Assembly: GCA_964518675.1 (NCBI GenBank)
Contig: CAZFGQ010000008.1
Location: 2,365 to 66,364 of the forward strand
DNA: 64,000 nt
Source of the DNA: an uncultured Spirochaetota bacterium
Lineage (GTDB): Bacteria; Spirochaetota; B62-G9; CAZFGQ01
Reading direction: 5' to 3'
Shown here one piece after another: positions 1-64,000 of the stretch. Below the pieces are notes generated by a model, which worked only from the letters and a program-made list of their open reading frames with translations, was not told where the DNA came from and did not search any database. Both the position numbers and the translations under genes were made by a program. Position 1 is the stretch's first letter, and every line of letters begins with the position of its first letter.

Positions 1-182
1 CTGTCGGTCAGCTACCAATCAGAGAATTCTATGAAAGGGTTAAGGAGACAAAAGCAAAGATCGGTATATGCTTTACAAGCTCAGAATACACAGAAGAGGC
101 ATACCAGTTCGCTGAAGGCAGAGCAATAGAGCTCAAAGGCAAAGAAGAACTGCTTAAATTATTAAATAAGGTGAGCAAATAA
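1..182 (+). CDS. C-terminal fragment of a restriction-endonuclease-like (Mrr_cat-type) protein, truncated by the window edge
   Basis: Frame 3 translates without stops to ...KIGICFTSSEYTEEAYQFAEGRAIELKGKEELLKLLNKVSK*. This resembles the C-terminus of the Mrr catalytic domain (…TTSSF..A..FAE...IELIDG.EL..LL). The stop is at 180-182, and the CDS abuts the 3' end of mutS. Confidence 0.4.
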   Translation, partial: VGQLPIREFYERVKETKAKIGICFTSSEYTEEAYQFAEGRAIELKGKEELLKLLNKVSK

Positions 183-2849
183 TCATGATTCAAGGCTTTT
201 TTTAAGTTTTTCGAGTATATTAAGAGCCTGTATCGGTGTAATCATATTAATATCTATGTCTTTCAATTCATTTATAAGGATCTCAAAAGGAGATGGAAAA
301 AGTTCAAGCTGAGCCTTCTCTTTTTCAGAATTATCCGACCATTCATTCTCCGAAGATTCAATACTCCTTCTCCCACTTTTTCTACCATCCCCAAGAATGA
401 GGGGCATCGTATCTCCATAGTTTTTCTCTAGCTGATGAAGAATATACCTCGCACGCGATATAATTTCATAGGGTAATCCAGCCATCTTGGCCACTTCAAT
501 GCCATAGCTCCTTGAAGCCCTACCCGGCTCTACCTTTCTAAGAAATATTATCTGATTATTCCATTCCCTAACACTGGCATTATAATTTACAATACCGTAT
601 CTCTCTCCAAGGGCAGTAACCTCATGGTAGTGAGTAGCAAAAAGAACCTTTGTACCCCTGAATCTATCCTCAAGCAGGTATTCAATAACAGACCAGGCAA
701 TTGATAAACCATCATAAGTTGAAGTTCCTCTCCCTATTTCATCCATAATAACAAAACTTCTTGGAGTCGCATAATGCAGAATTCTTGAAGTTTCTATCAT
801 CTCAACGAGAAAAGTAGATTGACCCTTCACAAGTCTGTCACTCATTCCTATTCTTGAAAAAATCCTATCCGTAATCCCTATCTTAGCATATTCAGCAGGC
901 ACATAGCTACCCATATGTGCCATTATAATTATCAAAGCTGACTGTCTCAAAAAAGTCGATTTACCCGACATATTTGGTCCGGTAAGTATCATTATTCTCC
1001 TGTCAGTATCATTAAGATAGAGATCATTGGCAATAAAACTCTCAACACCAATTTTCTCCAGTACCGGATGCCGTCCCCCCTTTATCTCAATAATATTTTC
1101 TTCACATAGCTCAGGCCTGGTATATCTGTTCTCAAGAGCAACCTTTGCAAAGGAATGAGCAACATCCACAGTTGCCACAAAAATGGCAACCATATAGATA
1201 CTGTCTCTGTCTTCCAGTACCTTTCTACACAAATCCATAAATATCTCATACTCTTTTTCATTTGCTTTTTCATGAGACTCAAGAAGCAATGTTTGTCTCT
1301 GTTCAAGCTCTTCTGTGGTAAATCTTTCCGAGCTCACGAGAGTTTGTTTTCTGATAAACCACTCAGGAACCAGGTGAAGGTTGGGTTTTGTAATCTCTAT
1401 ATAATACCCTATAATCCTATTGTATTTAACCTTAAGAGACGAAATCCCGAGTTCATTCTGAAGCTTTCCCTGGTATTCAACAAGCCATTGCCGCATCTCC
1501 TCTCCCATATTTCTGAGATGGTCAAGCTCATCGTCAACACCATCCCTTATAATTCCACCCTCTCTAACAGTATGAGGAGGCTCATCCACCAAGGTGTTTT
1601 CTATCGTATCGATGATCTCACCAAAGCCTTTTATTTTATCAAGCTCAATTTTGAATGGAGCAAACTCCAATAAAACACCTCTAATTTGCTCAAACCTTTT
1701 AAGGGATTCTTTGAGCCCAAGCAGATCCCTTGCATTCGCTTTATTTACAGAAAGCTTTGAAAGAATCCTTTCTATATCAAGAATTCCGCTCAGATATTTT
1801 TCGATTTTTTCAAGCAGTCCCGGGTTTTTATAAAACAAATCAACCATTTCAAGTCTTTTATTTATTTGAGAAATATCCGTAGAAGGATTGTTGATATATT
1901 TCCTGAGGAGTCTTTCACCCATTCCCGTTTTTGTTTTATCAAGAATATCAAACAGCGTATTACTCTTCCCTCCATCGGTTTGATTAACCACCAATTCAAG
2001 ATGAAGCTTTGTGGCTGAATCTATTAACATGGATTTGCTTCTGTCTCTTCTCCTTATCCAGCCTATATGGACTAACTGTTTTTTGAGGTTTTCCTTAACA
2101 TAACCCAGCAGAGCACCAGCTGCACATATCTCTGTCTCACCCTTAAGTTCGAGAACATCAAGAGTCACCACAGAATAATGCTTCAGAAGATTCTCCCGGG
2201 CTCTGTAAGGTTCAAAATAAATACTGTCAAGAGCTCTAAATACCACACCATCATGAAGCTTTCTAATATCAGCTACTATATCTTTGAACCAATCATTTTC
2301 TTCATACTCCTCAGGATACAACACCTCCTTTATACAATTCTCCTCGATCTCGTTGAGTATCCCATCCGTTAAATCCTGATCGGTTATACTGCTTATAAAA
2401 AACTCTCCTGTTGAAACATCCATACTTGCGCACACAGCACCCCTATAAGCTTTTTTATACTCAAACAGAAGTACCCCGATTGAATTATTCAATTCATCCT
2501 GAAGATAGGTAGAATCAACTATTATACCCGGCGAAAGAACCTCAACCACATCTCTCTTTACAATACCCTTTGCAAGTTTCGGATCTTCCTGTTGCTCGCA
2601 TATGGCAATCTTCTTACCATTGCGAAGAAGTTTTGATATGTAGCTCTGGGCAGCGTGATGGGGAAACCCACACATAGGAACGTTATTTCGCTTTGTCAGT
2701 GTAATATGTAAAATCTCTGAAGCTTCTCTGGCATCACTTTCGAACATCTCATAGAAATCACCAAGCCTGAAGAGAAGTATGGAATCAGCGTACTTTGATT
2801 TTAACCTGTAATACTGCTTCATCATCGGGGTAAGTTTGCTATTCTTCAT
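183..2849 (-). CDS. mutS: DNA mismatch repair protein MutS (MutS1 type)
   Basis: 888 aa. N-terminal TPMMKQYYRLK...GDFYEMF carries the Phe-x-Glu mismatch motif. Walker A GPNMSGKST and the typical MutS ATPase and HTH regions are present. Confidence 0.95.
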   Translation of the reverse strand: MKNSKLTPMMKQYYRLKSKYADSILLFRLGDFYEMFESDAREASEILHITLTKRNNVPMCGFPHHAAQSYISKLLRNGKKIAICEQQEDPKLAKGIVKRDVVEVLSPGIIVDSTYLQDELNNSIGVLLFEYKKAYRGAVCASMDVSTGEFFISSITDQDLTDGILNEIEENCIKEVLYPEEYEENDWFKDIVADIRKLHDGVVFRALDSIYFEPYRARENLLKHYSVVTLDVLELKGETEICAAGALLGYVKENLKKQLVHIGWIRRRDRSKSMLIDSATKLHLELVVNQTDGGKSNTLFDILDKTKTGMGERLLRKYINNPSTDISQINKRLEMVDLFYKNPGLLEKIEKYLSGILDIERILSKLSVNKANARDLLGLKESLKRFEQIRGVLLEFAPFKIELDKIKGFGEIIDTIENTLVDEPPHTVREGGIIRDGVDDELDHLRNMGEEMRQWLVEYQGKLQNELGISSLKVKYNRIIGYYIEITKPNLHLVPEWFIRKQTLVSSERFTTEELEQRQTLLLESHEKANEKEYEIFMDLCRKVLEDRDSIYMVAIFVATVDVAHSFAKVALENRYTRPELCEENIIEIKGGRHPVLEKIGVESFIANDLYLNDTDRRIMILTGPNMSGKSTFLRQSALIIIMAHMGSYVPAEYAKIGITDRIFSRIGMSDRLVKGQSTFLVEMIETSRILHYATPRSFVIMDEIGRGTSTYDGLSIAWSVIEYLLEDRFRGTKVLFATHYHEVTALGERYGIVNYNASVREWNNQIIFLRKVEPGRASRSYGIEVAKMAGLPYEIISRARYILHQLEKNYGDTMPLILGDGRKSGRRSIESSENEWSDNSEKEKAQLELFPSPFEILINELKDIDINMITPIQALNILEKLKKSLES

Positions 2850-2986
2850 ACAAAGAAATATCCCTCTAAAAAATCCTTTATTATGATATAAACATGCGGG
2901 TTTACCGGAGTTGAATAATTACAGTATTTTCTCCTACGCTACATCCAGGTATTTGTATCAAAATATGGTTTAATAGCCGGGCTGGC

Positions 2987-4342
2987 TTACTTTCCAATAA
3001 TAAAACCTGAGTACCCCTTATTATTAAGGGTAGCAAGCTCTCTCTCAGCCTCACCTCTCGAGCTGAAATATCCAATTCGTACCCTTATCACTGTTTCACC
3101 GTTGATAATGGCAGTTACAATAATTGGATTATAACCCATCCTCTTAAGTTTCTCTGCTAACTTATTCGCATTTTCTTCATTTTTAAAGGAGCCAAGCTGA
3201 ATCATAAACCCCGATTCGACTTTCCCCATATCTTCTGATGTCGGTTTATCAGTGTTCTCAATCCCGATCTTACCCTCAAGTTTTTCAAGAAAGCTTTTCT
3301 CAAATATGGAAGGATCGTAAATGGAGTCAAGTAATTCTACTGTTCCTTTATCACTGAGATCCTGACCGTAATCTTTCTTTAACTGATTTGCATATAAGGA
3401 ATTCGGATAGTCTGTGATTAAAACCCCGGCAACTTTGGAGGATAAGTCTTCTTTGCCACCGTTTTTGTACATCTCGAATAATCTATATAATGCTTCAATC
3501 CTTACATCCTCAAAATCCGACATTTTATATACTGTTAAAAGGAGCCTTTCTGCTTTATCCCTCTCCCCCTTTGCACTATAACACAGAGAAAGATCAATAT
3601 AATCCTTTAATAAATAATACCTGTATTCTGGAGTTCTACTTTCCAGAATAAGTATTATGGATTCTTTAAAATATTCCTCAGCTTTGCCCCATTTCTTATC
3701 CTTTACACTCAATATGCCCAAAAATCTCAGGGCAAACGGTGTAAAAATACTTCCGCCTTTCTTTTCATCTTCAATTATATCCCTTAAATAAATACCCGCT
3801 TCGTTATAATTCCTCGTAAGGTAAAGCTTTTCGGCAAGGTAAAATCTGGCACCATTTATAAGAGAAAAATCAGGGTATTCATCTATTAGACTTTTAAGCG
3901 CATTGATAGATATTCTGATATTAGATTGAAGTGATGCATATTTAAACATGAGAAATGGTGCCATAGCGGAGTTTTTAATCCTTTTATATGCAGTAATATA
4001 ATATCTCGCAGCTGCACCGTGATTATTCTCACTTTCATATTCTTTTGCCTTTTTCACATATCTTGCTATTCTGGAATCTTCTGGTACAACGTAGTTTTTA
4101 CCTTCAGGAAAGTAGACATCCATAATTTCGGCAGGAATCAGTGGCGAAACGGGTACTTTACCGCTTTTACTATTTACAATGATATCAAAGTTTGTTTCAG
4201 AGGTGCTATTCTGGGCATATCCTAAATAAAAACTCTCAAATAGAAACGTCAAAGCAAACAGAGTTATTAAAGCACATGTTCCTGCTTTTTTTAATAGTAT
4301 TGATGATCGTATACGCACCTTCTTTCTCAAATAAAGCTCCAA
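2987..4342 (-). CDS. TPR-repeat protein with C-terminal SPOR (peptidoglycan-binding) domain
   Basis: N-terminal signal/TM segment and TPR-like helical repeats. The C-terminus GFMIQLGSFKNEENANKLAEKLKRMGYNPIIV...IRVRIGYFSSRGEAERELATL matches the SPOR fold signature. Confidence 0.7.
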   Translation of the reverse strand: MELYLRKKVRIRSSILLKKAGTCALITLFALTFLFESFYLGYAQNSTSETNFDIIVNSKSGKVPVSPLIPAEIMDVYFPEGKNYVVPEDSRIARYVKKAKEYESENNHGAAARYYITAYKRIKNSAMAPFLMFKYASLQSNIRISINALKSLIDEYPDFSLINGARFYLAEKLYLTRNYNEAGIYLRDIIEDEKKGGSIFTPFALRFLGILSVKDKKWGKAEEYFKESIILILESRTPEYRYYLLKDYIDLSLCYSAKGERDKAERLLLTVYKMSDFEDVRIEALYRLFEMYKNGGKEDLSSKVAGVLITDYPNSLYANQLKKDYGQDLSDKGTVELLDSIYDPSIFEKSFLEKLEGKIGIENTDKPTSEDMGKVESGFMIQLGSFKNEENANKLAEKLKRMGYNPIIVTAIINGETVIRVRIGYFSSRGEAERELATLNNKGYSGFIIGK

Positions 4343-4343
4343 T

Positions 4344-5717
4344 TCAAGAGGTTCTGCAATGAACCTCGTTCTCTATTTTAAGACCAATTTCTTCTCCAAC
4401 CAGCGTATTACCCACAATACCGGTTACCTTTACTTCTATGAACTCACCGGGATTTTTATCCGTTGGTACAATCACCATTCTTCCATCTTCCATTTTACAG
4501 AGATACTCATTTTTATTTTTCTTACTTGTTCTCTCAACAAGGGCTTTTCCCCTTTTACCTATCTCCTCAACGTTCTTTTCATGGCTTATTTTCCTCTGCT
4601 CCTCTATTAATACCTCCAATCTCCTGGCAGCAACCGAAGGATCTACCTTTTCCTTAATTGAGGCAGCTTTTGTAAATGGCCTTTCAGAATACCTGTATGT
4701 AAATGCATCATCAAATTTCACCTCATGAATTATTTTAAGTGTTTCCTCAAAATCAACCTCTTCTTCACCCGGAAAACCCACTATAATATCCGTTGTTATT
4801 GAACACTCAGGTATACTATCCCTTATAAAATCCACAAGTTCCAGATACCTTTCTACCGTATATTTCCTGTTCATTAGCTTGAGTATTCTATTTGACCCGC
4901 TCTGGAGGGGAAGATGTATATGCCTGCATACCTTATCAAGAGAGGCAATCCTCTTTATCGATTCTTCTGCAAAATCCTTTGGGTGAGAAGTCAAAAACCT
5001 TATCCATTCAATTCCATCTATCTCATTTATCCTCGTCAGTAATTCAGCAAAAGAAATATCTCCGCTATCCTTTCCATAAGCATTAACATTCTGTCCTAGC
5101 AACTTGACTTCTACAACACCCCTTTCGGCCAATCTTTTAATTTCCTCTATAATCTCCCCACTTGGTCTGCTAATCTCTGGTCCTCTCAGGTATGGAACAA
5201 TACAATAAGAGCAGAAGTTGCTACAACCCCTTATTATGGGTACCCAGACACTGAAGTTCTCAGCCTCCCTATTTATCAAAGATTCACCACTTTTATCCAA
5301 TAATTTTTCCCTTGAAAAATCAATTCTAATTACAGGCTCTACCTTTTCACAGGCCTCCTCAACCAGATGCGGAATCTCACAGAAATAATAAGTCCCAGCA
5401 ACAACACTAACCTCCGGGAAGTTATCAACAATTCCTCTCCCTCTCTGTTGAGCCAGACACCCGGCAAGAACTATCACAGGTGGTGTTTCTGCATTTTCTT
5501 TTTTTCTCTTAACCAGATTTCTATAATACCCGAGCCTCCCATATATACGATTTTCAGCGTGCTCCCTAACAGCACAGGTATTTATAACCACCACATCTGC
5601 TTCAGCAGGATCAAAAACCTGCACATACCCTCGCCTATCAAAAGAGCGGGCAATATCCAGGGAATCAGATTTATTCATCTCACATCCATACGTTTCTATA
5701 TAGTACTTTTTCATCAT
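4344..5717 (-). CDS. miaB: MiaB-family tRNA methylthiotransferase (radical SAM MTTase + TRAM domain)
   Basis: YIETYGCEMNKSDS MTTase N-domain. Radical SAM cysteines CSNFCSYCIVP. C-terminal TRAM-like domain. Size is 457 aa. Confidence 0.8.
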   Translation of the reverse strand: MMKKYYIETYGCEMNKSDSLDIARSFDRRGYVQVFDPAEADVVVINTCAVREHAENRIYGRLGYYRNLVKRKKENAETPPVIVLAGCLAQQRGRGIVDNFPEVSVVAGTYYFCEIPHLVEEACEKVEPVIRIDFSREKLLDKSGESLINREAENFSVWVPIIRGCSNFCSYCIVPYLRGPEISRPSGEIIEEIKRLAERGVVEVKLLGQNVNAYGKDSGDISFAELLTRINEIDGIEWIRFLTSHPKDFAEESIKRIASLDKVCRHIHLPLQSGSNRILKLMNRKYTVERYLELVDFIRDSIPECSITTDIIVGFPGEEEVDFEETLKIIHEVKFDDAFTYRYSERPFTKAASIKEKVDPSVAARRLEVLIEEQRKISHEKNVEEIGKRGKALVERTSKKNKNEYLCKMEDGRMVIVPTDKNPGEFIEVKVTGIVGNTLVGEEIGLKIENEVHCRTS

Positions 5718-5913
5718 TTTCTCGGCCTAATTTTTCTCTAAAGATAATGTGAGTTTTATTCTAAATCCTCATATTTAAAATAACAATTTTATCATGATTT
5801 GACATTTAATACATGTTTTACCATTTCTCACTAGTATGCGATTCGGTTTAAAATATAGAAATGGAGGTTAAAAAAAGAGAAACAAAGGGCAAATAAGTAG
5901 ATAAGAGACAGAT

Positions 5914-6144
5914 TTAATAAAACGAAACATTCATTGAGCCACACATCGGACAGATTGGCTGGGGCCCCATTTCGTTATCATAATCAGGATAATCATTCCT
6001 CTCAGGGTAAATTTTCTCGGTCCACCGGAAGTCACAATCCTCACAGACGAATGTCCTGTTTATATAGCTTTCTTCTTCCTCGTCTTCAACAAAATCATCT
6101 AGTTCCTCATCTCCATCTATCTCATAATCATCTGTGAAGTACAT
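5914..6144 (-). CDS. small acidic protein with C-terminal CxxC...CxxC zinc ribbon, function unknown
   Basis: 76 aa with an Asp/Glu-rich N-terminus (DDYEIDGDEELDDFVEDEEEE). The motif CEDC...(25 aa)...CPMC is typical of a Zn-ribbon. An AAAGAGG-like SD lies upstream. The gene sits alone between miaB and capD. Confidence 0.45.
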   Translation of the reverse strand: MYFTDDYEIDGDEELDDFVEDEEEESYINRTFVCEDCDFRWTEKIYPERNDYPDYDNEMGPQPICPMCGSMNVSFY

Positions 6145-6242
6145 TGGAGCCTCTTTCAGGTAATATTATTTCTGTATATAAGACTAATATCTGAAATTGA
6201 TTTGTCAATATTTTTTGAGGATTTTGTCAAAAATATTTCCAC

Positions 6243-7703
6243 TTAAACGGTGGTCTCGAGGAATGCCCCTGAATGGATTTTAATGATCTCTTCCATCTCT
6301 CTCAATACCTCAATATCAGAGAGAATATAAACTTCTTTCTGAAGTCTCTTGATGAATCGGAGAATGTAATCTTCCTGTACATTTATTCTCTCAAGGTAAA
6401 TACCATTGTATTCGGATTTTATCACATCGGCTGTTTTATGAAACAGCTCCTCTTTCAGTTTTTCGCCATCTCTGATTCCGGTATAATCTATTTTTACATC
6501 AACTCCAGGAGTTAAACCGGAGAGTATAATTACATTGTAAGCAAGATCCACTATCCTGATTGGATCCCCCATCTGAAGTATGAAAATATCACCATTGCCC
6601 TTTCCACACCCAGCCTGGAGACAGAGCTCTGTTGCCTCATCTATCGTCATGAAAAAACGCTCCATTTCAGGAGATGTAACTGTAAGGTTCTCACCTCTTT
6701 GAATTTGCTCTTTAAAAATATTAAGCACACTCCCGTTTGACCCCAGGACATTCCCAAAACGAACACTTCTTGCCGAAAGACCTAATTTCGCATAGGCAGA
6801 AATAAGCAGTTCACAGATCCTCTTTGTTTTTCCCATAACTGAAACTGGATTAACTGCTTTATCAGTAGATATTCCCACAAATCTCTGTACTTTATTTTCA
6901 AGTGACAATCTCAAAAGATTGTATGTCCCTAATACATTATTTATAAAAGCGATCTTAATATGATTTTCCATTATAGGAACGTGTTTATACGCTGCAGCAT
7001 GAAAGACAATTTGAGGTTTTTGATTTATAAAAACTTCTTTTAAAATACGATAATCTTTTATATCAGTAACAGAAAAAACAACTTTTGTGTTCTTTCTTTT
7101 CTTTTCTATCTCCCTGTAAAGCCCAAAAATTCCACTTTCATTAAAATCAAGTGCTATAATAGCTTCCGGGTTATAATCAATTATCTTTTTCACCAGCACA
7201 CTTCCAATTGATCCACTCGCACCTGTGACAAGAACCCTTTTCCCCGAAATATACTCCCGGATTTCCTCTGTATTCACCTTCACCTCTTCACGATCGAGAA
7301 GGTCTGCGAGATCAAGATTTTTTATCTGATCAAATCTCACACTCCCCTCAATAATATCCATTGTTGATGGAACGATAAGTAGTTTAATCCTCTCTGCCTT
7401 ACACACCCTGACAATATCTCTCAGACACTCTTTTTCTATTGAGGGCATCGCAATAATTATTTCGCTTACTTTTAAAGTTGATATGGCATCCCTCAAAATA
7501 CCTCGGCCTCCAAGAACTCTTACACCCTCATATATCCTATTTTTCTTCTCATCATCATCGTCTATAAAACCCAGTACTTTTATCCCCTCTTCAGGATGGG
7601 CTTTTATTTCTCTTAGCACCTCTCTCCCGGCCTCTCCGGCACCGTAAATAAGTACATTTCTCATGTTTCGATGAACCTCCCTCGTCTTAATGATTATCGG
7701 CAA
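6243..7703 (-). CDS. CapD/WbpM-family polysaccharide biosynthesis protein (nucleotide-sugar 4,6-dehydratase/epimerase)
   Basis: Two Rossmann segments, IYGAGEAGREV and VTGASGSIGS. An extended SDR catalytic region YK in AYKHVPIME. The domain order is CapD-like. Confidence 0.8.
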   Translation of the reverse strand: MPIIIKTREVHRNMRNVLIYGAGEAGREVLREIKAHPEEGIKVLGFIDDDDEKKNRIYEGVRVLGGRGILRDAISTLKVSEIIIAMPSIEKECLRDIVRVCKAERIKLLIVPSTMDIIEGSVRFDQIKNLDLADLLDREEVKVNTEEIREYISGKRVLVTGASGSIGSVLVKKIIDYNPEAIIALDFNESGIFGLYREIEKKRKNTKVVFSVTDIKDYRILKEVFINQKPQIVFHAAAYKHVPIMENHIKIAFINNVLGTYNLLRLSLENKVQRFVGISTDKAVNPVSVMGKTKRICELLISAYAKLGLSARSVRFGNVLGSNGSVLNIFKEQIQRGENLTVTSPEMERFFMTIDEATELCLQAGCGKGNGDIFILQMGDPIRIVDLAYNVIILSGLTPGVDVKIDYTGIRDGEKLKEELFHKTADVIKSEYNGIYLERINVQEDYILRFIKRLQKEVYILSDIEVLREMEEIIKIHSGAFLETTV

Positions 7704-7821
7704 TGGTTTGATTCCATTAAAAGGTGAATTACAATGTATTTTTATGAATAGTCAGTTTGAATTATCTTATGAATTGATATCTTTATCACACAATCTTGAT
7801 AATTCATGAAGGCCTATTAAT

Positions 7822-8733
7822 ATGATTATCAGTGCAAGCAGGCGAACCGATATTCCGGGTTATTACTTTTTATGGTTTTTGAAAAGACTTGAAGAGGGGT
7901 ATCTCTACGTTAGAAATCCCTACTTCAAAAAACAGATTCACATGGTTGATCTTTCACCTGGAAAAATTGATTGCATCGTTTTCTGGACCAAATATCCCGC
8001 TCAGATGGTGGAAAATCTCCACACGTTTCTTGAATACAATATCCCATTTTACATACTCTTCACAATTACTCCCTACAATAGAACTATTGAAAAAAATATC
8101 CCAGAAAAAACTCAAATCATTAAAATGTTTAAATACCTCTCTGAAAAAATCGGAAAAGAAAAACTTATATGGAGATACGACCCCCTTATTCTATTCAGTA
8201 CCTTTAATGTGCAAAAGCATTCCGAGAGTTTTGAAAATATAGCGAGTGAACTCGAAGGCTATACAGAGAGATGTATTCTGGGTTTTTTAACCCTTTATAA
8301 AAAACTCGAAAAAAATCTCACACCACTCAATATTTCTCTGCCATCGGTAACTCAAAAGGCTGAAATTGCTCTGAATTTATCCAGGATCGCCTCGAAATAT
8401 GGAATAAAACTGCAAACATGCGCAGAAGATCTTTCCGGAACACCAGCCTCGCACCTAACTGGAAAGTGTATTGATGACAAACTATTAAAACGCATAACGC
8501 ACAAAAAAATCTCTTCTGAAAAAGATCGTGGCCAGAGGTCCTCATGTAAATGCATAAAAAGTATCGATATTGGTGCATATAATACATGTCCGGGTGGTTG
8601 CATTTATTGCTACGCGAATATCAACACAGAAATGGCCAAGAAAAATTTTAAAGCCCACAATCCGGGTACACCTATTCTCGATGGTAATTTTTATACCTTG
8701 ACAAACTTAACCAATAAAAATATTATGATGTGA
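7822..8733 (+). CDS. DUF1848 family protein (putative Fe-S, C-terminal Cys cluster)
   Basis: N-terminus MIISASRRTDIPGYY...IVFWTKYP matches the DUF1848 signature. The C-terminus has CKCIKSIDIGAYNTCPGGCIYCYA. It lies directly upstream of metG on the same strand. Confidence 0.55.
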   Translation: MIISASRRTDIPGYYFLWFLKRLEEGYLYVRNPYFKKQIHMVDLSPGKIDCIVFWTKYPAQMVENLHTFLEYNIPFYILFTITPYNRTIEKNIPEKTQIIKMFKYLSEKIGKEKLIWRYDPLILFSTFNVQKHSESFENIASELEGYTERCILGFLTLYKKLEKNLTPLNISLPSVTQKAEIALNLSRIASKYGIKLQTCAEDLSGTPASHLTGKCIDDKLLKRITHKKISSEKDRGQRSSCKCIKSIDIGAYNTCPGGCIYCYANINTEMAKKNFKAHNPGTPILDGNFYTLTNLTNKNIMM

Positions 8734-8763
8734 AGTTGAAAAGTAGAAAACGGAGGGAAAATA

Positions 8764-10683
8764 GTGGGTAAGTTTTATATTACCACTCCAATTTATTACG
8801 TTAACGATGAACCCCATATAGGACATGCCTATTCCACCATTGTAGCGGATGTATTTTCGAGATACCACAGGCTATTTGGTGACGAGGTATTTTTTTCAAC
8901 AGGTACAGATGAACATGGCCTTAAAGTTCAGGAAGCCGCAAGGAAAAGGGGGGTACCTCCAAAACAACACTGTGATGAAATGGTTCTCCGATTTGTGGAA
9001 ATGTGGAAAAAGCTTGGTATAAGCTATACAAGATTTATAAGAACAACAGAAAAAAGGCATGTCTTTGTGGTTCAAAACCTGTTAACATATCTCTACGAAA
9101 GGGGTGACATATATTTCGATACATATGAGGGAAAATACTGTATTCCTGAAGAAAGGTTCTGGACAGAAAAAGACCTGATAGATGGGAAATGTCCATCATG
9201 TGGAAGGGAAGTTATCACGATTGAGGAACAAAACTACTTTTTCAAACTATCCAAATACAGGGATTGGCTGGTAGAATACATAAAAGAACACCCAGAATTC
9301 ATTAAACCCGAAACCAGAAAAAATGAGATTCTGGGATTTTTGAAAAATCCATTGAACGATCTCTGTATTTCCAGACCAAAATCGAGGCTGGACTGGGGCA
9401 TTGAAATTCCATTTGATAAAAACTTCGTCACTTATGTATGGTTTGATGCACTGATAAATTATATATCGAATATAGGTGTTTACAGGGACAACGAATCTTT
9501 TCAAAAGTGGTGGCCCTGCGATGTTCATCTTGTAGGAAAAGACATAATAACCACACATGCCGTTTACTGGCCAATAATGCTTAAATCCGCAGGTTTTGAA
9601 CTCCCAAAAACAATATTTGCCCATGGATGGTGGCTCATCCAGGACGAGAAGATGAGCAAATCACTCGGCAATGTGGTAAGACCAATCGATCTGGTTGACA
9701 AATACGGACATGAATCATTCAGGTATGTATTGATCAAAAATATGGTACTCGGCCAGGATGCAAGTTTTAGCGAAGAGATGATGGTTAACACAATTAACCA
9801 TGACCTGGCAAATGACTATGGAAATCTGCTGAGCAGATTGCAGAAAATGGTACAGAAATACTTCAATGGTCGAATACCGAGGTGTGGAGAACTTGATCGA
9901 AAGAGTAGAGAAATAAAAGAAATGTCCCAGGAGCTATACGAAAAGATAAAAAGTTACATTGAGAAACTTGAACTGAATAGTGCTCTTGAGTCAATTCTTA
10001 ACCTCATACGCTCTATAAACAGATATATAGAACAGAGCGCTCCCTGGAATCTCCACAAAGAGGGAAAAGAAGAGGAACTTGGAACCATACTCTACGTAGG
10101 TTGCGAAGCTTTTAGAATAGCAACAATTTATCTTGCTCCTATTATTCTGGATAAAGCTGAAAAAGCTCTTTCGGTTTTCTCCCTTTCCATCCTCAACCTC
10201 ATCAAGGATGAACCGAATAAGGAAAAGGATATATTCAGGTGGGGCCAATTAAAGCACGGGACAAGTATAAAGCCTGTAGAAAGTCTTTTCCCCAGAATCA
10301 TGGAAGATAACAAAATTAAATTGGAGAAAAAAATGGCTGAAGAAGATAAAAAGTCTGGTCAAAAAATCGGCATAGAAGATTTTAACAAGCTTGAGCTCAA
10401 GGTTGGCAAAATTATAGAAGCGAGTCCAATTGAGGGTTCTAATAAGCTATTCAGAATTATAGTTGATCTGGGAGACGAAAAAAGGCAGATAGTAGCCGGC
10501 ATTGCTGAATACTACCAACCTGAAGAACTGAAAGGCAGGCTAATCGTGGTTGTGACCAACCTGAAACCTGTAAAACTGATGGGAGTTGAATCAAATGGCA
10601 TGCTTCTTGCTGCAACATGGGGAGATAAACTTTCAATATTAACCCTGGACAGGGAATTACCTCCCGGAGCAAAGATCAGTTAA
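8764..10683 (+). CDS. metG: Methionine--tRNA ligase with C-terminal EMAP/tRNA-binding domain
   Basis: HIGH motif PHIGHAYS, KMSKS motif and a zinc knuckle CPSCGRE. The C-terminal Myf/EMAP-like domain is KVGKIIEASPIEGSNKLFRI.... GTG start with a GGAGGG SD. Confidence 0.95.
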   Translation: MGKFYITTPIYYVNDEPHIGHAYSTIVADVFSRYHRLFGDEVFFSTGTDEHGLKVQEAARKRGVPPKQHCDEMVLRFVEMWKKLGISYTRFIRTTEKRHVFVVQNLLTYLYERGDIYFDTYEGKYCIPEERFWTEKDLIDGKCPSCGREVITIEEQNYFFKLSKYRDWLVEYIKEHPEFIKPETRKNEILGFLKNPLNDLCISRPKSRLDWGIEIPFDKNFVTYVWFDALINYISNIGVYRDNESFQKWWPCDVHLVGKDIITTHAVYWPIMLKSAGFELPKTIFAHGWWLIQDEKMSKSLGNVVRPIDLVDKYGHESFRYVLIKNMVLGQDASFSEEMMVNTINHDLANDYGNLLSRLQKMVQKYFNGRIPRCGELDRKSREIKEMSQELYEKIKSYIEKLELNSALESILNLIRSINRYIEQSAPWNLHKEGKEEELGTILYVGCEAFRIATIYLAPIILDKAEKALSVFSLSILNLIKDEPNKEKDIFRWGQLKHGTSIKPVESLFPRIMEDNKIKLEKKMAEEDKKSGQKIGIEDFNKLELKVGKIIEASPIEGSNKLFRIIVDLGDEKRQIVAGIAEYYQPEELKGRLIVVVTNLKPVKLMGVESNGMLLAATWGDKLSILTLDRELPPGAKIS

Positions 10684-10795
10684 TAATGATTGGGAAAGAT
10701 GATTCTCCTCTCGTATAGAACGGCAGGTAAATACCCCTGAAACAAAGGTCAGTTAAGAGCAATAATCAAAATCAGATTTTCTTGAATTACACTCA

Positions 10796-12010
10796 CTACT
10801 TTTTTGAGACTTTAAAATACTCAGGGTGATTTCTTATAATTTCTTCAAATACATAGGCAGCAACCCCTATGCTACTCGCCTGTTCTCCCAGCATTGATGG
10901 CAGAATCTCGGGGAATCTCATCATTGTTGTAAATGCTCTCTTTTTCACGTTATTTTTTATCTCTCTGAATAGCAATTCTCCTGTATTTGCAACTCCACCA
11001 CCAACAATAATCACCTCTGGATTTAATATATTAACAACACTGGCAATACCAATTCCTATATAATTTGCAAAATCCTTTACGATTTTCAGGGCTATCTCAT
11101 CGCCTCTTTTGGCTGCTTCTGAAACAACCCTGGCGGTTATACTGGAAGAATCATCCTCTGCAATCTCTCTGATTAATGAATTACTACCAGAGCTCAGAAC
11201 CCTTAAAGCGGTAGAGGCTATAGCACCTCCACCTGCAAACACCTCAAGACAGCCCCTGTTGCCACAGTGGCAAAGTGGACCGGAGGGAAGTATCGTCATA
11301 TGACCCACTTCTCCGGCAGTATAACTGCTTCCCCTGTACAATTCTCCATTTATTATTATCCCACCCCCTATTCCATAACCGAGTCTTATACAGAAGACAT
11401 TTTTATATCCCCTTGCAGCCCCATACCTTGCCTCTGCAAGAGCCATGGCCCTCGCCTCATTTTCTATATACACAGGTTTTCCTATTAACTGTGAAAGCTT
11501 ATCGGCAAGAGGAACATTATTACAGTTTGGCAGATTTGGAGCAAAAACCAGAACACCTTTTTCCAGATGCACAAGGCCTGGAACACTTACCCCGACACCG
11601 GGTATTTTATTGATAATCTCCTGGGGTAGGCCCTCGATGAGCTTCAAATACACCTTTTCCATCTCATGAACCAAATCAAAATCATCACTGTTTACATTAA
11701 ACTCCTCTCTGATAGACTTGATTATATCAGAATGAAGATTAATGACAACCCCTATTATCTTTCCGATTCCAACGTCCAAGCCCACCAGATACTGAATATC
11801 GGGATTAAGCTCTATCAGGATGGGTTTCCTTCCCATAGGGAGCTCCGTTTTTCCCGCCTCTCTTACAAGCCCAAGATTTTCCAGCTCCTGTATCACGTTT
11901 GTTACCGTTGCCGGGCTCAAACCTGAGTATTTAGATATCTCAATTCTCGAAGCTTTTCTATATTGTTGAAGCACATTTAAAACCAGGCGCACATTATTTC
12001 TTGAAACCAA
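10796..12010 (-). CDS. ROK-family transcriptional regulator (NagC/XylR-like) with N-terminal HTH
   Basis: N-terminal wHTH (ISKYSGLSPATVTNVIQELE). ROK sugar-kinase fold with the Zn motif GHMTILPSGPLCHCGNRGCLE. Confidence 0.8.
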   Translation of the reverse strand: MVSRNNVRLVLNVLQQYRKASRIEISKYSGLSPATVTNVIQELENLGLVREAGKTELPMGRKPILIELNPDIQYLVGLDVGIGKIIGVVINLHSDIIKSIREEFNVNSDDFDLVHEMEKVYLKLIEGLPQEIINKIPGVGVSVPGLVHLEKGVLVFAPNLPNCNNVPLADKLSQLIGKPVYIENEARAMALAEARYGAARGYKNVFCIRLGYGIGGGIIINGELYRGSSYTAGEVGHMTILPSGPLCHCGNRGCLEVFAGGGAIASTALRVLSSGSNSLIREIAEDDSSSITARVVSEAAKRGDEIALKIVKDFANYIGIGIASVVNILNPEVIIVGGGVANTGELLFREIKNNVKKRAFTTMMRFPEILPSMLGEQASSIGVAAYVFEEIIRNHPEYFKVSKK

Positions 12011-12020
12011 TTTCTTGCTC

Positions 12021-14279
12021 CTAAAGAACTTTTCTTACAAGAGACCTGACACCGGATGTTTCTTTAACAAATATAACGGGAAAAGTACTACGTCTGGCAA
12101 CAAGTTCGGGAACCTTGATGGATTTTCCTCTGGTAAAACCAATCCCGGGTGACACTCCCATCACAACAAGATCGTAACTCAATCCCTCCCTGCAAATACC
12201 TTCTGCTACATCGTCTCCAAGGGCTATTTTTGATTCTATATCTACATTTTTATTTAGGCCAATTTTTTCCAGAGAGGACCTTAAGAAACCAGCCATATCA
12301 AAGGTACTTTTAACACCGGCAACGTAAAATGGTACTACTGTTCCGCCATCTTCAACCAGGATTATCGCCACCTCTAGGGCAAGTGTTGAATTTGGACCGC
12401 CAGAAATTGGTACAAGTATTTTTTTTGCCCTCTTATCCGTTTCCCCTTTTAACAAAATAACATGGCATGGCGCCTTATCTATTACCTGATCCACATTTTT
12501 TCCAAACCTGAACTCCGCCATAGTAGATTTCTGTGGAAAACCCATAACGAGAAGGTCAACTTTTTTCTCTCTCGTAGCAGTTATAATACCCCTTGAAACG
12601 TTCCTGCAGTATCTGACTGTGGTGGTCAGTGAAAATGTCGGGGCAAGGTAAAGCATAGCTTCAACTATAGCCTCTTTACCCTTAAGCATATACAGATGTG
12701 CATCTGAAAGGGGAACCTGATCGGGTACCTCAACCATGTGGATCAGCTCTATATTTGCCTCCTTTGCACCGCAGAGTTTATAAACGGATCTTACAAGCCG
12801 AATACTATTCTCGGGATTAGAAACGGCAACCATTATCCTGTATCTTTCATCCTCTTCAGGAGAAACCTTCTCCTCCTCCAGGATTTGAATGTCATGGGGC
12901 GATAATTTTGCCCTTGTTCTGGAAAAAGTGTTGTATACTGTAAACCCTATAGAAATCCACACCACAGCAACAATCCAGGCAATTACACTCATGTGGACAA
13001 GCCATACTGATAGTACAATTTGAATGAGTACAGCCATAATTGGAAAAAGTGGAAAGAGGGGCATTTTGTACCCATATATCAATTCATCTCCCATTCTCCA
13101 CCTGACCCTGATGGCCGAAAGGTTTGCAAGAAAAAATAGGAACAGAAACATTATACTGGCAGAAGAGGCTACGTGGATTGTTGGAAGGAGAACCGCTATA
13201 AAAAGAATTATAAATGATGTGAATATTAATGCAACATATGGAGTCTTAGTTTTTCGCGATATTCTGGAAAAAAATCCAGGCAACATATTGTCTCTACCAA
13301 GAGCATAGGAAACCCGGGAAGCAGAATATATTGTTGCATTCAATGCAGAAGTAGAGGCAAAAATGACCGCAATGGTCAGAAGCACATTGCCAAACGGCAT
13401 TAAAAAAGATACGGCTTCACCAAAACCCTTTTCCCTAAAACTGCCAATCCACTTCCACACGGGAGCTTCCACCCCGGGCATTCCCTCTTTAACCGATACA
13501 AGAGTTGCAAATGCCACAGATACGTATGTAAGGGTAACCACAAAAACGGAAAGAATCATGGCCTTGGGCAGGTTCTTTCTTGGATTAATTGTTTCATCAC
13601 CTGCCTGAGAGATCACTTCAAATCCCTCAAAAGCCACATAAGTGAAACCCATGGTTATTAGAAGATTCCTCCATCCATATGGAAGGAAAGGCCTGAGGTT
13701 TTGTATCCTTGCTGGGTCCTTTATTGCAACATAGAAACCAGCAAGCCCAATTATTACAAGAAATGTGGTCTGGCCCATTGTAAAAAATGCACCAAACTTG
13801 CCAGTTTCCTGGGCACCACGGTAGTTTATATAGATAAACAAACCAGCAATAATAACAGAAAAAAGCTTTACTCCTATTTCTTCCGAATATGGAAACCAGC
13901 TCATCAATCCCAGAGTTTCCAGATATCGCATAGTATATATCGAGAATGTATGGGCATATACACTGCCAGCCACAGAAGAAGCAAACCATTCCATCCAGCC
14001 AGCCATAAAACTGGCCCCTTTTCCAAACCCTATTCGGGCAAAGTTATATGCACCACCAGCATGGGGGATTGCTGAGCTCAGTTCAGCATACGACATGGCC
14101 GTCATCATGGCAATCAATCCATTAAGGGCAAATGTAAGAATCGCACCACCCGGCCCTGCTATGTAGATCGAGTTTCCAATTCCAAGAAACACACCTGCCC
14201 CAATCATCATACCAAGACCCATCATTGTTATGTGAAATAAATTCAGCTCTCTCGAAAGTTCCGACTTTATTTCAGCCAT
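12021..14279 (-). CDS. APC-family amino-acid permease fused to two C-terminal universal stress protein (UspA) domains
   Basis: About 12 TM helices with amino-acid permease motifs over roughly the first 440 aa. Two Usp-like alpha/beta domains follow (…ILVPISGGPNS…, …DLVVMG…). Confidence 0.8.
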   Translation of the reverse strand: MAEIKSELSRELNLFHITMMGLGMMIGAGVFLGIGNSIYIAGPGGAILTFALNGLIAMMTAMSYAELSSAIPHAGGAYNFARIGFGKGASFMAGWMEWFASSVAGSVYAHTFSIYTMRYLETLGLMSWFPYSEEIGVKLFSVIIAGLFIYINYRGAQETGKFGAFFTMGQTTFLVIIGLAGFYVAIKDPARIQNLRPFLPYGWRNLLITMGFTYVAFEGFEVISQAGDETINPRKNLPKAMILSVFVVTLTYVSVAFATLVSVKEGMPGVEAPVWKWIGSFREKGFGEAVSFLMPFGNVLLTIAVIFASTSALNATIYSASRVSYALGRDNMLPGFFSRISRKTKTPYVALIFTSFIILFIAVLLPTIHVASSASIMFLFLFFLANLSAIRVRWRMGDELIYGYKMPLFPLFPIMAVLIQIVLSVWLVHMSVIAWIVAVVWISIGFTVYNTFSRTRAKLSPHDIQILEEEKVSPEEDERYRIMVAVSNPENSIRLVRSVYKLCGAKEANIELIHMVEVPDQVPLSDAHLYMLKGKEAIVEAMLYLAPTFSLTTTVRYCRNVSRGIITATREKKVDLLVMGFPQKSTMAEFRFGKNVDQVIDKAPCHVILLKGETDKRAKKILVPISGGPNSTLALEVAIILVEDGGTVVPFYVAGVKSTFDMAGFLRSSLEKIGLNKNVDIESKIALGDDVAEGICREGLSYDLVVMGVSPGIGFTRGKSIKVPELVARRSTFPVIFVKETSGVRSLVRKVL

Positions 14280-14571
14280 TCAAACTATCCTGTAAACTGG
14301 TTTCTACAACACCTAATCAACTATGAAAGATACCCCAATACTAAATGCTATCTATAAACCTGTTTTATCTCTTTTATTTAATTCCTTGTTGAATCTCTTA
14401 ATCCTTGCAAAACTTACAATTACAAGAACTGTTATGAAAATTATAGCTAAAAAAAGGACAATTATACCGGGTAAAAAATTTTTATCCAAATTACAACCCT
14501 CCATTTTTTACAGGAAAATAGAATATACTATCTGGTGGGATAAATCAACAGAATATATTTTTTGAGATTCT

Positions 14572-15630
14572 TTATTTTTCCTGAACTTTGTAAATAGCAA
14601 CGGCACCAATAATTATAGCACCTTTTATGCACCACTGATAAAAGGTAGAAACACTGGCAAGATTAAATATATTATTGAGAAGGGTTAAAATTATCACTCC
14701 TGCAAAAGTTCCAATAACACTACCAACCCCTCCACCCAGGACTGTTCCCCCAACAAGAACAGCAGCAATCGACTCAAGATCATACCGCTGATAGTTTAAG
14801 CCACCAACCTGGGGATCTCCAATACCCATTCGACTAATTAAAAAAAGAGCTGAAAGAGCTGCCATAAAACTGGAAAAAACATATACAAATATCATAACCC
14901 TATCTGTTCTGATACCGGAAAGGCGAGAAGCGTTTTCATTTCCGCCAGTGGCATAGATGTACCTGCCAAGTATGGTTTTGGATAAAATAAAGTATGTTAC
15001 TCCCAAAACAACGATGAAAAATATTACGGCAACTGGTATAGGCCCAATTGTACCTTCAGCAAAATATTTCCATTCCGGTGAAACAAGACCTTTTGGTCTT
15101 TTTGTATACATTAATACCACACCTTGAACCATTGATCCGGTTGCAAGGGTTGCAATAAAAGGAGTTATCTTCAGCTTACTGATTAATTGAGAGTTTAAAA
15201 AACCAACTACTAAAGCCATACCAGTAGTAAGCAATAGTACCGGAATAATAACACCGGCTCCAGATTGGCCGTGCATCAATCCAGATGAATAAACGGCCAC
15301 CATACTTATAGTTGCTCCTACAGAAAGGTCGAGTCCACCAGATATAATTACAATCGTTTGTCCTATAGAGACTAGGCCAAGAGCAACCGCCTGAAGAAGC
15401 ACATTTATAAGATTCTGAGATTTTAAAAAATCAGGAGATAGGATAGCTCCTGTAATGGCAATAATTAAAAGGAATATATATATTGTAAACGTTTCAGAAT
15501 GTTCCCTTACAAATAACCGGATTCCCCTAGTACTTAAGTCTTTAATGTCTCTCCTGTTGTTCAATTTTCCCTCCAAAGGACGCAATGGTAAGAATTTCCT
15601 CTTCTGAAGTTGATTGAGCATCAACTTCAC
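14572..15630 (-). CDS. sugar ABC transporter permease (RbsC/XylH-like)
   Basis: Polytopic membrane protein. It is one of two permeases in the locus. Its 5' end overlaps the ATPase gene by about 80-89 bp. Confidence 0.8.
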   Translation of the reverse strand: MKLMLNQLQKRKFLPLRPLEGKLNNRRDIKDLSTRGIRLFVREHSETFTIYIFLLIIAITGAILSPDFLKSQNLINVLLQAVALGLVSIGQTIVIISGGLDLSVGATISMVAVYSSGLMHGQSGAGVIIPVLLLTTGMALVVGFLNSQLISKLKITPFIATLATGSMVQGVVLMYTKRPKGLVSPEWKYFAEGTIGPIPVAVIFFIVVLGVTYFILSKTILGRYIYATGGNENASRLSGIRTDRVMIFVYVFSSFMAALSALFLISRMGIGDPQVGGLNYQRYDLESIAAVLVGGTVLGGGVGSVIGTFAGVIILTLLNNIFNLASVSTFYQWCIKGAIIIGAVAIYKVQEK

Positions 15631-17065
15631 CAGCTATTCTTCCTCTATGCATGACCAGAATTCTGTCACTTACCCCTATAACCTCAGGTATTTCGGATGA
15701 AATCATAAGAACCGCCGCACCCTTATCAGCCAACTCTCTTATCAATTTCCATATCTCAACCTTAGTCTGTACATCAATCCCTCTGGTTGGCTCATCAAAT
15801 ATTATTAACTTTGGACTACATAGCAACCACTTGGCCACCACAACCTTTTGTTGATTTCCACCACTAAGCCTCGTAACCTCATGCCCTAATCCGGGTACCT
15901 TTACATCCAACCTTTTAATAACCCTACTAACCTCGTTATATTCCTCACTCTTCTTAATAAAGCCAAACCTCCTCCTATTACGCATGCTTGCCAGAGCAGT
16001 GTTAATTAAGACGGATAGATTCATCACAAGGCCTTCTTCTTTCCTATCTTCTGGAACATAACTCAGTCCAGTGTCAATTGCAAAATAAGGTTTAAGGTTA
16101 GCCACTTCTTTCCCATATACCATAATCCTACCAGTATCAAATGCCCTGGCCCCAAACATAACCTGTGCCAATTCCGTACGACCGGATCCCATGAGTCCCG
16201 CAAGTCCCACGATTTCACCTTCACTTATCGTTAAATTTATATCTTTCAATACAGGCTCTGAACTGAGGTTCTCGATCCTGAGTACTTCTTTCCCCTCTCT
16301 TCTAACCTTTGGTCTTGGGGGAAACTTCTCAGTAAACGTTTTACTTCCGATCATCATTTGAACGAGCGAGGTTCTTGTAACATCTTTGATCGGTAAAGTA
16401 TCCACCAACTTTCCATCTTTAAGAACAGTCACCCTGTCGGATAACTTAAATACTTCCTCCAGCCTATGGGAAATGTATATTACAGCAACACCATGACTCT
16501 TCAGTGCTTTTACAACCTCAAATAAGTGTTCAAGTTCTTTTGTACCAAGAGTTGCTGAAGGCTCATCCATAATTACAACCTTAGCTTGTAGCGAAAGAGC
16601 CTTGGCTATCTCCACCATCTGCTGCTGTGCAATACTCAAATCACTTATTTTTAAACGTGGATCAATATCCACACCCAGACGATGCAAAACCTCAGTAGCC
16701 TTTTCATTTAATTCTTTTGATTTCAAAATTCCAAACCGATGTCTGGGCTCTCTTCCAAGAAATACATTGGCGGCAACACTTAGATAAGGAATAAGATTAA
16801 ACTCCTGATAAATAATACTGATGCCCATACTCTTTGCATCATAGGGGCTTGAAAAACTTACCTCTTTCCCTTCCAGGTATATATGACCCTTATCGGGAGG
16901 ATAAACACCAGCTAAGATTTTCATTAAAGTGGACTTGCCCGCCCCATTTTGACCAACCAGTGTGTGAACCTCACCGCTTTTACAACTAAATGAAACATCA
17001 CTTAGTGCCTGTACACCGCCAAATGCTTTAGATATATTTTTCAACTCTACAATATACCTTTCCAT
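15542..17065 (-). CDS. sugar ABC transporter ATP-binding protein (duplicated ABC domains, RbsA/MglA-like)
   Basis: Two Walker A/ABC signature sets (GQNGAGKST ... LSGGNQQK). Size is 507 aa. Confidence 0.9.
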   Translation of the reverse strand: MERYIVELKNISKAFGGVQALSDVSFSCKSGEVHTLVGQNGAGKSTLMKILAGVYPPDKGHIYLEGKEVSFSSPYDAKSMGISIIYQEFNLIPYLSVAANVFLGREPRHRFGILKSKELNEKATEVLHRLGVDIDPRLKISDLSIAQQQMVEIAKALSLQAKVVIMDEPSATLGTKELEHLFEVVKALKSHGVAVIYISHRLEEVFKLSDRVTVLKDGKLVDTLPIKDVTRTSLVQMMIGSKTFTEKFPPRPKVRREGKEVLRIENLSSEPVLKDINLTISEGEIVGLAGLMGSGRTELAQVMFGARAFDTGRIMVYGKEVANLKPYFAIDTGLSYVPEDRKEEGLVMNLSVLINTALASMRNRRRFGFIKKSEEYNEVSRVIKRLDVKVPGLGHEVTRLSGGNQQKVVVAKWLLCSPKLIIFDEPTRGIDVQTKVEIWKLIRELADKGAAVLMISSEIPEVIGVSDRILVMHRGRIAGEVDAQSTSEEEILTIASFGGKIEQQERH

Positions 17066-17180
17066 TTTTTTCTCTTGTTTTCATCGATTTTATAGAAAGC
17101 TTTATTTTAATTTCATATCACCGTATTGCAGCTCTCCACTTGCTTAAATTACGTTCTAAAATTAAATCAAACGCTGGTTG

Positions 17181-17214
17181 CTCTGCAGCAACCAGCGTTT
17201 TTTCGAAATCACAA
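17181..17214 (-). terminator. intra-operon stem-loop (11-bp perfect stem) between SBP and ATPase genes; likely attenuator or mRNA-stability hairpin
   Basis: acgctggttgc-tctgca-gcaaccagcgt is followed by TTTTTT on the plus strand, with an A-run/T-rich tract on the minus strand. It lies between two co-oriented minus-strand genes. Confidence 0.45.
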
Positions 17215-17230
17215 ATCATCAGAGAACATA

Positions 17231-18358
17231 TTACTTACCAAATAACATCTCAGCAACTTCTGGCATGGACTCTGCCCAGTAATCATCCGGCAAATCCATT
17301 CTTACATACTGATCCAGATTCTCCTCTGTAATAACGAGGTTTGGTACAACATCATGGTGGGGTACCTCTTCTCCCTGAAGAACCTTTTTAGCTATCTGAA
17401 CAGCTTCATATCCCATTCTTACACTGAAGGTTACACCAACAGCGGTAAGATTGTTCTTTTTCCACATCTTTAGAAATCTGTTAAAATCCTCGCCAGTTAT
17501 CGGTGGCACCTCCATTCCAGCATCCATGAACGCTTCTGCAGCCCCTGAACCCTGCAGACCACTATCAGCCCATACTCCGTCAATCTGGGGATACTTTTGA
17601 ATCAATGTCTGCATTATTCTTTTTCCCTCAACTGGGGACCAGCTTGTATACTGCACATCCAGAATCTTTATTCCCGGGAATTGAGAGAAGACCTTTTTAG
17701 CGGCTGCCAGCCTATCCTCAGCAGGTGTTGCACCGGCAAGTCCCGGCAGACAGACAACATTACCCTTTCCCTGCAGTTCTGCAGCAAGCCATTGTGCCTG
17801 AAGTTTCCCCATTTCTGTACTGGAAGCCTCAACAAAGGTTACATACTTATCGCTGCTTATGTTTCTGTCAACAGTTATTACGGGAATACCCTGATCCATA
17901 ACCTTTTCTACAGCAGGGGTTAGAGCTTCGGCTGTTGCAGCACTTACAATTAATAAATCCACGCCCTTTGTCACCAGGTCCTCAATGTCGGCAATCTGTT
18001 TTACCGGATCATCATTTGCATTTGTTTCATAATAATTCTTTACCAATCCCTGCTTTTTTAACTCTTCGATACCATACCTTAGATGTGCAACAAAGGAAAC
18101 ACGCCAGGAGTTTGAGAGAGAAGCATTGCTGAAACCAATAGTCCAGGGTGCTGGTTTCTTGTACTTTGAAGTATCAATCATTCTTGTGCTAACTTCAGGT
18201 TTGTGATAACCCGGAGCAGGTTTCTCAATTTTAACTGCCTGAACCTCTTCAGCCTCCTTTTCAGGAGCTGCTTTCTCCTTCGATCCTGCGGCAATAAAAA
18301 CCACAGAAACAAATAGCGCCAAAAACAACAGGGTGGTTAGTTTGATAAACTTCTTCAT
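17231..18358 (-). CDS. sugar ABC transporter periplasmic substrate-binding protein (RbsB-like)
   Basis: Signal peptide/lipobox-like N-terminus and periplasmic binding protein type I fold motifs. It lies between the permease and ATPase genes. Confidence 0.8.
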   Translation of the reverse strand: MKKFIKLTTLLFLALFVSVVFIAAGSKEKAAPEKEAEEVQAVKIEKPAPGYHKPEVSTRMIDTSKYKKPAPWTIGFSNASLSNSWRVSFVAHLRYGIEELKKQGLVKNYYETNANDDPVKQIADIEDLVTKGVDLLIVSAATAEALTPAVEKVMDQGIPVITVDRNISSDKYVTFVEASSTEMGKLQAQWLAAELQGKGNVVCLPGLAGATPAEDRLAAAKKVFSQFPGIKILDVQYTSWSPVEGKRIMQTLIQKYPQIDGVWADSGLQGSGAAEAFMDAGMEVPPITGEDFNRFLKMWKKNNLTAVGVTFSVRMGYEAVQIAKKVLQGEEVPHHDVVPNLVITEENLDQYVRMDLPDDYWAESMPEVAEMLFGK

Positions 18359-18441
18359 CTTACTACCTCCTTAAAAATTTTTTTAAAAAATATTTTTGCC
18401 TGAGCCAGTCTACCCTTCAGTCCATCTATAGTTCATTCTTG

Positions 18442-19461
18442 TTATCTGACACTTAACCTTCGATAAAGGGCAACTGCACTTATTATTACCAGTCCCTTTA
18501 CGATTCTCTGCATTTCAACATCCAGACCCAATAAAACCACAATGTTGTACAGAATTGCCAGCATAAGAGCTCCTGCCAATGAACCCCATACACTTCCTTT
18601 ACCACCTGTCAAAACAGAGCCCCCTATCACAACGGCAGCTATGGAATCTAGCTCATAACCCCGTCCCAACCAGTTATCAGCCACGCCTATCCATCCCGTA
18701 AGCAAAAGACCAGCAAATCCAGCCCAGAAGCTACTGAGCACATACGTAACAATCTGAACCCTTTCAACTTTAATCCCGGAAAGATATGCGCATCTTCTAT
18801 TGCCTCCCACAGCATATATTGAGCGTCCAAGAGTGGTGCTGCTCAATATTAGCCAAGATATAAAACCTACAGCTATGCATATCCAGGTTGCCACTGGAAT
18901 CCTTAAAAACAGATCCCGCCCCAGTATTCTTAAATCATCCGGGATCGAGCCCTTGGGCATACCTCCAGAATATATAAACCTAAACCCCTGAACCATTAAG
19001 AGCATACCGAGAGTCGTAATAAAAGGTGGTATCCTCAGTTTAGCAACGAGAAGCCCGTTAGCCAATCCTATAAGGATCGCAACTCCAAGACAGAATAACG
19101 AAACAGGTAAAACAAGTTCGTTTTTACCTTCCATCATGTTTGCACTTAGAATTGACATCAATGCCATGACAGACGCTACAGAAAGATCAATCCCACCACC
19201 CAGTATTACAAATGTCTGGCCTACCGTTACCACTCCAAGAATGGAAGCAAGTCTTATAACATTGAGGATATTTCTTGCCTTTATAAAAACTGGCGAGGCA
19301 ATAGTGGCTACTAAAAAAACAAAAAATAGAATCAGATATATTGATGATTTTTCTAAAAATGTATTTCTTCTAATCGGATCTTTAAAGTAACAGGTAAGTC
19401 TATAAACCAATCCTTCTGTTTCAACCTGAGGTGACATTAAATACACTCCAGCAGTTCTCAA
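18442..19461 (-). CDS. sugar ABC transporter permease (second permease)
   Basis: Polytopic membrane protein, paralogous to 14572-15630. Confidence 0.8.
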   Translation of the reverse strand: MRTAGVYLMSPQVETEGLVYRLTCYFKDPIRRNTFLEKSSIYLILFFVFLVATIASPVFIKARNILNVIRLASILGVVTVGQTFVILGGGIDLSVASVMALMSILSANMMEGKNELVLPVSLFCLGVAILIGLANGLLVAKLRIPPFITTLGMLLMVQGFRFIYSGGMPKGSIPDDLRILGRDLFLRIPVATWICIAVGFISWLILSSTTLGRSIYAVGGNRRCAYLSGIKVERVQIVTYVLSSFWAGFAGLLLTGWIGVADNWLGRGYELDSIAAVVIGGSVLTGGKGSVWGSLAGALMLAILYNIVVLLGLDVEMQRIVKGLVIISAVALYRRLSVR

Positions 19462-19527
19462 TTAGCTAAACTTAAAAGTCTGAATGATTCATCTATTGTT
19501 AAATACTAACTTTCAAAATATCTCTGA

Positions 19528-20685
19528 TCAGCCAACCACCACTTTTTGTCCTGTTTCAGCCGATTTCATACCTGCATCAATTACGAGCATTCCTTTGTAG
19601 CCGTCATAAAAGTTTGGTTCAATCTTTCCCCCACTATCGATTGCTTTGAGAAAATCAGCAACTGCATGCACAAATTCATGCTCGTAGCCAATAATATGTC
19701 CCGGTGGCCACCAGCTCGAGATATAAGGATGTACCGGCTCTGTGGCCAGGATGGTTCTGAAGCCCTGTGCATAGTCTGGATCAACACTTGAGAAGTATTG
19801 AAGCTCATTCATCCTCTCAAAATCAAAAATTATGCTCCCCTTCTCACCATATATCTCGAAATAGTTATAATTCTTTCTTCCAGGAGCAAACCTCGTAGCC
19901 TCAAAGGATCCAAGCGCTCCGTTTTCAAACTCAACAATCATGAAGGCAGCATCCTCCACTGTAACCTTACCCTTCTCTGTTCCCTTAACCGCCGCCTTAA
20001 AGGTTCCAGCTGCAACCTCATCGGGTAGAGGTCTTTCAGAGATGAATTGTGCAGTCATTGCCGCAACCGATTTTATTTCTCCAACCAGGAATCTGGCAAG
20101 ATCAATGCTATGGGAGTTCAGGTCTATATGTGGGCCCATACCCGCTGTTTCTTTTCTCAGATGCCAGGTGAGTGGAAAGTTTGGATCAACTATCCAGGAT
20201 TGGAGATATGCACCACGCCAGTGAAAAATTCTTCCCACCTTGCCCTCATCAATAAGCTGCTTTGCAAGCATCACTGCAGGGCATCTACGATAATTATGGT
20301 TCAAATAATGAACAACCTTATTATCCTCAGCGACCTCGTACATTTCTTTTGCCTGCTGGGCATTCATAGCAATGGGTTTTTCACAAAAAATATGTTTACC
20401 AGCTTTTGCTGCTTCTACAGCTATATCATGATGGGTATTTTGAGGTGTCGCAATATCAATAATGTCTATATCATCTCTCTGTACAACTTTCCTCCAATCC
20501 GTCTCTATCTCCTGCCAGCCCCATCTATTCGCAAATTCCTGTAAAGGTTCTTTATGTCTACCACACGCCACCTTCAAAACCGGTTTAAGCGGCAGGTCAA
20601 AGAACAGAGGAGCCTTTATCCATGCATTACTGTGTGCCTTTCCCATAAATTTATAACCGATTATTGCAACGTTTACCTCCTTCAT
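19528..20685 (-). CDS. Gfo/Idh/MocA-family NAD(P)-dependent oxidoreductase
   Basis: N-terminal Rossmann segment VAIIGYKFMGKAHSNAW and a C-terminal alpha/beta domain typical of the family. Confidence 0.8.
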   Translation of the reverse strand: MKEVNVAIIGYKFMGKAHSNAWIKAPLFFDLPLKPVLKVACGRHKEPLQEFANRWGWQEIETDWRKVVQRDDIDIIDIATPQNTHHDIAVEAAKAGKHIFCEKPIAMNAQQAKEMYEVAEDNKVVHYLNHNYRRCPAVMLAKQLIDEGKVGRIFHWRGAYLQSWIVDPNFPLTWHLRKETAGMGPHIDLNSHSIDLARFLVGEIKSVAAMTAQFISERPLPDEVAAGTFKAAVKGTEKGKVTVEDAAFMIVEFENGALGSFEATRFAPGRKNYNYFEIYGEKGSIIFDFERMNELQYFSSVDPDYAQGFRTILATEPVHPYISSWWPPGHIIGYEHEFVHAVADFLKAIDSGGKIEPNFYDGYKGMLVIDAGMKSAETGQKVVVG

Positions 20686-20774
20686 ACCACCCTCCTTATT
20701 ATTTTATTCATGTCCCTATTAAAAAATTGCACTTTTCAAATTGCAGCATATTTAAAACATTAACACCACTTTTA

Positions 20775-21635
20775 TCACTGAAGACTTGCTGAAATGCGCT
20801 TTAATTCTTGAATACTTTTTTCAACCGCACTGTCCTCATCATAGTTGTAATCTGGATGGAGAAAATCAATTTCGACTGCCAGAAAACCCTCATATCCATT
20901 GTCCTTGAGGATCTGAGCTATTTTCTGATTGTCAACAAGGCCATCACCTATAGGAGTACATGAAAAGAAGTACCACTCAGTCACAGGAACACCTTTCTGG
21001 GGTTTAAGATCCTTTATATGAGTGGCATAGATGTATTTGGCAAGTTTCTTTACACCTTCCACAGGATCATCAAGAACACGCACGCAATTTCCTGTATCGA
21101 AGTTTACCCCAAAATACGGTGAGTTTACATTCTTAATTATTGTCAATATCTCATCAGAACTGAAATCCAGGTGATTCTCCATTGCCAACTTTATGTCATA
21201 CTTTTCTGCCACTTTAACCGCTTCTGAAAACATCTTCGAAAGTCTTTCAATCTGGGGTTCATGGGGATCAAATCTGAACTTCAAGCTACTACCCACCACC
21301 CGCATTACTTTCGCACCAATTTGTTTGGCATAATCAAATGATGCAATCATTTCGTCATAAGCTTTTTCATTTTTTCCACCTTCAAGTCCATCCGGATGTC
21401 CCCATGCATACACCCTATCAAGGTTATATTCATCAAGCATTCCTTTGATCTCTGAAAGGTATTCCTTATCCACTCTGGGAATGAAGCAGGACTCAAGAGA
21501 AACCCCATCCACCTCAAGTTCATGTGCCCTCTTAAGAAAATCCTCAAGACTCATTGACTTCTCTGGTTTTGGCTGTTCGGGATATACTTCTCCAAAAAAC
21601 CTGTGATAACAATAACTATCTATCCCCACTTTCAT
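20775..21635 (-). CDS. sugar phosphate isomerase/epimerase (xylose-isomerase-like TIM barrel)
   Basis: 286 aa TIM barrel with metal-binding E/D/H residues in the expected positions (…LAMENHLD…, …FDTGN…). Confidence 0.7.
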   Translation of the reverse strand: MKVGIDSYCYHRFFGEVYPEQPKPEKSMSLEDFLKRAHELEVDGVSLESCFIPRVDKEYLSEIKGMLDEYNLDRVYAWGHPDGLEGGKNEKAYDEMIASFDYAKQIGAKVMRVVGSSLKFRFDPHEPQIERLSKMFSEAVKVAEKYDIKLAMENHLDFSSDEILTIIKNVNSPYFGVNFDTGNCVRVLDDPVEGVKKLAKYIYATHIKDLKPQKGVPVTEWYFFSCTPIGDGLVDNQKIAQILKDNGYEGFLAVEIDFLHPDYNYDEDSAVEKSIQELKRISASLQ

Positions 21636-21750
21636 GACCCTACCCTCCGGAAGTTTATTTATTTCTATGTTTACAGAATTATATTAAAGACCAATTAAAT
21701 GCTTTAGTCAAATATTTTTTTCATTATTAAAAAACATGAAAATATTTTTT

Positions 21751-22815
21751 TCAAAACTCAATTACCGTTTTTAGACCCTCTCCACTTCCGGCATACTCAA
21801 ACGCATCTTTAATTTGCTCAACCTTGAATCGTCGAGTAATCAGTGCCTTCGTATCGACTTTTTTGCTCTCGATAAGTCTTATAGACTTTTCATACTGAGA
21901 AACTGAAGCTCCTGTGGTGCCGGTTACAATTAACCCGTTATAATGTATGATGTTTGTATTCAGCAAAACCTCATCTTTGCCCTTTGGGAGACCACCAAAG
22001 AAATTAATTCTTCCCAACCTTGCCGCCATCTTTAAGGAGAGCCGTTGAATTTCTGGTGCAGGGCAGGCAGTAATTATAACATCGGCCCCTATTCCATCTG
22101 TATAGTTCATAACATTCTCGTATAGATCTTCCTTTGAGGTATCGATTGTGATATCAGGATTAAACCTTTTGACAATCCTCAGTCTTTCCGAAGACAGATC
22201 AGCAATCATAACCAATCTTGCTCCTGCAAGCCTCTGCAACTGGAGGTGAAGCGCCCCTATAGGTCCGGCTCCAACTATGAGCACCGTTTCCCCCGGTTTA
22301 GTCCCAACCGATTCATAGCCATTGTAACAGCATGATAAAGGCTCTGCCAGGGCTATTTCATCAAAACTCGTTTCATCGTTAATTCTGATAATATTCCCCT
22401 GGTAAATTGCCCTTTCATCGATTTTAACATACTCCGCAAAAGCACCATTTATACTTATACCAAAAGCATCGTAATCCCTGCAGAGATGAGTTTTTCCCAT
22501 TCTGCAATATCTACACTTTCCACATCCGATATTTGGAGCAACGCCAACTCTCATCCCTTTCTTAAACCCTTTAACCTTTGAACCCACTTCCCATATAGTT
22601 CCAGAAAACTCATGCCCTAAAATTATTTCCTGACCCTCTTTAATCTTAAAATGACCATTCTTAAATATTCGAAGATCAGTTCCACATATTGAAGCTGCCC
22701 CAACCCTGAGAAGAATTTCTCTTTCATTTATTTCAGGAATTGGCACCTCTCTGCATTCAATCTTTCCTATACCGCTGAAAATCGCTGCTTTCATTACCCG
22801 CTTTTTTTCTGGCAT
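21751..22815 (-). CDS. Zn-dependent polyol/alcohol dehydrogenase (sorbitol/xylitol/threonine dehydrogenase-like MDR)
   Basis: Catalytic Zn ligands CGTD...GHE. Structural Zn cluster CGKCRYCRMGKTHLC. Rossmann segment LIVGAGPIG. Confidence 0.85.
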   Translation of the reverse strand: MPEKKRVMKAAIFSGIGKIECREVPIPEINEREILLRVGAASICGTDLRIFKNGHFKIKEGQEIILGHEFSGTIWEVGSKVKGFKKGMRVGVAPNIGCGKCRYCRMGKTHLCRDYDAFGISINGAFAEYVKIDERAIYQGNIIRINDETSFDEIALAEPLSCCYNGYESVGTKPGETVLIVGAGPIGALHLQLQRLAGARLVMIADLSSERLRIVKRFNPDITIDTSKEDLYENVMNYTDGIGADVIITACPAPEIQRLSLKMAARLGRINFFGGLPKGKDEVLLNTNIIHYNGLIVTGTTGASVSQYEKSIRLIESKKVDTKALITRRFKVEQIKDAFEYAGSGEGLKTVIEF

Positions 22816-22924
22816 TCATCACCCCATTAAATAAAGCACTGGACAACACTTTACCTTATAGCTTTTTAAAAGCTTTTGCTCTCTTCACTGAGCGAAAACA
22901 AATCTTTACCCCAGAACCAAATAA

Positions 22925-24412
22925 CTATATCAGACTGAGATCCAGGGACTTTAAATATTTCTCAAACAACCCCGTATACAATCTGTGATTTTCTACATCC
23001 GGTGAAAATAGCTTTTCAATTCTTATTACCTTCTCAACCACTTCCTGAACATCTTCTATAACCCCGGAAACCTTTGCTCCTATAAAGGCCTGACCAAGGA
23101 TAGCGATATCCTCTCTGTTAATAGTTTTATACTCAACACCCAGAATATCTGCCTTTATTTTATTCCATAGATCTGATTTTGCACCTCCTCCTACAGCTCT
23201 CACCTCACTAACCTTTATACCTGGAATAAGCTCCAAAATCCTGTTTTTATAAAGGAGGTACTCGAAACCAATGCCCTCGAGTATGGATCGGTAAAAATGA
23301 TATAAATTATGCTTTCTGGTAAAACCAACCCAGGTCCCTCTCATATCAGGTTGAGGAGGATATGCGCGACCTTCAAGATGTGGGACAAAAACAAGCCCAT
23401 CGCATCCAGGGTTTAGTTTCTCTGCTTCTTTATTAAGTCTGTCAAACTCTGTACTACGAGCAAAATTATTTACAAACCACTCAAGGTTCTGACCGCCTCC
23501 ATTAATATAGGACATGACATGCCACAGGTTTGTACTGACCGCTCTTGATGAATAAACAAGTGCTGAATAATCAACCACCATTCTGTTTGTTGTAAGTGAA
23601 AAAACAGATGCTGTCCCACCAATATCAATCGCCACTCCTTCTTTCACTCCGCCGGCTCCAAGAAAACACGAAGCAGCATCTCCACAACCAGCCGCCACAG
23701 GTATTCCCGAAGGTACTCCAAGCACACCTGCCATTTCCCTATTGAGAGTACCAATAACACTAAAAGGAGAAACAATTACCGGAAGTTTATCTAAAGGTAT
23801 TTCAAAAATCTCAAGAAGTTCATTACTCCAACTTAATTCTTCAATATCGGCGAGACCAGAAAAGTGGAGGTAAGTCCAATCAATAAAGGCTTTTTCCGCC
23901 TTCAATCCACAAAAAAGGCCTGCAATCCATGCAGCCGGTTGAATAAACCTTGATATTCTTTCGAATACCTCGGGACGCTTATTCTTCCACCAGAGGATCT
24001 TCGGAGCGTGGTTGATACTCGGAACAATACCAGATTTCTCAATAATCTTATCCCTGGCAGTAGCCATTATATAATCGAGTTCAGATGAACATCTGGTATC
24101 CAGCCATGAGTCATATGGAGTTACCGGATTCCAGTGTTCATCAATCCCCATAATACCCGCCATCTGGCCATCGAAAGAAAAAGCTACAACGCTTTCGGGG
24201 GAAATACCTGATTTTCCCAGTGCCTCCCGTATGGCCATCACAGTCTCGGTATAAATATCCTCAGGTTTCTGATAAATTCCACCATCATCTTCTCTGATCA
24301 AAATGGACTTTCCATTACCATCTCCCAGTAACTGGAAACTCTCATTATAAATCCCCGCCCTAATTCCAGTGGTGCCTATATCTACACCTATAAAACAGTT
24401 CACGGATATCAC
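22925..24412 (-). CDS. FGGY-family carbohydrate kinase (xylulokinase-like)
   Basis: N-terminus IGVDIGTTGIRAG and C-terminal FGGY motifs (GGGAKS). Size is 495 aa. Confidence 0.85.
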   Translation of the reverse strand: MISVNCFIGVDIGTTGIRAGIYNESFQLLGDGNGKSILIREDDGGIYQKPEDIYTETVMAIREALGKSGISPESVVAFSFDGQMAGIMGIDEHWNPVTPYDSWLDTRCSSELDYIMATARDKIIEKSGIVPSINHAPKILWWKNKRPEVFERISRFIQPAAWIAGLFCGLKAEKAFIDWTYLHFSGLADIEELSWSNELLEIFEIPLDKLPVIVSPFSVIGTLNREMAGVLGVPSGIPVAAGCGDAASCFLGAGGVKEGVAIDIGGTASVFSLTTNRMVVDYSALVYSSRAVSTNLWHVMSYINGGGQNLEWFVNNFARSTEFDRLNKEAEKLNPGCDGLVFVPHLEGRAYPPQPDMRGTWVGFTRKHNLYHFYRSILEGIGFEYLLYKNRILELIPGIKVSEVRAVGGGAKSDLWNKIKADILGVEYKTINREDIAILGQAFIGAKVSGVIEDVQEVVEKVIRIEKLFSPDVENHRLYTGLFEKYLKSLDLSLI

Positions 24413-24490
24413 CTCTAATGAATGATATTTACATGAAGGTAAATACCGATGTGTATATTATAAAAAAATATTTATTTTTGTCAATAATTT

Positions 24491-26926
24491 TTAGAAAAAA
24501 TTAAATTCTTTTATCAAATTTTCAAAGGAATCAACCACTAATTCAGCAGGAGGAAGGGAGTTTAAAAAAACCTTCCCATAACTCTTTCTGATAATTCTGC
24601 TATCAAGAATTGTAATTATCCCTCTATCCCTTCTATTTCGTATAAGCCTCCCAATGCCTTGTTTCATTTTTACAACCGCAAGGGGAAGAAGATAATCGAT
24701 AAATGGATTCCCAAACTCAGAAGCGATTTTATCCATTCTTGCTTTAATAACCGGATCTGATGGAACTTTAAAGGGGAGTTTTGAAATGATCACGCTTCGA
24801 AGAGTATGACCGGGTACATCAACACCCTCCCAGAAACTTTCAGTACCCATGAGAACCGAATGGATATCCTCTTTAAAATCTTCCAGAAGGTTATACCTTG
24901 GTCGTTCTCCCTGTACCAGTACCCGGATCCCTCTTTCCTCTATTTTATCCCTTATCAGAGATACAACTCCATTAAGCGTCTTGTAACTTGTAAACAGGAT
25001 AAAAGCTCCGCCGCCTGTTAACATAATAAATCGATATATCATCTCAGCATGCTGTTGGATATACGCCTGATTTTCAGGGTCTGGTGCATCGGTGGGTATA
25101 AATATCTTCATCTGACTCTTATAATCAAATGGAGATGGAAAAATACATTCCATTACCTCATTCTCAATCCCAATCCTCCTTTCTATAAAACTAAAATTAT
25201 TCTCAACTGTTAGTGTTGCACTGGTTAAAATGTAATTTTTAACTCGCCTAAATATTGTTTCTTTAAGCACTTCACTAACATCAACCATTGCCATATAAAA
25301 TACCGATTTGTCCTTATATTCAACCCACCTGACAAATGAACGATCTTCAATAGAAACAAGGCTGGATAGTACAGATGAAATATCCGAAAATCGTGCACAG
25401 TACCCATCAATCTGCCTGATCAAAAACTCGTTTTTATTAATCTTTGACTTTATTTTTTCAAGAAATCCTACCACTCTGTCAAAACCTGCCCTTATACTGA
25501 GAAGTGGTCTGAGAACAACTCCATTCCATTCATCCATATTGAGATTTTCTTCTTTTAATTCCAGCAATTTACCATGAACCACACTCTCACAAAGTTCTGC
25601 CTCTCTCTTTTCTACATGTAAAAGATCCTTTACAAATACATCTATGGTGTCAAAGGTACTCTGGATTTCTCCATACAGAGCCACGGTCATGTCTATTAAT
25701 TCATCTATAGTCTCACGTTCTTCTTCAGGGATCGCTTTTAAGAGATAAAGAAGAAATCCTCCTTCTCTCTTTTTATTAAAATAAAACCTCCGTAGAACTC
25801 TCATCAGATAATATCTGTCAATCTGAGTGGTATAGTAAGAAGTAGCAGAATCCTCTATTTTATGAGCCTCATCCAGCACAAGGTACTGGTATGGTGGAAG
25901 AAGTCCAGTGCCCGGTGGGAGAGATGAATCGGCAATGAGATAGTGGTGGTTTGTAACAATTAGCGTGGATTTAGCGGCTTTTTGTTTCACTCTATTGAAA
26001 AAACATCTACCATAAAACTCACATTTATTACCAAGGCAGGTAATCGTTTCAGAACAAACTGCATCCCACACGGAAGATTTCGGAATAAATCCCAGATCGG
26101 TAAGTGAACCATCATCTGTTTTCAGAGCCCACTCTGCCAGAAGATTAAATTGATCAATATCCTCTTCATCAAAGAAAGTAAAAAGTTCTTTTTTTAACTC
26201 TTCAACTTTTCGCAAACATATATAGTTCTGTCTTCCTTTCATCAGAACATAATCAAAATCTACTTCCAGAAGTTTTTTCACAAGCGGTATATCTTTGCGG
26301 ATCAGCTGTTCCTGAAGATTAATTGTTGCAGTAGAAATCACTACCCTTTTATTATTTTTTAGTGCCCAGGATACTGATGGCAGTAGATACCCCATTGATT
26401 TGCCTATCCCGGTTCCGGCTTCAATAAGAGCTGGTGAGCCTGTATTAAGCGACTCCGAAACCATTCTGATCATCTCCTTCTGTCCCGACCGCTCTTCAAA
26501 TCCATCGAGAAGCTGGCTTAGTTTCCCTCCCTCAGAAACCAATTTAACAAGCCCATCTACATCCACTGCCAAAATGCTTTTCTGAAGAACAGGCTCAACC
26601 GCTACATAAACATTCGAAAGAGAATTATCCACAATATAGAATCCTATTCCCCACTGGGCGAGGGTTGAAGCAATACTTATGTCAGCTCCAGATGGAGAAA
26701 GCTGCCCATCCGGATGATTATGTATAACCACATGGCACTTCATACCCCATTCATAAGGAAAACTCACGCATTCATCATTCCCACGGGCAACCGGTTCAAC
26801 TTTGCATACCATCCCCGATTCATCCAGCCAGCCCAAAAAAAGGACCTCATTCCCATATGCCTGGGTTATCTCCGTTTTCATCATTTCCAGGATTTCATCA
26901 TTGAAAAGTTCTTCAATTGTTTTCAT
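24491..26926 (-). CDS. dinG: DinG/Rad3-family Fe-S DNA helicase with N-terminal RadC-like JAB/MPN domain (unusual fusion)
   Basis: The N-terminal ~115 aa carry the JAMM motif E...HNHPDGQLSPSGAD (H-x-H-x7-S-x2-D), very similar to the RadC HNHPSG signature. Walker A GTGIGKS, DEAH box VLDEAH, the four-Cys Fe-S insertion CLGNKCEFYGRC and C-terminal helicase motifs follow. Confidence 0.8.
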   Translation of the reverse strand: MKTIEELFNDEILEMMKTEITQAYGNEVLFLGWLDESGMVCKVEPVARGNDECVSFPYEWGMKCHVVIHNHPDGQLSPSGADISIASTLAQWGIGFYIVDNSLSNVYVAVEPVLQKSILAVDVDGLVKLVSEGGKLSQLLDGFEERSGQKEMIRMVSESLNTGSPALIEAGTGIGKSMGYLLPSVSWALKNNKRVVISTATINLQEQLIRKDIPLVKKLLEVDFDYVLMKGRQNYICLRKVEELKKELFTFFDEEDIDQFNLLAEWALKTDDGSLTDLGFIPKSSVWDAVCSETITCLGNKCEFYGRCFFNRVKQKAAKSTLIVTNHHYLIADSSLPPGTGLLPPYQYLVLDEAHKIEDSATSYYTTQIDRYYLMRVLRRFYFNKKREGGFLLYLLKAIPEEERETIDELIDMTVALYGEIQSTFDTIDVFVKDLLHVEKREAELCESVVHGKLLELKEENLNMDEWNGVVLRPLLSIRAGFDRVVGFLEKIKSKINKNEFLIRQIDGYCARFSDISSVLSSLVSIEDRSFVRWVEYKDKSVFYMAMVDVSEVLKETIFRRVKNYILTSATLTVENNFSFIERRIGIENEVMECIFPSPFDYKSQMKIFIPTDAPDPENQAYIQQHAEMIYRFIMLTGGGAFILFTSYKTLNGVVSLIRDKIEERGIRVLVQGERPRYNLLEDFKEDIHSVLMGTESFWEGVDVPGHTLRSVIISKLPFKVPSDPVIKARMDKIASEFGNPFIDYLLPLAVVKMKQGIGRLIRNRRDRGIITILDSRIIRKSYGKVFLNSLPPAELVVDSFENLIKEFNFF

Positions 26927-27009
26927 TTTTTACTTGCTTTTATCGAATTTCCAGCTATCTCCAGCAATAATCAACAAACTCATAAAAACTTAAATCTTAA
27001 TACTCATGG

Positions 27010-27855
27010 TCAAACAAAGCGAAAAAACTCACTCAAAATGGCAAAGAATTTTCCCGCTGCATCCGAGACCACTTCGAGTACTTCTCTATGATTCAGAATA
27101 TGTGGAGAAATCCCAGCTGCCATATTGGAAATAATAGAAACACCAAGCACTTCTATCTTCTGGTACACAGCCGCAATTACTTCGAGCACAGTTGACATCC
27201 CCACAGCATCAGCTCCTGCTTTTGCAAAAAATTTAATTTCTGCCGGTGTTTCATAATTCGGCCCTTTTACACCCACATAAACACCACATTTTACAACACT
27301 TTCATGTCCAAGCCTTTTTGCAGAAGAAATAAACTTTTCTATCAAATGAACTGGATATGCATTTCCCATATCTATAAAAAAATCCTCTGAGTTACCATTT
27401 CTCAGGCTGTACAATTCAACCAGAGGGTTTTCTCCCATAAAGTTAATGTGATCTCTTATCAACATGATGTTACCAGGCTTAAATGATCTGTTAATTCCAC
27501 CCGATGCGTTTGTTAAAACCATAAGCTTCACACCGAGTTTCGCAGCTACCATGATTGGCATCACCACCTCAAGGGGTGAAACACCCTGATAAAGGTGAAA
27601 TCTACCGCAGAAAAACATTACCTTTTTTGAACCAAAACCACCGTATCTTATCTGACTACCCTGGCCCCTAATTACCCTATCTGGTAAAAAAGGAACCTCA
27701 GAATAGTCAATCTGTATTTCATTTCGAAGTGGTGGCAAAACACTCGCAAATCCCGAGCCAAGAACAACCGCATATCTTACATCAGTACCGAGCCTTGTCC
27801 TTATAAATTCAGCTGACTTCTCCACCCTCTCCAGATAATCCATATCTAACCCCAC
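27010..27855 (-). CDS. purine nucleoside phosphorylase (PNP-I / PunA-type; could also act on MTA)
   Basis: GRFHLYQG, TNASGGIN, YETPAE and AVGMSTV motifs match the trimeric PNP family. Confidence 0.85.
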   Translation of the reverse strand: MGLDMDYLERVEKSAEFIRTRLGTDVRYAVVLGSGFASVLPPLRNEIQIDYSEVPFLPDRVIRGQGSQIRYGGFGSKKVMFFCGRFHLYQGVSPLEVVMPIMVAAKLGVKLMVLTNASGGINRSFKPGNIMLIRDHINFMGENPLVELYSLRNGNSEDFFIDMGNAYPVHLIEKFISSAKRLGHESVVKCGVYVGVKGPNYETPAEIKFFAKAGADAVGMSTVLEVIAAVYQKIEVLGVSIISNMAAGISPHILNHREVLEVVSDAAGKFFAILSEFFRFV

Positions 27856-27891
27856 ATAATTAAATCTATGTAACGACGGATATAGTCTCTC

Positions 27892-29025
27892 CTAATACTT
27901 GATCTTTATCCAATCCTCAGGATCAACATAGATACCATTCACAACCACACTCCAATGAACATGCACACCTCCAGCAAAGCCGGAATCTCCCGCTGTTCCT
28001 ACAACAGTGGCTCTATCGACTCTATCCCACTCCTTAACTGTGATACTATCAAGATGAAACAGAAGAGAATACACCCCTCTTCCATGATCAATAACAACTG
28101 TATTCCCTGTCGTTATTCTTCTCTTTGCCATTACAACAATACCTGTGTTAGGTGCCATGACTTCCTGTCCTCTTTTAGCCTTTAGATCCACACCTCTGTG
28201 GAATCTTGTAAACATATACTTTTTATTAAGAAGATATATCCTCTTTTTACCAAATTTAGAGATGACCTTTACTTCATTAACAGGAAAAATAAATCTCTCA
28301 GTCCACATTTTCTCATCTCTTGACCGAGACAGAATATCCCTGAGTTCTTGAATCTGGACTTTCTTTTCTCTGGAAGGTTTAAGAATCTCAAGATCTTCTT
28401 CCTGAAGATATACCACACCCCTTTCGGGCTTTAAAGTCCTTAGATAAAATGGAAAGATAAAATTACTCACCACATCATCCTTCTCGAATATTACTGACAG
28501 CCAGTATTTATCCGGTCTTGCTTTCACATCAAATGCAAAATATCCACTATATAAATTGTCGCCATCGCGGTAGAGTTCAATTCTACTCTTATATCCCTTT
28601 CCATGTACCATGGCTTCCCAGGTACCGTGGTTATTCTCTGTAGATAAAAAGATTTTAGTTGCACGGCCCTGCGCTGGTTTCGGGAAAATAAGAAAATGGA
28701 TTTCTTCAAAGTTTCCACTTTTAGAACGGGAGATTTTTCCATACTCAAGCTTTACCGATTCTTCTTTAATAAGGACCTTTGTATACGGATAAACTTTATA
28801 AAAAAACGAACCTTTCTTAAATACAATAGAACTATCCCTGAATGTCCTTAAATAGCCGCCATCACCGATATATTCAACATCTTTACCAAGCAGAGCGCCA
28901 TCCTTAATAACCCTGCCATGTATTTCCAGAACCCTATAATCGGATGAATTGGCGATAAAAGGAATTGCTAATACTACAGGAAGAAAAAAATGAAATGAAT
29001 AATGGAGGATTTTCTTTACAATCAA
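27892..29025 (-). CDS. M23-family (LytM) peptidoglycan endopeptidase, secreted
   Basis: Signal peptide. C-terminal M23 domain has HRGVD...GDSGFAGGVHVHW. Confidence 0.75.
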   Translation of the reverse strand: MIVKKILHYSFHFFLPVVLAIPFIANSSDYRVLEIHGRVIKDGALLGKDVEYIGDGGYLRTFRDSSIVFKKGSFFYKVYPYTKVLIKEESVKLEYGKISRSKSGNFEEIHFLIFPKPAQGRATKIFLSTENNHGTWEAMVHGKGYKSRIELYRDGDNLYSGYFAFDVKARPDKYWLSVIFEKDDVVSNFIFPFYLRTLKPERGVVYLQEEDLEILKPSREKKVQIQELRDILSRSRDEKMWTERFIFPVNEVKVISKFGKKRIYLLNKKYMFTRFHRGVDLKAKRGQEVMAPNTGIVVMAKRRITTGNTVVIDHGRGVYSLLFHLDSITVKEWDRVDRATVVGTAGDSGFAGGVHVHWSVVVNGIYVDPEDWIKIKY

Positions 29026-29079
29026 AACTTCCTTATTCCTAAAACTTAGAGTAATTGAGATAAAACTTTTTGTGCCAGA

Positions 29080-30384
29080 CTATGGATACAATCTATTAAT
29101 CAACCTCGGAAAGGGAATTGCTTCCCTCACATGGGGCAATTTACATATCCAGGCAACCAGCCTTTCAAGCCCCAATCCAAAACCAGAGTGAGGAACACTT
29201 CCGTATTTTCTCAGATCCAGGTACCATCCGTAGTTATCGGGATTAAGGCCGAATCTTTTTATGCCTTCATATAGGGATTCATAATTATCGTCTCTCTGAG
29301 AGCCTCCAATGATCTCGCCATATCCTTCAGGAGCAAAAAGATCATCACACATAACCTTGTTCTCTTCACCGGGCACAGGCTTCATATAGAAAGCCTTTAC
29401 ATCTCTGGGATAGTTATAAATGAACACCGGTCGGTCAAACTTCTCTGAAAGCGCAGTCTCCTCATCGCCACCAATATCTGAACCCCATTCCATTGAGAAT
29501 CCCTCATTCCTCAGTATTTCAACAGCTTCATCGTAAGATATCCGAGGAAACGGTTTTTTTATTTTTTTCAGGGGTTCCAGATCTCTTTCCAGAAACTTCA
29601 GTTCATTCTCACATGTTACCAGAACCCTATCAATAACATAACATATTAAATCTTCCTGCAAATCCATATTTTTTTCAGAATCACAGAAAGCCATCTCAGC
29701 TTCAAGCATCCAGAACTCTGCAAGATGTCTTCTCGTTTTAGATTTTTCAGCCCTGAAGGTAGGTCCGAAACAAAATACTTTTTTAAATGACGAAGCAGCA
29801 GCCTCAAGATATAACTGACCGGTTTGTGCAAGAAATGCTTTCCCAAAATCAAAATATTCGGTGGTAAAAAGATTACCTGCTTCTTCGCCAATCGAACCTG
29901 TCAGTATTGGTGTATCAATAAGAACGAACCCATTCTGATAAAAATATTCTCGAAGAATTCTTGAGAGTTCGCTTCTTATCCTAAGAATAGCCACCTGTCT
30001 GCTTGATCTTATCCACAGGTGCCTTCGTTCGAGAAGAAAATCTATCCCATGTGATTTCTTTGAGATGGGGTACTCCTCTTCCGGAATATGAACCGGGTAG
30101 AGTTCCTCCACAGCCATCTCAAAACCACCAGGTGCCCTTTTTTCCCTTCTGATAGTCCCTTTAACAACCAGAGAAGATTCTATCTTAAGCTTACAGGCGT
30201 CCTCAAAAAACTTGGAATCAACATCATTTTTAACAACCACACATTGAAGGTAACCAGTTCCATCTCTTACTTCAATAAACACTATGGAGCCGCTCGAACG
30301 TATATGTCTGACCCACCCTTCAAGGACAACAGTTTTTCCTTCGTACCTAGAAGCTTCATCAATCCTGAAACTTCCATTCACCAT
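29080..30384 (-). CDS. asnS: Asparagine--tRNA ligase
   Basis: Class II motifs FRAEKSKTRRHLAEFWMLEAEMAF and YGSVPHSGFGLGLERL match AsnRS rather than AspRS. Size is 434 aa. Confidence 0.88.
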   Translation of the reverse strand: MVNGSFRIDEASRYEGKTVVLEGWVRHIRSSGSIVFIEVRDGTGYLQCVVVKNDVDSKFFEDACKLKIESSLVVKGTIRREKRAPGGFEMAVEELYPVHIPEEEYPISKKSHGIDFLLERRHLWIRSSRQVAILRIRSELSRILREYFYQNGFVLIDTPILTGSIGEEAGNLFTTEYFDFGKAFLAQTGQLYLEAAASSFKKVFCFGPTFRAEKSKTRRHLAEFWMLEAEMAFCDSEKNMDLQEDLICYVIDRVLVTCENELKFLERDLEPLKKIKKPFPRISYDEAVEILRNEGFSMEWGSDIGGDEETALSEKFDRPVFIYNYPRDVKAFYMKPVPGEENKVMCDDLFAPEGYGEIIGGSQRDDNYESLYEGIKRFGLNPDNYGWYLDLRKYGSVPHSGFGLGLERLVAWICKLPHVREAIPFPRLINRLYP

Positions 30385-30415
30385 TTCAGTATCCTCCAGA
30401 TAATCTTATGCGAGT

Positions 30416-31897
30416 TTAACCTTTCATTACACCCATTGGTATCAATTTAGCAACACGTCCTGCAAGATCATTTTCTTCCACAATTTTTACAATTTCGTCA
30501 ACATCTTTATATGCCTCTGGCATCTCTTCTTTCAACGTTTTTTTAGAAACTGATAGTACAAGTATACCTTTCTTTTCAAGTTCACCCGCTATATCTCTGC
30601 TTTTCGCCCTCTTAACGGCCTGCCTTCTACTTAGTGCTCTTCCCGCACCGTGACAGGTGGTTCCAAAGCTCTTTTCCATACTACCGCTTAAACCCCTTAA
30701 GATATACGATGACCTTCCCATGTCACCCGGTATCAGCACTGGTTGACCTATCCCACTATATTCAGGTGGTATGTCTGGACTCCCAGCAGGAAACGAACGT
30801 GTAGCTCCCTTTCTATGAACACAAACCTTTTCCTTTCGGCCATTAATGTCGTGTTCTTCTATACGGGCAATGTTATGGCTAACATCGTAGAGAATTCTCA
30901 TACCCATTTCTGAGGGAGAAAGTTTGAATACATTTCTGAAACTATCCCTGACCATCTGGGTTATTATCTGCCTGTTTGCCCATGCATAATTGGCCGCCCC
31001 TTTCATTGCACTGAGGTATGCTTTACCGAGGGGGTCGCTGATGTAAATCGATACCAGCTGTGGGTCCGGAAGCTCAAACATCCTCTTTTCTCTCAATTTT
31101 CTCAGGTAATCGTCACATATCTGATATCCAAATCCCCTTGAACCTGTATGGAACATAATAATTACCTGATCCTGGAAGATTCCAAATACCTCCGCAGCCC
31201 CAGGGTTAAAGATCTGGCTCACATAGCTTATTTCAAGAAAGTGATTTCCAGCACCAAGGGTGCCCAATTGATCTTTGCCTCTTTCCCTGGCCTCATTTGA
31301 AATATCAGCAAAATCGGCACCGCCCAGGCATCCCTTATTTTCACAATAGATAAGGTCTTCTTCATCTCCATAACCCTTTTCAACTGCCCATTCTGCTCCT
31401 TTTTCCACAACCCTCTTATGCTCCTTCTTGTTCAAATTTATGATCCCGGTTGATCCCACACCAGCAGGAACAGTGCGATAAATCTCCATCAGTACTTTCT
31501 CAAGATGTTTTTTAAACTCTTCTCTTGTAAAGTTTGTAAGTATAGCCCTGACCCCGCAATTTATATCGTATCCAACACCTCCCGGAGAAACAACCCCGTT
31601 ATCAACAGAGGTTGCCGCGACACCACCTATGGGAAAACCATACCCATAATGTATATCGGGCATTCCAATGGCCCACTTTTTTATTCCAGGCAAACACGCG
31701 ACATTCCTCAACTGTACCAGCGATTCCTGTGTTTCGCTGCTGGATGCCATTCTCTCATCTATAAAAACCCTTGCGGGAACCCTCATCTTCTCCTTTTTTG
31801 GTATTTCAAAAAGCGATTCCCCTATTTTTTTTAATTCAATCGTTTCCACTGCCATTTTCCTCACCTCCCCACTTATCGTTCTGACCAAAAAGCTCAA
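30416..31897 (-). CDS. rtcB: RNA 3'-phosphate/2',3'-cyclic phosphate ligase RtcB
   Basis: 493 aa with RtcB metal-binding histidines and Cys; …GAGNHFLEI…, …HNIARIEEH…. Confidence 0.9.
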   Translation of the reverse strand: MSFLVRTISGEVRKMAVETIELKKIGESLFEIPKKEKMRVPARVFIDERMASSSETQESLVQLRNVACLPGIKKWAIGMPDIHYGYGFPIGGVAATSVDNGVVSPGGVGYDINCGVRAILTNFTREEFKKHLEKVLMEIYRTVPAGVGSTGIINLNKKEHKRVVEKGAEWAVEKGYGDEEDLIYCENKGCLGGADFADISNEARERGKDQLGTLGAGNHFLEISYVSQIFNPGAAEVFGIFQDQVIIMFHTGSRGFGYQICDDYLRKLREKRMFELPDPQLVSIYISDPLGKAYLSAMKGAANYAWANRQIITQMVRDSFRNVFKLSPSEMGMRILYDVSHNIARIEEHDINGRKEKVCVHRKGATRSFPAGSPDIPPEYSGIGQPVLIPGDMGRSSYILRGLSGSMEKSFGTTCHGAGRALSRRQAVKRAKSRDIAGELEKKGILVLSVSKKTLKEEMPEAYKDVDEIVKIVEENDLAGRVAKLIPMGVMKG

Positions 31898-31915
31898 ATT
31901 TCAATACCATACACC

Positions 31916-32344
31916 TCAAATATCAAATATTATCGTAACCCTGTAAATATTTTTCTCCTCATTAACCTTTAAATTATGATACGTGGCAGCCTTTATCTCT
32001 CTTTTCAACAATGAGGGTTCGTTAATCATTTCAATCAGAAATCTGTACGTATTTTTCTTCTCTTTGATATATAGCGAAATCGGAACAAGTTTCTTTGTAT
32101 CCACTAAAAATATAATTCTATTTAAAAGATCAAGGATAACATTTTCCCAAGAATCTTTCTTAACAATCATCTTCTCTTTGATTCCCTTTCTTTTCCCAAT
32201 TCTGGCTTTAATCTCTTCGGGAGGCAACTCTGTAAGTATATTAATCAATGCATTTACAGTCTCACTGAAAAGCTCAACAATACTATTGGCCTCAACCTCC
32301 ACACCAATATCGGCTGTGTGGTCGATAAATTTGTAGCTTCCCAT
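31916..32344 (-). CDS. archease (RtcB activator)
   Basis: The N-terminal FIDHTADIGVEV signature is characteristic of archease. It lies immediately upstream of rtcB. Confidence 0.8.
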   Translation of the reverse strand: MGSYKFIDHTADIGVEVEANSIVELFSETVNALINILTELPPEEIKARIGKRKGIKEKMIVKKDSWENVILDLLNRIIFLVDTKKLVPISLYIKEKKNTYRFLIEMINEPSLLKREIKAATYHNLKVNEEKNIYRVTIIFDI

Positions 32345-32424
32345 TTCAGTACCTTTAATCTTCTTGTGACGATCTTATAAATTAAAAAACTATAATAATA
32401 TCTTTTAAAACTCTTTCTGTTGCA

Positions 32425-33189
32425 TCATACAAGGGTCAATATCTCGGCTTCTCCATCGAGCACAAGCACCGTATGTTCAAAATGTGCGGATTTTTTTCCA
32501 TCCACAGTCACAACAGTCCAGTTATCATCCTTAACCATAACATCAGGCTTACCAGCATTCACCATCGGTTCAATTGCAATTGTCATTCCGGAAAGAAGTT
32601 TTGAACCTCTTCCCGCAGTTTTAAAGTTCGGTATTGGTGGCTCCTCGTGCAACTTTTTCCCGACACCATGACCCACAAAATCCCTCACAACTGAAAATCC
32701 GTTACTCTCTACAAAACTTTGAATTGCTATTGAAATATCCGAAACATGGTTTCCATGAATCGCATTTTTAATTCCCCGATACAGAGCCTCTTCTGTTACC
32801 CTCAGGAGCTTTTCATCCTCAGAAGAGATCCGCCCAATTGGAACAGTAATCGCAGCATCCCCATAATAGCCTTCCTTCTGTACGCCCACATCAATACTGA
32901 GAATATCTCCTTCCTTCAACCTGTAACTACCAGGTATACCGTGAATAACTTCTTCATTTACAGAGGTGCATATTGAGGCAGGAAATCCATTGTAATTTTT
33001 AAAGGCAGGATATGCTCCCCTTTTCCTTATAAACTCTTCTGCCTTTTTATCCAGCCAGCCTGTAGTTATACCAGGTTTTATTATTTCTCTTAGATAGAGC
33101 AGCAATTCACCAACTATTCTTGAAGCTTGTCTTATATATTCAATCTCTGTATTATTCTTTAATTCCTGCATCCTCTTTTTCTTTCTCAA
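32425..33189 (-). CDS. map: methionine aminopeptidase type I
   Basis: Metal ligands D/D/H/E/E in pita-bread fold motifs (…GHGVG…, …TIAIEPM…). The start may be at an internal Met (about 33171) to limit overlap with the upstream gene. Confidence 0.9.
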   Translation of the reverse strand: MRKKKRMQELKNNTEIEYIRQASRIVGELLLYLREIIKPGITTGWLDKKAEEFIRKRGAYPAFKNYNGFPASICTSVNEEVIHGIPGSYRLKEGDILSIDVGVQKEGYYGDAAITVPIGRISSEDEKLLRVTEEALYRGIKNAIHGNHVSDISIAIQSFVESNGFSVVRDFVGHGVGKKLHEEPPIPNFKTAGRGSKLLSGMTIAIEPMVNAGKPDVMVKDDNWTVVTVDGKKSAHFEHTVLVLDGEAEILTLV

Positions 33190-33619
33190 GTGTGTGAATT
33201 TCTGCTTCCATATGAAGCATATCCTCGAGTTTAGGTCCCGCCATGTAAGATTCCTCGACTATACTCTTGATATCTTTCTTCTGGCCGCCATTGACCGAAA
33301 TCTCTCCTTCTACAACCACTCCTCTTTCGAGATTAACAACAGGAGCCCTTATGTTGCCAAGCACCCTTCCAGTCGAGAGGAGTAAAACCTCCTCTTCAGC
33401 ATCAATATTTCCGATTACAGTACCACCAACTACAACTCTCTTTGCCACAATGTCAGTTTTAACCTTACCGGTCTCCCCCACAATGAGTTCATCCTCAGTT
33501 CTAACCTCACCTTCAAACCTGCCATCAATCTGTATTGATCCGCTAATATAAAACTTACCCTCAAAGATAGAACCTTCTCCAATCATACTGTTAAGTCTGG
33601 GTTCTGTTTTTGGAGCCAT
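33152..33619 (-). CDS. bactofilin (DUF583 beta-helical cytoskeletal protein)
   Basis: Repetitive beta-helix segments (G.I.G..G..I.G). Confidence 0.75.
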   Translation of the reverse strand: MAPKTEPRLNSMIGEGSIFEGKFYISGSIQIDGRFEGEVRTEDELIVGETGKVKTDIVAKRVVVGGTVIGNIDAEEEVLLLSTGRVLGNIRAPVVNLERGVVVEGEISVNGGQKKDIKSIVEESYMAGPKLEDMLHMEAEIHTLEKEKEDAGIKE

Positions 33620-33824
33620 TACAACCTCCAGTTCCAGTTTGATTATTATTGGTAATTATGATTCTCTGTACCAGGTCTAATTTATACCTGGTGCTACACG
33701 CCGAAACATCCACCAGTTCAAAAATATAACACATTCCACTACAAACAGGGGAATATTTTATACAGAAATCATCACAGTAAATACAGAATTATATCTATTA
33801 AAATATAAGAAATTTATGGAGACG

Positions 33825-35024
33825 TTAAAGAGGATTTTTCTTTTTCGCCAGATCCTCAATCCAGTTCATATCCTCTTCGTTTATTTCTTTAAACTTACAA
33901 CCGTAGAGAAGATTTGCCTGGTCAATCCTAAAAATCTCAGCCATAACTTCAATATACCTCGAAGGAAATTTTATGGAGGCCTGGATGAAGGTCCCCACGG
34001 TGAGGTACCTTTTTAGCTGGGGTTTAGTTAATTTGAATAGCATACCACCAGCGCTGATATCAACAAGCGGGATATCGTAATCCGTCCCGCTCTCCAGCCT
34101 GAAATAATCATATTTAACTAGAGCCTCGACTAGAAGAGTAGCATAATCCAGAACCCTCAGAGCCTGGAGAGGTTTGATATTTCTGTGGTATTCCATGTCA
34201 TTCTGAAGTCTTATATAACCAACAACTTCTCCCTCAAGTAAAAGCGGAACAAAACATTCTGAGTATATTTTATTGTCCCTTTTCTCCTGAAGCAAATCGA
34301 GTAGCTTATCCTCAGCCTCTTTTCGTGACATACCCTTTGAAATCAGGTATTCAAAAGCTCTTCCAATAGTCAGGATTTTCTCCTCAAAAAATCTCCTTTC
34401 TGTTATTGCATCCTCATAAGAATCATAGATCAAAAATATCTTTCCGCTGTCTTTAACAAGTTCTTCTTCAAAGTTTAATTTTTCATTCGACTTGAAAACC
34501 TTGACCTGAAATTTCTGCGAAAATTCAGAAACCAGATTCTTGATACCACTCAGCACCTTATCAATTGCAGGTTTCGGCTTTTTTACCTCCTGTAGAATTA
34601 CTCTTTCATCAATTCTTGAGGCATCAAGGGATATCGATCTTTCTGCCTTAACAATTATTTTAAACCTCATATATACTTTTTCGTATACACGAATTCTTTT
34701 ATGCTTTCTGAGAATGTTTTTACTTATCTTCTCGGGAACTATAATTAGAACCTTTGATGAGTCCAGCATAGTTGCCGGGCCCGTAAAGTAATGGTAATTA
34801 TTATTGAAAGCGAAGTTAACCCTCACCTCCTGATCAATCTCATTTATTAGCGGAGTCTCAAGTTTGACAATAATTCCATCATTTGTCAATTTTTCAACAG
34901 TACCCCTGTACTCGACACCCCCTGAAATAATATTTATCGGAATATTGAGTTTCTTAAGGTTCTGGAAAATAAGATTTTTTTCCAATTCGCTCGTAACATA
35001 CATTTTTTCAGGCATTAAAGCCAT
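33825..35024 (-). CDS. PilZ-domain protein (YcgR-like N-domain + C-terminal PilZ), putative cyclic-dinucleotide receptor
   Basis: C-terminal PilZ-like DISAGGMLF motif. It is immediately downstream of and co-oriented with the cyclase-HD-GYP gene. Confidence 0.5.
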   Translation of the reverse strand: MALMPEKMYVTSELEKNLIFQNLKKLNIPINIISGGVEYRGTVEKLTNDGIIVKLETPLINEIDQEVRVNFAFNNNYHYFTGPATMLDSSKVLIIVPEKISKNILRKHKRIRVYEKVYMRFKIIVKAERSISLDASRIDERVILQEVKKPKPAIDKVLSGIKNLVSEFSQKFQVKVFKSNEKLNFEEELVKDSGKIFLIYDSYEDAITERRFFEEKILTIGRAFEYLISKGMSRKEAEDKLLDLLQEKRDNKIYSECFVPLLLEGEVVGYIRLQNDMEYHRNIKPLQALRVLDYATLLVEALVKYDYFRLESGTDYDIPLVDISAGGMLFKLTKPQLKRYLTVGTFIQASIKFPSRYIEVMAEIFRIDQANLLYGCKFKEINEEDMNWIEDLAKKKNPL

Positions 35025-35025
35025 T

Positions 35026-37260
35026 TTAACCCATAACCCTCTCTTTCTCTTTTTTCCTTTCTTTCAAAATCTCAATATAAACATCAACAATTTTTGGATC
35101 AAAATACTTGCCTTTACCCTCCTCAAGAATTCTCATGGCTTCTTCTTCTCTAAAGGCCTCCCTAAATGGCCTATCAGATACCAGTGCATGGTAACTATCA
35201 ATCACCCTAATAATCCTGGCCCAGAGTGGAATTTCTTCCCCCTTAAGACCATCAGGATAACCACTCCCATCCCAGTTTTCATGATGATGCTTTATTAAAT
35301 CCACTCCCTCCTTAAACAGATGAAGCTTTTTCTCAACATATTCCGCACCTCTTATCACATGACTCTTAATGATCTCAAACTCTTCAGGGGTAATCTCGCC
35401 CTTTTTGTTAAAAATCTTCTCATCCAGCCCAATTCTTCCCACATCTATAAGAAGTGCTGCAGAGCGGAATTTTATCAGCTCATCTTTTGAAAAGCCCAAT
35501 ACCTTCCCAACAAGTTCAGCATCTCTGGCTATATTTAGAAAGTGCCCACTTATATAAGGAAAAGCCCTTTCAACAGCATCGATATATCTTGCAGCTATCA
35601 AATCAACCACTTCATACACCTCAATGGGCTTCTCCTTTCCCTTTACCCTGATTGTTCCAACGATATTAGCATCAACAAGATACCTGACTTCATCATAAAC
35701 ATTTCTCGTAACAAGGATCTGCCCTGCTTTGGCTATTTCTTCAAGCCTTGCAGCAGTATTAACGGTATCGCCTATAACAGTATAATCCATTCTATCAACA
35801 GAACCCATGTTACCCGCTATTGCCTCACCACAGTTTATTCCTATTCCTATGCCCACAGCCGGTAAACCCTCAGCTTCTCTTTTCGCATTTAACTTTGCAA
35901 TAAACTTTTGCATTTCAATTGCCGCTACCACTGCTCTTTCAGTGTCATTGTAATGGGAAACAGGAGCTCCAAAAACAGCCATAACACAATCGCCAATATA
36001 TTTATCAAGCGTCCCTTCATACTTGAACACAATTTCCGTCATCTCTGTGAGATAGGTATTGAGGAGATTCACAACCTCCTCAGGACTCATCTTCTCAGCC
36101 ATTGAGGTAAAATCCCTGATATCTGCAAAAAGAACAGCAACATTCCTTTTTTCACCTCCGAGCTTTATCTGATCAAGATTGGAAAGAATTTCACTTGCAA
36201 GTTGATGGGATATATATCTCGTAAAAGCATGCCTGAGATTGTGAAGTTTTGTATTTTCAACCGCCATAACCATCTGATTGGCCAGAAGCTTTATTGACTC
36301 AAACACATCCTCATTAAAAGGTTGTTTATTAATTCTACTTGATAGTACAAGAATCCCAATCAGTGCATCTTTGGAGATGAGTGGCCAGAGAACCTCGGCC
36401 TCAAGTTTACCGAGAAGCTCTTTTTCTTCATCTGTTATATTCTCAAGTATGTTCTCAACGAGAATCGGGTTTTTATTCTTTATTAACTCCTTTACTATAT
36501 TTGATTTTGAACTGAGCACGATATTCTGTATCCGCTTTTTATCAAGTCCCCTGCACGCGACTACTGCATATTGAGTATTATTCTCGTTGGTGGAGAGGAG
36601 TATCACAGAAGACCTGCTTAAAGTCCTTCCCATCACATTGAGAAGAAAACTCCCCAGAAAATCCTCTTTATTTAAAGAGGTCAGATCCTCTCCTATTCCG
36701 GTTAACTCCTTAAGTTCCAGTGTTTTTCTTTTTAGTTCTCTCTCTGATGAAACTGCCATATTCTCCATGTAAAGAAGGTACATAATCCTCATTTCCGCCA
36801 TACTGCAAATGGTACATATAAAATCTATTTCCTCCCTCTCTATCTGTTCAAGAATCTTACTTCCCCATATCACAGAAAGATGAGTGACAGCCTTACCTTT
36901 CTTCTTTGGAATTACCAAAAAAGAAGATTTTAAATCAACTCTCTCGTTAAGTATTTTTTCTAGGATAAATTGAAACCCTCTATGATCTATTACTGTCCAT
37001 TCAAGTTTATTTATTTCATCCAGGAACTTCTCCTGAAGGAGAAATGGAAGAATATTTTTTACCTCTCTATCCACAACCCTTGACTCGTAAATCTTGTTTG
37101 ATCCCCGGTCGACAAAAGCATACCAGAGATTTTCAGAAAAAGCCTTTGAGAGCTGTGTGGAAATAAACCCGGGTATCTTATCAAATCGATTTATATTAAT
37201 CAATTCCCTCGAAACTTTATCTGATATGGCAAGAAGCATTTTTAACCGTTCCTCATTCAT
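35026..37260 (-). CDS. GAF-GAF-class III nucleotidyl cyclase (CHD)-HD-GYP multidomain signalling protein; HD motif degenerate
   Basis: CHD motifs FADIRDFT, YIGDCVMAVFG and GDTVNTAARLE. The C-terminal HD-GYP has HHHENWDGSGYPDG, but the HD dyad reads ALLIDVGRIG where the canonical form is ALLHDIGKI. Confidence 0.8.
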   Translation of the reverse strand: MNEERLKMLLAISDKVSRELININRFDKIPGFISTQLSKAFSENLWYAFVDRGSNKIYESRVVDREVKNILPFLLQEKFLDEINKLEWTVIDHRGFQFILEKILNERVDLKSSFLVIPKKKGKAVTHLSVIWGSKILEQIEREEIDFICTICSMAEMRIMYLLYMENMAVSSERELKRKTLELKELTGIGEDLTSLNKEDFLGSFLLNVMGRTLSRSSVILLSTNENNTQYAVVACRGLDKKRIQNIVLSSKSNIVKELIKNKNPILVENILENITDEEKELLGKLEAEVLWPLISKDALIGILVLSSRINKQPFNEDVFESIKLLANQMVMAVENTKLHNLRHAFTRYISHQLASEILSNLDQIKLGGEKRNVAVLFADIRDFTSMAEKMSPEEVVNLLNTYLTEMTEIVFKYEGTLDKYIGDCVMAVFGAPVSHYNDTERAVVAAIEMQKFIAKLNAKREAEGLPAVGIGIGINCGEAIAGNMGSVDRMDYTVIGDTVNTAARLEEIAKAGQILVTRNVYDEVRYLVDANIVGTIRVKGKEKPIEVYEVVDLIAARYIDAVERAFPYISGHFLNIARDAELVGKVLGFSKDELIKFRSAALLIDVGRIGLDEKIFNKKGEITPEEFEIIKSHVIRGAEYVEKKLHLFKEGVDLIKHHHENWDGSGYPDGLKGEEIPLWARIIRVIDSYHALVSDRPFREAFREEEAMRILEEGKGKYFDPKIVDVYIEILKERKKEKERVMG

Positions 37261-37473
37261 CGATCTAGACCCGCTACCTATCTTTATTTTTAGAATAAAA
37301 CTCTATATTATTTACAGTAAAAGAGAGCTTTAATCGGCCAATGCTGAACCAAAAGTTTCCAAAACACAGGGTGAGGATAAATACCGTTTCACTCGATTTA
37401 TAAATATTTGATCTCAATCCTTCTCAATCTTCCCTACATAAAAATCTTTTGAAATAAGGCAGGCCTTTACAGA

Positions 37474-37521
37474 TTATCCTTTTCCTTTCATTGCAATTTA
37501 TCCTTTTCCTTTCATTGCAAT
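37474..37521. repeat. perfect 24-bp tandem duplication (x2) of the last 7 codons plus stop of the STAS gene
   Basis: ttatccttttcctttcattgcaat is repeated twice head-to-tail. Its reverse complement encodes IAMKGKG*. The second unit is the real gene end and the first lies in the 3' UTR. Confidence 0.9.
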
Positions 37522-38208
37522 CTCAAATCTCTTCTGTTTATCAAGTAGCCCCATAGATCTTAATTCTCTTTTAACGCTTCCCGTGCTTGCCTTTTTCCCA
37601 CCATATTGGGGCAGCCGCAACGCTTTGGCAATCTCCTTTACCTCAAAATAGGGATTATCAATAATGACATTGAGTATTCTTCTGCCAAGCTCACTGGTGG
37701 CCATGGAAAATACATCCTCTGCGGATTGTTCAGGTTTCTTTTGCTCAACAGTTTCTGGATTTCTAGATTGTGTGCCTGAGCCAACAGCCGTACTTGCAGG
37801 TTCAGGTATTTTCCGTGTTTTTTCAGAGGATGTTTTTACCGGAACCTCCTCTCCGGTAAAATATGAAATCGCTTCTTCAACACTATCAAAAGATTTCAGA
37901 ATGCTTGAAAACTCCATCAATTCATATACATCATATACATCAGGAGACATATTCGCCAGTACCAGATCGCCGTTGTTCTCCCTGATCTCTCTGATCTCAC
38001 TAACAAAAACGCCCCAACCGGCACTACTCACATAGTCAATATTTTTAAGGTCTACAATAATCTTGTATTTGTTTAGTGCCAGTTGCTCCTCTAGCTTCTT
38101 CTCCAGCTCCGGTGCCGTTGTTGTATCTATGAAACCCTTTGCAGATATGATGGCTATGCTATTATCCCCACCTGCATAGCTCACATTAACCTGGATATCA
38201 GCCATCAA
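37498..38208 (-). CDS. STAS-domain anti-sigma-factor antagonist (SpoIIAA/RsbV-like) with C-terminal winged-helix-like extension
   Basis: STAS fold with a phosphorylatable Ser region (…DYVSSAGWGVFV…). A disordered linker is followed by a ~50-aa C-terminal module homologous to the C-terminus of the adjacent kinase-phosphatase. Confidence 0.7.
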   Translation of the reverse strand: MMADIQVNVSYAGGDNSIAIISAKGFIDTTTAPELEKKLEEQLALNKYKIIVDLKNIDYVSSAGWGVFVSEIREIRENNGDLVLANMSPDVYDVYELMEFSSILKSFDSVEEAISYFTGEEVPVKTSSEKTRKIPEPASTAVGSGTQSRNPETVEQKKPEQSAEDVFSMATSELGRRILNVIIDNPYFEVKEIAKALRLPQYGGKKASTGSVKRELRSMGLLDKQKRFEIAMKGKG

Positions 38209-38356
38209 AACCTCCTGAACTTTTTACATATTTAAAACAGTTTTCTTTAAACAACTTGTTCTAATGAATTGTTTATCGCAATTATAAAATTTTTCAAGAA
38301 AAATCGATTCTTATTTTAATAAAGAATTAAAATGGATCATAATCAAGAAAATAATC

Positions 38357-38530
38357 GATATTAGAACAAATGTCGAGTTTTCTGAAAAATAGAAATCTTA
38401 ATGCAAAATAAAACCAAAAATGTTGCAGCGCCGGCGAACTTCTAACAATTTATATTTATATCCGTTGATTTTTTTATTTTGTATTTATAATTTACGTCTC
38501 ATAATGAAAACTCGAAGTTCGCCCTATTAA
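38357..38530 (+). repeat. dispersed intergenic repeat, copy A (full length, about 175 bp)
   Basis: It aligns end-to-end with copy D at 62662-62838, with the core about 87% identical. It aligns in reverse complement with copies B and C. Shared blocks are aatgtcgagttttc, gaaaaatagaaatc..aatgcaaa, aaaaatgttgcag.gccggcgaacttcgaacaattta and the 3' ataatgaaaactcgaagttcgccc. Confidence 0.85.
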
Positions 38531-38564
38531 ACAGATTTTCTAATTTTACATTATAATATCTTAA

Positions 38565-40943
38565 TTACCTGTATGAAGCTCCAGTTGGCAAAGCTCTTTT
38601 TGCAAATGCCTCACGTTTTTCCCTTGTATCGAGCTTCATCCTTATAAGTTCTCTTCGAACAGTACTTTCCTTTATATCATAACCTCCATACTCCTCGGAC
38701 TGAAGCAACTTTGTAATTCTGCTTACACCATATTCCGGATGTTCTCTTACTATCTGAACAATTGCCTTAACCTGTTCATGAGTAGCATGTGTAAGTTCGA
38801 TTTCTTCTTCCTCCTCTTTCCTCTCTATCTTAAGAGCATCATCACCATACTTTTCTCTTTTCTCCCGCAATTCGAGATATTCTTCATAACTAATTCCCGT
38901 CTTTTCAAGTGCCTCCTCAACCGGCATACCTTCCTCTATTAACTGGAAGAGAGTCAGTCTCTTGGAGTATTCAATCTCTGCAACGCTCATTTCAAGTTTT
39001 ATTACTATGAATGTAATATCATCGGTCTGAGGGTATCCCTTTGTAAACTCCGCTATCTCCTGGTTTAATCTGTTTTTAAAATCCGAAGCTGGAAGATGAT
39101 GGTACTTTTTTATAAACTCTATTAATCTTTTCTCACCGAACTGCTCTCTCTTTTCATTCATAGCCTCGGTGATTCCGTCCGTGTATAGAAACAAAAGATC
39201 ACCTTTCTTCAATTTTAATCTTTCACTGGTAATTCTCTTTCTGAACTCGTCCGGATCTCCAAGATCAATTCCAACAGCTATGCCACGGGGATTTAAAAAA
39301 CTTATAGATTTTGTGGAATCCCTGTACAGTATCATCGGATTATGGCCTGCACTTGCGTAATTTACCATTCTCTTCTTGTTGTCCAATATGACATAAAACA
39401 TGGTAACATACATTCCCTTTCTTATATCGCCCATTGCTGCCTGATTAACTTTTATCAGAACATCACTCGCTCTCTTATTCCCCCTTGCCTCCAGTCTCAT
39501 GGTGGTTCTTATCATCGTCATAACCATAGAACTACCAATCCCCTTACCCGAAACATCAGCTACAACAATACCTATTGAGTTCTCATCAACCTCAAAAAAG
39601 TCGTAGTAATCACCACCAACCTCAAGAGCGGCTCTGTATGATGCATCAATTTCAAACCCTTCCAGTCTTGGAACCTCCTTGGGCAAAAGGGCATTCTGTA
39701 TTTCCTGGGCCAGTTGAAGCTCTCGCCTTAATCTTGTTTGATCAGTTAACTGTCCCTGGGTAATTCTGAGGTTCCTCATAATTTCATTAAATGCCTGGCC
39801 TATCTTGCTTATTTCTGGATTTCTTATATCAAGCCTCAGTTCTCTTATCTGTCCCGACATACTCAATCTAGCTATTTCATCGGCAAGTTTTCTCAGTGGA
39901 ACTATGAATGTGGAGCCTATTACAAAAACACCGATAATCGTTGTTGACCAGAAGAATAAAGCGATAAATGCTACCTTTAATCTTTGTTTAACCAGATCTG
40001 TAACCTCTGCAAACTTATCTTCAGGTATTCCGATATGGACTTCACCGAGTTTAGTATCTTCAAATCTTATAACCGCAGAAAAATCATTGTAAACCCTTCC
40101 ACCACCTCCCCTGTAGTTAAATACCTTTGCCGTATCTTTCGCTGTAAGCGGTTTTACTCCCGGTGGATAGGTATATCTCGTATAAATCTTCTTCACATCA
40201 GTATGGGCAATTATCGTTCCATCATTTCTTGTAATAACAATATACTCAAGGGGTTCTTCATTCTGCTTAACACTGGCGGCAAGATTGATGAGGCCGAGAT
40301 CATCTCCCTCAAGGATCATGTCAGAAGCTGCAGATGCTATCTGTTCTGTTATCGAACGGTATCTATCTAAAAACTTGTCTCTGATAGCTTTAATCTGATA
40401 TCTGGAGCCTATATTATAAACAATTACTATAAGCGCTGTAATAAACGCAAATGCATACAGAGCATATCTCACCCTCATTGAGAACTTTGCCCTGACACCG
40501 GGTACAGCTCCTGTGATTGCTTCTGGCTCGAGATAAACCTTCATTGTCAGAACATTTGTATCTTCGATACGCTGGAACTGTACTTCATCTATTAGTTTTT
40601 TGATCAGCCATATTCCAAGTCCACCCTTTCTTCTTGTCTCGACGTATTTATAAAGGTCAGGTTCAACAACTGAACTCCAATCAAACTCAATCCCCCAGTC
40701 AATTATCTTAATTTCTACGTAATCTTCCCTCCTCGCCATCTCAATTCTAAAGTCGCCTTTTCTACCAGGGTAGGCATGTCTTATAATGTTTGAAACAGCT
40801 TCATCAACAGCCAGTTTAACCTCGCTGACCTGTTTCTCCGAGAGTCCCATTTTCCGGCCGTATTTAACAACAAAGTTTCTGACTTTTATTAAATTGGATG
40901 TTTCAGCAGCGAATTGTGTACTTTTTACCTTATTTGCTTTCAT
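38565..40943 (-). CDS. fused partner-switching kinase/phosphatase: N-terminal RsbW/SpoIIAB-like HATPase_c anti-sigma kinase + 2 TM + HAMP-like + PP2C (SpoIIE/RsbU) phosphatase + C-terminal wHTH-like module
   Basis: N-box EAVSNIIRHAY and G-box GGLGIWLIKKL. Two hydrophobic helices. PP2C motifs DASYRAALEVGGDYYDF and VADVSGKG. Confidence 0.75.
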   Translation of the reverse strand: MKANKVKSTQFAAETSNLIKVRNFVVKYGRKMGLSEKQVSEVKLAVDEAVSNIIRHAYPGRKGDFRIEMARREDYVEIKIIDWGIEFDWSSVVEPDLYKYVETRRKGGLGIWLIKKLIDEVQFQRIEDTNVLTMKVYLEPEAITGAVPGVRAKFSMRVRYALYAFAFITALIVIVYNIGSRYQIKAIRDKFLDRYRSITEQIASAASDMILEGDDLGLINLAASVKQNEEPLEYIVITRNDGTIIAHTDVKKIYTRYTYPPGVKPLTAKDTAKVFNYRGGGGRVYNDFSAVIRFEDTKLGEVHIGIPEDKFAEVTDLVKQRLKVAFIALFFWSTTIIGVFVIGSTFIVPLRKLADEIARLSMSGQIRELRLDIRNPEISKIGQAFNEIMRNLRITQGQLTDQTRLRRELQLAQEIQNALLPKEVPRLEGFEIDASYRAALEVGGDYYDFFEVDENSIGIVVADVSGKGIGSSMVMTMIRTTMRLEARGNKRASDVLIKVNQAAMGDIRKGMYVTMFYVILDNKKRMVNYASAGHNPMILYRDSTKSISFLNPRGIAVGIDLGDPDEFRKRITSERLKLKKGDLLFLYTDGITEAMNEKREQFGEKRLIEFIKKYHHLPASDFKNRLNQEIAEFTKGYPQTDDITFIVIKLEMSVAEIEYSKRLTLFQLIEEGMPVEEALEKTGISYEEYLELREKREKYGDDALKIERKEEEEEIELTHATHEQVKAIVQIVREHPEYGVSRITKLLQSEEYGGYDIKESTVRRELIRMKLDTREKREAFAKRALPTGASYR

Positions 40944-41221
40944 TTATATTCTTGACCTCCCTTTTTAAAACGGAGGCTTATTCCCAAAATTAAATATTTG
41001 TTATTCTTATATAATGCCTGATACTTATTATATCGTCAGATAAAAATATTCTCTATATTTTATAATATCTCTACTAACCCGGGATACCAAAAGGTAAAAA
41101 AATAACCAACCCAATCATATAGAATATACTATATAATTTTATTATATTGTGACTTTCCAATAATAACAAGCAAGATTTATCACGTTAAAGCATTCAAGCA
41201 ATAATTCAAAAGAGGTTAATA

Positions 41222-42940
41222 TTATTTTTGTTCACAAAACTCCTTTATTCTCAAAATATCATCGTAGATTTCGGGATTCATTTTGACATCTGTCCTTGTA
41301 AAACTCTCATCAATAATCTTTAGGGCTCTCCTGTACTGTCGAGACCTTGCATAGTAAAGAGCAAGATTAACATAAGCTTCGGGCATATAAGGAAACTCTG
41401 CTATAAGCCTCTTATATATATTTTCCTTCTCACCACCTCCCCCCGATTCTGCAAAAAGGACCATAAATCTATAGTAATCCTCGGTACTTTCGATCTTATC
41501 CCTGATTCTGTTTAGAAACTTTAAAGCGATCTCCCTATGGCCCCTTTTTAGATAAATCGTAGCAACCCTCATTATAGCCCTTACATATTCCCGAGTAGTA
41601 ACATTTCTGGAATAATCCTCCGAAAGGTATAAATCTATCGCACGATCCTGGTAACCATATTTTTCAAGCTCATTTATCACAATATTCCTATCTATTGAAG
41701 ACTTACTCTTCCTCAGAGCAGACATTAAATTTTCATAAGCCATTCCCTCTTTCCCTATACTGAAGTTCAGTTTTGCCTTTGCCAATTCATAATAAAATGA
41801 ATCTCCAAGCTTTTCTTTCATTTTTGAAATCAAATCCAAAGCATCCTGAACCCTTTTCTCTTTAATATAAAGGGATACAAGGTTATAAAAAGCATGCCCC
41901 TGTATTTTACCATCATGGAGGGCTTTACTATAATATTCAATGGCCCTATTATACCTTTTCTCTGCCAGATAAAAATCACCCACTACACCATTTGGCAGAC
42001 CTTCCTCGCGAGGGAAAAACCTTGCTAGATCATCCAGTGCGCGTGCAAACTTCCCTCTTTTAAACAGGGTATAGAGATATAATTCAATCATCGCGGGATC
42101 TCTTTCTTCACCACATAAATTAAACAATAACTCAGAAGCTCCATGAAGATTTCTATTCTCGATTTTAAGCAGAGCAAGATAATATTGAAGCTTTGAAACT
42201 TCAGGAAATATACCCATAGCCAGTTCAAAAGCTCTGATTTTATGGGCAATTGGCACTTCATTTATCCTGGCTCCAATATAAACTGCGCTTAGACCCCTTA
42301 TCACATCAGGTGCAGCTTCATTATTGAGAATACCTTCAAGCATCTCCAGGGCTTTATCTTCACAGCCCATTTTCATATAGCACATGGCCAGATTATACTG
42401 CACAAGTGGGTTATCATTGATCGCACTAAAAATCGAAGCTGCTGAGGAATATTTGGACTTAGAATAATAGAGGGATGCAAGAAGCATGGCGTTAATCGTG
42501 AATTTAGGCCATTTACGATATATATCCTCGCATATATTTATCGCTTTCTCCATATATCCCCTCTCAACATTTAAAACAGCGATATTATATGAGGAATAAT
42601 AATTGTTTTTATCGTATCTTAACGAGAGATTGTATAATTCTGAAGCCCGTTTATGGTGTCCCTGAAGTGCCTGAATATTGCCCATGTAGAGGTAGGCAGT
42701 GCTGAGGAGCTTTTTATTTTTCTCCTTCTCTACTATCCTTTCAAAAATCTCCTCGGCTCTTTTATAATTCCCCGTTCTGTAGTTGTTTATCGCTTCGATA
42801 AATACCCTAGAAGGATATCCAGGATAGATGCGTGAACCAAATTTATCTTCCCTGCCAGTTGTTATAAAAAGAATAATACCAGCTGCCAGTATAGCAACCG
42901 CACCAAATATCTCAAATATAACTTTTTTTTCCAATCTCAT
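41222..42940 (-). CDS. membrane-anchored TPR-repeat protein
   Basis: N-terminal TM helix followed by many TPR-like repeats (…YYLALLKIEN…, …AIEYYSKAL…). Confidence 0.65.
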   Translation of the reverse strand: MRLEKKVIFEIFGAVAILAAGIILFITTGREDKFGSRIYPGYPSRVFIEAINNYRTGNYKRAEEIFERIVEKEKNKKLLSTAYLYMGNIQALQGHHKRASELYNLSLRYDKNNYYSSYNIAVLNVERGYMEKAINICEDIYRKWPKFTINAMLLASLYYSKSKYSSAASIFSAINDNPLVQYNLAMCYMKMGCEDKALEMLEGILNNEAAPDVIRGLSAVYIGARINEVPIAHKIRAFELAMGIFPEVSKLQYYLALLKIENRNLHGASELLFNLCGEERDPAMIELYLYTLFKRGKFARALDDLARFFPREEGLPNGVVGDFYLAEKRYNRAIEYYSKALHDGKIQGHAFYNLVSLYIKEKRVQDALDLISKMKEKLGDSFYYELAKAKLNFSIGKEGMAYENLMSALRKSKSSIDRNIVINELEKYGYQDRAIDLYLSEDYSRNVTTREYVRAIMRVATIYLKRGHREIALKFLNRIRDKIESTEDYYRFMVLFAESGGGGEKENIYKRLIAEFPYMPEAYVNLALYYARSRQYRRALKIIDESFTRTDVKMNPEIYDDILRIKEFCEQK

Positions 42941-43055
42941 GGATATCGACTTTTAGTAATAAATAAAACAACCAGAAAATCGACAAAATATTCTATTTCC
43001 CAAAAATGCTTTTCTACTCTGCTTATTTTTTCCTTCACATTTCCTTCTGCCTTTC

Positions 43056-43490
43056 TCACTTACTTCTTTTTTCTCCACTCATTTTTTCTTCCTTCTTTCT
43101 CCTGATGGCATCCAGAACTCCATTTACAAACCTGTAGGAATCATCCGTTCCAAAAGCCTTGGCAATTTCCACAGCTTCATCTATGGCCACCGTATCTGGT
43201 ATGTCATCTCTATACAGGATTGAATAAGTCGAGAATCTGAGAATTGCCCTATCAATATATGAGAGTCGATTAAAATCCCAGTGTTCCAGTTGTTCTTTAA
43301 TTTTTGAATCAATCTCCTCAAGATTCTCCACAGTTCCACAGATTAACTCTTTGGCAAATTCTATTGTTTTTTCATTATACTTCACATCAGTCCAATTAAA
43401 TTTCAGTAATTCATCCAGAGGTCTCTTTCCGATATCGTACTGGTATAATGCCTGTAATGTTAGAACTCTGGCAGTTCTTCTAGAACCCAA
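43056..43490 (-). CDS. nusB: transcription antitermination factor NusB
   Basis: RRTARVLTLQALYQYDI signature, 144 aa. Confidence 0.9.
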   Translation of the reverse strand: MGSRRTARVLTLQALYQYDIGKRPLDELLKFNWTDVKYNEKTIEFAKELICGTVENLEEIDSKIKEQLEHWDFNRLSYIDRAILRFSTYSILYRDDIPDTVAIDEAVEIAKAFGTDDSYRFVNGVLDAIRRKKEEKMSGEKRSK

Positions 43491-43493
43491 TTC

Positions 43494-44480
43494 TCACTCC
43501 AGTTCTATCATGTAGGTTATTATTGTACTTTCTTTTTTATTTTTCAACCATTCATTAAATATCTTTACCCCTTTCTCCTTAATGATATAGCTCTTAATGC
43601 TTTCCCTGGCCTCCTCAAGACTTAGTATTTTCTCATCTCTTTTCTCATTTATCTTAAAAATATAGTAACCATCAGGAAGTCTTATTGGAGGAACAACGTC
43701 ACCTGCTGACAGAGCAAATATAGTCTGTACATTTTCCACTCCAAGAAAATTAACGAGCTGAGATCTGGTATAACTACCAATAGATCCGAGAGTTTCTTCT
43801 TTTCTGGGATCATCGGAATACTGTTTTACCAGCTCCTTAAAATCAGCACCTTCTTTTGCCAATTCATAAACATTCTCCGCTATTCTTTTCTTTTCTTTTG
43901 ATGTTTTGAAATCAGCATCGGGTGGAACTGATATAAAAACCTGTGAAAGAGATACAATGGCGTCCTTTTTAAATAAGTTTCTTCGTTTCGGATCTTTATA
44001 AAACTCCTCTATTTCAGCATCCGACACCCGGATACCTTTTTCCATTATCATCTGGCTTATTATCCTATTTTTGTAAAGTTGGATTCTATATTTTTTTTTC
44101 AATTCTTCAAGTGTCGTTCCTTCTTTTTTTAATTCCTCTCTGAAACTATTATCATCCAGATTATTCTGCCTTTTAATATCCTCAATTATTTTTTCTATTT
44201 CGGACTCTGTTACAACTATCCCCCTTCTTTCTGCCTCTTTCGCTATAAGTACTTCTTCAATGAGCTTATCCATCACCTGTTTTTTATCCGGAAGAGGGGC
44301 ACCCACAATGCCCGCATACCTTTTAAATGCTTCATATTCTTTTTCAAATTCATGGATGGTAATAATCTCATCATCTACCTTACATGCTATCCCATTAACT
44401 ATATCTGCGACTAAGTTACCATGAAAGATTACCACGAAACCCAGCAGTAAAAAGACAAAATACGATATTTTTCTCCTCAT
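43494..44480 (-). CDS. SurA/PrsA-family peptidyl-prolyl cis-trans isomerase (PpiC/parvulin domain), secreted
   Basis: Signal peptide, chaperone-like N-domain and a parvulin domain (…ILSLEEARESIKSYI…). Confidence 0.7.
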   Translation of the reverse strand: MRRKISYFVFLLLGFVVIFHGNLVADIVNGIACKVDDEIITIHEFEKEYEAFKRYAGIVGAPLPDKKQVMDKLIEEVLIAKEAERRGIVVTESEIEKIIEDIKRQNNLDDNSFREELKKEGTTLEELKKKYRIQLYKNRIISQMIMEKGIRVSDAEIEEFYKDPKRRNLFKKDAIVSLSQVFISVPPDADFKTSKEKKRIAENVYELAKEGADFKELVKQYSDDPRKEETLGSIGSYTRSQLVNFLGVENVQTIFALSAGDVVPPIRLPDGYYIFKINEKRDEKILSLEEARESIKSYIIKEKGVKIFNEWLKNKKESTIITYMIELE

Positions 44481-44510
44481 AGCTAAACATTACTCCTATA
44501 GATTATAATT

Positions 44511-45383
44511 TTATAAATTGTATTCAAGTTTACCTCTATTATAATTCAAAGATACAACTTCCGGGTAAGGAATCTTTTCCCCAAGGATCATACGAGCAAG
44601 TACTGCAAAGTTTTCTGAATAATCGGTAAGATAAATACTAAAGCTACTCCTCTCACCGTTCAACTTATATTTACCACTTATACTTTTTTCTATAGATAAT
44701 TTTTGGGATAATTTTTGTTTATCTTCAAGCATTTCCGCCGTCATTTTTGCAGTTGTTGAAGCCGAATCAATTACTTTAATCCCGGGTAAAAGCCTCTCAA
44801 TATCATTCATTATTAAAGGATAATGTGTACAACCAAGAACAAGAGTATCTATTTCCTTATCCATAAAATCTTTAAGATATTCCTCAAGCACAATACCCAC
44901 CACCCTATGACCCACCCACCCTTCCTCTATCAATGGCACCAGTAATGGAGTGGGTTTTTGAACTACATAAGCACCTGGCTCTATACTGTGAATTGTCTTC
45001 TCATATGCTCCACTTTTAATTGTTCTTGTCGTCCCAATCACACCAATTCTTTTCGTCTTACTGACCCTGCATGCATAAATCACCCCTGGTTCTATTACGC
45101 CAATTACAGGAATATCCAGCTCAGCTGAAATATTTTCCAGAGCAATTGAAGTTGCTGTATTGCAGGCAATAACAAGGAGTTTTATATTCTTCCTGACAAG
45201 GAAATCAGCAGCCGCCCTCGTAAAATCCAAAACTGCTCTGCTCGACTTAGATCCATAGGGAAGATGTAACAGATCACCAAGGTAGATTATTTTTTCATGA
45301 GGCAGAAGCTTCTTGATCTCAACAGCAACTGTTAGCCCGCCAACCCCAGAATCAAAAACTCCTATTGGCCTTGAATCATTCAT
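44511..45383 (-). CDS. murI: glutamate racemase
   Basis: IGVFDSGVGGLTV and active-site Cys motifs (LVIACNTA, LGCTHYP). Confidence 0.9.
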   Translation of the reverse strand: MNDSRPIGVFDSGVGGLTVAVEIKKLLPHEKIIYLGDLLHLPYGSKSSRAVLDFTRAAADFLVRKNIKLLVIACNTATSIALENISAELDIPVIGVIEPGVIYACRVSKTKRIGVIGTTRTIKSGAYEKTIHSIEPGAYVVQKPTPLLVPLIEEGWVGHRVVGIVLEEYLKDFMDKEIDTLVLGCTHYPLIMNDIERLLPGIKVIDSASTTAKMTAEMLEDKQKLSQKLSIEKSISGKYKLNGERSSFSIYLTDYSENFAVLARMILGEKIPYPEVVSLNYNRGKLEYNL

Positions 45384-45597
45384 ATATATTATTACTCCAA
45401 TCTAAAACCAGTTAAATTTATTGCGAGTCCATGATAACAAACATCTGGTAACAAAATAATACTTTAAATGAGAAACATCCATAGTCTTATGATTTGTAAG
45501 ACAATAGAGTTGACCTGTACTGAACTTTTTCCTTGACATATTAACAATTATTTATATTTTAACTGTTTACAAATGTTTAAATAAACGGAGAAAAAAG

Positions 45598-46758
45598 GTG
45601 AATAAAGCGAAGCATTTATTTACATCCGAATCGGTTTCTGAGGGACATCCCGATAAAATAGCTGACCAAATCTCAGATGCAATACTCGATGCCGTACTTG
45701 AACAGGATCCTTACGGAAGGGTTGCCTGTGAAACTCTTGTAACCACAGGTCTGGCATTTGTAGCGGGCGAAATGAGCACAAAAGCATATGTTGACATCCC
45801 AAAGGTAGTAAGGGGAATGATAAAGGCAATAGGATACACTGAACCGGAACTTGCATTTGACTGGGAAACATGTGCAGTTGTTACCAGTATTGATGAACAG
45901 TCTCCTGACATAGCCCAGGGTGTACTTGGAAAAGGCCTTCATAAAGAAAAAGGTGCAGGCGACCAGGGAATGATGTTTGGGTACGCTGTAAATCAAACAC
46001 CGGAGTTAATGCCACTTCCAATCATGCTTGCCCATAAATTGCTCCTGAGACTTTCTTCCCTGAGAAAAGAAGGAAAAATCCCATATCTCAAGCCCGATGG
46101 AAAATCTCAGGTAACAGTGGAGTATATAGATGGAAAACCGGTGAGGGTCGATACAGTTGTACTCTCAACACAACACTCACCTGAGGTTACCTATGAGGAA
46201 ATCTACAACGACATGGTGGAAAAAGTCATTAAGATGGTAATTCCACCAGAGTTTCTCGACGAAGAAAATATTACATACCACATAAATCCAACTGGAAGGT
46301 TTGTTATCGGAGGTCCACACGGAGATACTGGTTTGACAGGGCGTAAGATAATGGTTGATACGTATGGAGGTTTTGGAAGCCACGGCGGTGGATGTTTTTC
46401 CGGGAAAGATCCTACAAAGGTGGATAGAAGCGGAGCATACATGGCACGTTATGTTGCTAAAAATATAGTTGCATCAGGGCTTGCAGATGAATGCGAGCTT
46501 CAAGTAGCCTATGCAATTGGAGTCGCTAAACCCGTATCAATAATGGTCGATACACACGGCACCGGTCAGATAGATGACGAGGGAATTGTCGAAGCGATTA
46601 AAAAAGTTTTTGATTTTACCCCAGAGGGAATAATAGAAACCCTTGATCTTAGAAAACCAATTTACGTAAAAACTGCAGCTTACGGACACTTTGGAAGAGA
46701 AGATTTTACATGGGAAAAAACAGATAGAATAGAAGATATCAAAAAGGCCATTAAATAG
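45598..46758 (+). CDS. metK: S-adenosylmethionine synthetase
   Basis: [37 protein letters not shown] and [19 protein letters not shown] motifs. GTG start with a GGAG SD. Confidence 0.95.
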
Positions 46759-47167
46759 TTTTCACCTTTTCGGCCTCTGGCTCTCCGGATAATTTTTTTT
46801 CTGCTTCGTCAAAAGAGGTCATCTGGCAACTACCCTCAAAAACAACGCCATCTGCTATCTTGAGTTTTCTGGTTTTTATATTACCATACAGCTTACCGGT
46901 TGAAAGCATCTCAAGTCTCTCTTTGGCCTCCACATCGCCTCGAACCTCTCCAGCTATTATTATTGAGTTTGCCTTGATATTTGCTCTAACTTTTGCAGTT
47001 TCGCCGATGATCAAAAATCCATCCGAGATAATTTTGCCTCTAAAATTACCCTCTATCTTTAAGGAAGAGTGAAACCTGAGCGTACCATTGAAAGAAGTTG
47101 TGGGACTTAATACCGTAGCCACCTTTTCTGCTTCTTTAATATCTGCGTATTCATCCTTTTTTGCCAT
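46751..47167 (-). CDS. bactofilin (second paralogue)
   Basis: beta-helical repeats [31 protein letters not shown]... Confidence 0.75.
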
Positions 47168-47180
47168 AGCACACCCCTCT

Positions 47181-47402
47181 TTACTTTGTCGTCATTGTGA
47201 AAACTCCATCCCAATCGGGAGGTGGGGGATTTTTAGCCAATTCAACACACCTGGCTATATAAAGTTTGGAAGGTCCATCATTCGGCTCATACTCAAGGGC
47301 CTTTTTAAAAGCCTTTATTGCTTCTCGAAATTTCCTGCTTTTATACAATTTTAATCCTTCATTATAATATTCAAGCATCTTTTTTTTCGCCTCTGTAAGC
47401 AT
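47181..47402 (-). CDS. small single-TPR-like protein co-oriented with bactofilin
   Basis: 73 aa with the TPR-like helix pair YNEGLKLYKSRKFREAIKAFKKALEYEPND. It ends in a PPPPDW tail. Confidence 0.5.
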   Translation of the reverse strand: MLTEAKKKMLEYYNEGLKLYKSRKFREAIKAFKKALEYEPNDGPSKLYIARCVELAKNPPPPDWDGVFTMTTK

Positions 47403-47593
47403 TTTATCTTCCCTTTTTGGAACTTTTTTTGGAACTCATCGTAGAACTTAAAGTTGTAAACTTTATTTTTATAATGCTAAACTTTCTTTAGGTAAAAACC
47501 AACTTCACATTCAAAAATAAAAATCAATCTTTTAATACATTATATAATAACTCAATAATTATTTTTTTCATATACTAAATTAATAATAACATT

Positions 47594-49225
47594 TTATCCA
47601 ATCCTCAAGTCAACTATTTTTTTAAAAATGGCAAAAATTAACAAAAAAATTAAACCCAGAACAGCTATTTTTGGCAGGAAATCTCCATGTTTTGTATAAA
47701 AAGTTATTATCTCCCGTTCCATTACAGGAACATCGACTATAAGATAATCTGTTAAGAATGGCTCCAATACCTTCAAAACCCTACCCCATGGATCTATACC
47801 CGCTGTTATACCCCCGTTGGCAGAGCGTACAAGCGATCTCCTGTTTTCAATAGCCCTGAAAATTGAAATCCTAAAATGTTGCCATTCAGCTTCAGCACTA
47901 CCTGTCCAGGCATCATTCGTAACATTAACAAGTACCTGACTACCCCTCAAAACAAACCTTCGAGTAAGATCTCCAAAAACATCCTCAAAACATATCAAAG
48001 GACTTACATATATCCCATCCAGATCAAAAACGGTATATTCAAAACCAGGTGTAAATTCCTCAACTCCTGCTTTTCTCATTGATTTATCAACAAACGGAAA
48101 TAGTTTATCGTATGGGAACCATTCTCCAAATGGAACAAGATGGATCTTTCTATATTTTCCCCTGGGTATTCCGGCCTCATAAAAGATTACAACATTGTAA
48201 AAATTCCCGAAATAATTATCATCCACAACTTCTCCTTCGAACTCAAGAGTACCAAATATTACCGGCTTTCCTATTTTCTTAAAAAATCTATCAACCATCA
48301 TCGCATATCGATTTCTTTTCCTCAAATAGAAATCATATAAAAACGGAACACTTGATTCACTCCACACAACCAGCTCCGGGTCCTCTCTTAATGCTTCCTC
48401 TGTTAATCTAAACTCAAGAGAGAGATTCTTAACCACATCAGGATTCCACGGGTCAAAGTTTGGCTGCAGAAGACAAACCCTCAGGCTCCTAACAGAAGGA
48501 GAAGCCAACCCGATTTCACTTCCAGAGTTTTTAAGCACGATAAACCCATAAAATGCATTTACAGATACAAGAACAACAACGGTACATAAACCGAATATAA
48601 CCTCCAGCGAGATATTTTTCTGAATAATAAAGGAAAAAACGGCATGGGTAACCATCACATTTGCAAGGATAATCAGAAAATCAATCCCCCATACTCCAAA
48701 TATCGAGGCTGATTGTATCATAAAAAGGATATCATACTGCGAATAACCGGGAATACCCCAGGGGAATGCTAGAAACCCCCTAGATTTGAGATAATCTACA
48801 AATAACCACCAAGAGGAGATTCCAATCACAGAAGGCCAAAATACTCTTTGAAATCTTGCACGCCTTATTATATCAAGGATAACCCTTGCTCCAAAACCCG
48901 CCATTAAGAAAAAAATAGTTGTTGTAAGAATTCCACCTGGCAGTGCAGCTGGATGCTTGTAATTTCTCATCCAGAAAAGATAAAAAAAATAAAAAAGAAA
49001 CGAGGTTAATGTCAGAAAAATTAATATTCTTGAATATTTTTTTTCAGCGAATACGACAATTAAAATAGGTACATAGGAAAACCAGATAAAAAAGGAAAGA
49101 TACGAGAAAGTAAAACTTATGTAGAGTAATGAAGCCGAAAGGATAGCTAAAAAATAATTCAAGCCTTTTATTCTTTTTATCTTATTATGAGCTGGATTCA
49201 ATAAAGGGCTTAATTTCTCAGACAT
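47594..49225 (-). CDS. lnt: apolipoprotein N-acyltransferase
   Basis: An N-terminal multi-TM domain plus a C-terminal CN-hydrolase domain with E/K/C positions. Confidence 0.85.
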   Translation of the reverse strand: MSEKLSPLLNPAHNKIKRIKGLNYFLAILSASLLYISFTFSYLSFFIWFSYVPILIVVFAEKKYSRILIFLTLTSFLFYFFYLFWMRNYKHPAALPGGILTTTIFFLMAGFGARVILDIIRRARFQRVFWPSVIGISSWWLFVDYLKSRGFLAFPWGIPGYSQYDILFMIQSASIFGVWGIDFLIILANVMVTHAVFSFIIQKNISLEVIFGLCTVVVLVSVNAFYGFIVLKNSGSEIGLASPSVRSLRVCLLQPNFDPWNPDVVKNLSLEFRLTEEALREDPELVVWSESSVPFLYDFYLRKRNRYAMMVDRFFKKIGKPVIFGTLEFEGEVVDDNYFGNFYNVVIFYEAGIPRGKYRKIHLVPFGEWFPYDKLFPFVDKSMRKAGVEEFTPGFEYTVFDLDGIYVSPLICFEDVFGDLTRRFVLRGSQVLVNVTNDAWTGSAEAEWQHFRISIFRAIENRRSLVRSANGGITAGIDPWGRVLKVLEPFLTDYLIVDVPVMEREIITFYTKHGDFLPKIAVLGLIFLLIFAIFKKIVDLRIG

Positions 49226-49510
49226 TCAGTTTATCTTCATTTTAGAGATAGCTTTTAACTCCTTCCCTGGTCTAAAATAAGGAACCTTTCTTTTAGGAAC
49301 AATGACAGATTCACCTGTTTTTGGATTTCTTGCCTCTCTTTGTTCCCTCGTTTTCACCTCAAAAGTTCCAAATCCCCTTAACTCTATATGTTCATCGTTC
49401 TTAAGCCCTTCTTTAATAATCTCAAAGAAGGTGTCTATCACTCTTGCAATATCTTTTTTTGTAAGACCAAGCCTTTCATTAATTTCTTCTACGATTTCCG
49501 CCTTTGTCAA
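49226..49510 (-). CDS. hup: HU/IHF-family nucleoid-associated DNA-binding protein
   Basis: 94 aa, …RGFGTFEVKTREQREARNPKTGESVIVPKRKVPYFRPGKELK. Confidence 0.9.
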   Translation of the reverse strand: MTKAEIVEEINERLGLTKKDIARVIDTFFEIIKEGLKNDEHIELRGFGTFEVKTREQREARNPKTGESVIVPKRKVPYFRPGKELKAISKMKIN

Positions 49511-49791
49511 AACGCCCTCCTTTTATAATCCAGATTCAAAATAATCAAATATGTTTTCTTGCAGCCCTCAACAGCCACGAACAACAGGTAAATTAATCAA
49601 TAGTGTTTAATCGCAGGGAGGATTTTATAAACCTTTTCAGTGGCATTTATTAAGAATTATACATAAGAAAAATTATAGTGCAATATGAATTTTTAACAAT
49701 AATTACTTTTTTATAAAAAAAATAAAATCTAACTTATAGTTTTAACCACCCATTAAACCTCAGAGATAAAGGCACTACCGGTAGTTAATTA

Positions 49792-49920
49792 GTACGAGTT
49801 CGAGTTTTCTTTTTGGAGCGAAAATTATTGATTTAAATTTTTCGAAGTTTACCGGCAATGCAACATTTTTAATTCTATTTTGCATTCGGATTTCTATTTT
49901 TCAGGAAACTCGTCATTGTC
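49792..49920 (-). repeat. dispersed intergenic repeat, copy B (reverse orientation, with an internal deletion of about 45 bp)
   Basis: The reverse complement matches the copy A/D core (gaaaaatagaaatccgaatgcaaaatagaattaaaaatgttgcattgccggtaaacttcgaaaaatttaaatcaata). It lacks the AT-rich spacer. It lies between rpsT and hup. Confidence 0.8.
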
Positions 49921-49938
49921 TATAATTATGGGCTATAA

Positions 49939-50223
49939 TTATGATGAGAGGTTCTGGGCAGTTTTAGCTGCTAGTATTCTCTTTGCCATTCTGGACTTTT
50001 TTCTAGCTGCTGTATTCCTTTTTATAACTCCTTTTCCAGCAGCCCTATCTACAACCGATACAAATGAACGAAAAAGCTCATCAATATTTGAAAAATCTTT
50101 TTCTTCGATAGTTTTGAGTATCTTTTTAGCAGAGGTTTTTATTCTTGATTTCCAGGATCGGTTTCGAATCCTTGCCTTTTCGGCCTGTCTTGCTCGCTTT
50201 TCAGCAGATTTGTGCTTTGCCAA
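49939..50223 (-). CDS. rpsT: 30S ribosomal protein S20
   Basis: MAKHKSAEKRARQAEKARIRNRSWKSRIKT... Confidence 0.9.
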   Translation of the reverse strand: MAKHKSAEKRARQAEKARIRNRSWKSRIKTSAKKILKTIEEKDFSNIDELFRSFVSVVDRAAGKGVIKRNTAARKKSRMAKRILAAKTAQNLSS

Positions 50224-50381
50224 TTAATACCCCCAGCAGATTTATTTATGAATTATGAGAAATAAATGGTTAATGTGCAAAGCATAAATTATTAATTTTA
50301 TATTAGGACGTCAAGAGATACGGGGGTAAATATCAAAAATTCACGACTCATTCTTCAATTTTTATTCTTTCATACGTACAA

Positions 50382-52172
50382 TTGATTGGAACTATGATGG
50401 TAAAAGAAAAAATAAATAACCTCCCCGAGAAACCCGGTGTTTACATGATGAAAAATAAAAACGGAGAGGTTATCTACATTGGAAAAGCGAGAAATCTGAA
50501 GAAGAGGGTTTCCTCTTACTTTACCAAAGCCTCCAGAGATGGAAAAACAGAAAATCTTGTAAACTCGATCGGCGATATAGAGGTTTTTATTACAGATAAT
50601 GAGATTGAGGCTTTTCTCCTTGAAAGCAACCTGATTAAAAAATACAGGCCCAAGTATAATATCGTGCTGAAGGACAATGAAAGATATCCCTATATAAAGA
50701 TTACAAATGAAAGATTTCCTCGAATAATGAAAACCCGTATCAGAGAAGATGATGGAAGCATATATTTTGGGCCCTACCCAAATGTCAAATACATCAACCA
50801 TACAATTAAAACAATCACCGATCTATTTCCAATTAGAAGATGCTCGAGGGCATCTTCCTCTGCCCCCATCAAAAACCCATGTCTGAATTACTATATAGGC
50901 AAATGCATATGTCCACTTCTTACCCCTGAGAAAGAAAGCGAATATAAAAGGCTAGTAAATCAGGCTGTACTTTTCCTGAAGGGAAGAAAAGCAGACGTTC
51001 TTAAAGAAATCGAAACAGAAATGGGAAAAGAAGCAAAAAATCTTCAATTTGAAAAAGCGATACAGTTGAGAGAAAGATACATGGCAATAAAGAATATACT
51101 TAAAGAACAAAAGGTTTTTTCAAGCTCCGCTGAAAATGAGGATATAATGGGAATTGCAGACGAAGGTAATCTATGTGTAATCACACTTATCATGAAAAGA
51201 AGTGGCAAAATTATAGGCAAAAAGTCATATACGTTTGAAATAGAAATTGGACTGGAAGAAATCCTTGAGCAATTTTTAACAAATTATTATCTCACCTCAG
51301 ATGATATTCCCGATAAAATAATACTGCCCATGGATATCCAGGAAAAAGAACTTCTCGAAATCTCAATATCAAAAAAATCAGGAAAGCAGGTCTTCCTAGA
51401 AATTCCCGAAAGAGGCCAGAAGAAAAGGCTTGTTGATATGGCCATAAAAAATGCCCAGAATTCTCTGAGAGAACATCTGTTCAGATACAACCCTGAAAAA
51501 GCAGCTATTGAATTGAAAAAAATTCTAAACCTGGATAGAGAGCCAAAGATAATTGAAGGATTTGATGTGGCCACAATCCTTGGAAGCTTTTCTGTTGCCT
51601 CAATGGTAAACTTCATAAACGGCATTCCCAACAAAAAGAGTTACAGGAAGTTCAGAATAAAATACGTGGAAGGGCAAAATGATGTCGAGATGTTAAAAGA
51701 AGCAGTGGCAAGAAGATACCAGAGACTCAAAAATGAGAAAGGTAAAATGCCCGATCTTGTTCTTGTGGATGGAGGCAAAGCTCAATTAAACGCCGCCATT
51801 GAAGTAATGGAGAAACTCGATCTCGAAAATATTCCTGTGGTTGCTCTTGCAAAATCAAGGGAGCAAATATATACCAGAAACAGAGAAGAGCCGATCCAAC
51901 TCCCATTCAACAATGATGCCCTTAGATTATTAATGGCTGTAAGAAATGAAGCCCATAGATTCGCAAATACCTATCATATCTCGCTAAGAGATAAAAATCT
52001 TTTACTTTCAAGAATATCCGAAGTGAAAGGGATTGGCAAAGAGACAGCAAAAAAATTCTTATCCGCTCTAAAAGACATTAATGGCCCAATAACAGCTGAA
52101 GAATTGGAAAAGATAGATGGAATCGGTAGAAAAAAGGCTCAGATAATAATGGATACCCTTTTGAAAAAATAG
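50382..52172 (+). CDS. uvrC: excinuclease ABC subunit C
   Basis: GIY-YIG domain (KPGVYMMKNKNGEVIYIGKARNLKKRVSSYF), UvrBC domain, RNaseH-like endonuclease domain and C-terminal HhH2. The start may be at an internal Met (MMVKEK). Confidence 0.92.
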   Translation: MIGTMMVKEKINNLPEKPGVYMMKNKNGEVIYIGKARNLKKRVSSYFTKASRDGKTENLVNSIGDIEVFITDNEIEAFLLESNLIKKYRPKYNIVLKDNERYPYIKITNERFPRIMKTRIREDDGSIYFGPYPNVKYINHTIKTITDLFPIRRCSRASSSAPIKNPCLNYYIGKCICPLLTPEKESEYKRLVNQAVLFLKGRKADVLKEIETEMGKEAKNLQFEKAIQLRERYMAIKNILKEQKVFSSSAENEDIMGIADEGNLCVITLIMKRSGKIIGKKSYTFEIEIGLEEILEQFLTNYYLTSDDIPDKIILPMDIQEKELLEISISKKSGKQVFLEIPERGQKKRLVDMAIKNAQNSLREHLFRYNPEKAAIELKKILNLDREPKIIEGFDVATILGSFSVASMVNFINGIPNKKSYRKFRIKYVEGQNDVEMLKEAVARRYQRLKNEKGKMPDLVLVDGGKAQLNAAIEVMEKLDLENIPVVALAKSREQIYTRNREEPIQLPFNNDALRLLMAVRNEAHRFANTYHISLRDKNLLLSRISEVKGIGKETAKKFLSALKDINGPITAEELEKIDGIGRKKAQIIMDTLLKK

Positions 52173-52353
52173 CCCCTGTATAAACCTGATCACTTCCCTT
52201 TTTATTATTTTAATCTTTGACTTTAGTTGCAAATTATTATTATTTATAGACGTTGTACGAATTATCGAGAATAAAAATATTATTGATTGATATATTTAGT
52301 TTTAGCAAAACATATGTATTTCCAGTGCAAGTCTCCAGAGGGGTAAAAATCTA

Positions 52354-52514
52354 GGGCGAACTTAAAGTTTTTATTATAAAACGCAAATTATCAATACCAG
52401 ATAAAGAAATCGACAGATATTGATTTAAATTGTTCGAAGTTTGCCGGCACTGCAACATTTTTGGTACTATTTTGCATGAGAATTTCTATTTTTCATGAAA
52501 CTTGACATTCGTTC
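52354..52514 (-). repeat. dispersed intergenic repeat, copy C (reverse orientation)
   Basis: The reverse complement aligns with copies A and D across the core, the AT-rich spacer and the 3' inverted terminus. Its 3' end overlaps the spurious N-terminal extension of the next ORF. Confidence 0.85.
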
Positions 52515-52548
52515 ATTTACCGAATCGCTAGAGGATAAGGAGGATCAA

Positions 52549-53778
52549 ATGGTTTCTCAAAGTCGCAGGGGATTACTAATTGCTTCTTTTATTCTTTTCG
52601 CCTTTATTATAACAATCTTTAGCTTCTCTCCACTATATGGCCAGTCAAACAAGAATGACTCTCAGAAGCCCGAAAGATCTATTATAATGGCGCCAGAATA
52701 TACAGGTATTAAGATACCCCCAAATGAAAGTGTGGATATGAACATAACATTCATAAACCGGGGGAAAAGAGGCGAAGAAGTGCTGGTGTGGATTGATCAG
52801 GCACCAAAAGGGTGGGAAAGCAAACTCGAAACCTTTCAGTACGAGATAACTGGATTATTTGTTCCACCGGACAAAGAGAAGCGCCTTACATTTAAGGCAA
52901 TTCCTCCGGATGATGTTAAACCTGGAAAATACACTTTTAAGATTAAAGCAAGAACTGAAGATGGAAAGTTCAGAATGGAGGATACTATCGCGATATATGT
53001 CGAAAAGGAAGAGAAAACAGGTAAGGAAGAGGAAGGTGTAAAGCTCGATACTTCCTATCCAATCTTGAGGGGACCGATTGGGGGAGAGTTTGAGTTTTCA
53101 ATAGAAGTAAAAAATGAACTTGATGATGAGGCCACATTTGATCTATTCGCAAGAGGTCCTGAAGGATGGGACATTAACTTCAAGCCAGCTTTTGAGTCAA
53201 AGTATATATCCAGCCTTAAGCTTCAACCGAACCAGAGCCAGAAAATCGACGTTGAGGTAAAACCCCCATCCTCTGCAAAGGCAGGAGAATATCCAATCTT
53301 GATAAGGGTTAGCTCATCAAAAGCCCGGGCTGTTGCAAACCTTAAGATTATTCTAACAGGTACGTATAAACTCGATGTCGGAACCCCTACGGGGATTCTT
53401 TCGCTGGAAGCAAGGCCGGGTGAAAAATCAAACGTATCCATATATGTAAAAAATACAGGTTCAGCTGAAAATAAAGATATAAAATTCACAAGTTTTAAAC
53501 CGGAAAACTGGAAAGTTGAATTTAAACCAGAGAAGATAGATTTACTCAAACCAAATGAGTTTAAACAGGTCGAGGTAATAATAACGCCCTACGAGGAAGC
53601 TCTTGTAGGTGATTACTCCGTTGAAGTCAGAGCAAAAGGACAGGAAGGAAGCGAGGATTCCGTGGAGTTCAGGGTAACAGTCAAGGCAACGCCCATATGG
53701 GGATGGGTAGGTATCGGAATAATTATCGTAATTGTTGTTGGACTTATTCTAATATTCAGATTCATGGGAAGACGATGA
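52549..53778 (+). CDS. COG1470/NEW3-like membrane-anchored protein with repeated beta-sandwich domains (start revised from 52495)
   Basis: ATG at 52549 is preceded by AAGGAGGA; the 52495 start lies inside repeat copy C. N-terminal TM/signal. Four or more repeats of a G-Y-x-hydrophobic-x-hydrophobic-x-A/V beta-sandwich motif. C-terminal TM anchor PIWGWVGIGIIIVIVVGLILIF. Confidence 0.6.
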   Translation: MVSQSRRGLLIASFILFAFIITIFSFSPLYGQSNKNDSQKPERSIIMAPEYTGIKIPPNESVDMNITFINRGKRGEEVLVWIDQAPKGWESKLETFQYEITGLFVPPDKEKRLTFKAIPPDDVKPGKYTFKIKARTEDGKFRMEDTIAIYVEKEEKTGKEEEGVKLDTSYPILRGPIGGEFEFSIEVKNELDDEATFDLFARGPEGWDINFKPAFESKYISSLKLQPNQSQKIDVEVKPPSSAKAGEYPILIRVSSSKARAVANLKIILTGTYKLDVGTPTGILSLEARPGEKSNVSIYVKNTGSAENKDIKFTSFKPENWKVEFKPEKIDLLKPNEFKQVEVIITPYEEALVGDYSVEVRAKGQEGSEDSVEFRVTVKATPIWGWVGIGIIIVIVVGLILIFRFMGRR

Positions 53779-53862
53779 GTACTTGAAAAGAGGAGAAAAG
53801 ATAAATTTACAAATTTTTTAACTCCTCCATTTCGGCCTTGTTAAAGTATACGGAGGACAAAA

Positions 53863-54615
53863 ATGGAAGAACAGGTGGTTATAGAAACCCATGAACTTAC
53901 CAAAGTATATGATTCACAGGTAGCAGTAGATCATTTAAATCTTAAAGTAAAGGAAGGTGAAATTTTCGGCTTTCTTGGACCAAATGGAGCTGGAAAAACA
54001 ACCACACTTCTTATGTTACTTGGACTTTCAGAACCCACAAAGGGCTGGGCAAGGGTACTTGGAAAAGATCCATTAAAAGAACCACTTAAAATAAAAAGAG
54101 AAACTGGATATCTCCAGGAAAATATGGGATTCTACAGAGATCTTACAGGAAAGCAAATGCTGGATTTTATTGCGGATCTTAACGGTATTCCAAGAGAAGA
54201 AAGGGAGGAAAGAATTGAAAACGCCCTTAAAACAGTGGGTTTGTGGGATGCAAGAAACAAGCTTATAGAAGCATACTCAAGAGGGATGAGACAGAGGCTG
54301 GGAATTGCTGAAATACTTCTAAAAAGTCCAAAACTGGCAATCCTTGATGAACCAACCTTAGGGCTGGATCCTGAGGCAACAAAGAGAATGAGCGATCTTA
54401 TTATGACCCTGGCCAAAGAAAAAAATATGACTGTAGTTCTCTCAACTCATCTTCTCCATCAGGCGCAGAAAATCTGTGATCGGTTCGGTATAATGATCAA
54501 TGGAAAAATGGTTGCTCAGGGCACACTTGATGAGCTGGCCAAGGAAACAGTAGAGATAGATGAAAAGACCTATACTCTGGAAGAAATATATATGACCTAT
54601 TTCAAAGAAGAGTAA
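53863..54615 (+). CDS. ABC transporter ATP-binding protein (ABC-2/DrrA-like)
   Basis: Walker A GPNGAGKTT, signature YSRGMRQRLG and Walker B LAILDEPT. Confidence 0.9.
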   Translation: MEEQVVIETHELTKVYDSQVAVDHLNLKVKEGEIFGFLGPNGAGKTTTLLMLLGLSEPTKGWARVLGKDPLKEPLKIKRETGYLQENMGFYRDLTGKQMLDFIADLNGIPREEREERIENALKTVGLWDARNKLIEAYSRGMRQRLGIAEILLKSPKLAILDEPTLGLDPEATKRMSDLIMTLAKEKNMTVVLSTHLLHQAQKICDRFGIMINGKMVAQGTLDELAKETVEIDEKTYTLEEIYMTYFKEE

Positions 54616-54631
54616 AAGGGGGATATGAGAA

Positions 54632-55591
54632 ATGGGTGGACTAGGAGCCCTGATAAAAAAGGAACTCGCCGATCACCTTTCGAGTTACAGATTTGTGATG
54701 ATCTTTGCATTAATCCTTATGGTTAGTCTGATTCTCGTTTACATGGCGGCAGGAGGAATTGCTGAAGAACTCAGGGGAGAAAAATTGCCCCGATATGTCT
54801 TCCTCATGCTTTTCACATCATCAAAAATAAATATCTCACTTGTACAGTTCGTTGCTTTTTTTGGACCTCTGATCGGATTGATACTGGGATTTGATAGTAT
54901 AAACAGAGAAAGAAATGAAGGGACTCTCAGCAAACTGCTTGCACAACCTATATATAGAGATACAGTAATAAACGGCAAGTTCCTGGCCGGTGTAATAGTT
55001 ATCGCAGTAATGATGACATCAATAATACTTATTATAACAGGGCTCGGTCTCTATACAGTTGGAGCAAAACCCGGAATTGAAGAATTCTGGCGAATCTTTA
55101 TCTATCTGATAATAAGTATTGTTTACATATCCCTCTGGCTTGGGGTTTCAATACTTTTTTCAATACTATTCAGAAGTATTGCAACCTCCGCACTTTCATC
55201 ATTTGCAATCTGGATATTTTTCTCCTTCTTTCTATCATTTGGAGTAAATGCTGCAATAACTGCCATGCTCTCATCCGAAAAACTATCGTCGCCTCAGGCC
55301 ATTGTAAGGGTTGCAAATCTTATAAAAGCACTCTCATTTGCCTCACCACTCATTCTATATAACGACGCAACTGCAACAATAATAGATCCCATGCGAAGAA
55401 CGGTAAGTCCATTTATTGTTCAAATGGGAATAATGGAAAGACTATCAATGGCAAGATTTGCAGGACCGCTTCCACTTGCACAGAGCTTTTTAATAGTTGC
55501 CCCCTATATAGTGTATCTTATTGCTCTGACATTGATATGCTTTACCGTAAGTTATGTTATATTCATGAGGCAGGAAATAAGATCGGTATAA
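54632..55591 (+). CDS. ABC-2 family transporter permease
   Basis: Six predicted TM helices with ABC-2 topology. Immediately downstream of the ATPase. Confidence 0.75.
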   Translation: MGGLGALIKKELADHLSSYRFVMIFALILMVSLILVYMAAGGIAEELRGEKLPRYVFLMLFTSSKINISLVQFVAFFGPLIGLILGFDSINRERNEGTLSKLLAQPIYRDTVINGKFLAGVIVIAVMMTSIILIITGLGLYTVGAKPGIEEFWRIFIYLIISIVYISLWLGVSILFSILFRSIATSALSSFAIWIFFSFFLSFGVNAAITAMLSSEKLSSPQAIVRVANLIKALSFASPLILYNDATATIIDPMRRTVSPFIVQMGIMERLSMARFAGPLPLAQSFLIVAPYIVYLIALTLICFTVSYVIFMRQEIRSV

Positions 55592-55766
55592 TCTAAAAAA
55601 CCATTTAATGATTTTTATATTACCTTTATATTTTTTCTCAATTTTGGATCAAAATTACTCGAGCTTTCCTCTACTTTAAAATTTCTGATTTTTCAATACA
55701 AGCAGATTCCTTTAACTCCTATAGCGTTATAAATTACATATTCATCTGTAGGTTTCATTTATTCAA

Positions 55767-55796
55767 CGAAAAATTTTAATCCCACCAACCTGGGAT
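55767..55796 (-). terminator. weak candidate rho-independent terminator downstream of tatA
   Basis: Minus strand reads atccca-ggttgg-tgggat followed by taaaauuuuu, beginning 6 nt after the tatA stop. The stem is only 6 bp. Confidence 0.3.
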
Positions 55797-55801
55797 CAAC
55801 T

Positions 55802-56224
55802 CTACTCGGTTTTATCTTGATCAGATGGGTTTTCAGGATTTGTTCCCTGCTGTCCCATATTTGGGGGGGCCTGGTAGTTTGGATTCTGGGGTTGTTGAGG
55901 CTGTTGATATGCCTGACCTGGCTGTTGAGGCTGCTGATAAGTTTGATTCGGTTGTTGTGGCTGCTGATACGGACCATAGTACTGACCGGGACCAGGTTGC
56001 TGCATGCCCTGGGGCGGTTGCTGATATCCCTGAGGTTGACTGGTTGTATATGAAATCTTTCCTGTTGTTTCCTCGTCTTCTTCTATCCCCTTTATCGTCT
56101 TCTTAAACTCTTTTATCCCCAATCCCAGGGACCTTGCAATTTTCGGCAGGCGTGCTGCTCCAAAAACGAGCAATCCTACGACTAATATAATAAGTATCTC
56201 CTGTATCCCAATTCCTCCAATCAT
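55802..56224 (-). CDS. tatA: twin-arginine translocase subunit TatA/E with a ~75-aa Q/P/Y-rich low-complexity C-terminal tail
   Basis: TM plus amphipathic helix MIGGIGIQEILIILVVGLLVFGAARLPKIARSLGLGIKEFKK. The tail has repeated YQQPQQP units, and the underlying DNA (55820-56050) is an imperfect ~30-nt tandem repeat. Confidence 0.8.
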   Translation of the reverse strand: MIGGIGIQEILIILVVGLLVFGAARLPKIARSLGLGIKEFKKTIKGIEEDEETTGKISYTTSQPQGYQQPPQGMQQPGPGQYYGPYQQPQQPNQTYQQPQQPGQAYQQPQQPQNPNYQAPPNMGQQGTNPENPSDQDKTE

Positions 56225-56455
56225 CGATGTCCTCCAACTTTTGATACTATCAGTTTATATCATTTCCCATCTCAGAGCAAGAAAAAAATTTCAAATAAAA
56301 ATTTGAAAATCCTTTTTATTTAGGCGTAGAATTAAATAAAGAATCGATTTTTGTCATATTTATACTCCTTTAGTATAAAAAGGCTCTCAATACAAATGTT
56401 TGATAACCACCTTACTGCAGTACGTACTTTATAAAACATCTTTAACGGGGATCAA

Positions 56456-58096
56456 ATGGGAAACATACTGATTATAGAAGACGAAAAAAACTTCAGTAGT
56501 TTTGTGTGCAAAATGCTAGAACCATATCATAGCTGTTTTATAGCCTCAGAGTGGGAAGAAGCCATTGAAGTTCTTGCTGAAAGAAAAATAGACATAGCTC
56601 TCGTTGATTTGAGGTTGCCAAAAGTTTCAGGTAAAAATATAGTCGAGATGCTCTCCGCCGAATATCCGGAGATAGTTCCAATTATTATTACTGCATATGA
56701 AAATGACTGGAAAGAAACTGAAGCTTACAGCTACGGTGTATATAGATACCTCATAAAAGGAAGCTTCAGCCCAAATGAACTTCACAAAGTAGTTAATAAT
56801 GCCATGCTTGAAAAAATGGAAAGGTCAAAAAATCTGATATTGGAAAAAGAGCTTAAAACCTGGGACAAAACTCTAACAGGCATTCTCCAAAAACAGAGGA
56901 TTATCAGTTCAAAAATACCCTATAACCAAGGAGATCAACACAAAGAGGATATCGGGAGAATATCCAAAAAATTAGATAAAAAAATTGACCTTGAGCTTCT
57001 CGGAAACTCAAATGCTACTGAAGATATAATCAATGTAATTGGCGAATTGGCTTCTAAAGAATCACTCGACGAAGTTCTCGACCATGTTATCTGGTTTATC
57101 AAAAAAATTACAGACGCCATAAGAATTTCCATAATGTTACTTTCAGACGATGGCGAATACCTCTATATAAAAAAGGCCATGGGTTTATCCAGTGACATAA
57201 TCAAGGGAACAAAAATAAAAATTGGAGAGAAAATTGCTGGAAAAGCTTTTTCAAACCGAAAAATTATATCTTCCTCAGATAGAATTTTCAGGGGCACATA
57301 CTTTAACTATAAAGAGAAAGGTCCATTTCTCAGTATACCCATCCTGAACATCCCCGACGTAAACAATGAAAAACCAATTGGTGTAATAAACATTACCCGA
57401 AAAAGTACGGATTCTGCTTTTAACGAAAAAGAAAAAAGAGCCCTTTTTAAAATCGTCAGAACCTTTTCCATTGCAATTAAAAGCGAATTGAGAAAAATAG
57501 AGATTGAAAAAAATTCAATTAATACACTGATTCTTATTTCAAATGTCCTTGAGGCAAAAGACCCGTATACACGCGGACATTCTGAAAGAGTTGGAGATTA
57601 CGCGTTTAAAATTGCCCTCAAACTAGGATACCTACAGGAGGATTCAAAGTTCTTGAAATATGCGGGTAATCTACATGACATAGGTAAAATAAATATCCCC
57701 GATAGTATCCTCTTAAAAAATGGCCCTCTCACAGAGGATGAATACAACATTATGAAAAAGCACCCAATAGCAAGCAAAGAGATGGTATCCCATATCAGCC
57801 TGTTCAGAAAGATTCAGGGAGTTTTCCTGCATCACCATGAAAGGATGGACGGGAGAGGGTACCCAGATGGAATTGCTGGAAATGAAATTGAAACCGGGGC
57901 AAGAATACTTGCCGTTGCAGATGCCTACGATGCGATGACCTCCAATAGACCATACAGAAATGCCCTGAGCAATGAAGAGGCAATATCAAGATTAATCTCC
58001 GGTAAAGGAACACAATTTGACCCGGATTGTGTAGATGCTCTCATCGAGGTAATCAATGATGAATTAACCCTCCACAATACAAACCAAATAAAATAA
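56456..58096 (+). CDS. response regulator receiver-GAF-HD-GYP phosphodiesterase
   Basis: Receiver domain with a phospho-acceptor Asp (ALVDLRLP). Canonical HD-GYP motifs GHSERV, LHDIGKI and HHHERMDGRGYPDG. Confidence 0.85.
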   Translation: MGNILIIEDEKNFSSFVCKMLEPYHSCFIASEWEEAIEVLAERKIDIALVDLRLPKVSGKNIVEMLSAEYPEIVPIIITAYENDWKETEAYSYGVYRYLIKGSFSPNELHKVVNNAMLEKMERSKNLILEKELKTWDKTLTGILQKQRIISSKIPYNQGDQHKEDIGRISKKLDKKIDLELLGNSNATEDIINVIGELASKESLDEVLDHVIWFIKKITDAIRISIMLLSDDGEYLYIKKAMGLSSDIIKGTKIKIGEKIAGKAFSNRKIISSSDRIFRGTYFNYKEKGPFLSIPILNIPDVNNEKPIGVINITRKSTDSAFNEKEKRALFKIVRTFSIAIKSELRKIEIEKNSINTLILISNVLEAKDPYTRGHSERVGDYAFKIALKLGYLQEDSKFLKYAGNLHDIGKINIPDSILLKNGPLTEDEYNIMKKHPIASKEMVSHISLFRKIQGVFLHHHERMDGRGYPDGIAGNEIETGARILAVADAYDAMTSNRPYRNALSNEEAISRLISGKGTQFDPDCVDALIEVINDELTLHNTNQIK

Positions 58097-58181
58097 CCAA
58101 CAATACCATAAGGCAAAAAATCTTGATTATTCAGGAAATAAAATTAATATTGTACAAAGCATTTAACACAAGGAGAAGTTC

Positions 58182-59930
58182 ATGGACAAGCTCACCAGAT
58201 ATAAAAAAGCAAACGAAGAAGTACCAAAAAAATGTCTTGCATGGAGAATATACGGCAAGGGGATGGAAAACTTCGGGGATAATAAAAAACCCACTGAAAT
58301 TCCCGTAAACGAGCCCGGAAACGATGAGTTACTCGTAAGAAACGATGCGGTTGGTCTTTGTTTCTCCGATACAAAGATTATTAAACTGGGTGAAGATCAT
58401 CCAAGATTGAGGGGAAGAGATATCAAAAAAGAACCGGTAATACCGGGCCATGAAGTAGCTCTCACCGTAATTAAAGCTGGGAAAAACAGAAAACAATACA
58501 AGCCGGGAAGCAGGTATATTGTTCAGGCAGATGTATACTATAAGGGAGTTGGAATAGCCTATGGATATCTCCTCCCAGGAGGCCTTTCTCAGTACGGTAT
58601 AATCGGGAAGGAGATACTTGATGGTGATGAAGGAAGTTATTTACTGCCAATAAAGAATGAAAATACAAGTTACAGTGAAGTGGCACTCGTTGAACCCTGG
58701 GCATGTGTAATCGCATCATATAGAATTAAACACAGAAGAGGAATAAAGAATCAAGGAAAAATGTTAATCCTTGAAGGCCAGGCCAGCAAGAATTATAGAT
58801 GGGAGAAGTTATTTTCAAACAATAAACCTGAAAAACTGGTACTTTCCCGTGTTAAATCACAAATGCAAAAATCAATAGAAGAATCCCTCAAAAATTCAAA
58901 CACCGAAATAATAAAAGTCGAAGATGACGATATAGCCTCTTTATGCAACAGATATACGGATGGAGCTGGATTCGATGATATAATTATCATCGGAGATGTT
59001 GAGGATGAAATAATTGTCAGTAGCGGCAGAAATCTCGCTCCCTATGGGATCTTAAACTACATGTGCAACTCTGAGTCGAAGCAGGTAGTGGAGATAGATG
59101 CGGGGAAAATCCACTATGATAGAATACTATTCATCGGTTCACTGGGGGATGATCCCTCAACCCCCTACGAAAGCAATCCTGAGTATTCCCTTAGAGGAAA
59201 CTCGATCCTCCTGCTTGGAGCTGGAGGTCCAATGGGACAGATGCATATCCAACTGGCACTGGATAACAAGCCTCTTCCAGAACTTGTAGTTGTAACCGAC
59301 ATATCGAATGAAAGATTACAGACGGTAAAACAGAAGTTCAGCAGAGTTGCAGACCAGAAAGGTATTAATCTTCAATTGCTAAATCCAGCTGAGTTCAGTA
59401 ATCCTGATGATTATCACAAAAAGATATCTGAACTTAACAATGGGAAAGAATACGATTATGTGATCTGTCTTGCAGCAATACCTCCTGTTATTGAAGAAGC
59501 CTCAATGTTTCTGGGAGATAAAGCAGTCCTGAATATATTTGCAGGTGTCTCAAAAGGTACAATAGTAAAACTGAATATAAAAGACGTGGCAACTAAATCA
59601 GTGAGATACATAGGCTCAAGTGGTTCTACAATCGAGGACATGCAGATCACTCTCAAGAAAGTTGAAGCGGGAGAACTGAACACGAATAACTCTGTTGCTG
59701 GTGTATGCGGTTTTAAAGATGTATGGAACGGGATGGAAGCTGTAAGAACGGGAAGTTTTCCGGGTAAGATAGTGGTTTACCCGCATATTGAAAATCTTCC
59801 CCTTACTTCTATTAAGGAATTAAAGAAGAAGTATCCAAAGATAGCCGCCCAACTTGGTGATAATGATGCATGGACAAAGGAAGCTGAGGAAGAACTGCTT
59901 AGGGAGTTTCTATCTGATAGGTGGGCTTAA
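58182..59930 (+). CDS. atypical long (582 aa) MDR-superfamily Zn-dehydrogenase-like protein with an insertion or degenerate duplicate nucleotide-binding region
   Basis: GroES-like catalytic domain has VGLCFSD ... PGHEVALTV ... EPWACV. A degenerate Rossmann-like segment GKMLILEGQ precedes a ~160 aa insertion. An intact segment ILLLGAGGPMGQMHIQLAL follows. Confidence 0.55.
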   Translation: MDKLTRYKKANEEVPKKCLAWRIYGKGMENFGDNKKPTEIPVNEPGNDELLVRNDAVGLCFSDTKIIKLGEDHPRLRGRDIKKEPVIPGHEVALTVIKAGKNRKQYKPGSRYIVQADVYYKGVGIAYGYLLPGGLSQYGIIGKEILDGDEGSYLLPIKNENTSYSEVALVEPWACVIASYRIKHRRGIKNQGKMLILEGQASKNYRWEKLFSNNKPEKLVLSRVKSQMQKSIEESLKNSNTEIIKVEDDDIASLCNRYTDGAGFDDIIIIGDVEDEIIVSSGRNLAPYGILNYMCNSESKQVVEIDAGKIHYDRILFIGSLGDDPSTPYESNPEYSLRGNSILLLGAGGPMGQMHIQLALDNKPLPELVVVTDISNERLQTVKQKFSRVADQKGINLQLLNPAEFSNPDDYHKKISELNNGKEYDYVICLAAIPPVIEEASMFLGDKAVLNIFAGVSKGTIVKLNIKDVATKSVRYIGSSGSTIEDMQITLKKVEAGELNTNNSVAGVCGFKDVWNGMEAVRTGSFPGKIVVYPHIENLPLTSIKELKKKYPKIAAQLGDNDAWTKEAEEELLREFLSDRWA

Positions 59931-60002
59931 GCTTTTTTAATCCGATTGCCCAGAGTAAAAAAATAAAATTCCCAATATTTGAAAAGTTATGGAGGTCCAA
60001 AA

Positions 60003-60815
60003 ATGCCTGAGGGTTCACCTAACATCCCTTTTAATATACCATGGGAAACTGCAATTGTTACGGGAGGGGGTCAGGGACTTGGAGAAGCCATATGCCATTC
60101 ACTTGCTCAACAGGGTCTTAAAGTGACAGTGGCAGATATCAACGAAAAAAATGCAGAAAAAGTAGCAGGTGACCTGAAAAAGAAATACAATGTTGATACG
60201 CTATCGGTAAAATCTGACGTTACGAAAGAAGAAGATGTGGTAAAGATGGTAGAAGAAACGGTTAAAAAATTCGGAAAACTCGATGTCATGGTGAGCAATG
60301 CGGGAATTCTTATTTCACACGAGATCACAGAGTTTCCACTGGAAGAGTTTAAAAGGATTATCGATGTAAATCTAACCGGATACTTTCTCTGCGCTAGGGA
60401 AGCAGCAAGAGTGATGAAAAAGCAGGGTGGAGGTGTCATAATCCAGATTAATTCAAAGTCGGGCAAAAAGGGCAGCTACAAAAACTGTGCTTACTCGGCA
60501 TCAAAGTTTGGCGGTATAGGCCTGACCCAGAGCATAGCACTTGACCTTGCCCCCTACAACATAAGGGTAAATGCCATATGCCCTGGAAACTTACTTGATT
60601 CACCTCTGTGGGTTAAAAGCCTTTTCAAACAGTACGCTAAAAAATGGGGGATCAGTGAGGAAGAGGTAAGAAAAAAATATATAGACCAGGTACCCCTTAA
60701 AAGAGGGTGCAGGTATGAGGATGTAACCTCTATTCTGTTATTTTTAATTTCAGATGGCGCAAGCTACATGACCGGACAGGCCATAAATGTTACCGGTGGT
60801 CAGGAAATGCGCTAA
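60003..60815 (+). CDS. srlD: SrlD-like short-chain dehydrogenase (sorbitol-6-phosphate 2-dehydrogenase family)
   Basis: TGGGQGLG cofactor motif. VNLTGYFLCAREAARVM, IIQINSKSGKKGS..YSASKFGGIGLTQSIALDLA and YIDQVPLKRGCRYEDV closely follow enterobacterial SrlD/GutD. Start is set at the ATG preceded by GGAGGT (60003), not at 59979. Confidence 0.65.
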   Translation: MPEGSPNIPFNIPWETAIVTGGGQGLGEAICHSLAQQGLKVTVADINEKNAEKVAGDLKKKYNVDTLSVKSDVTKEEDVVKMVEETVKKFGKLDVMVSNAGILISHEITEFPLEEFKRIIDVNLTGYFLCAREAARVMKKQGGGVIIQINSKSGKKGSYKNCAYSASKFGGIGLTQSIALDLAPYNIRVNAICPGNLLDSPLWVKSLFKQYAKKWGISEEEVRKKYIDQVPLKRGCRYEDVTSILLFLISDGASYMTGQAINVTGGQEMR

Positions 60816-60858
60816 CAATAAAACAATCTCAATACAGTAAAATTAAGGAATAAATGGG

Positions 60859-62670
60859 ATGATAAAGGTTAGATTTGAACCAGATGGAAAAGTTGTTGAA
60901 ATAAACCCGGGAACAACAATATATGAAGCCCTGAATAAAGCGGGAATACCTATCAGATCTGATTGCGGTGGCAGGGGCATGTGCATGAAATGCCTTGTTA
61001 AAATAATCGATGGGAAATTCGAAGGAGAGAAGGTTGATGGAGATTATTACCTTGCATGCAAAACAAGACTTATGGGGGACAGCACAGTAGAAATCCCCGA
61101 AATTAGCAGAACAGGCGAGCAGAGAATTCTTACTGAGGGGATCACTTTAGAACTTAAAATAAATCCCCGAATAAAAAAGTACTTCTCCAGCATTCCTGAA
61201 CCAACACTCGAAGATCAACGGTTCGATGTTGATAGAATAATAACCGAGTTCAGCGGTATTGTTCAAAAACCAAAGTTAAATCACAACACTATCAGGAACA
61301 TTCCAAACACATTGCGGGAATCAAAATACAAAATAACAGGTGTTTTTAGTGAAGAGGAACTCCTGGATATTGAAGCTGGAAATACCACATCTACGACATA
61401 CGGGCTTGCCGTTGATATTGGTACAACCACCGTCGTAGGATACCTTATGGATCTTAATACAGGAGAACAGATTGCCGTAGCTTCAAAAACGAATCCGCAA
61501 ACGAGCTACGGTGACGATGTTATATCCAGGATAAACCTCACCATAACAAATAAAGATGGAATTAATATACTCCACGAAGCCATCATCGATTGCATAAATG
61601 GAATAATCAAAGAGCTATGCCTCAAGACTGGAGTTAAAAAGAGCCATATCTATGAAGCAGTTTTTACAGGCAACACAACCATGACTCACCTGTTTTTGAA
61701 AATTAACCCCAAATTCCTGGCTTTAAATCCTTACGTGGGGGTTGTAAGAGAAGAAGTAAGCGGGAGGGCAGAGGACATTGGCCTTGATATAAATCCAAAT
61801 GGGATATTCAGAAGCATGCCAAATATAGGAGGTTTTGTTGGCGGAGATACGGTGGGTGTAATCCTTGCCTCTTCGCTCTACAGAGAGGAAAAAATTAGAT
61901 TTGCAATAGATATAGGCACCAACGGTGAGCTTGTCCTGGGAAACAATAAAAGGATATTTGCATGCAGTACCGCTGCTGGACCGGCGTTTGAGGGAGCAAG
62001 AATAACATTTGGAATGAGGGCAACAGAGGGAGCAATTGAAAAAATTGAGATAAATAATGGGAGTGTAACATACAAAACAATTGGAGATACTCCCCCCGTT
62101 GGACTATGCGGGACGGGTCTGATAGAAGCAATAGCAGAACTCAGAAAGATTGGCATTATAGACTACAAGGGAAGAATAATGAGGCCTGATGAACTACCCA
62201 ATATACATGATGAGCTGAAAGCGAGGATAATTGAACATCCAAAATACGGTCTATGCTTTATTATCGCAAAAAAAGAGGAATCGGGTAGAGAGGAAGAAAT
62301 ACTTCTCACACAAAAGGATGTGAGAGAAACACAGCTTGCAAAGGGTGCAATTATGGCTGGCTTTAACATACTGAAAAAGAAACTGGGATTGCTGGACAAA
62401 GACATTGACGAAATACTTATAGCAGGAGCATTTGGTAACTATATCGATCCAAAAAAAGCGAGATCGATAGGCCTGTTGCCGGATTTCCCCGATGGAAAAA
62501 TGAGGTTCATAGGAAATGCAGCAGGCACGGGAGCTAAAATTGTGCTACTATCAGAGGAGGCAAGACGTGATGCAGCCAGAATATCGGGGATTACCAAACA
62601 CATAGAGCTTGCCGTTTCTCAGGACTTTTATAAAGAGTTTTCAGACGCAATGTACTTTCCCGATATTTAG
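60859..62670 (+). CDS. RACo-like protein: N-terminal plant-type [2Fe-2S] ferredoxin domain + ASKHA ATPase (COG3894/DUF4445), orphan
   Basis: Ferredoxin cysteines SDCGGRGMCMKC...LAC. ASKHA phosphate-1 motif LAVDIGTTTVVGYLMDL and further actin-fold motifs (IDIGTNGELVLG). Size of 603 aa is typical of corrinoid reductive activases. Confidence 0.65.
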   Translation: MIKVRFEPDGKVVEINPGTTIYEALNKAGIPIRSDCGGRGMCMKCLVKIIDGKFEGEKVDGDYYLACKTRLMGDSTVEIPEISRTGEQRILTEGITLELKINPRIKKYFSSIPEPTLEDQRFDVDRIITEFSGIVQKPKLNHNTIRNIPNTLRESKYKITGVFSEEELLDIEAGNTTSTTYGLAVDIGTTTVVGYLMDLNTGEQIAVASKTNPQTSYGDDVISRINLTITNKDGINILHEAIIDCINGIIKELCLKTGVKKSHIYEAVFTGNTTMTHLFLKINPKFLALNPYVGVVREEVSGRAEDIGLDINPNGIFRSMPNIGGFVGGDTVGVILASSLYREEKIRFAIDIGTNGELVLGNNKRIFACSTAAGPAFEGARITFGMRATEGAIEKIEINNGSVTYKTIGDTPPVGLCGTGLIEAIAELRKIGIIDYKGRIMRPDELPNIHDELKARIIEHPKYGLCFIIAKKEESGREEEILLTQKDVRETQLAKGAIMAGFNILKKKLGLLDKDIDEILIAGAFGNYIDPKKARSIGLLPDFPDGKMRFIGNAAGTGAKIVLLSEEARRDAARISGITKHIELAVSQDFYKEFSDAMYFPDI

Positions 62671-62838
62671 AACGAATGTCGAGTTTTCCAAAAAATAGAA
62701 ATCCGAATGCAAAGTAGAACTAAAAATGTCGTAGTGCCGGCGAACTTCGAACAATTTAAATCAATATTTTTTGATTTCTCTATCCTGTATTAATAATTTG
62801 CGTTTCATAATGAAAACTCGAAGTTCGCCCTATTTAAA
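62662..62838 (+). repeat. dispersed intergenic repeat, copy D (full length)
   Basis: See copy A. It begins at the stop codon of the RACo-like gene and ends about 60 bp before the 3' end of rpe (convergent genes). Confidence 0.85.
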
Positions 62839-62901
62839 ACTCAACACCTTCCTGGGTAAACCGAGGTTCCCATTTCTCAGATCATTTCAATTCAACCTAA
62901 T

Positions 62902-63573
62902 CTAACCATCAGTCCCTCCAATAATACGCTTGAATCTCTTTATCGCCTCCTCAAGGTCCTGTCCATCTGCAAATATCGATGAAGTACCGGCAACAAATAT
63001 ATCTGCCCCGGCATCCATCATCACAGGGAGATTCTTCCAGCTAACATTTCCATCAACCTCAATTTCCAGGTTAAACCTTTTATCTTTTACAATACCAGCA
63101 GTTTCTTTAATCTTATCTATGCAAAAGGGCAGCAGCTTCTGGCCCGAATATCCGGGATTAACAGTCATGATGCATACCATATCTAACTGCGGAAAAAGAT
63201 GAACAAAGTTAGAAACGGGCAGTGCGGGGTCAATCGCTATACCTGCTCTGCACCCCGAGTTTTTTATTATCTCTATTGTGCGTATTGGATGATAATCTAC
63301 CTCCGGATGAAATGAAATAATTGAACCTTTGAATCTCGAAAAAATCTCTGCAAAAAATAGGGGTTTTTCAACCATGAGATGGATATCAAGCGGTATACTT
63401 GTATTCTCATACAGCGCTTTGCAAAAATCAACACCGAAGGTAAGGTTTGGAACATAGTGACCATCCATAATATCTATATGCAGATAATCCACACCGGTTT
63501 TCTCAAATATCTCAATTACCCGACCCAGATTCATAAAATCAGCACACATCATAGAAGGAGAAATTTTACCCAT
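62902..63573 (-). CDS. rpe: ribulose-phosphate 3-epimerase family protein (Rpe/AlsE-like)
   Basis: ISPSMMCADFMNLG...HIDIMDGHYVPNLTFG and C-terminal phosphate-binding motifs. Confidence 0.8.
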   Translation of the reverse strand: MGKISPSMMCADFMNLGRVIEIFEKTGVDYLHIDIMDGHYVPNLTFGVDFCKALYENTSIPLDIHLMVEKPLFFAEIFSRFKGSIISFHPEVDYHPIRTIEIIKNSGCRAGIAIDPALPVSNFVHLFPQLDMVCIMTVNPGYSGQKLLPFCIDKIKETAGIVKDKRFNLEIEVDGNVSWKNLPVMMDAGADIFVAGTSSIFADGQDLEEAIKRFKRIIGGTDG

Positions 63574-63596
63574 TTTTCAACCTCCAGACCTTAACT

Positions 63597-64000
63597 CTAT
63601 TCCCACGGCTTTACAATAACTTTCAGGCCTTCCCTCGATTCATGGTACCTGAACGCCTCCTTTATCTCACTAAGGGGGTATCTCTTTGAAATGTACCATT
63701 CAGCATGTACTTTCTTCCGTGCTATAAGATCTACAGCCTTTTCATGGTGCCTCGGAAGTGAACCATGACTGCCCATTACAAAACATTCTTTATAGTGAAT
63801 AAGATTTGAATCAATACAGAGCTTCGGCTGGTTTTTTAATCCACCAAAGAGGTTCACATAACCCCTATGGCGCACAATATGAATCGCATCCTCATGAGCC
63901 TTGACAGTTCCCGCGGCTGTAATGACAAGATCAACCCCCTCTCCATCGGTTTCTCTCATAACCGTTTCCACAATGTCTTCATCCTCCGTGCATATAAACC
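63597..64000 (-). CDS. Zn-dependent alcohol/polyol dehydrogenase (MDR), C-terminal portion; gene continues past the window end
   Basis: The in-frame upstream extension reads ...EDEDI-ETVMRETDGEGVDLVITAAGTVKAHEDAIHIVRHRGYVNLFGG..., i.e. the cofactor-domain end of an MDR protein. The annotated GTG start at 63971 is probably not the true start. Confidence 0.7.
   Translation of the reverse strand, partial: FICTEDEDIVETVMRETDGEGVDLVITAAGTVKAHEDAIHIVRHRGYVNLFGGLKNQPKLCIDSNLIHYKECFVMGSHGSLPRHHEKAVDLIARKKVHAEWYISKRYPLSEIKEAFRYHESREGLKVIVKPWE

Follow-up and report, generated by a model that had tools for sequence, protein, structure and literature searches.

The window analysed here, a 64-kb stretch of DNA from an uncultured Spirochaetota bacterium, carries on its reverse strand a single uninterrupted open reading frame for a protein of 811 amino acids, in which a RadC-type JAB domain is followed by a short helical linker and then by a complete DinG/YoaA-like Fe-S helicase (Table 1). 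The order of genes around it is archease, RtcB, AsnRS, M23 peptidase, purine nucleoside phosphorylase (PNP), the fusion gene itself and a sugar-catabolism cluster, and the ten flanking genes are assigned by Pfam to housekeeping families alone. A complete Spirochaetota genome of 3.5 Mb and other contigs have the same block, with MutS nearby, the synteny with AsnRS, MetRS and MutS being conserved. The encoded protein matches P0001 at 100% identity, and the 90%-identity cluster of the latter contains RKY03295.1, a product of a Spirochaetota metagenome-assembled genome annotated merely as "hypothetical protein". Artefactual joining of separate radC and dinG genes was considered as the origin of the composite frame and rejected, the same continuous ORF being present in hundreds of clusters across phyla.

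Table 1. Features of the RadC-like DinG gene and its immediate flanks (positions in the window).
Feature	Position	Strand	Basis
RadC-like DinG gene, whole	24491..26926	-	811 codons + stop; single ORF
RadC-type JAB (MPN+) domain, aa 1-112	26591..26926	-	Pfam PF04002, 2QLC profile match, AlphaFold2, Foldseek
E27 codon, upstream catalytic Glu of JAMM site	26846..26848	-	invariant; pairs with Glu of 2QLC
JAMM motif HNHPDGQLSPSGAD, aa 69-82 (H69, H71, S79, D82)	26681..26722	-	sequence position
Linker, aa 113-140 (two short helices)	26507..26590	-	AlphaFold2 helices 123-129, 135-139
DinG/YoaA-like SF2 Fe-S helicase core, aa 141-811	24494..26506	-	NCBIfam, Foldseek; begins at Q-motif
Walker A GTGIGKS, aa 171-177	26396..26416	-	T172, G173, G175, K176 invariant (76-sequence alignment)
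C237 codon, first Fe-S ligand	26216..26218	-	invariant column; context NYICLRK
Fe-S segment CLGNKCEFYGRC, aa 297-308 (C297, C302, C308)	26003..26038	-	sequence position
Walker B / DEAH box VLDEAH, aa 350-355	25862..25879	-	D352, E353, H355 invariant
Helicase_C_2 motor domain 2, aa 632-793	24548..25033	-	PF13307, 158.4 bits, E = 2.2e-46
punA-type purine nucleoside phosphorylase (PNP), upstream neighbour	27010..27855	-	NF006054, 273.6 bits vs cut-off 218
Sigma-70 consensus TTGACA-16-TATAAT	24457..24484	-	12/12 positions; just past stop codon

Several comparisons converge on the identity of the N-terminus. The Pfam RadC model (PF04002) scores 26.1 bits over aa 11-92 if the whole protein is searched and 30.9 bits if the N-terminus is taken alone (gathering score 22.1), and the match reaches no further than model position 94 of 121, the C-terminal third of the JAB domain having diverged. 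A family profile of the N-terminus compared with the PDB gave the RadC crystal structure 2QLC as its sole match (E = 1.7e-7), and in the Foldseek search with the AlphaFold2 model of this part (pLDDT 91) the top five matches all belong to 2QLC, followed by JAMM/MPN+ enzymes. The beta strands of the JAB fold lie at residues 28-34, 40-48, 66-71, 95-100 and 105-110 in both AlphaFold2 models, together with flanking helices, and on this fold E27 and the segment HNHPDGQLSPSGAD make up the E-x(n)-H-x-H-x7-S-x2-D motif by which JAMM/MPN+ enzymes are recognized. E27, H69, H71, S79 and D82 are invariant in an alignment of 76 sequences and in two further alignments, one of which included two rows taken from the literature; N70, P72 and P78 are likewise invariant in the first. 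The motif was found in 117 of 120 homologues, the remaining three being N-terminally truncated, and it is intact in all of the 150 best cluster representatives from a search of 1.84 billion proteins. Since the catalytic residues stay invariant in relatives whose identity to the window protein is no higher than 38-47%, they carry a signature of selection on catalysis, and the JAB domain is probably an active enzyme. The window holds no second JAB gene, the other match to the motif expression being a chance one within a 99-aa shadow ORF. The linker is modelled with block pLDDT of 78-97, and the full-length model (pLDDT 90.8, pTM 0.85) suggests a defined arrangement of the domains.

The helicase core opens with the Q-motif FEERSGQ (aa 143-149) and is matched by the Pfam models DEAD and DEAD_2 besides Helicase_C_2. 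Of the Fe-S ligands, C302 and C308 are shared by every row of the 76-sequence alignment and C297 by at least 90% of them. In E. coli DinG the cluster ligands follow the pattern C-x(n)-C-x4-C-x5-C, and the cysteines of the window protein match it. Foldseek with the full-length model found E. coli DinG (6FWR, E = 7.7e-40) as the best structural counterpart, and after it S. aureus DinG, XPD and CasDinG. The highest NCBIfam scores were those of YoaA (566 bits), DinG PRK08074 (521 bits) and DinG PRK11747 (423 bits), all below the equivalog cut-offs: the YoaA equivalog (NF053712) was rejected at 566.2 bits against 680, E. coli-type DinG (NF008729) at 423.5 against 598, and ExoDinG at 521.5 against 789 (NF005981), 396.4 against 547.7 (TIGR01407) and 198.7 against 794 (NF005569), the alignments to ExoDinG models beginning at positions 242-247 or later, past the exonuclease domain. 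Classical RadC was rejected as well, at 18-25 bits against cut-offs of 133.85 (TIGR00608) and 180 (NF000642), with the full-length RadC models aligning only the HNHP...PS..D segment.

The first-pass annotation of this locus had read from the letters a RadC-like JAB domain with a JAMM signature and an upstream glutamate, joined in one protein to an XPD/DinG Fe-S helicase with Walker A and DEAH motifs. Pfam (PF04002 and Helicase_C_2 both), NCBIfam and Foldseek uphold this composition, the motifs lie where they were proposed, and the invariance described above speaks against a chance occurrence of the signature. The Fe-S cluster stands too, but not as a string of four cysteines: CLGNKCEFYGRC holds three, and the fourth ligand, C237, lies 60 residues upstream. 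The accompanying idea of a putative metal hydrolase, left without a specificity and coupled to a 5'-3' helicase, also holds as a prediction from the sequence.

The same annotation took the architecture for an undescribed one, which the literature contradicts. Fusions of RadC-type JAB with DinG were reported with spirochaetes among the named hosts by Iyer et al. (2011; PMC3239186), who saw the JAB domain as having displaced the DnaQ-like exonuclease and took this as a sign of a nuclease role, and both fusion and inference were restated in 2017 (Iyer et al.; PMC5512222). In the 2025 review of DinG proteins "RadC-like DinG" is one of ten named subgroups, for which an AlphaFold3 model is given and a YoaA-like overall architecture with a C-terminal helix is described (PMC11981726). 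In our AlphaFold2 model the C-terminal end is a helix of aa 801-810, and the YoaA model alignment reaches position 619 of 630. Over the first 399 residues of the reference, the window protein shares 42% identity with A0A0M4DKS9 of D. soudanensis (E = 1e-106) and 41% with A0A2C9CFG9 of Ca. Kuenenia (E = 1e-92); both alignments begin within the JAB domain and span it, the linker and the first half of the helicase. Architecture, length and domain order are identical to those of the subgroup, the E/H/H/D centre and a DinG-type helicase made up of MD1, MD2, Arch and a four-Cys Fe-S domain are common to both, and nothing essential sets the window copy apart, so that its membership is almost certain. 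As the fusion was published in 2011 and named in 2025, the window gene is a typical member of a known family, an ordinary chromosomal RadC-like DinG, and adds nothing categorically new. The suspicion that it might belong to an established DinG subfamily of known function is thus borne out as to the subfamily, which has a name, and not as to the function. What is new here concerns the family: the intactness of the motif in the 150 best representatives, the finding of this JAB subtype in the fusion alone and the two recurrent upstream neighbours described below.

Among 1.84 billion representatives, 207 clusters belong to the family at E <= 1e-30; relaxing the limit to E <= 1e-10 raises the number to 531. 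The profile of the JAB subtype retrieves fewer than 1,000 clusters, the best 150 of which are all DinG fusions or fragments thereof; among these 150 the subtype is confined to the N-terminus of DinG-type helicases. Homologues of the 399-aa fragment of D. soudanensis (all shorter than 700 aa and many labelled partial), which served for taxonomic labels and were left out of the counts of architecture, included no cultured, tractable host. In Fusobacterium vincentii the homologue keeps the JAB domain with all metal ligands lost, as noted for a Fusobacterium homologue in 2011 (PMC3239186), which implies that in at least some lineages the domain has a non-catalytic role too.

E. coli YoaA, the best-scoring NCBIfam family, is likewise a four-domain Fe-S helicase, yet it has no N-terminal domain and partners with HolC/chi, whereas the window protein has the hydrolase as part of its own chain and not as a recruited partner. 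ExoDinG of Bacillus and Staphylococcus (PDB 9II8, 8ZEF) has a closely related core (the PRK08074 alignment covers model positions 247-925, and Foldseek ranks S. aureus DinG structures near the top) and carries a DnaQ-like 3'-5' exonuclease in the position of the JAB domain. The two N-terminal folds are unrelated, RNase H-like in ExoDinG and JAB/deaminase-like in the window protein, and it is the occurrence of a hydrolase at the same position that underlies the argument of domain displacement. Classical RadC/YicR (2QLC) shares the JAB subtype with its HNHP...PS..D signature, and there, as here, JAB is tethered to a DNA-binding module; RadC however consists of HhH and JAB, while Pfam detected no HhH domain in the window protein. 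The window protein has both its JAB fold and the full set of catalytic residues in common with JAMM/MPN+ isopeptidases (PfJAMM1 5LDA, Rpn11, CSN5, AMSH and the bacterial BubCD/Cap3 type), Foldseek matches including 5LDA, 6FNO, CSN5 and Rpn11 at an identity of only 11-17%. Genes for ubiquitin-like proteins, E1, E2 or conjugation were absent from the neighbourhoods of the window gene and its relatives, which argues against a ubiquitin-like system, and the RadC-type JAB is predicted to have no groove for a ubiquitin-like tail (PMC5512222).

Gene surroundings were compared over 61 dereplicated loci of the fusion, the window included, and over 79 control loci. The latter originate from a scan of a genome collection with the window protein, which gave one true fusion (L001) and 79 JAB-less loci, being either DinG relatives or archaeal XPD-like genes. 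PNP lies directly upstream on the same strand at 16 of 61 loci, the most common neighbour, with reading frames of the two genes overlapping at several of them, and at none of the 79 controls. The pairing is found in Spirochaetota-like groups and in groups nearest to other named phyla, the surrounding genes varying. A beta-CASP metallo-beta-lactamase-fold nuclease occupies the same position and strand at 8 of 61 loci (13%), in some with a 4-bp overlap, and again at none of the controls; the alignment to TIGR04122 (ligase-associated DNA damage response exonuclease) spans the whole nuclease and scores 195-202 bits. Neither pairing appears in the available portions of the three papers dealing with the fusion (PMC11981726; PMC3239186; PMC5512222). 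The frequency of PNP as a neighbour is accounted for by no repair model.

Taken together, these data incline us, if by a narrow measure of confidence, to regard the protein as a replication or repair helicase with a built-in zinc hydrolase processing what the helicase exposes; that RadC-like DinG acts in replication or repair at all appears reasonably likely. By homology, from which its polarity and helicase activity are both read, the C-terminal part of 670 residues would bind single-stranded DNA, hydrolyse ATP and move 5' to 3', and, like YoaA, it is probably a 5'-3' helicase of blocked replication intermediates, which would unwind forks, nascent 3' ends or further obstacles where replication or repair has stalled. 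The N-terminal 112 residues would form an active zinc-dependent hydrolase with H69, H71 and D82 as the metal site, E27 as the general base and S79 contributing to the oxyanion hole, and because JAB is fixed to motor domain 1, it would act in cis on what the motor exposes. The likeliest chemistry would be to process a DNA end, or else a group blocking such an end, and the odds that JAB acts on nucleic acid rather than on a peptide bond, be it as a nuclease or in end processing, seem somewhat less than even. [quoted passage not shown] End processing by JAB would have its parallels in the exonuclease of ExoDinG and in the separate nucleases finishing the work once YoaA has unwound a blocked 3' nascent end, and the fusion would replace the YoaA-chi arrangement in the bacteria that carry it, which are reported to lack HolC (PMC11981726). 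On the other hand, the nuclease gene adjoining 13% of the loci leaves room for a nuclease supplied in trans and for JAB doing something else.

The fusion also offers a handle on the old question of what the RadC-type JAB does. In the 1980s radC received its name as a repair gene; the name was reportedly called misleading in 2008, and we know of no RadC activity shown since then nor of any RadC-type JAB domain with demonstrated biochemical activity. E. coli radC mutants have normal sensitivity to DNA damage (Attaiech 2008, via PMC11981726 and PMC5512222). Being tied to a helicase of known type, the JAB domain of the fusion has the range of its possible substrates narrowed, and the recurrent beta-CASP nuclease and PNP neighbours give further testable leads. 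Whether JAB proves to be a nuclease or a peptidase, the outcome would inform on many bacterial RadC-family genes: a JAB-fold nuclease, already proposed in 2011, would be the first such nuclease, while a peptidase would give the first biochemical function for the RadC clade, the main bacterial JAB lineage, and the two would be comparably informative.

A peptidase is the substance of the main competing explanation, which we consider rather unlikely. Here JAB would clear protein or peptide adducts from the strand of its own helicase: the enzyme would track 5' to 3' on single-stranded DNA until it reached a covalently or tightly bound protein (for instance one in a DNA-protein crosslink, a trapped topoisomerase or a factor that has stalled) and then cleave this protein or peptide adduct, making up a DNA-protein-crosslink repair enzyme in a single polypeptide. 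Such an enzyme would be the bacterial counterpart of the eukaryotic pairing of FANCJ, a helicase of the XPD family, with SPRTN. JAMM isopeptidases have the same E/HxH/S/D set that is invariant in the fusion, the beta-CASP nuclease, where one is encoded next door, may provide the nuclease step separately, and the RadC-type JAB is also fused to the ssDNA-binding ArdC-N domain, the usual partner of which is a zincin metallopeptidase (PMC3239186). Against this stand the missing groove for a ubiquitin-like tail as argued in PMC5512222, the lack of ubiquitin-like, E1 or E2 genes in the neighbourhood and the fact that in the DinG family, so far as the available text of the review goes, nuclease fusions recur while none of a helicase with a peptidase is known (PMC11981726); a literature search found no experimental link between RadC and crosslink repair.

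It is improbable that JAB is chiefly non-catalytic, that is, a platform for DNA or protein binding or an autoregulatory lid on what would otherwise be a plain YoaA-like helicase. The homologue of F. vincentii fits such a role, as does pExoDinG with its dead exonuclease, since inactive N-terminal modules evidently persist (PMC11981726), but the catalytic residues remain invariant down to 38-47% identity and are retained by every one of the 150 best cluster representatives. We give very little credence to a deaminase-like-fold JAB acting on a nucleotide or nucleoside and tied through PNP to purine salvage, for example in disposal of damaged or excised nucleotides released in repair. Such a link would agree with the rank of punA-type PNP as the most frequent immediate neighbour, with the overlapping frames, with the persistence of the pairing across groups of differing surroundings and its absence from the controls, and with the fact that deaminase-fold enzymes mostly act on nucleotides or nucleic acids (PMC5512222; PMC3239186). 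However, adjacency could be no more than inertia in an operon of housekeeping genes, PNP is missing next to the fusion at 45 of 61 loci, the reading has no known biochemical precedent, and fusion to a translocating helicase favours a polymer-bound substrate.

A CasDinG-like or otherwise anti-phage or mobile-element helicase, hinted at in the first-pass annotation, is hardly credible, and at the window locus a defence or mobile reading is effectively refuted: although the helicase core is recognized by typeIV_DinG models of PADLOC (PDLC01439, 453.8 bits), the match begins at aa 135 and therefore captures generic DinG sequence only, the curated Csf4 model TIGR03117 gives 106 bits against a cut-off of 400, the Fe-S cysteines that CasDinG has lost (PMC11981726) are retained, and the synteny with AsnRS, MetRS and MutS is conserved. 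PADLOC matched none of four neighbour proteins from the window or relatives, the window has no CRISPR-like array, no relatives were found in viral contigs and no fusion in phage records, and the sole "plasmid" match is a 2.1-Mb Fusobacterium replicon.

Some features of the window lie apart from the function of the fusion. A change in GC skew with a strand switch near 49-50 kb was considered as a replication origin; the window contains neither dnaA nor RNA genes. No promoter-like site was found in the 83 bp that separate PNP from the helicase gene, and the perfect sigma-70 site past the stop codon probably marks the start of the next transcription unit, comprising the FGGY kinase and sugar genes.

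The gene under study is a single unbroken reading frame of 811 codons, in which all motifs quoted by the first-pass annotation were located (the table lists them), and its product joins a JAB domain through a two-helix linker to a helicase starting at the Q-motif. Assignment of the N-terminus to RadC-like JAB proteins was borne out by Pfam PF04002, matching aa 11-92 with 26.1 bits for the whole protein and 30.9 bits for the N-terminus alone (gathering score 22.1), and the proposed DinG-type nature of the remaining part by Helicase_C_2 (158 bits), accompanied in this C-terminal portion by DEAD and by a weak match to DEAD_2. The segment quoted as a four-Cys Fe-S string does contain cluster cysteines, but only three of them, the fourth ligand being the invariant C237. 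The nearest NCBIfam model for the helicase is YoaA (566 bits), followed by two DinG models (521 and 423 bits), all scores falling below the respective equivalog cut-offs, while the model of Bacillus-type exonuclease-DinG is aligned only past its exonuclease domain. The architecture had been taken for an undescribed one, yet it was reported by Iyer et al. (2011; PMC3239186), whose account of these proteins places RadC-JAB helicases as close kin of those bearing a 3'-5' exonuclease and infers, from non-homologous domain displacement, that the JAB domain is possibly a nuclease; the latter view was restated in 2017 by the same group (PMC5512222). Since the window protein shares 42% identity (E = 1e-106) with the reference from D. 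soudanensis and 41% with that from Kuenenia, both alignments starting within the JAB domain, it almost certainly belongs, as judged from sequence, to the subgroup named RadC-like DinG in a 2025 review (PMC11981726). RKY03295.1, labelled "hypothetical protein" and derived from a Spirochaetota MAG, falls into the same 90%-identity cluster as the window protein. A search of the literature to mid-2026 found no experimental work on RadC-like DinG. Thus, the initial observation is right and its interpretation is partly right: the gene is typical of a family described but experimentally untouched.

Coordinates of the gene, its motifs, recurrent neighbors and other features mentioned in the text
Feature	Location	Strand	Remark
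RadC-like DinG gene	window 24491-26926	-	
JAB domain	aa 1-112		
Upstream Glu	E27		
JAMM motif	aa 69-82		HNHPDGQLSPSGAD
Two-helix linker	aa 113-140		
Helicase	from aa 143		
Walker A	aa 171-177		GTGIGKS
Fe-S segment	aa 297-308		CLGNKCEFYGRC
DEAH box	aa 350-355		VLDEAH
Purine nucleoside phosphorylase (PNP) gene	window 27010-27855	-	
PNP genes at other loci	L082 7184-8011; L089 7001-7828		and 13 further groups
Beta-CASP nuclease genes	L083 7063-8004; L086 7024-7992; L087 6932-7900		and five further groups
SEC-C-like protein of ~222 aa	L105, L099, L114, L119, L157, L158, L163, L164		and others
Fusobacterium vincentii homologue	L170 6977-9445 (from NZ_CP084075.1)		
Sigma-70 consensus	window 24457-24484	-	TTGACA, 16-nt spacer, TATAAT; 12/12 positions
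RtcB and archease genes	window 30416-32344	-	
GC-skew minimum	window about 49226-50381		
Tandem repeat, 30 bp	window 55890-55969		GGTTGTTGAGGCTGCTGATAAGCCTGACCC, 2.7 copies
ORF containing or adjoining the repeat	window 55802-56224	-	

The full-length AlphaFold2 model is confident (pLDDT 90.8, pTM 0.85) and among solved structures is closest to E. coli DinG 6FWR (E = 7.7e-40), with S. aureus DinG, XPD, and CasDinG coming after. CasDinG-type identity was rejected, the curated Csf4 model giving 106 bits vs. the cut-off of 400. Being modelled alone (pLDDT 91), the N-terminal 150 residues match chains of 2QLC, a crystal structure of RadC, in the top five Foldseek results, followed by the JAMM/MPN+ enzymes BubCD, PfJAMM1, CSN5, and Rpn11, and 2QLC is also the only match of the N-terminal sequence profile in PDB (E = 1.7e-7). 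Alignment of 76 full-length homologues that share 38-47% identity with the window protein revealed invariance of E27, R48, G49, H69, N70, H71, P72, P78, S79, D82, I98, and Y107 in the JAB domain and of the Q-motif, Walker A, DEAH, C237, C302, and C308 in the helicase, with C297 kept in 90% or more of the sequences. Of the 120 best homologues, 117 carry the H-x-H-x7-S-x2-D motif, and the three exceptions are truncated at the N-terminus.

When 1.84 billion cluster representatives were searched exhaustively by HMMER with the N-terminal profile, 958 matched at E <= 1e-3, of which 531 also passed E <= 1e-10 and 207 passed E <= 1e-30. Among the best 150 of these 958, 84 are full-length (at least 750 aa) and 66 are shorter, 43 of them extending into helicase sequence and 23, of 215 aa or less, ending before Walker A could be reached; other architectures with this JAB subtype were not seen within the same 150. 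HNHP opens the JAMM motif in all of them, and the exact motif is kept in 148, the remaining two having a one-residue insertion. By source name, members come from Spirochaetota, Desulfuromonadales/Geobacterales, Gemmatimonadota, Planctomycetota (Brocadiales), Nitrospirota, Acidobacteriota, KSB1, Verrucomicrobiota, Sumerlaeota, Myxococcota, and Dadabacteria, and some are already annotated by the NCBI pipeline as "JAB domain-containing protein". The homologue from Fusobacterium vincentii (822 aa) keeps the JAB domain with all its metal ligands gone, VVIRTTKPKQLYPSDME replacing HNHP...PS..D; such a loss in Fusobacterium was noted in the description by Iyer et al. (PMC3239186). Its gene adjoins PgpH-like and YbeY genes.

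The suggestion of a mobile or defence setting, initially drawn from the enrichment of RadC-JAB domains in such contexts, found nothing in its favor at this locus. Neither relatives of the fusion-specific N-terminal profile in IMG/VR viral contigs nor phage records covering the JAB part were detected, the match of PADLOC models is limited to the helicase core, and the window contains no CRISPR-like array. The only "plasmid" record covering the JAB part is the 2.1-Mb F. vincentii replicon, a plasmid according to PLSDB, yet chromosome-sized. The genomic context is chromosomal and housekeeping: archease, RtcB, AsnRS, M23 peptidase, and PNP genes precede the helicase gene in this order, and genes for FGGY sugar kinase, Zn-dependent dehydrogenase, TIM-barrel isomerase, GFO/IDH/MocA oxidoreductase, and ABC permease lie beyond it. 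The block from archease to helicase recurs in other contigs and in one complete Spirochaetota genome of 3.5 Mb, followed there by MetRS and, farther along, by MutS. The pair of RtcB RNA ligase and archease, positioned upstream of AsnRS, is embedded in this block shared with other Spirochaetota genomes.

Neighborhoods were compared for 84 fusion loci from metagenome and genome contigs, forming 68 groups at 90% identity, of which 61 possess an upstream gene and serve as denominator. The most frequent immediate upstream neighbor on the same strand is a PNP of punA type (16/61), scoring 273.6 bits on NF006054 vs. the cut-off of 218; its frame often overlaps that of the helicase, by up to 50 bp, and the gaps elsewhere reach 172 bp. 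This pairing is found in nine Spirochaetota-like groups and seven others (nearest named relatives only about 45% identical), between which the outer genes vary. Eight of the 61 groups have directly upstream a beta-CASP metallo-beta-lactamase nuclease of 313-322 aa, which overlaps the helicase by 4 bp in two groups and whose whole length aligns to TIGR04122 (ligase-associated DNA damage response exonuclease), scoring 195-202 bits where the cut-off is 325. Its gene is absent from the window, and the genes called at the three exemplary loci listed in the table include no ligase. Neither PNP nor the beta-CASP nuclease is present within 6 kb of 79 control loci with JAB-less DinG/XPD-like genes, taxonomically narrow and derived chiefly from Bacteriovoracaceae and Nitrosopumilaceae. 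On the downstream side, a protein of ~222 aa with SEC-C-like CxCGSG...CCG end and no NCBIfam match recurs one to three genes away in 11 loci, often followed by genes for a sigma-70-family factor and a pyruvate phosphate dikinase-like protein. In six loci, a conserved 95-aa frame intervenes between this gene and the helicase, which may be spurious or a sign of conserved non-coding element.

By homology, the helicase half would move along ssDNA in the 5'->3' direction, as E. coli DinG and YoaA do, and the JAB half would be an active Zn hydrolase, its catalytic competence being likely. The fusion may stand in, in HolC-less bacteria, for YoaA and a nuclease. The model discussed for YoaA implies that a blocked 3' nascent end is unwound by the helicase and nucleases then excise the offending nucleotide (PMC11981726), and in ExoDinG and EndoDinG the place of the JAB domain at the N-terminus is described as occupied by a nuclease (PMC11981726; PMC3239186); by analogy with both, the JAB domain might process a DNA end or an end-blocking group. 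A role of RadC-like DinG in repair or replication rescue is probable, and the pairing with the beta-CASP nuclease fits it; for PNP and RadC-like DinG, we know of no functional link. Nucleic acid is tentatively considered as the JAB substrate on the basis of the same analogy. The main alternative casts the JAB domain as a peptidase that attacks protein adducts on DNA; all JAMM enzymes characterized so far are, to our knowledge, (iso)peptidases, and in some lineages RadC-like DinG has a distinct nuclease gene beside it, both points speaking for a peptide substrate, which nevertheless seems somewhat less likely. The catalytic residues of both halves are intact and strongly conserved, and a mainly structural JAB domain is improbable. 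The remaining value of the family lies in the function of RadC-type JAB domains and in the two gene pairings, with PNP and with the beta-CASP nuclease.

The perfect sigma-70 consensus follows the stop codon of the helicase gene at a distance of 7 nt and precedes the FGGY kinase start by about 45 nt, which suggests that the sugar-catabolism cluster is transcribed as its own unit from this predicted promoter. With this consensus behind the helicase gene and no promoter-like site found in the 83-bp gap upstream of it, RadC-like DinG may be the last gene of a transcription unit including PNP. Elsewhere in the window, cumulative GC skew reaches its minimum in the 1.1 kb separating lnt (-) from uvrC (+), where gene orientation flips from the minus strand on the left to the plus strand on the right. 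No dnaA flanks this gap, and neither Rfam families nor tRNA were detected in the window; the gap may represent an origin or a terminus of replication, or just a region of divergent promoters. The 30-bp tandem repeat, located in or near a minus-strand ORF, is probably a repetitive coding segment.

Follow-up and report, generated by a model that had tools for sequence, protein, structure and literature searches.

A two-gene module is described here in which a predicted membrane-bound kinase-phosphatase, hereafter referred to as KP, and the adjacent STAS protein, its probable substrate, terminate in the same transposase-like helix-turn-helix (HTH). The genes lie on the minus strand of a 64-kb stretch of DNA (the window) from an uncultured Spirochaetota bacterium. 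The sharing of such a motif by an enzyme and its probable substrate suggests that signaling ends on DNA, with no sigma factor as intermediary. Our tentative reading, held with a confidence slightly short of an even chance, is that the pair constitutes a phospho-switch of the SypE/SypA type, self-contained and independent of sigma factors, that is placed in the membrane and whose STAS-HTH protein delivers the output to DNA. The domain combination appears to be novel, as does the presence of one HTH type on both enzyme and substrate.

Architecture of the kinase-phosphatase

The gene for KP (38565..40943, minus strand) encodes a polypeptide of 792 amino acids whose layout was assigned from its open reading frame and from Pfam and NCBIfam domains. 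In order, these are an RsbW-type kinase, a transmembrane segment, a Cache domain, a second transmembrane segment, a HAMP linker, a PP2C phosphatase, and a bipartite C-terminal HTH. Both reading frames of the module lie, on the minus strand, at the coordinates given by the initial annotation, and its quoted peptides are present; only the start of the second frame is better placed elsewhere, as noted below. Its description of a compact module of kinase, phosphatase, and STAS protein is supported. It had also recognized the two transmembrane segments and the HAMP-like linker of KP, but it overlooked the periplasmic Cache domain and the first HTH (residues ~654-704).

The RsbW/SpoIIAB-type kinase domain extends from residue 11 to residue 135 (40539..40913, minus strand) and matches Pfam HATPase_c_2 above the cut-off (E = 1.5e-26). 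Its GHKL motifs are represented by the N-box asparagine, N52 (EAVSN52), by D82 and G84 of the G1 box (D82-W-G84), and by G107-G110 of the G2 box (G107GLG). Among the NCBIfam models the domain is most similar to RsbW (8.8e-19) and SpoIIAB (1.2e-12), but its bit scores fall far under the respective equivalog cut-offs (67.5 versus 145 and 47.9 versus 135). Given these scores and the absence of a sigma gene in the window, the assignment of KP as an RsbW or SpoIIAB ortholog proper is not supported.

The membrane and sensor portion of KP (39894..40472, minus strand), delineated by hydropathy and Pfam, comprises TM1 (residues ~158-180), the Cache domain (193-313), and TM2 (~322-350). The Cache domain corresponds to Pfam sCache_3_2 (5.4e-7, 30.2 bits against a gathering cut-off of 28.4), and two hydrophobic segments flank it in the hydropathy analysis. 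In the predicted topology both termini of KP reside in the cytoplasm and the Cache domain in the periplasm. The HAMP-like linker, residues 343 to 393 (39765..39917, minus strand), scores under the Pfam gathering threshold (9.9e-4); many KP homologues carry a precomputed HAMP annotation. The PP2C/SpoIIE phosphatase domain, formed by residues 454 to 650 (38994..39584, minus strand), matches the full profile of PF07228 (1.7e-46), and its metal-binding aspartate motifs are GGDYYD(443), DVSGKG(463), TDGI(588), and DDIT(641). In 29 homologues, with identities down to 36%, Asp 445, Asp 463, Asp 589, Asp 641, and Asp 642 are invariant, as are the remaining catalytic residues and the kinase motifs. The homologues of KP number 1768, and full-length relatives of ~790 residues are found in many MAGs. 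Judging from these sequence features, KP would be expected to act on the adjacent STAS protein with both its kinase and its PP2C activities.

The STAS-HTH protein

Separating the two genes is an AT-rich spacer of 359 bp (38206..38564, minus strand) that contains the ribosome-binding site of the STAS gene and probably its promoter as well, a promoter-like sequence, TTGAAA-18-AACAAT, being present at 38297-38268. The gap between KP and STAS varies from 87 to 743 bp across 29 related loci, and a sigma-70-like element, TTGAAT-17-TAATAAT, is found in several relatives. No conserved palindrome or operator was detected in the spacer or upstream regions of 23 distinct relatives; only the sigma-70-like promoter and the ribosome-binding site recur.

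With translation beginning at the ATG at 38205, the STAS-HTH gene (37498..38205, minus strand) encodes 235 amino acids. A TTG at 38208 is the start given in the ORF list, yet the true start is most likely the ATG, which lies downstream of an AGGAGG ribosome-binding site, and a 100%-identical database protein (P0121) also has a length of 235 residues. There are 188 homologues of similar length. Residue numbers below refer to the 236-residue form. The STAS domain, residues 16 to 113 (37870..38163, minus strand), matches PF01740 (1.2e-18) and is of the anti-sigma-antagonist type, with TIGR00377 at 1.9e-19 and 69.5 bits (cut-off 53.45). Its PDB matches include SpoIIAA, RsbV, and TM1442. The predicted phospho-acceptor is Ser 62 (codon 38023-38025) in the sequence YVSSAGWG, which aligns with the serine of the DSAG motif in TM1442 and with SpoIIAA. 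This motif, with its acceptor serine, is retained in 118 of 120 homologues, and KP is predicted to phosphorylate its serine.

Following the STAS domain is a linker of about 50 residues (~119-165) that is variable, of low complexity, and disordered, with unconserved alignment columns. It leads into the C-terminal tail, residues ~166-236 (37501..37713, minus strand), which was modeled with AF2 as a RED-like HTH (pLDDT 90.4, pTM 0.79) with helices at positions 9-20, 26-32, 45-55, and 60-70. The tail is basic, with a net charge of +7 here and of +3 to +15 across homologues, and it may bind DNA.

Fold of the shared C-terminal module

As the initial annotation had proposed, the two proteins share a homologous C-terminal module. 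The similarity of the KP and STAS tails in sequence comparisons is far beyond chance: BLASTP aligns them with E = 1e-8, 21 STAS tails and 19 KP tails enter a joint alignment without gaps, and an HMM built from either family retrieves the other. In KP the homologous segment is the second of two HTH units. The first, residues ~654-704 (38832..38984, minus strand), is PAI-like and of the HTH_28/HTH_23 type on the basis of the AF2 model and homologue annotations. In the tail model its helices occupy positions 12-28, 33-40, and 44-57, HTH_28, 23, and 29 are precomputed in homologues, and there is a weak match to the N-terminus of TnsB. The second, residues ~722-782 (38598..38780, minus strand), is RED-like and of the HTH_32 type according to BLASTP, the joint alignment, AF2, and the match to PDB entry 5unk; Pfam places HTH_32 at residues 720 to 765, under the gathering score (1.6e-4). 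The AF2 model of the KP tail displays two bundles with a pLDDT of ~90 inside each. In NCBIfam, residues 661 to 778 matched the IS481 N-terminus at 7e-9, and an IS3 match was obtained at 1.8e-5; neither score comes near the cut-off for its full-length family. The two units differ in charge. The second HTH is mostly basic, whereas the first carries a net charge of -7 here versus +1 to +7 in distant homologues. In this Spirochaetota clade the first HTH is strongly acidic, its presumed recognition helix being SYEEYLELREKRE, which argues against DNA binding by the first subdomain.

The shared tail is an all-helical HTH of the transposase type, related to Pfam HTH_32, the IS481 N-terminus, and the RED subdomain of Sleeping Beauty. 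Two consecutive three-helix bundles, together with profile similarity to the N-termini of IS481, IS630, and IS3, identify the KP tail as a transposase-type, paired-like HTH; HTH_28, 23, 29, 32, and Tnp_1 are precomputed on many homologues, and proteins retrieved with the tail profile exceed the gathering scores for HTH_32, HTH_21, and HTH_Tnp_Tc3_2. The best PDB profile match is the Sleeping Beauty RED subdomain (5unk), which is weak at E of about 0.04. A Foldseek search, which had been recommended at the outset as a check, returned HTH proteins on top (Pax paired domains, MuA, and TnsB), again weakly, with E of at least 1.4. Like the PAI and RED subdomains of Sleeping Beauty (5unk) and the Pax domain (6pax), the KP tail is composed of two linked three-helix bundles, and from profile and fold matches the STAS tail corresponds to the second, or RED, bundle. 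The likeness to these paired-like domains is a weak one, with a profile E of about 0.04 and Foldseek E values above 1, and in this clade the first bundle is acidic. Unlike the IS630/Tc1-mariner, IS481, and IS3 transposases, neither protein has a catalytic transposase domain, the tail being joined to signaling domains instead.

The HTH assignment of the initial annotation is upheld by the AF2 models (pLDDT 90.4 and ~90), but the DeoR/Lrp winged helix that it specified was rejected. DSSP analysis of both models reveals helices only, with no strands or β-wing, and the tails have no Pfam or NCBIfam match to DeoR or Lrp HTHs; the Lrp DNA-binding domain is one among many weak Foldseek matches (E = 3.1). 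Nor is the YGG segment an insertion, as had been thought. It belongs to the long loop between helices 2 and 3 that is normal in the transposase HTH family; the aligned stretch of Sleeping Beauty reads 'EETGTKVS'. Note that relatives of the tail HTH, in pairs, are also found on membrane polysaccharide or GT2 synthases in CPR bacteria, a context in which DNA binding is not obviously expected.

Gene neighborhood and distribution

The KP-STAS pair is set among housekeeping and second-messenger genes. Located next to KP is the gene for a membrane-anchored TPR protein of 572 residues (41222..42940, minus strand), recognized by Pfam TPR matches and an N-terminal transmembrane segment. A TPR gene lies immediately upstream of KP in four related loci (L001, L005, L086, L087), and in three proteins (P0118, P0293, P0315) TPR repeats are fused to the KP C-terminus beyond the HTH. 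Given this conserved upstream position, the TPR protein is a probable accessory component.

KP and STAS genes are neighbors in every related locus with enough sequence, and in 5 of 149 representatives they are merged into one protein. The pair is present in Spirochaetota, Calditrichota, Ignavibacteria, Eisenbacteria, and others. A tailed STAS protein occurs solely beside a tailed KP: both tails are present in 35 related loci, only that of KP in seven, only that of STAS in none, and neither in 39 (Fisher 5e-16). Restricting the count to loci that KP alone retrieved gives 8, 2, 0, and 39. The seven loci in which only KP bears a tail indicate that some lineages can do without the tail on the STAS protein. 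In two loci (L007 and L013) STAS domains are attached covalently behind the KP HTH and lack tails of their own.

The statement that no sigma or anti-sigma gene lies nearby holds across the entire window (Pfam on about 45 ORFs and an HMM scan), and no sigma gene was found in the 20-kb neighborhoods of six relatives. Likewise, neither the window nor the neighboring genes of relatives contain a candidate output partner for exchange.

Proposed switch and alternatives

In the switch as we envisage it, the periplasmic Cache domain of KP would sense a ligand, and the TM2-HAMP segment would relay the signal inward, tipping the balance between the N-terminal RsbW-like serine kinase and the C-terminal PP2C domain. 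Both enzymes would share one substrate, namely the conserved serine in YVSSAGWG of the neighboring STAS protein. The STAS protein would deliver the output through its basic HTH, which is of transposase origin (RED/HTH_32-like) and follows the STAS domain after a flexible linker. Depending on phosphorylation, the STAS protein would either stay bound to the kinase domain of KP at the membrane or be released from it, and its oligomeric state may change as well; this, in turn, would govern the occupancy of DNA by its HTH, as in the STAS-wHTH repressor CapS. The paralogous HTH pair of KP may either bind the same kind of target or hold enzyme and substrate together. The direction of the switch is likewise a prediction. 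Phosphorylation-gated DNA binding by a STAS-HTH protein, as the initial annotation had suggested, has an experimental precedent in CapS/CapK (PMC13373217), but the linker of about 50 residues is unlike the compact CapS, and thus a CapS-like allostery should not be assumed.

Rather less likely is a role for the shared HTH as a protein-protein docking module, with the true output being a protein bound by one phospho-form of STAS. The STAS tail would bind to the KP HTH pair, or both would bind to a common scaffold such as the TPR proteins, so that the substrate is tethered to the membrane enzyme and the output is as in SypA, HsbA, or Anabaena All4160. Docking would be in keeping with the strict co-occurrence of the tails and with L007 and L013, where STAS domains already tethered by covalent fusion would have no need of a docking tail. 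The pairing of an acidic first HTH in KP with a basic STAS tail in this clade, the conserved and sometimes fused TPR proteins, the related HTH pairs on membrane GT2 synthases, and the failure to find an operator also point in this direction, as do the STAS outputs of known systems, which are often proteins (PMC6482189; bioRxiv 10.64898/2026.04.08.717354). All characterized relatives of this HTH type, however, bind DNA (transposases and paired domains), and the STAS tail is strongly basic even where the first HTH of KP is basic as well, as in L001. Additionally, the tails of cognate pairs resemble each other no more closely than those of non-cognate pairs, a comparison that addresses similarity only and not interface co-evolution.

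It is improbable that KP operates in a classical partner switch, in which its RsbW-like domain sequesters a distantly encoded sigma factor that unphosphorylated STAS frees, the tails being accessory. The similarity of the kinase domain to RsbW and SpoIIAB would fit such a scheme, CrsR and HsbR bind an RpoS that is encoded away from them (PMC6482189), and the DNA inspected amounts to 64 kb of the genome. Opposed to it are the lack of a sigma gene in the window and around the six relatives, the low equivalog scores (67 versus 145 and 48 versus 135 bits), and the two conserved, co-occurring HTH tails, which it leaves unexplained. Finally, although transposase N-termini (IS481, IS3, and IS630) are the families closest to them, it is scarcely credible that the tails are decaying, functionless remnants of an inserted transposase gene, an explanation effectively refuted by their conservation: they are equal in length and gap-free from Spirochaetota to Calditrichota, Ignavibacteria, and Eisenbacteria, with positions P, L, E-L, L, and R invariant or nearly so, they fold confidently in AF2, and neither a catalytic domain of a transposase nor inverted repeats or disrupted frames accompany them.

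Comparison with known systems

The three catalytic and substrate folds of KP and its STAS partner are those of the Bacillus RsbU/RsbV/RsbW and SpoIIE/SpoIIAA/SpoIIAB systems and of the chlamydial RsbU system. Chlamydial RsbU combines a periplasmic Cache-like sensor with HAMP and PP2C domains. Throughout this paradigm, the chlamydial case included, the kinase forms a protein of its own, with a sigma factor as the output.

The fusion of kinase and phosphatase was initially taken as a departure from the norm, but SypE, HsbR, and CrsR already combine both activities (PMC3610818, PMC6482189). In HsbR/HsbA from Pseudomonas and CrsR/CrsA from Shewanella, a fused PP2C and RsbW-like kinase governs one STAS antagonist (PMC6482189). 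These enzymes are cytoplasmic with the order REC-PP2C-kinase, unlike the membrane-placed KP, and the systems lack HTH tails and have RpoS, FlgM, and HsbD as outputs (PMC6482189).

The layout of KP is that of SypE from Vibrio fischeri, both in domain order and in the STAS gene, which is adjacent in all related loci. SypE consists of an N-terminal kinase, a REC domain, and a C-terminal PP2C domain, and its essential asparagine is N52 (PMC3610818); the N-box asparagine of KP is found at the same position. Both enzymes begin with an RsbW-like serine kinase of ~140 residues and continue through a central module to the PP2C domain (PMC3610818). SypA is a STAS substrate phosphorylated on a conserved serine, the role predicted for the STAS protein here, and SypE/SypA is not known to have a sigma factor as its output (PMC3610818, PMC8256260). 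The central module of SypE, however, is a cytoplasmic REC domain fed by a phosphorelay, whereas that of KP, TM-Cache-TM-HAMP, is a direct transmembrane sensor. In addition, HTH domains are lacking in both SypE and SypA, the latter being a STAS domain alone.

An HTH on both kinase and probable substrate is a feature that KP and its STAS protein share with CapK/CapS, which likewise operates without a sigma factor, as predicted for the pair described here. CapK is an RsbW/SpoIIAB-like kinase that phosphorylates the STAS serine of CapS (Chambers et al., EMBO J 2026, PMC13373217), and CapS is a STAS-wHTH repressor that is freed by this phosphorylation (PMC13373217). CapS is absent from the PDB sequence matches of the proteins described here. 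The pair described here does show a STAS-plus-HTH architecture with an adjacent kinase, but the HTH of CapS is a MarR/ArsR-type winged helix packed on the STAS domain, whereas the one observed here is a RED/HTH_32 three-helix motif of a different class at the end of a ~50-residue disordered linker. CapK itself is a cytoplasmic protein of the order HTH-STAS-GHKL that is switched on by ssDNA, lacks a phosphatase, and is tied to defense operons (PMC13373217). KP, by comparison, joins a membrane Cache sensor to a built-in PP2C domain and is encoded among housekeeping and second-messenger genes.

Results

An ORF listing places two adjoining genes on the minus strand, exactly where the initial annotation had put them. 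The larger, at 38565-40943, encodes a protein of 792 residues, hereafter referred to as KP (kinase-phosphatase). In Pfam searches, its N-terminal region, delineated by residues 11 to 135, matches HATPase_c_2 (1.5e-26), and this is followed by an sCache_3_2 domain (residues 193-313, over the gathering score), a weak match to HAMP (343-393), a SpoIIE/PP2C phosphatase domain (454-650, 1.7e-46), and a sub-threshold HTH_32 match (720-765). The likeness to RsbW and SpoIIAB yields NCBIfam scores far under the equivalog cut-offs. The Cache domain is bracketed by hydrophobic segments at residues ~158-180 and ~322-350, each with basic residues on its outer side. From these features the kinase, HAMP, and PP2C domains and the C-terminal tail are predicted to be cytoplasmic and the Cache domain periplasmic. 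Across 29 full-length homologues with identities down to 36%, the kinase residues Asn 52 (the N-box asparagine), Asp 82 and Gly 84 (G1), and Gly 107, Gly 108, and Gly 110 (G2) are invariant, as are the PP2C aspartates at positions 445, 463, 589, 641, and 642.

The smaller gene, on the same strand, encodes a STAS protein (PF01740, 1.2e-18; TIGR00377, over its cut-off). The ATG at 38205, which is preceded by an AGGAGG site, is the best candidate for its start codon. The loop YVSSAGWG aligns with the phosphoserine loop of SpoIIAA and TM1442 and is retained in 118 of 120 homologues. At the end of the gene (37467-37514) there is a 24-nt tandem duplication, ATTGCAATGAAAGGAAAAGGATAA, in two copies that are 88-100% identical, such that the last seven codons and the stop codon are repeated directly 3' of the stop.

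The proposal that the two proteins share a C-terminal domain is borne out by BLASTP, with KP residues 657-777 matching STAS residues 98-227 at E=1e-8. When 21 STAS tails and 19 KP tails from diverse metagenomic homologues are aligned, no internal gaps are required, and the positions occupied by Pro, Leu, Glu-Leu, Leu, and Arg vary little or not at all. An HMM of the STAS-tail family detects the KP tails, and vice versa. In the AlphaFold2 model calculated from an alignment of the last 150 residues of KP, two three-helix bundles (pLDDT ~90 each) are connected by a disordered linker. The STAS tail alone is modeled with a pLDDT of 90.4 and a pTM of 0.79, the helices lying at positions 9-20, 26-32, 45-55, and 60-70 of the tail model. 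β-Strands are absent from both models, and the tail is therefore not the winged helix originally suggested. The loop that had been taken for a "YGG insertion" lies within the best profile match to a solved structure, that of the Sleeping Beauty transposase RED subdomain (5unk, borderline E ~0.04), which spans the whole domain.

Foldseek matches for both tails are uniformly weak (E>1), with Pax paired domains, MuA, and TnsB at the top for KP and Pax, Fur/PerR, PagR, Lrp, and SETMAR for the STAS protein. Residues 661-778 of KP match the N-terminus of IS481 transposases in NCBIfam (7e-9), many KP homologues carry precomputed HTH_28, HTH_23, HTH_29, HTH_32, or HTH_Tnp_1 matches, and proteins found by the tail profile match HTH_32, HTH_21, and HTH_Tnp_Tc3_2 over the gathering score. 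On the basis of these profiles and models, we conclude that KP ends in a bipartite paired-like (PAI+RED) helix-turn-helix of the transposase type, and the STAS protein in the RED-like half only. The STAS tail is basic, with a net charge of +3 to +15 across homologues. The first HTH of KP (residues 654-704; 38832-38984) is strongly acidic in the Spirochaetota clade, at -4 to -10, and ranges from +1 to +7 elsewhere. Its would-be recognition helix reads SYEEYLELREKRE, versus S(T/P)STYYRLKRLRD in distant homologues. The acidic character and the altered helix suggest that the original binding function has been lost or changed in this clade.

The tails on the two proteins occur together. Among all fetched loci, a collection whose metagenome set was retrieved with a tailed STAS protein as query, both proteins are tailed in 35, KP alone in 7, the STAS protein alone in none, and neither in 39 (Fisher's exact test, 5e-16, the loci being phylogenetically non-independent). 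The corresponding counts for the subset retrieved with KP alone are 8, 2, 0, and 39. Concerted evolution or repeated duplication, by which cognate tails would be more alike, was rejected: their identities are 15-36% and their ranks are scattered. Given that cognate tails resemble each other no more than non-cognate ones, the duplication is old, and the two tails are ancient paralogues that have travelled together.

Beyond KP and the STAS protein, many of the top tail matches are two tandem HTH_28+HTH_32 pairs located N-terminally on large, synthase-like family-2 glycosyltransferases (P0264, P0274, P0324, P0326, P0336, P0348, P0368, P0377, and P0288). Since their hosts, Patescibacteria/Microgenomates and an Aenigmarchaeota MAG, are not the lineages harboring KP and the STAS protein, these enzymes were rejected as partners. 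Three to five tandem copies of the HTH occur in other proteins (P0241, P0246, the latter with T2SS-C/PDZ, and P0320). The tail family as a whole comprises 632 clusters.

A search returned 1768 KP homologues, the nearest named ones belonging to Spirochaetes/Spirochaetota MAGs. Among the matches listed by a scan of genome contigs, many of them to generic PP2C motifs, no relative exceeded 39% identity to the query. Full-length proteins of ~790 residues with 65-77% identity are found in Spirochaetota MAGs, and homologues at 35-46% in Firestonebacteria, Eisenbacteria, Latescibacterota, Calditrichota, KSB1, and Ignavibacteria. The STAS gene adjoins that for KP in all loci with enough sequence, and the gene order in the close clade is MurI-SurA-NusB-TPR-KP-spacer-STAS. 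Two distant loci, L001 and L005, likewise have a TPR gene immediately 5' of KP, and in some homologues a TPR is fused C-terminal to the HTH. In a Latescibacterota MAG (L007, 5962-10368) and an unclassified "uncultured bacterium" MAG (L013, 5884-10215), a single ORF of 1444-1469 residues encodes KP, the bipartite HTH, and three STAS domains in tandem, with additional tail-less STAS genes downstream. KP-STAS fusions account for 5 of the 149 best tail-bearing representatives.

GAF-cyclase-HD-GYP and PilZ genes come after STAS in some close-clade loci. In the window, a 744-residue protein with GAF, class III adenylate/guanylate cyclase, and HD-GYP-type HD_5 domains (35026-37260, minus strand) is encoded directly downstream of STAS, followed by a 399-residue PilZ-domain protein (33825-35024, minus strand). 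This pair also comes after STAS in the related locus L087, though not in L086, and in the distant locus L005 the module has a PilZ gene in its vicinity. Two bactofilin genes (33152-33619 and 46751-47167) flank the region, and the window further contains an RtcB-archease pair (30416-32344) and a REC-HD-GYP response regulator (56456-58096). At ~49200-50400 gene orientation flips from nearly all minus to nearly all plus within ~1.1 kb of AT-rich, mostly non-coding DNA, coincident with the cumulative GC skew minimum. A replication origin at this switch is unsupported, as a search there turned up no cluster of DnaA-box-like sites.

The AT-rich spacer between KP and STAS contains a perfect 10-nt inverted repeat, GGCGAACTTC (38433-38442) and GAAGTTCGCC (38514-38523), whose arms, 71 nt apart, are its only GC-rich elements. 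Neither L086 nor L087 retains it. Because a search of the whole window against Rfam gave no match, the long spacer does not correspond to a known RNA. A sigma-70-like promoter (T-rich tract, TTGAAT, ~17 nt, TAATAAT) is conserved 5' of STAS in several relatives (L089, L099, L104, L105, L108, L110, and L111), which implies that STAS would be transcribed separately from KP. Searches for an operator, as repeats or palindromes in the spacer and upstream of KP, gave short AT-rich matches only. The spacer and those of two relatives had diverged too far for their alignment to be readable, and k-mer enrichment over 23 distinct spacers yielded only the ribosome-binding site and the sigma-70-like promoter.

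The initial annotation had remarked on the lack of sigma and anti-sigma genes nearby. Indeed, Pfam searches of essentially all ORFs in the window revealed none, nor any additional STAS gene, and none of these was found in the 16-20-kb neighborhoods of six relatives.

Discussion

The architecture of KP matches that of SypE from Vibrio fischeri, which acts on the STAS protein SypA and consists of an RsbW-like kinase at the N-terminus, whose Asn 52 is essential, a regulatory domain in the center, and a PP2C domain at the C-terminus (PMC3610818; PMC8256260). Where SypE has a REC domain, however, KP has the TM-Cache-TM-HAMP arrangement. HsbR and CrsR provide more fused precedents (PMC6482189). The idea of the initial annotation that a STAS-HTH protein is itself the output has a precedent, from 2026, in CapS, a STAS-wHTH repressor that leaves DNA once its STAS serine is phosphorylated by CapK, an RsbW-like kinase that also bears an HTH (PMC13373217). 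By analogy with these systems, we favor a scheme in which a Cache-controlled kinase/phosphatase switch would act on Ser 62 of the STAS protein (236-residue numbering), with the basic HTH tail as the read-out.

The strict co-occurrence of the tails on enzyme and substrate poses a clear experimental question, namely whether their binding partner is DNA or the other tail. Arguing against DNA binding are the failure of the spacer and upstream searches to reveal an operator, the acidic first HTH of KP in the Spirochaetota clade, the long, disordered linker of the STAS protein, the tail-less STAS partners in seven lineages, and the weak fold matches. In the main rival explanation, the tails serve as docking modules, keeping the enzyme together with its STAS substrate, or with the TPR partner. 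Docking accounts for the co-occurrence of the tails and for the covalent KP-STAS fusions as well as DNA binding does. The most far-reaching version of the DNA-binding reading is a one-step route from periplasm to chromosome requiring neither a sigma factor nor a response regulator. In this scheme, both the membrane kinase/phosphatase and its STAS substrate would have acquired, by duplication, a DNA-binding domain domesticated from a transposase. The two proteins would then meet on the same DNA or on each other's HTH, or compete for these, and promoter occupancy would be set by the phosphorylation state of the STAS protein. We regard this version as rather unlikely. If true, it would add to partner-switching modules a new kind of output logic, one conserved in several phyla of uncultured bacteria.

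Every single ingredient of the system is already known. A literature search found no description of a SypE-like enzyme that spans the membrane, bears a bipartite HTH of the transposase type, and is paired with a STAS substrate bearing a paralogous HTH, or of the conservation of that combination across phyla. Partner-switching modules based on STAS proteins occur widely, and many of them, those of SypA and chlamydial RsbV included, lack a known output. The present family combines a readable candidate output, the HTH on the STAS protein, with a sensor that faces the outside directly. If confirmed, it would show how signaling can recruit the DNA-binding domain of a transposase, and it would extend the CapK/CapS finding that STAS proteins can be transcription factors from phage defense to the sensing of the environment by Spirochaetota and bacteria of the FCB group.

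Follow-up and report, generated by a model that had tools for sequence, protein, structure and literature searches.

A ~161-bp MITE family of an uncultured Spirochaetota-like lineage and its probable mobilisation in trans by an IS982-family transposase

Four copies of a repeat in a 64-kb window

The window, by which we mean the whole 64-kb stretch of DNA that was analysed, has a GC content of ~38% and encodes STAS/SpoIIE partner-switching proteins, Lnt, HU, S20, UvrC, RACo and Rpe. Exact-protein look-ups found the window in ENA, Logan and JGI metagenome assemblies, and it is 99.9% identical to ERZ27248139 k141_520319. The best named relatives of its UvrC protein are entries designated 'MAG: Spirochaetota bacterium' (49-53% identity), and one single relative reaches 82%. 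These distant UvrC relatives suggest that the host belongs to an uncultured, poorly sampled Spirochaetota-like lineage.

The window contains four copies of a repeat, c1 to c4 (Table 1). An earlier sequence-only reading of the same DNA had reported four copies, and all of them are present; its coordinates lie within ~8 nt of ours and include the flanking duplications. In blastn comparisons the copies are 83-87% identical in pairs, with E values of 1e-22 to 1e-52. A repeat search returned the same four sites as the top direct and inverted repeat families of the window (82-85% identity across 99-172 nt). Searches for three sub-motifs gave matches only at the four copy sites (at three of them for the 3' block), and 0-0.2 matches are expected in shuffled sequences. 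No additional copy or fragment was found in the 64-kb window by the repeat, blastn or sub-motif searches. The boundaries of the copies were refined from the junction profile of 41-43 copies of the family.

Table 1. Copies of the repeat in the window and their component features
Feature	Position	Strand	Remarks
MITE copy c1, full length, 161 nt, GAAC…GCCC	38364..38524	+	anchored ends; 83-85% identical to c3 and c4
c1 left target-site duplication, TATTA	38359..38363	.	same letters as 38525-38529
c1 right target-site duplication, TATTA	38525..38529	.	same letters as 38359-38363
MITE copy c2, short and degraded	about 49791..49920	-	blastn 84-87% to other copies over 87-97 nt
MITE copy c3, full length, 161 nt	52354..52514	-	anchored ends
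MITE copy c4, full length, 161 nt	62670..62830	+	anchored ends
c4 left target-site duplication, TATTTA, 6 bp	62664..62669	.	equals the right one
c4 right target-site duplication, TATTTA	62831..62836	.	equals the left one
c4 5' terminal inverted repeat, GAACGAATGTCGAGTTTTC	62670..62688	+	16-17/20 match to the terminal repeat of the L126 insertion sequence
GCCGGC palindrome before the c4 internal core	62736-62741	.	sequence
c4 internal third copy of the terminal-repeat core, GGCGAACTTCGA	62739..62750	+	complementary to the 3' terminal repeat; 8 pairs, none covarying
c4 3' terminal inverted repeat, GAAAACTCGAAGTTCGCCC	62812..62830	+	sequence, sub-motif search, terminal pairing

Copy c1 lies between the genes of a 792-aa fusion protein (38565-40943) and a 236-aa STAS protein (37498-38208), both on the minus strand. 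The fusion protein consists of a HATPase_c_2 anti-sigma-type kinase, sCache, HAMP and a SpoIIE PP2C phosphatase, and c1 looks as if it sits inside a partner-switching operon. Copy c2 is located upstream of a HU-family gene. This copy lacks ~29 nt between its internal ATCAATA direct repeats, and its 3' terminal repeat is eroded over the final 8 nt, in place of the clean ~45-bp internal deletion that had been described for one copy. Near c3, the public call of a 427-aa gene with an NPCBM_assoc domain starts at an ATG inside the repeat (52495). A likelier ATG lies at ~52549, with GGAGGA before it and the 5' tip of c3 35 nt upstream. As this second ATG is the more plausible start, the public call is probably 18 codons too long.

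Anatomy of the repeat

Lengths across the family were taken by anchoring on the termini. The modal length is 160-162 nt, and there are also four short forms of 128-133 nt. The 161-nt family consensus is GAACGAATGTCGAGTTTTCTGAAAAATAGAAATCCTAATGCAAAATAGAACCAAAAATGTTGCAGTGCCGGCGAACTTCGAACAATTTATATCAATATCTGTTGATTTTTTTATTTTGTATCAATAATTTGCGTTTCATAATGAAAACTCGAAGTTCGCCC. Its ends form imperfect inverted repeats of 19 nt (GAACGAAtgTCGAGTTTTC and GGGCGAActTCGAGTTTTC), with 15-16 of the 19 positions complementary. In agreement with the inverted termini noted earlier, the 5' end GAACGAATGTCGAGTTTTC and the reverse complement of the 3' end, GGGCGAACTTCGAGTTTTC, agree at 15/19 positions. The core of the terminal repeats recurs inside the element as a direct copy, GGCGAACTTCGA, which stands after a GCCGGC palindrome. 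This central block can pair with the 3' block, as the sequence-only reading had claimed, and the CCGG-centred palindrome that it described reads GCCGGC in 4/4 window copies. Conservation profiles of the copies define both ends of the element: the information content drops abruptly just past GCCC at the 3' end, and at the 5' end it falls ~6 nt ahead of GAAC.

The AT-rich spacer carries two ATCAATA direct repeats. The short forms, c2 included, look like spacer deletions that removed all or part of the stretch between these repeats, from an alignment judged by eye. In most copies the spacer also reads TATCAATAATTTG at consensus positions ~116-128 (for example 62785-62800 in c4). The E. coli IHF consensus is WATCAANNNNTTR, and the spacer motif fits it; this is a candidate site by sequence alone. 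One 173-nt variant copy (L128:5381-5553) carries ~14 inserted nt after the 5' terminal repeat, its tips are degraded, and its flanks show no matching duplication.

A mini-ORF of 13 codons lies at the 5' end of the repeat and is intact in 25/41 copies. It is disrupted in the other 16/41, and we therefore rejected a small peptide as the product of the repeat. No longer ORF is conserved among the family copies, consistent with the earlier statement that the repeat has no conserved coding potential. We note that the best-conserved core in the copy alignment largely coincides with the pattern that was used to fetch the JGI contigs. The conservation of this core thus reflects ascertainment bias and is not evidence of function.

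A family of dispersed, mostly intergenic copies

A profile of the four window copies was searched with nhmmer against the fetched contigs and gave 56 hits. After clustering by flanks, these hits represent 46 distinct loci, the four in the window included, which bears out the earlier expectation of dozens of copies genome-wide. A stricter pattern in JGI metagenomes retrieved 42 contigs from three samples, and two of these samples, Ga0180301 and Ga0190361, also hold the Rpe locus of the window. The copy density is 1 per 24 kb when only copies not responsible for contig retrieval are counted, and 1 per 16 kb in the window. Extrapolated to a genome assumed to be a few Mb in size, these densities would correspond to roughly a hundred or more copies per genome. 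No copies were matched in viral contigs. A scan of genome contigs with a loose AT-rich pattern (AAAAATAGAAATNNNNATGCAAA) gave chance matches, and among the at least 97 listed none extends past the pattern itself.

The intergenic placement in both orientations that had been noted for the window copies holds family-wide, with 41/43 copies intergenic and mixed orientation. Relative to the flanking genes, 12 copies are in tandem sense, 7 in tandem antisense, 10 in divergent and 5 in convergent arrangement. The stop codon of a long ORF lies at most 8 nt from a tip in 4/41 copies.

Copy pairs share 82% identity on average, and the copies are on average 89% identical to the consensus. Two copies on one contig (L133), 3.8 kb apart and with different flanks, form the closest pair from different sites (98% identical). 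With a mean divergence of 18%, a large part of the family may be old and no longer mobile. From these identities, the majority of the copies look old, and a few could be of recent origin. The family may still be active.

The repeats also coincide with breaks in public assemblies. Three independent Logan short-read contigs (L099, L100 and L103) end at the same base inside c2, window position 49888. Assemblers usually break at multi-copy repeats, and the family accounts for the short-read contigs that end inside copies and for the fragmented assemblies of this host. Two other Logan contigs end ~210 nt further on, in an AT-rich run at ~49669-49678.

Target-site duplications and a nested insertion

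The sequence-only reading had proposed a search for target-site duplications, and we compared the flanks of 41 copies. In 17/41 copies, the 5 nt that precede GAAC are identical to the 5 nt that follow GCCC, and the mean number in permutations is 2.8 (0/300 permutations reach 17). Beyond these perfect 5-bp matches, 4 more copies have perfect matches at 6 bp and 8 more agree at 4/5 positions, such as c3 in the window (TAAAT/TAGAT) in the latter group. The three variable bases of the TAnnn duplication agree in 20/41 copies, compared with 4.9 expected. The target consensus is A-TAWWW, and the residual conservation in the flanks belongs to a direct repeat whose letters vary between copies. Non-palindromic duplication pairs are found among the copies, including TATTG, TAATT, TAGTA, TATCA and TAAAT. 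These non-palindromic duplications rule out an extension of the inverted repeat.

A nested insertion was found on one contig (L131:560-1040, minus strand), in which a full copy lies within a more diverged copy and is flanked by a TATTG duplication. When the inner copy and one TATTG are removed, the outer copy aligns collinearly across the junction with 14 other copies. The restored outer copy is direct evidence of transposition-type insertion with a 5-bp duplication. The 5' half of this outer copy (…AAAATCAAAAAATTGATTTATTATTGTAAACGATTCGGGATTAAAATCCTGCAATAA…) is unlike the main family, and its divergence suggests a second subfamily.

The proposal to look for empty sites in related strains gave a divided result: the nested copy provides an interrupted and restorable site, and no empty chromosomal locus was recovered in related strains or species. 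An all-against-all search with reconstructed empty sites returned only the nested L131 case. For c4, a look-up of Rpe returned 9 contigs, and all 7 that span the Rpe-RACo interval keep the 231-nt spacing of the window, so that c4 appears to be present in these contigs from other samples. For c3, the UvrC contig of a sister species (82% amino-acid identity) ends ~100 nt short of the site.

At c4, the insertion site can be read in relation to a gene end. The TAG stop codon of the RACo gene (60859-62670) consists of the last two bases of the left duplication and the first G of the MITE, and the reconstructed empty site, …CCCGATATTTAAAACTCAAC…, would read a TAA stop for RACo. The gene has TAG with the insertion and would have TAA without it, which indicates that c4 landed on the RACo stop codon and left the protein unchanged.

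An IS982-family insertion sequence with similar termini

A cognate transposase with matching terminal repeats had also been suggested as something to look for. A search for solo termini led to a 1,019-bp insertion sequence (L126:252-1270; JGI Ga0180301_10031190) flanked by TATTA/TATTA, and its ends match those of the MITE at 15-17 of 20 positions at both tips. The insertion sequence has 20-bp terminal inverted repeats GAACGAAWTTCGAGTTTTAG (GAACGAAATTCGAGTTTTAG and GAACGAATTTCGAGTTTTAG). It is located on a 3.7-kb contig between two MITE copies, 11 nt after one and ~200 nt before the other. Its ORF is intact and encodes a 299-aa protein that matches NCBIfam NF033520 (IS982 family) with 162.3 bits against a cut-off of 130, over model positions 2-241 of 243, and Pfam PF13612 (DDE_Tnp_1_3) with an E value of 2.9e-35. 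Its length of ~1 kb, its one ORF for a DDE transposase, its terminal inverted repeats and its short duplication make it a typical member of the IS982 family. The repeats in the window differ from IS982-family insertion sequences in having no transposase and one-sixth of the length.

The same insertion sequence is found at another site (L146 and L147) with 96% identity and identical termini. A relative with 75% identity occupies one conserved context on 7 contigs from 7 JGI samples (L148-L154), a fragment is present in the NCBI assembly GCA_054001375.1, and the named relatives, at ~50% identity, are in Treponema and Spirochaetia MAGs. The 5-bp flanking matches of the copies in L146 and L148 are imperfect; those of the L126 copy are the perfect TATTA. 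L126 is the one contig on which an insertion-sequence copy and MITEs occur together, and no MITE copies were found on 10 other loci with the insertion sequence or its relatives.

The interior of the MITE is not shared with this insertion sequence. No copy gave a blastn match to it, and the likeness is limited to ~20-25 terminal nt. The MITE is therefore not a simple or recent deletion product of the L126 insertion sequence; on sequence grounds, it is a terminal-repeat mimic or a very old derivative of it. The shared samples suggest that the L126 contig belongs to the genome of the window. A transposase of the L126 type probably mobilises the MITE in trans, as judged from the terminal match.

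Alternative explanations

It is conceivable that another transposase family moved the MITE, either as a Tn3-derived TIME or as an IS630/mariner-type element such as Correia, and that the terminal match to the IS982-family element is a coincidence. We consider this very unlikely. A 5-bp duplication and an AT-rich target are also typical of Tn3, and the 3' tip GGGC… recalls the GGGG of the Tn3 family, but the terminal repeats are ~19-20 bp and not ~38 bp. A Tn3-derived origin was rejected on this terminal-repeat length (complementarity stops at ~19 nt, with tips GAAC and GGGC) and on the IS982 partner. TA stands next to the tips in nearly all copies, in favour of a TA-only duplication of the IS630/Correia or RUP type, but the match between flanks spans 5 bp in individual copies and not 2, and this type was rejected accordingly. 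The unrelated interiors of the MITE and the IS982-family element would also fit another transposase. Against this stand the agreement at both tips, the 5-bp duplication that the L126 copy has in common with the MITE and the presence of the element on the same 3.7-kb contig as two MITEs. By calculation, ~0.004 chance matches with at most two mismatches in 19 are expected in the sequence searched, and no Tn3 or IS630 transposase was found in the 356 kb examined.

The copies might instead be a structured ncRNA or cis-regulatory RNA family, whose terminal and central blocks form alternative helices, for example as a terminator/antiterminator-like switch; we regard this as highly improbable. The 3' block is indeed able to pair with the 5' end or with the central core, and the copies are intergenic. 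However, RNAalifold on 36 full-length copies found no helix other than the one of 8 pairs that joins the central and the 3' block, with -2 kcal/mol, a covariation term of +0.03 and 0 compensatory pairs. In the terminal-repeat helix, 88.8% of cells are paired in the 36 copies compared with 88.2% in column shuffles, with 60/500 shuffles as high, and 7 double-change cells were counted against 4.2 expected. As the terminal pairing is no better than in shuffles, the complementarity appears to be inherited from an ancestral element and not kept by selection on pairing. These results agree with the earlier observation that substitutions in the arms are not compensatory. A match to a catalogued Rfam family, which the sequence-only reading had named as evidence against its proposal, was not found at gathering thresholds in the whole window, and in a sensitive scan of one copy the best score was 19.7 bits against a threshold of 211 bits. 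A gene lies beyond the 3' end on the same strand in 26/40 copies by hand count, a weak and non-significant bias, but the orientation relative to flanking genes is not fixed. Promoter-like or terminator-like sites are not above chance in simple scans, and a promoter or terminator function of the copies was rejected on this basis. The target-site duplications of individual copies and the nested insertion are signatures at the DNA level.

Finally, host-maintained repeated DNA, such as an IHF/HU or regulator binding module of REP/BIME-like kind spread by recombination and not by transposition, is scarcely credible: its placement is strictly intergenic (41/43 copies) and the spacer fits the IHF consensus, but the copies have defined termini, 5-bp duplications, a nested insertion and a relative that bears a transposase, and at a mean divergence of 18% they show no block that looks conserved by selection. 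PMC3733652 describes REP elements as 20-40-bp palindromes without target-site duplications. REP/BIME was rejected as an identity for the family because the unit is 161 nt with 5-bp duplications.

A MITE family and its relation to known elements

The target-site duplications, the nested insertion, the IS982-family partner with matching ends and the at least 46 loci together lead us to conclude, with high confidence, that the family is a ~161-bp non-coding, non-autonomous MITE, and that an IS982-family transposase acting in trans most likely moves it. The earlier preference for a MITE-like DNA element over an ncRNA is supported by the same observations and by the lack of an RNA signal. In the mechanism that we propose, a DDE transposase supplied in trans would recognise the MITE termini, and the best candidate enzyme is encoded by the 1,019-bp IS982-family insertion sequence, whose 20-bp termini are nearly identical to them. 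Insertion would take place at AT-rich sites (A-TAWWW) through a 5-bp staggered cut, and repair of this cut would leave a direct repeat of 5 bp, occasionally 6 bp. Such insertions would have spread the element to ~1 copy per 16-24 kb, almost always between genes and in either orientation.

Several known elements share parts of this description. In Neisseria, the Correia elements (NEMIS) are MITEs of 100-160 bp that lie between genes, often near gene ends; their long and short forms differ by an internal deletion, and their interior has an IHF-like site. They duplicate TA and have 26-bp terminal repeats. The spirochaete family resembles them in size, intergenic habit, terminal inverted repeats, long and short forms, IHF-like site, high copy number and insertions near gene ends. 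It differs from them in its 5-bp duplication, its 19-nt repeats and its IS982-family candidate partner, and promoter or terminator function was not detected in our scans. TIMEs are Tn3-derived, non-autonomous elements with 5-bp duplications at AT-rich targets and ~38-bp terminal repeats starting with GGGG. The family shares the 5-bp duplication, the AT-rich targets and the non-autonomous nature with TIMEs, but its 19-20-nt repeats match an IS982-family element.

The closest parallel in terms of a partner is found in Cardinium, where MITECca01/02 are ~240 bp long, derive from the IS982-family ISCca4 and retain sub-terminal parental sequence (PMC9769881). Like MITECca01/02, the present family is short, non-coding and of many copies, its termini match an IS982-family element in what appears to be the same genome, and it is presumed to be mobilised in trans by an intact transposase. 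Unlike them, it is ~161 bp long, shares only ~20 terminal nt with its candidate partner, has an internal third core copy and occurs in a free-living-type Spirochaetota-like genome. The two have no sequence relationship. The present family would be a second MITE on record that is linked to an IS982-family transposase. No account of this sequence was found in a literature search, and the class of element is well known.

One further idea is that the host lineage has co-opted the element as a portable module for regulation or nucleoid organisation; it might then provide, for example, 3'-end hairpins or IHF/HU bends at roughly a hundred intergenic sites or more. The idea derives from the unusual three-site architecture of two terminal repeats and an internal core copy, the GCCGGC palindrome, the IHF-consensus site and the insertions at or on stop codons or just upstream of gene starts, and we regard it as unlikely. 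Hybrid promoters at the ends of insertion sequences are a known theme. At 38348-38376 (minus strand), the 5' terminal repeat reads TCGACA outward, which is -35-like, and c1 supplies TATTTT at a spacing of 17 nt in the direction of the STAS gene; with 9/12 positions matching, the pair is at chance level.

The value of the family is mainly practical, and it opens no new biological question. For annotation, it accounts for ~1 site per 16-24 kb that would otherwise be left blank or mis-called, as with the start of the 427-aa gene inside c3. The clear 5-bp duplication and the A-TAWWW preference are useful for the curation of insertion-sequence and MITE catalogues, and copy polymorphism could serve as a strain marker in metagenomes.

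Other features of the window

Three tandem 30-nt repeats, 67-73% identical, lie at 55890-55979 within a 140-aa TatA/B/E-family gene (55802-56224, minus strand). They would encode a repeated 10-residue segment in the C-terminal region of the protein. At ~50.3 kb, at the divergent S20/UvrC pair, the genes switch from almost all minus to almost all plus and the GC skew changes sign. A replication origin near 50 kb was rejected: there is no DnaA-box cluster, and the skew at 1-kb resolution tracks the coding strand. Finally, 9-mers like TTATCCACA (at most one mismatch) are over-represented in the window, with 35 occurrences compared with 21 ± 3.7 in shuffles (0/100 as high). They are spread window-wide, mostly on the plus strand within minus-strand genes, and their excess may be a codon or oligonucleotide bias.
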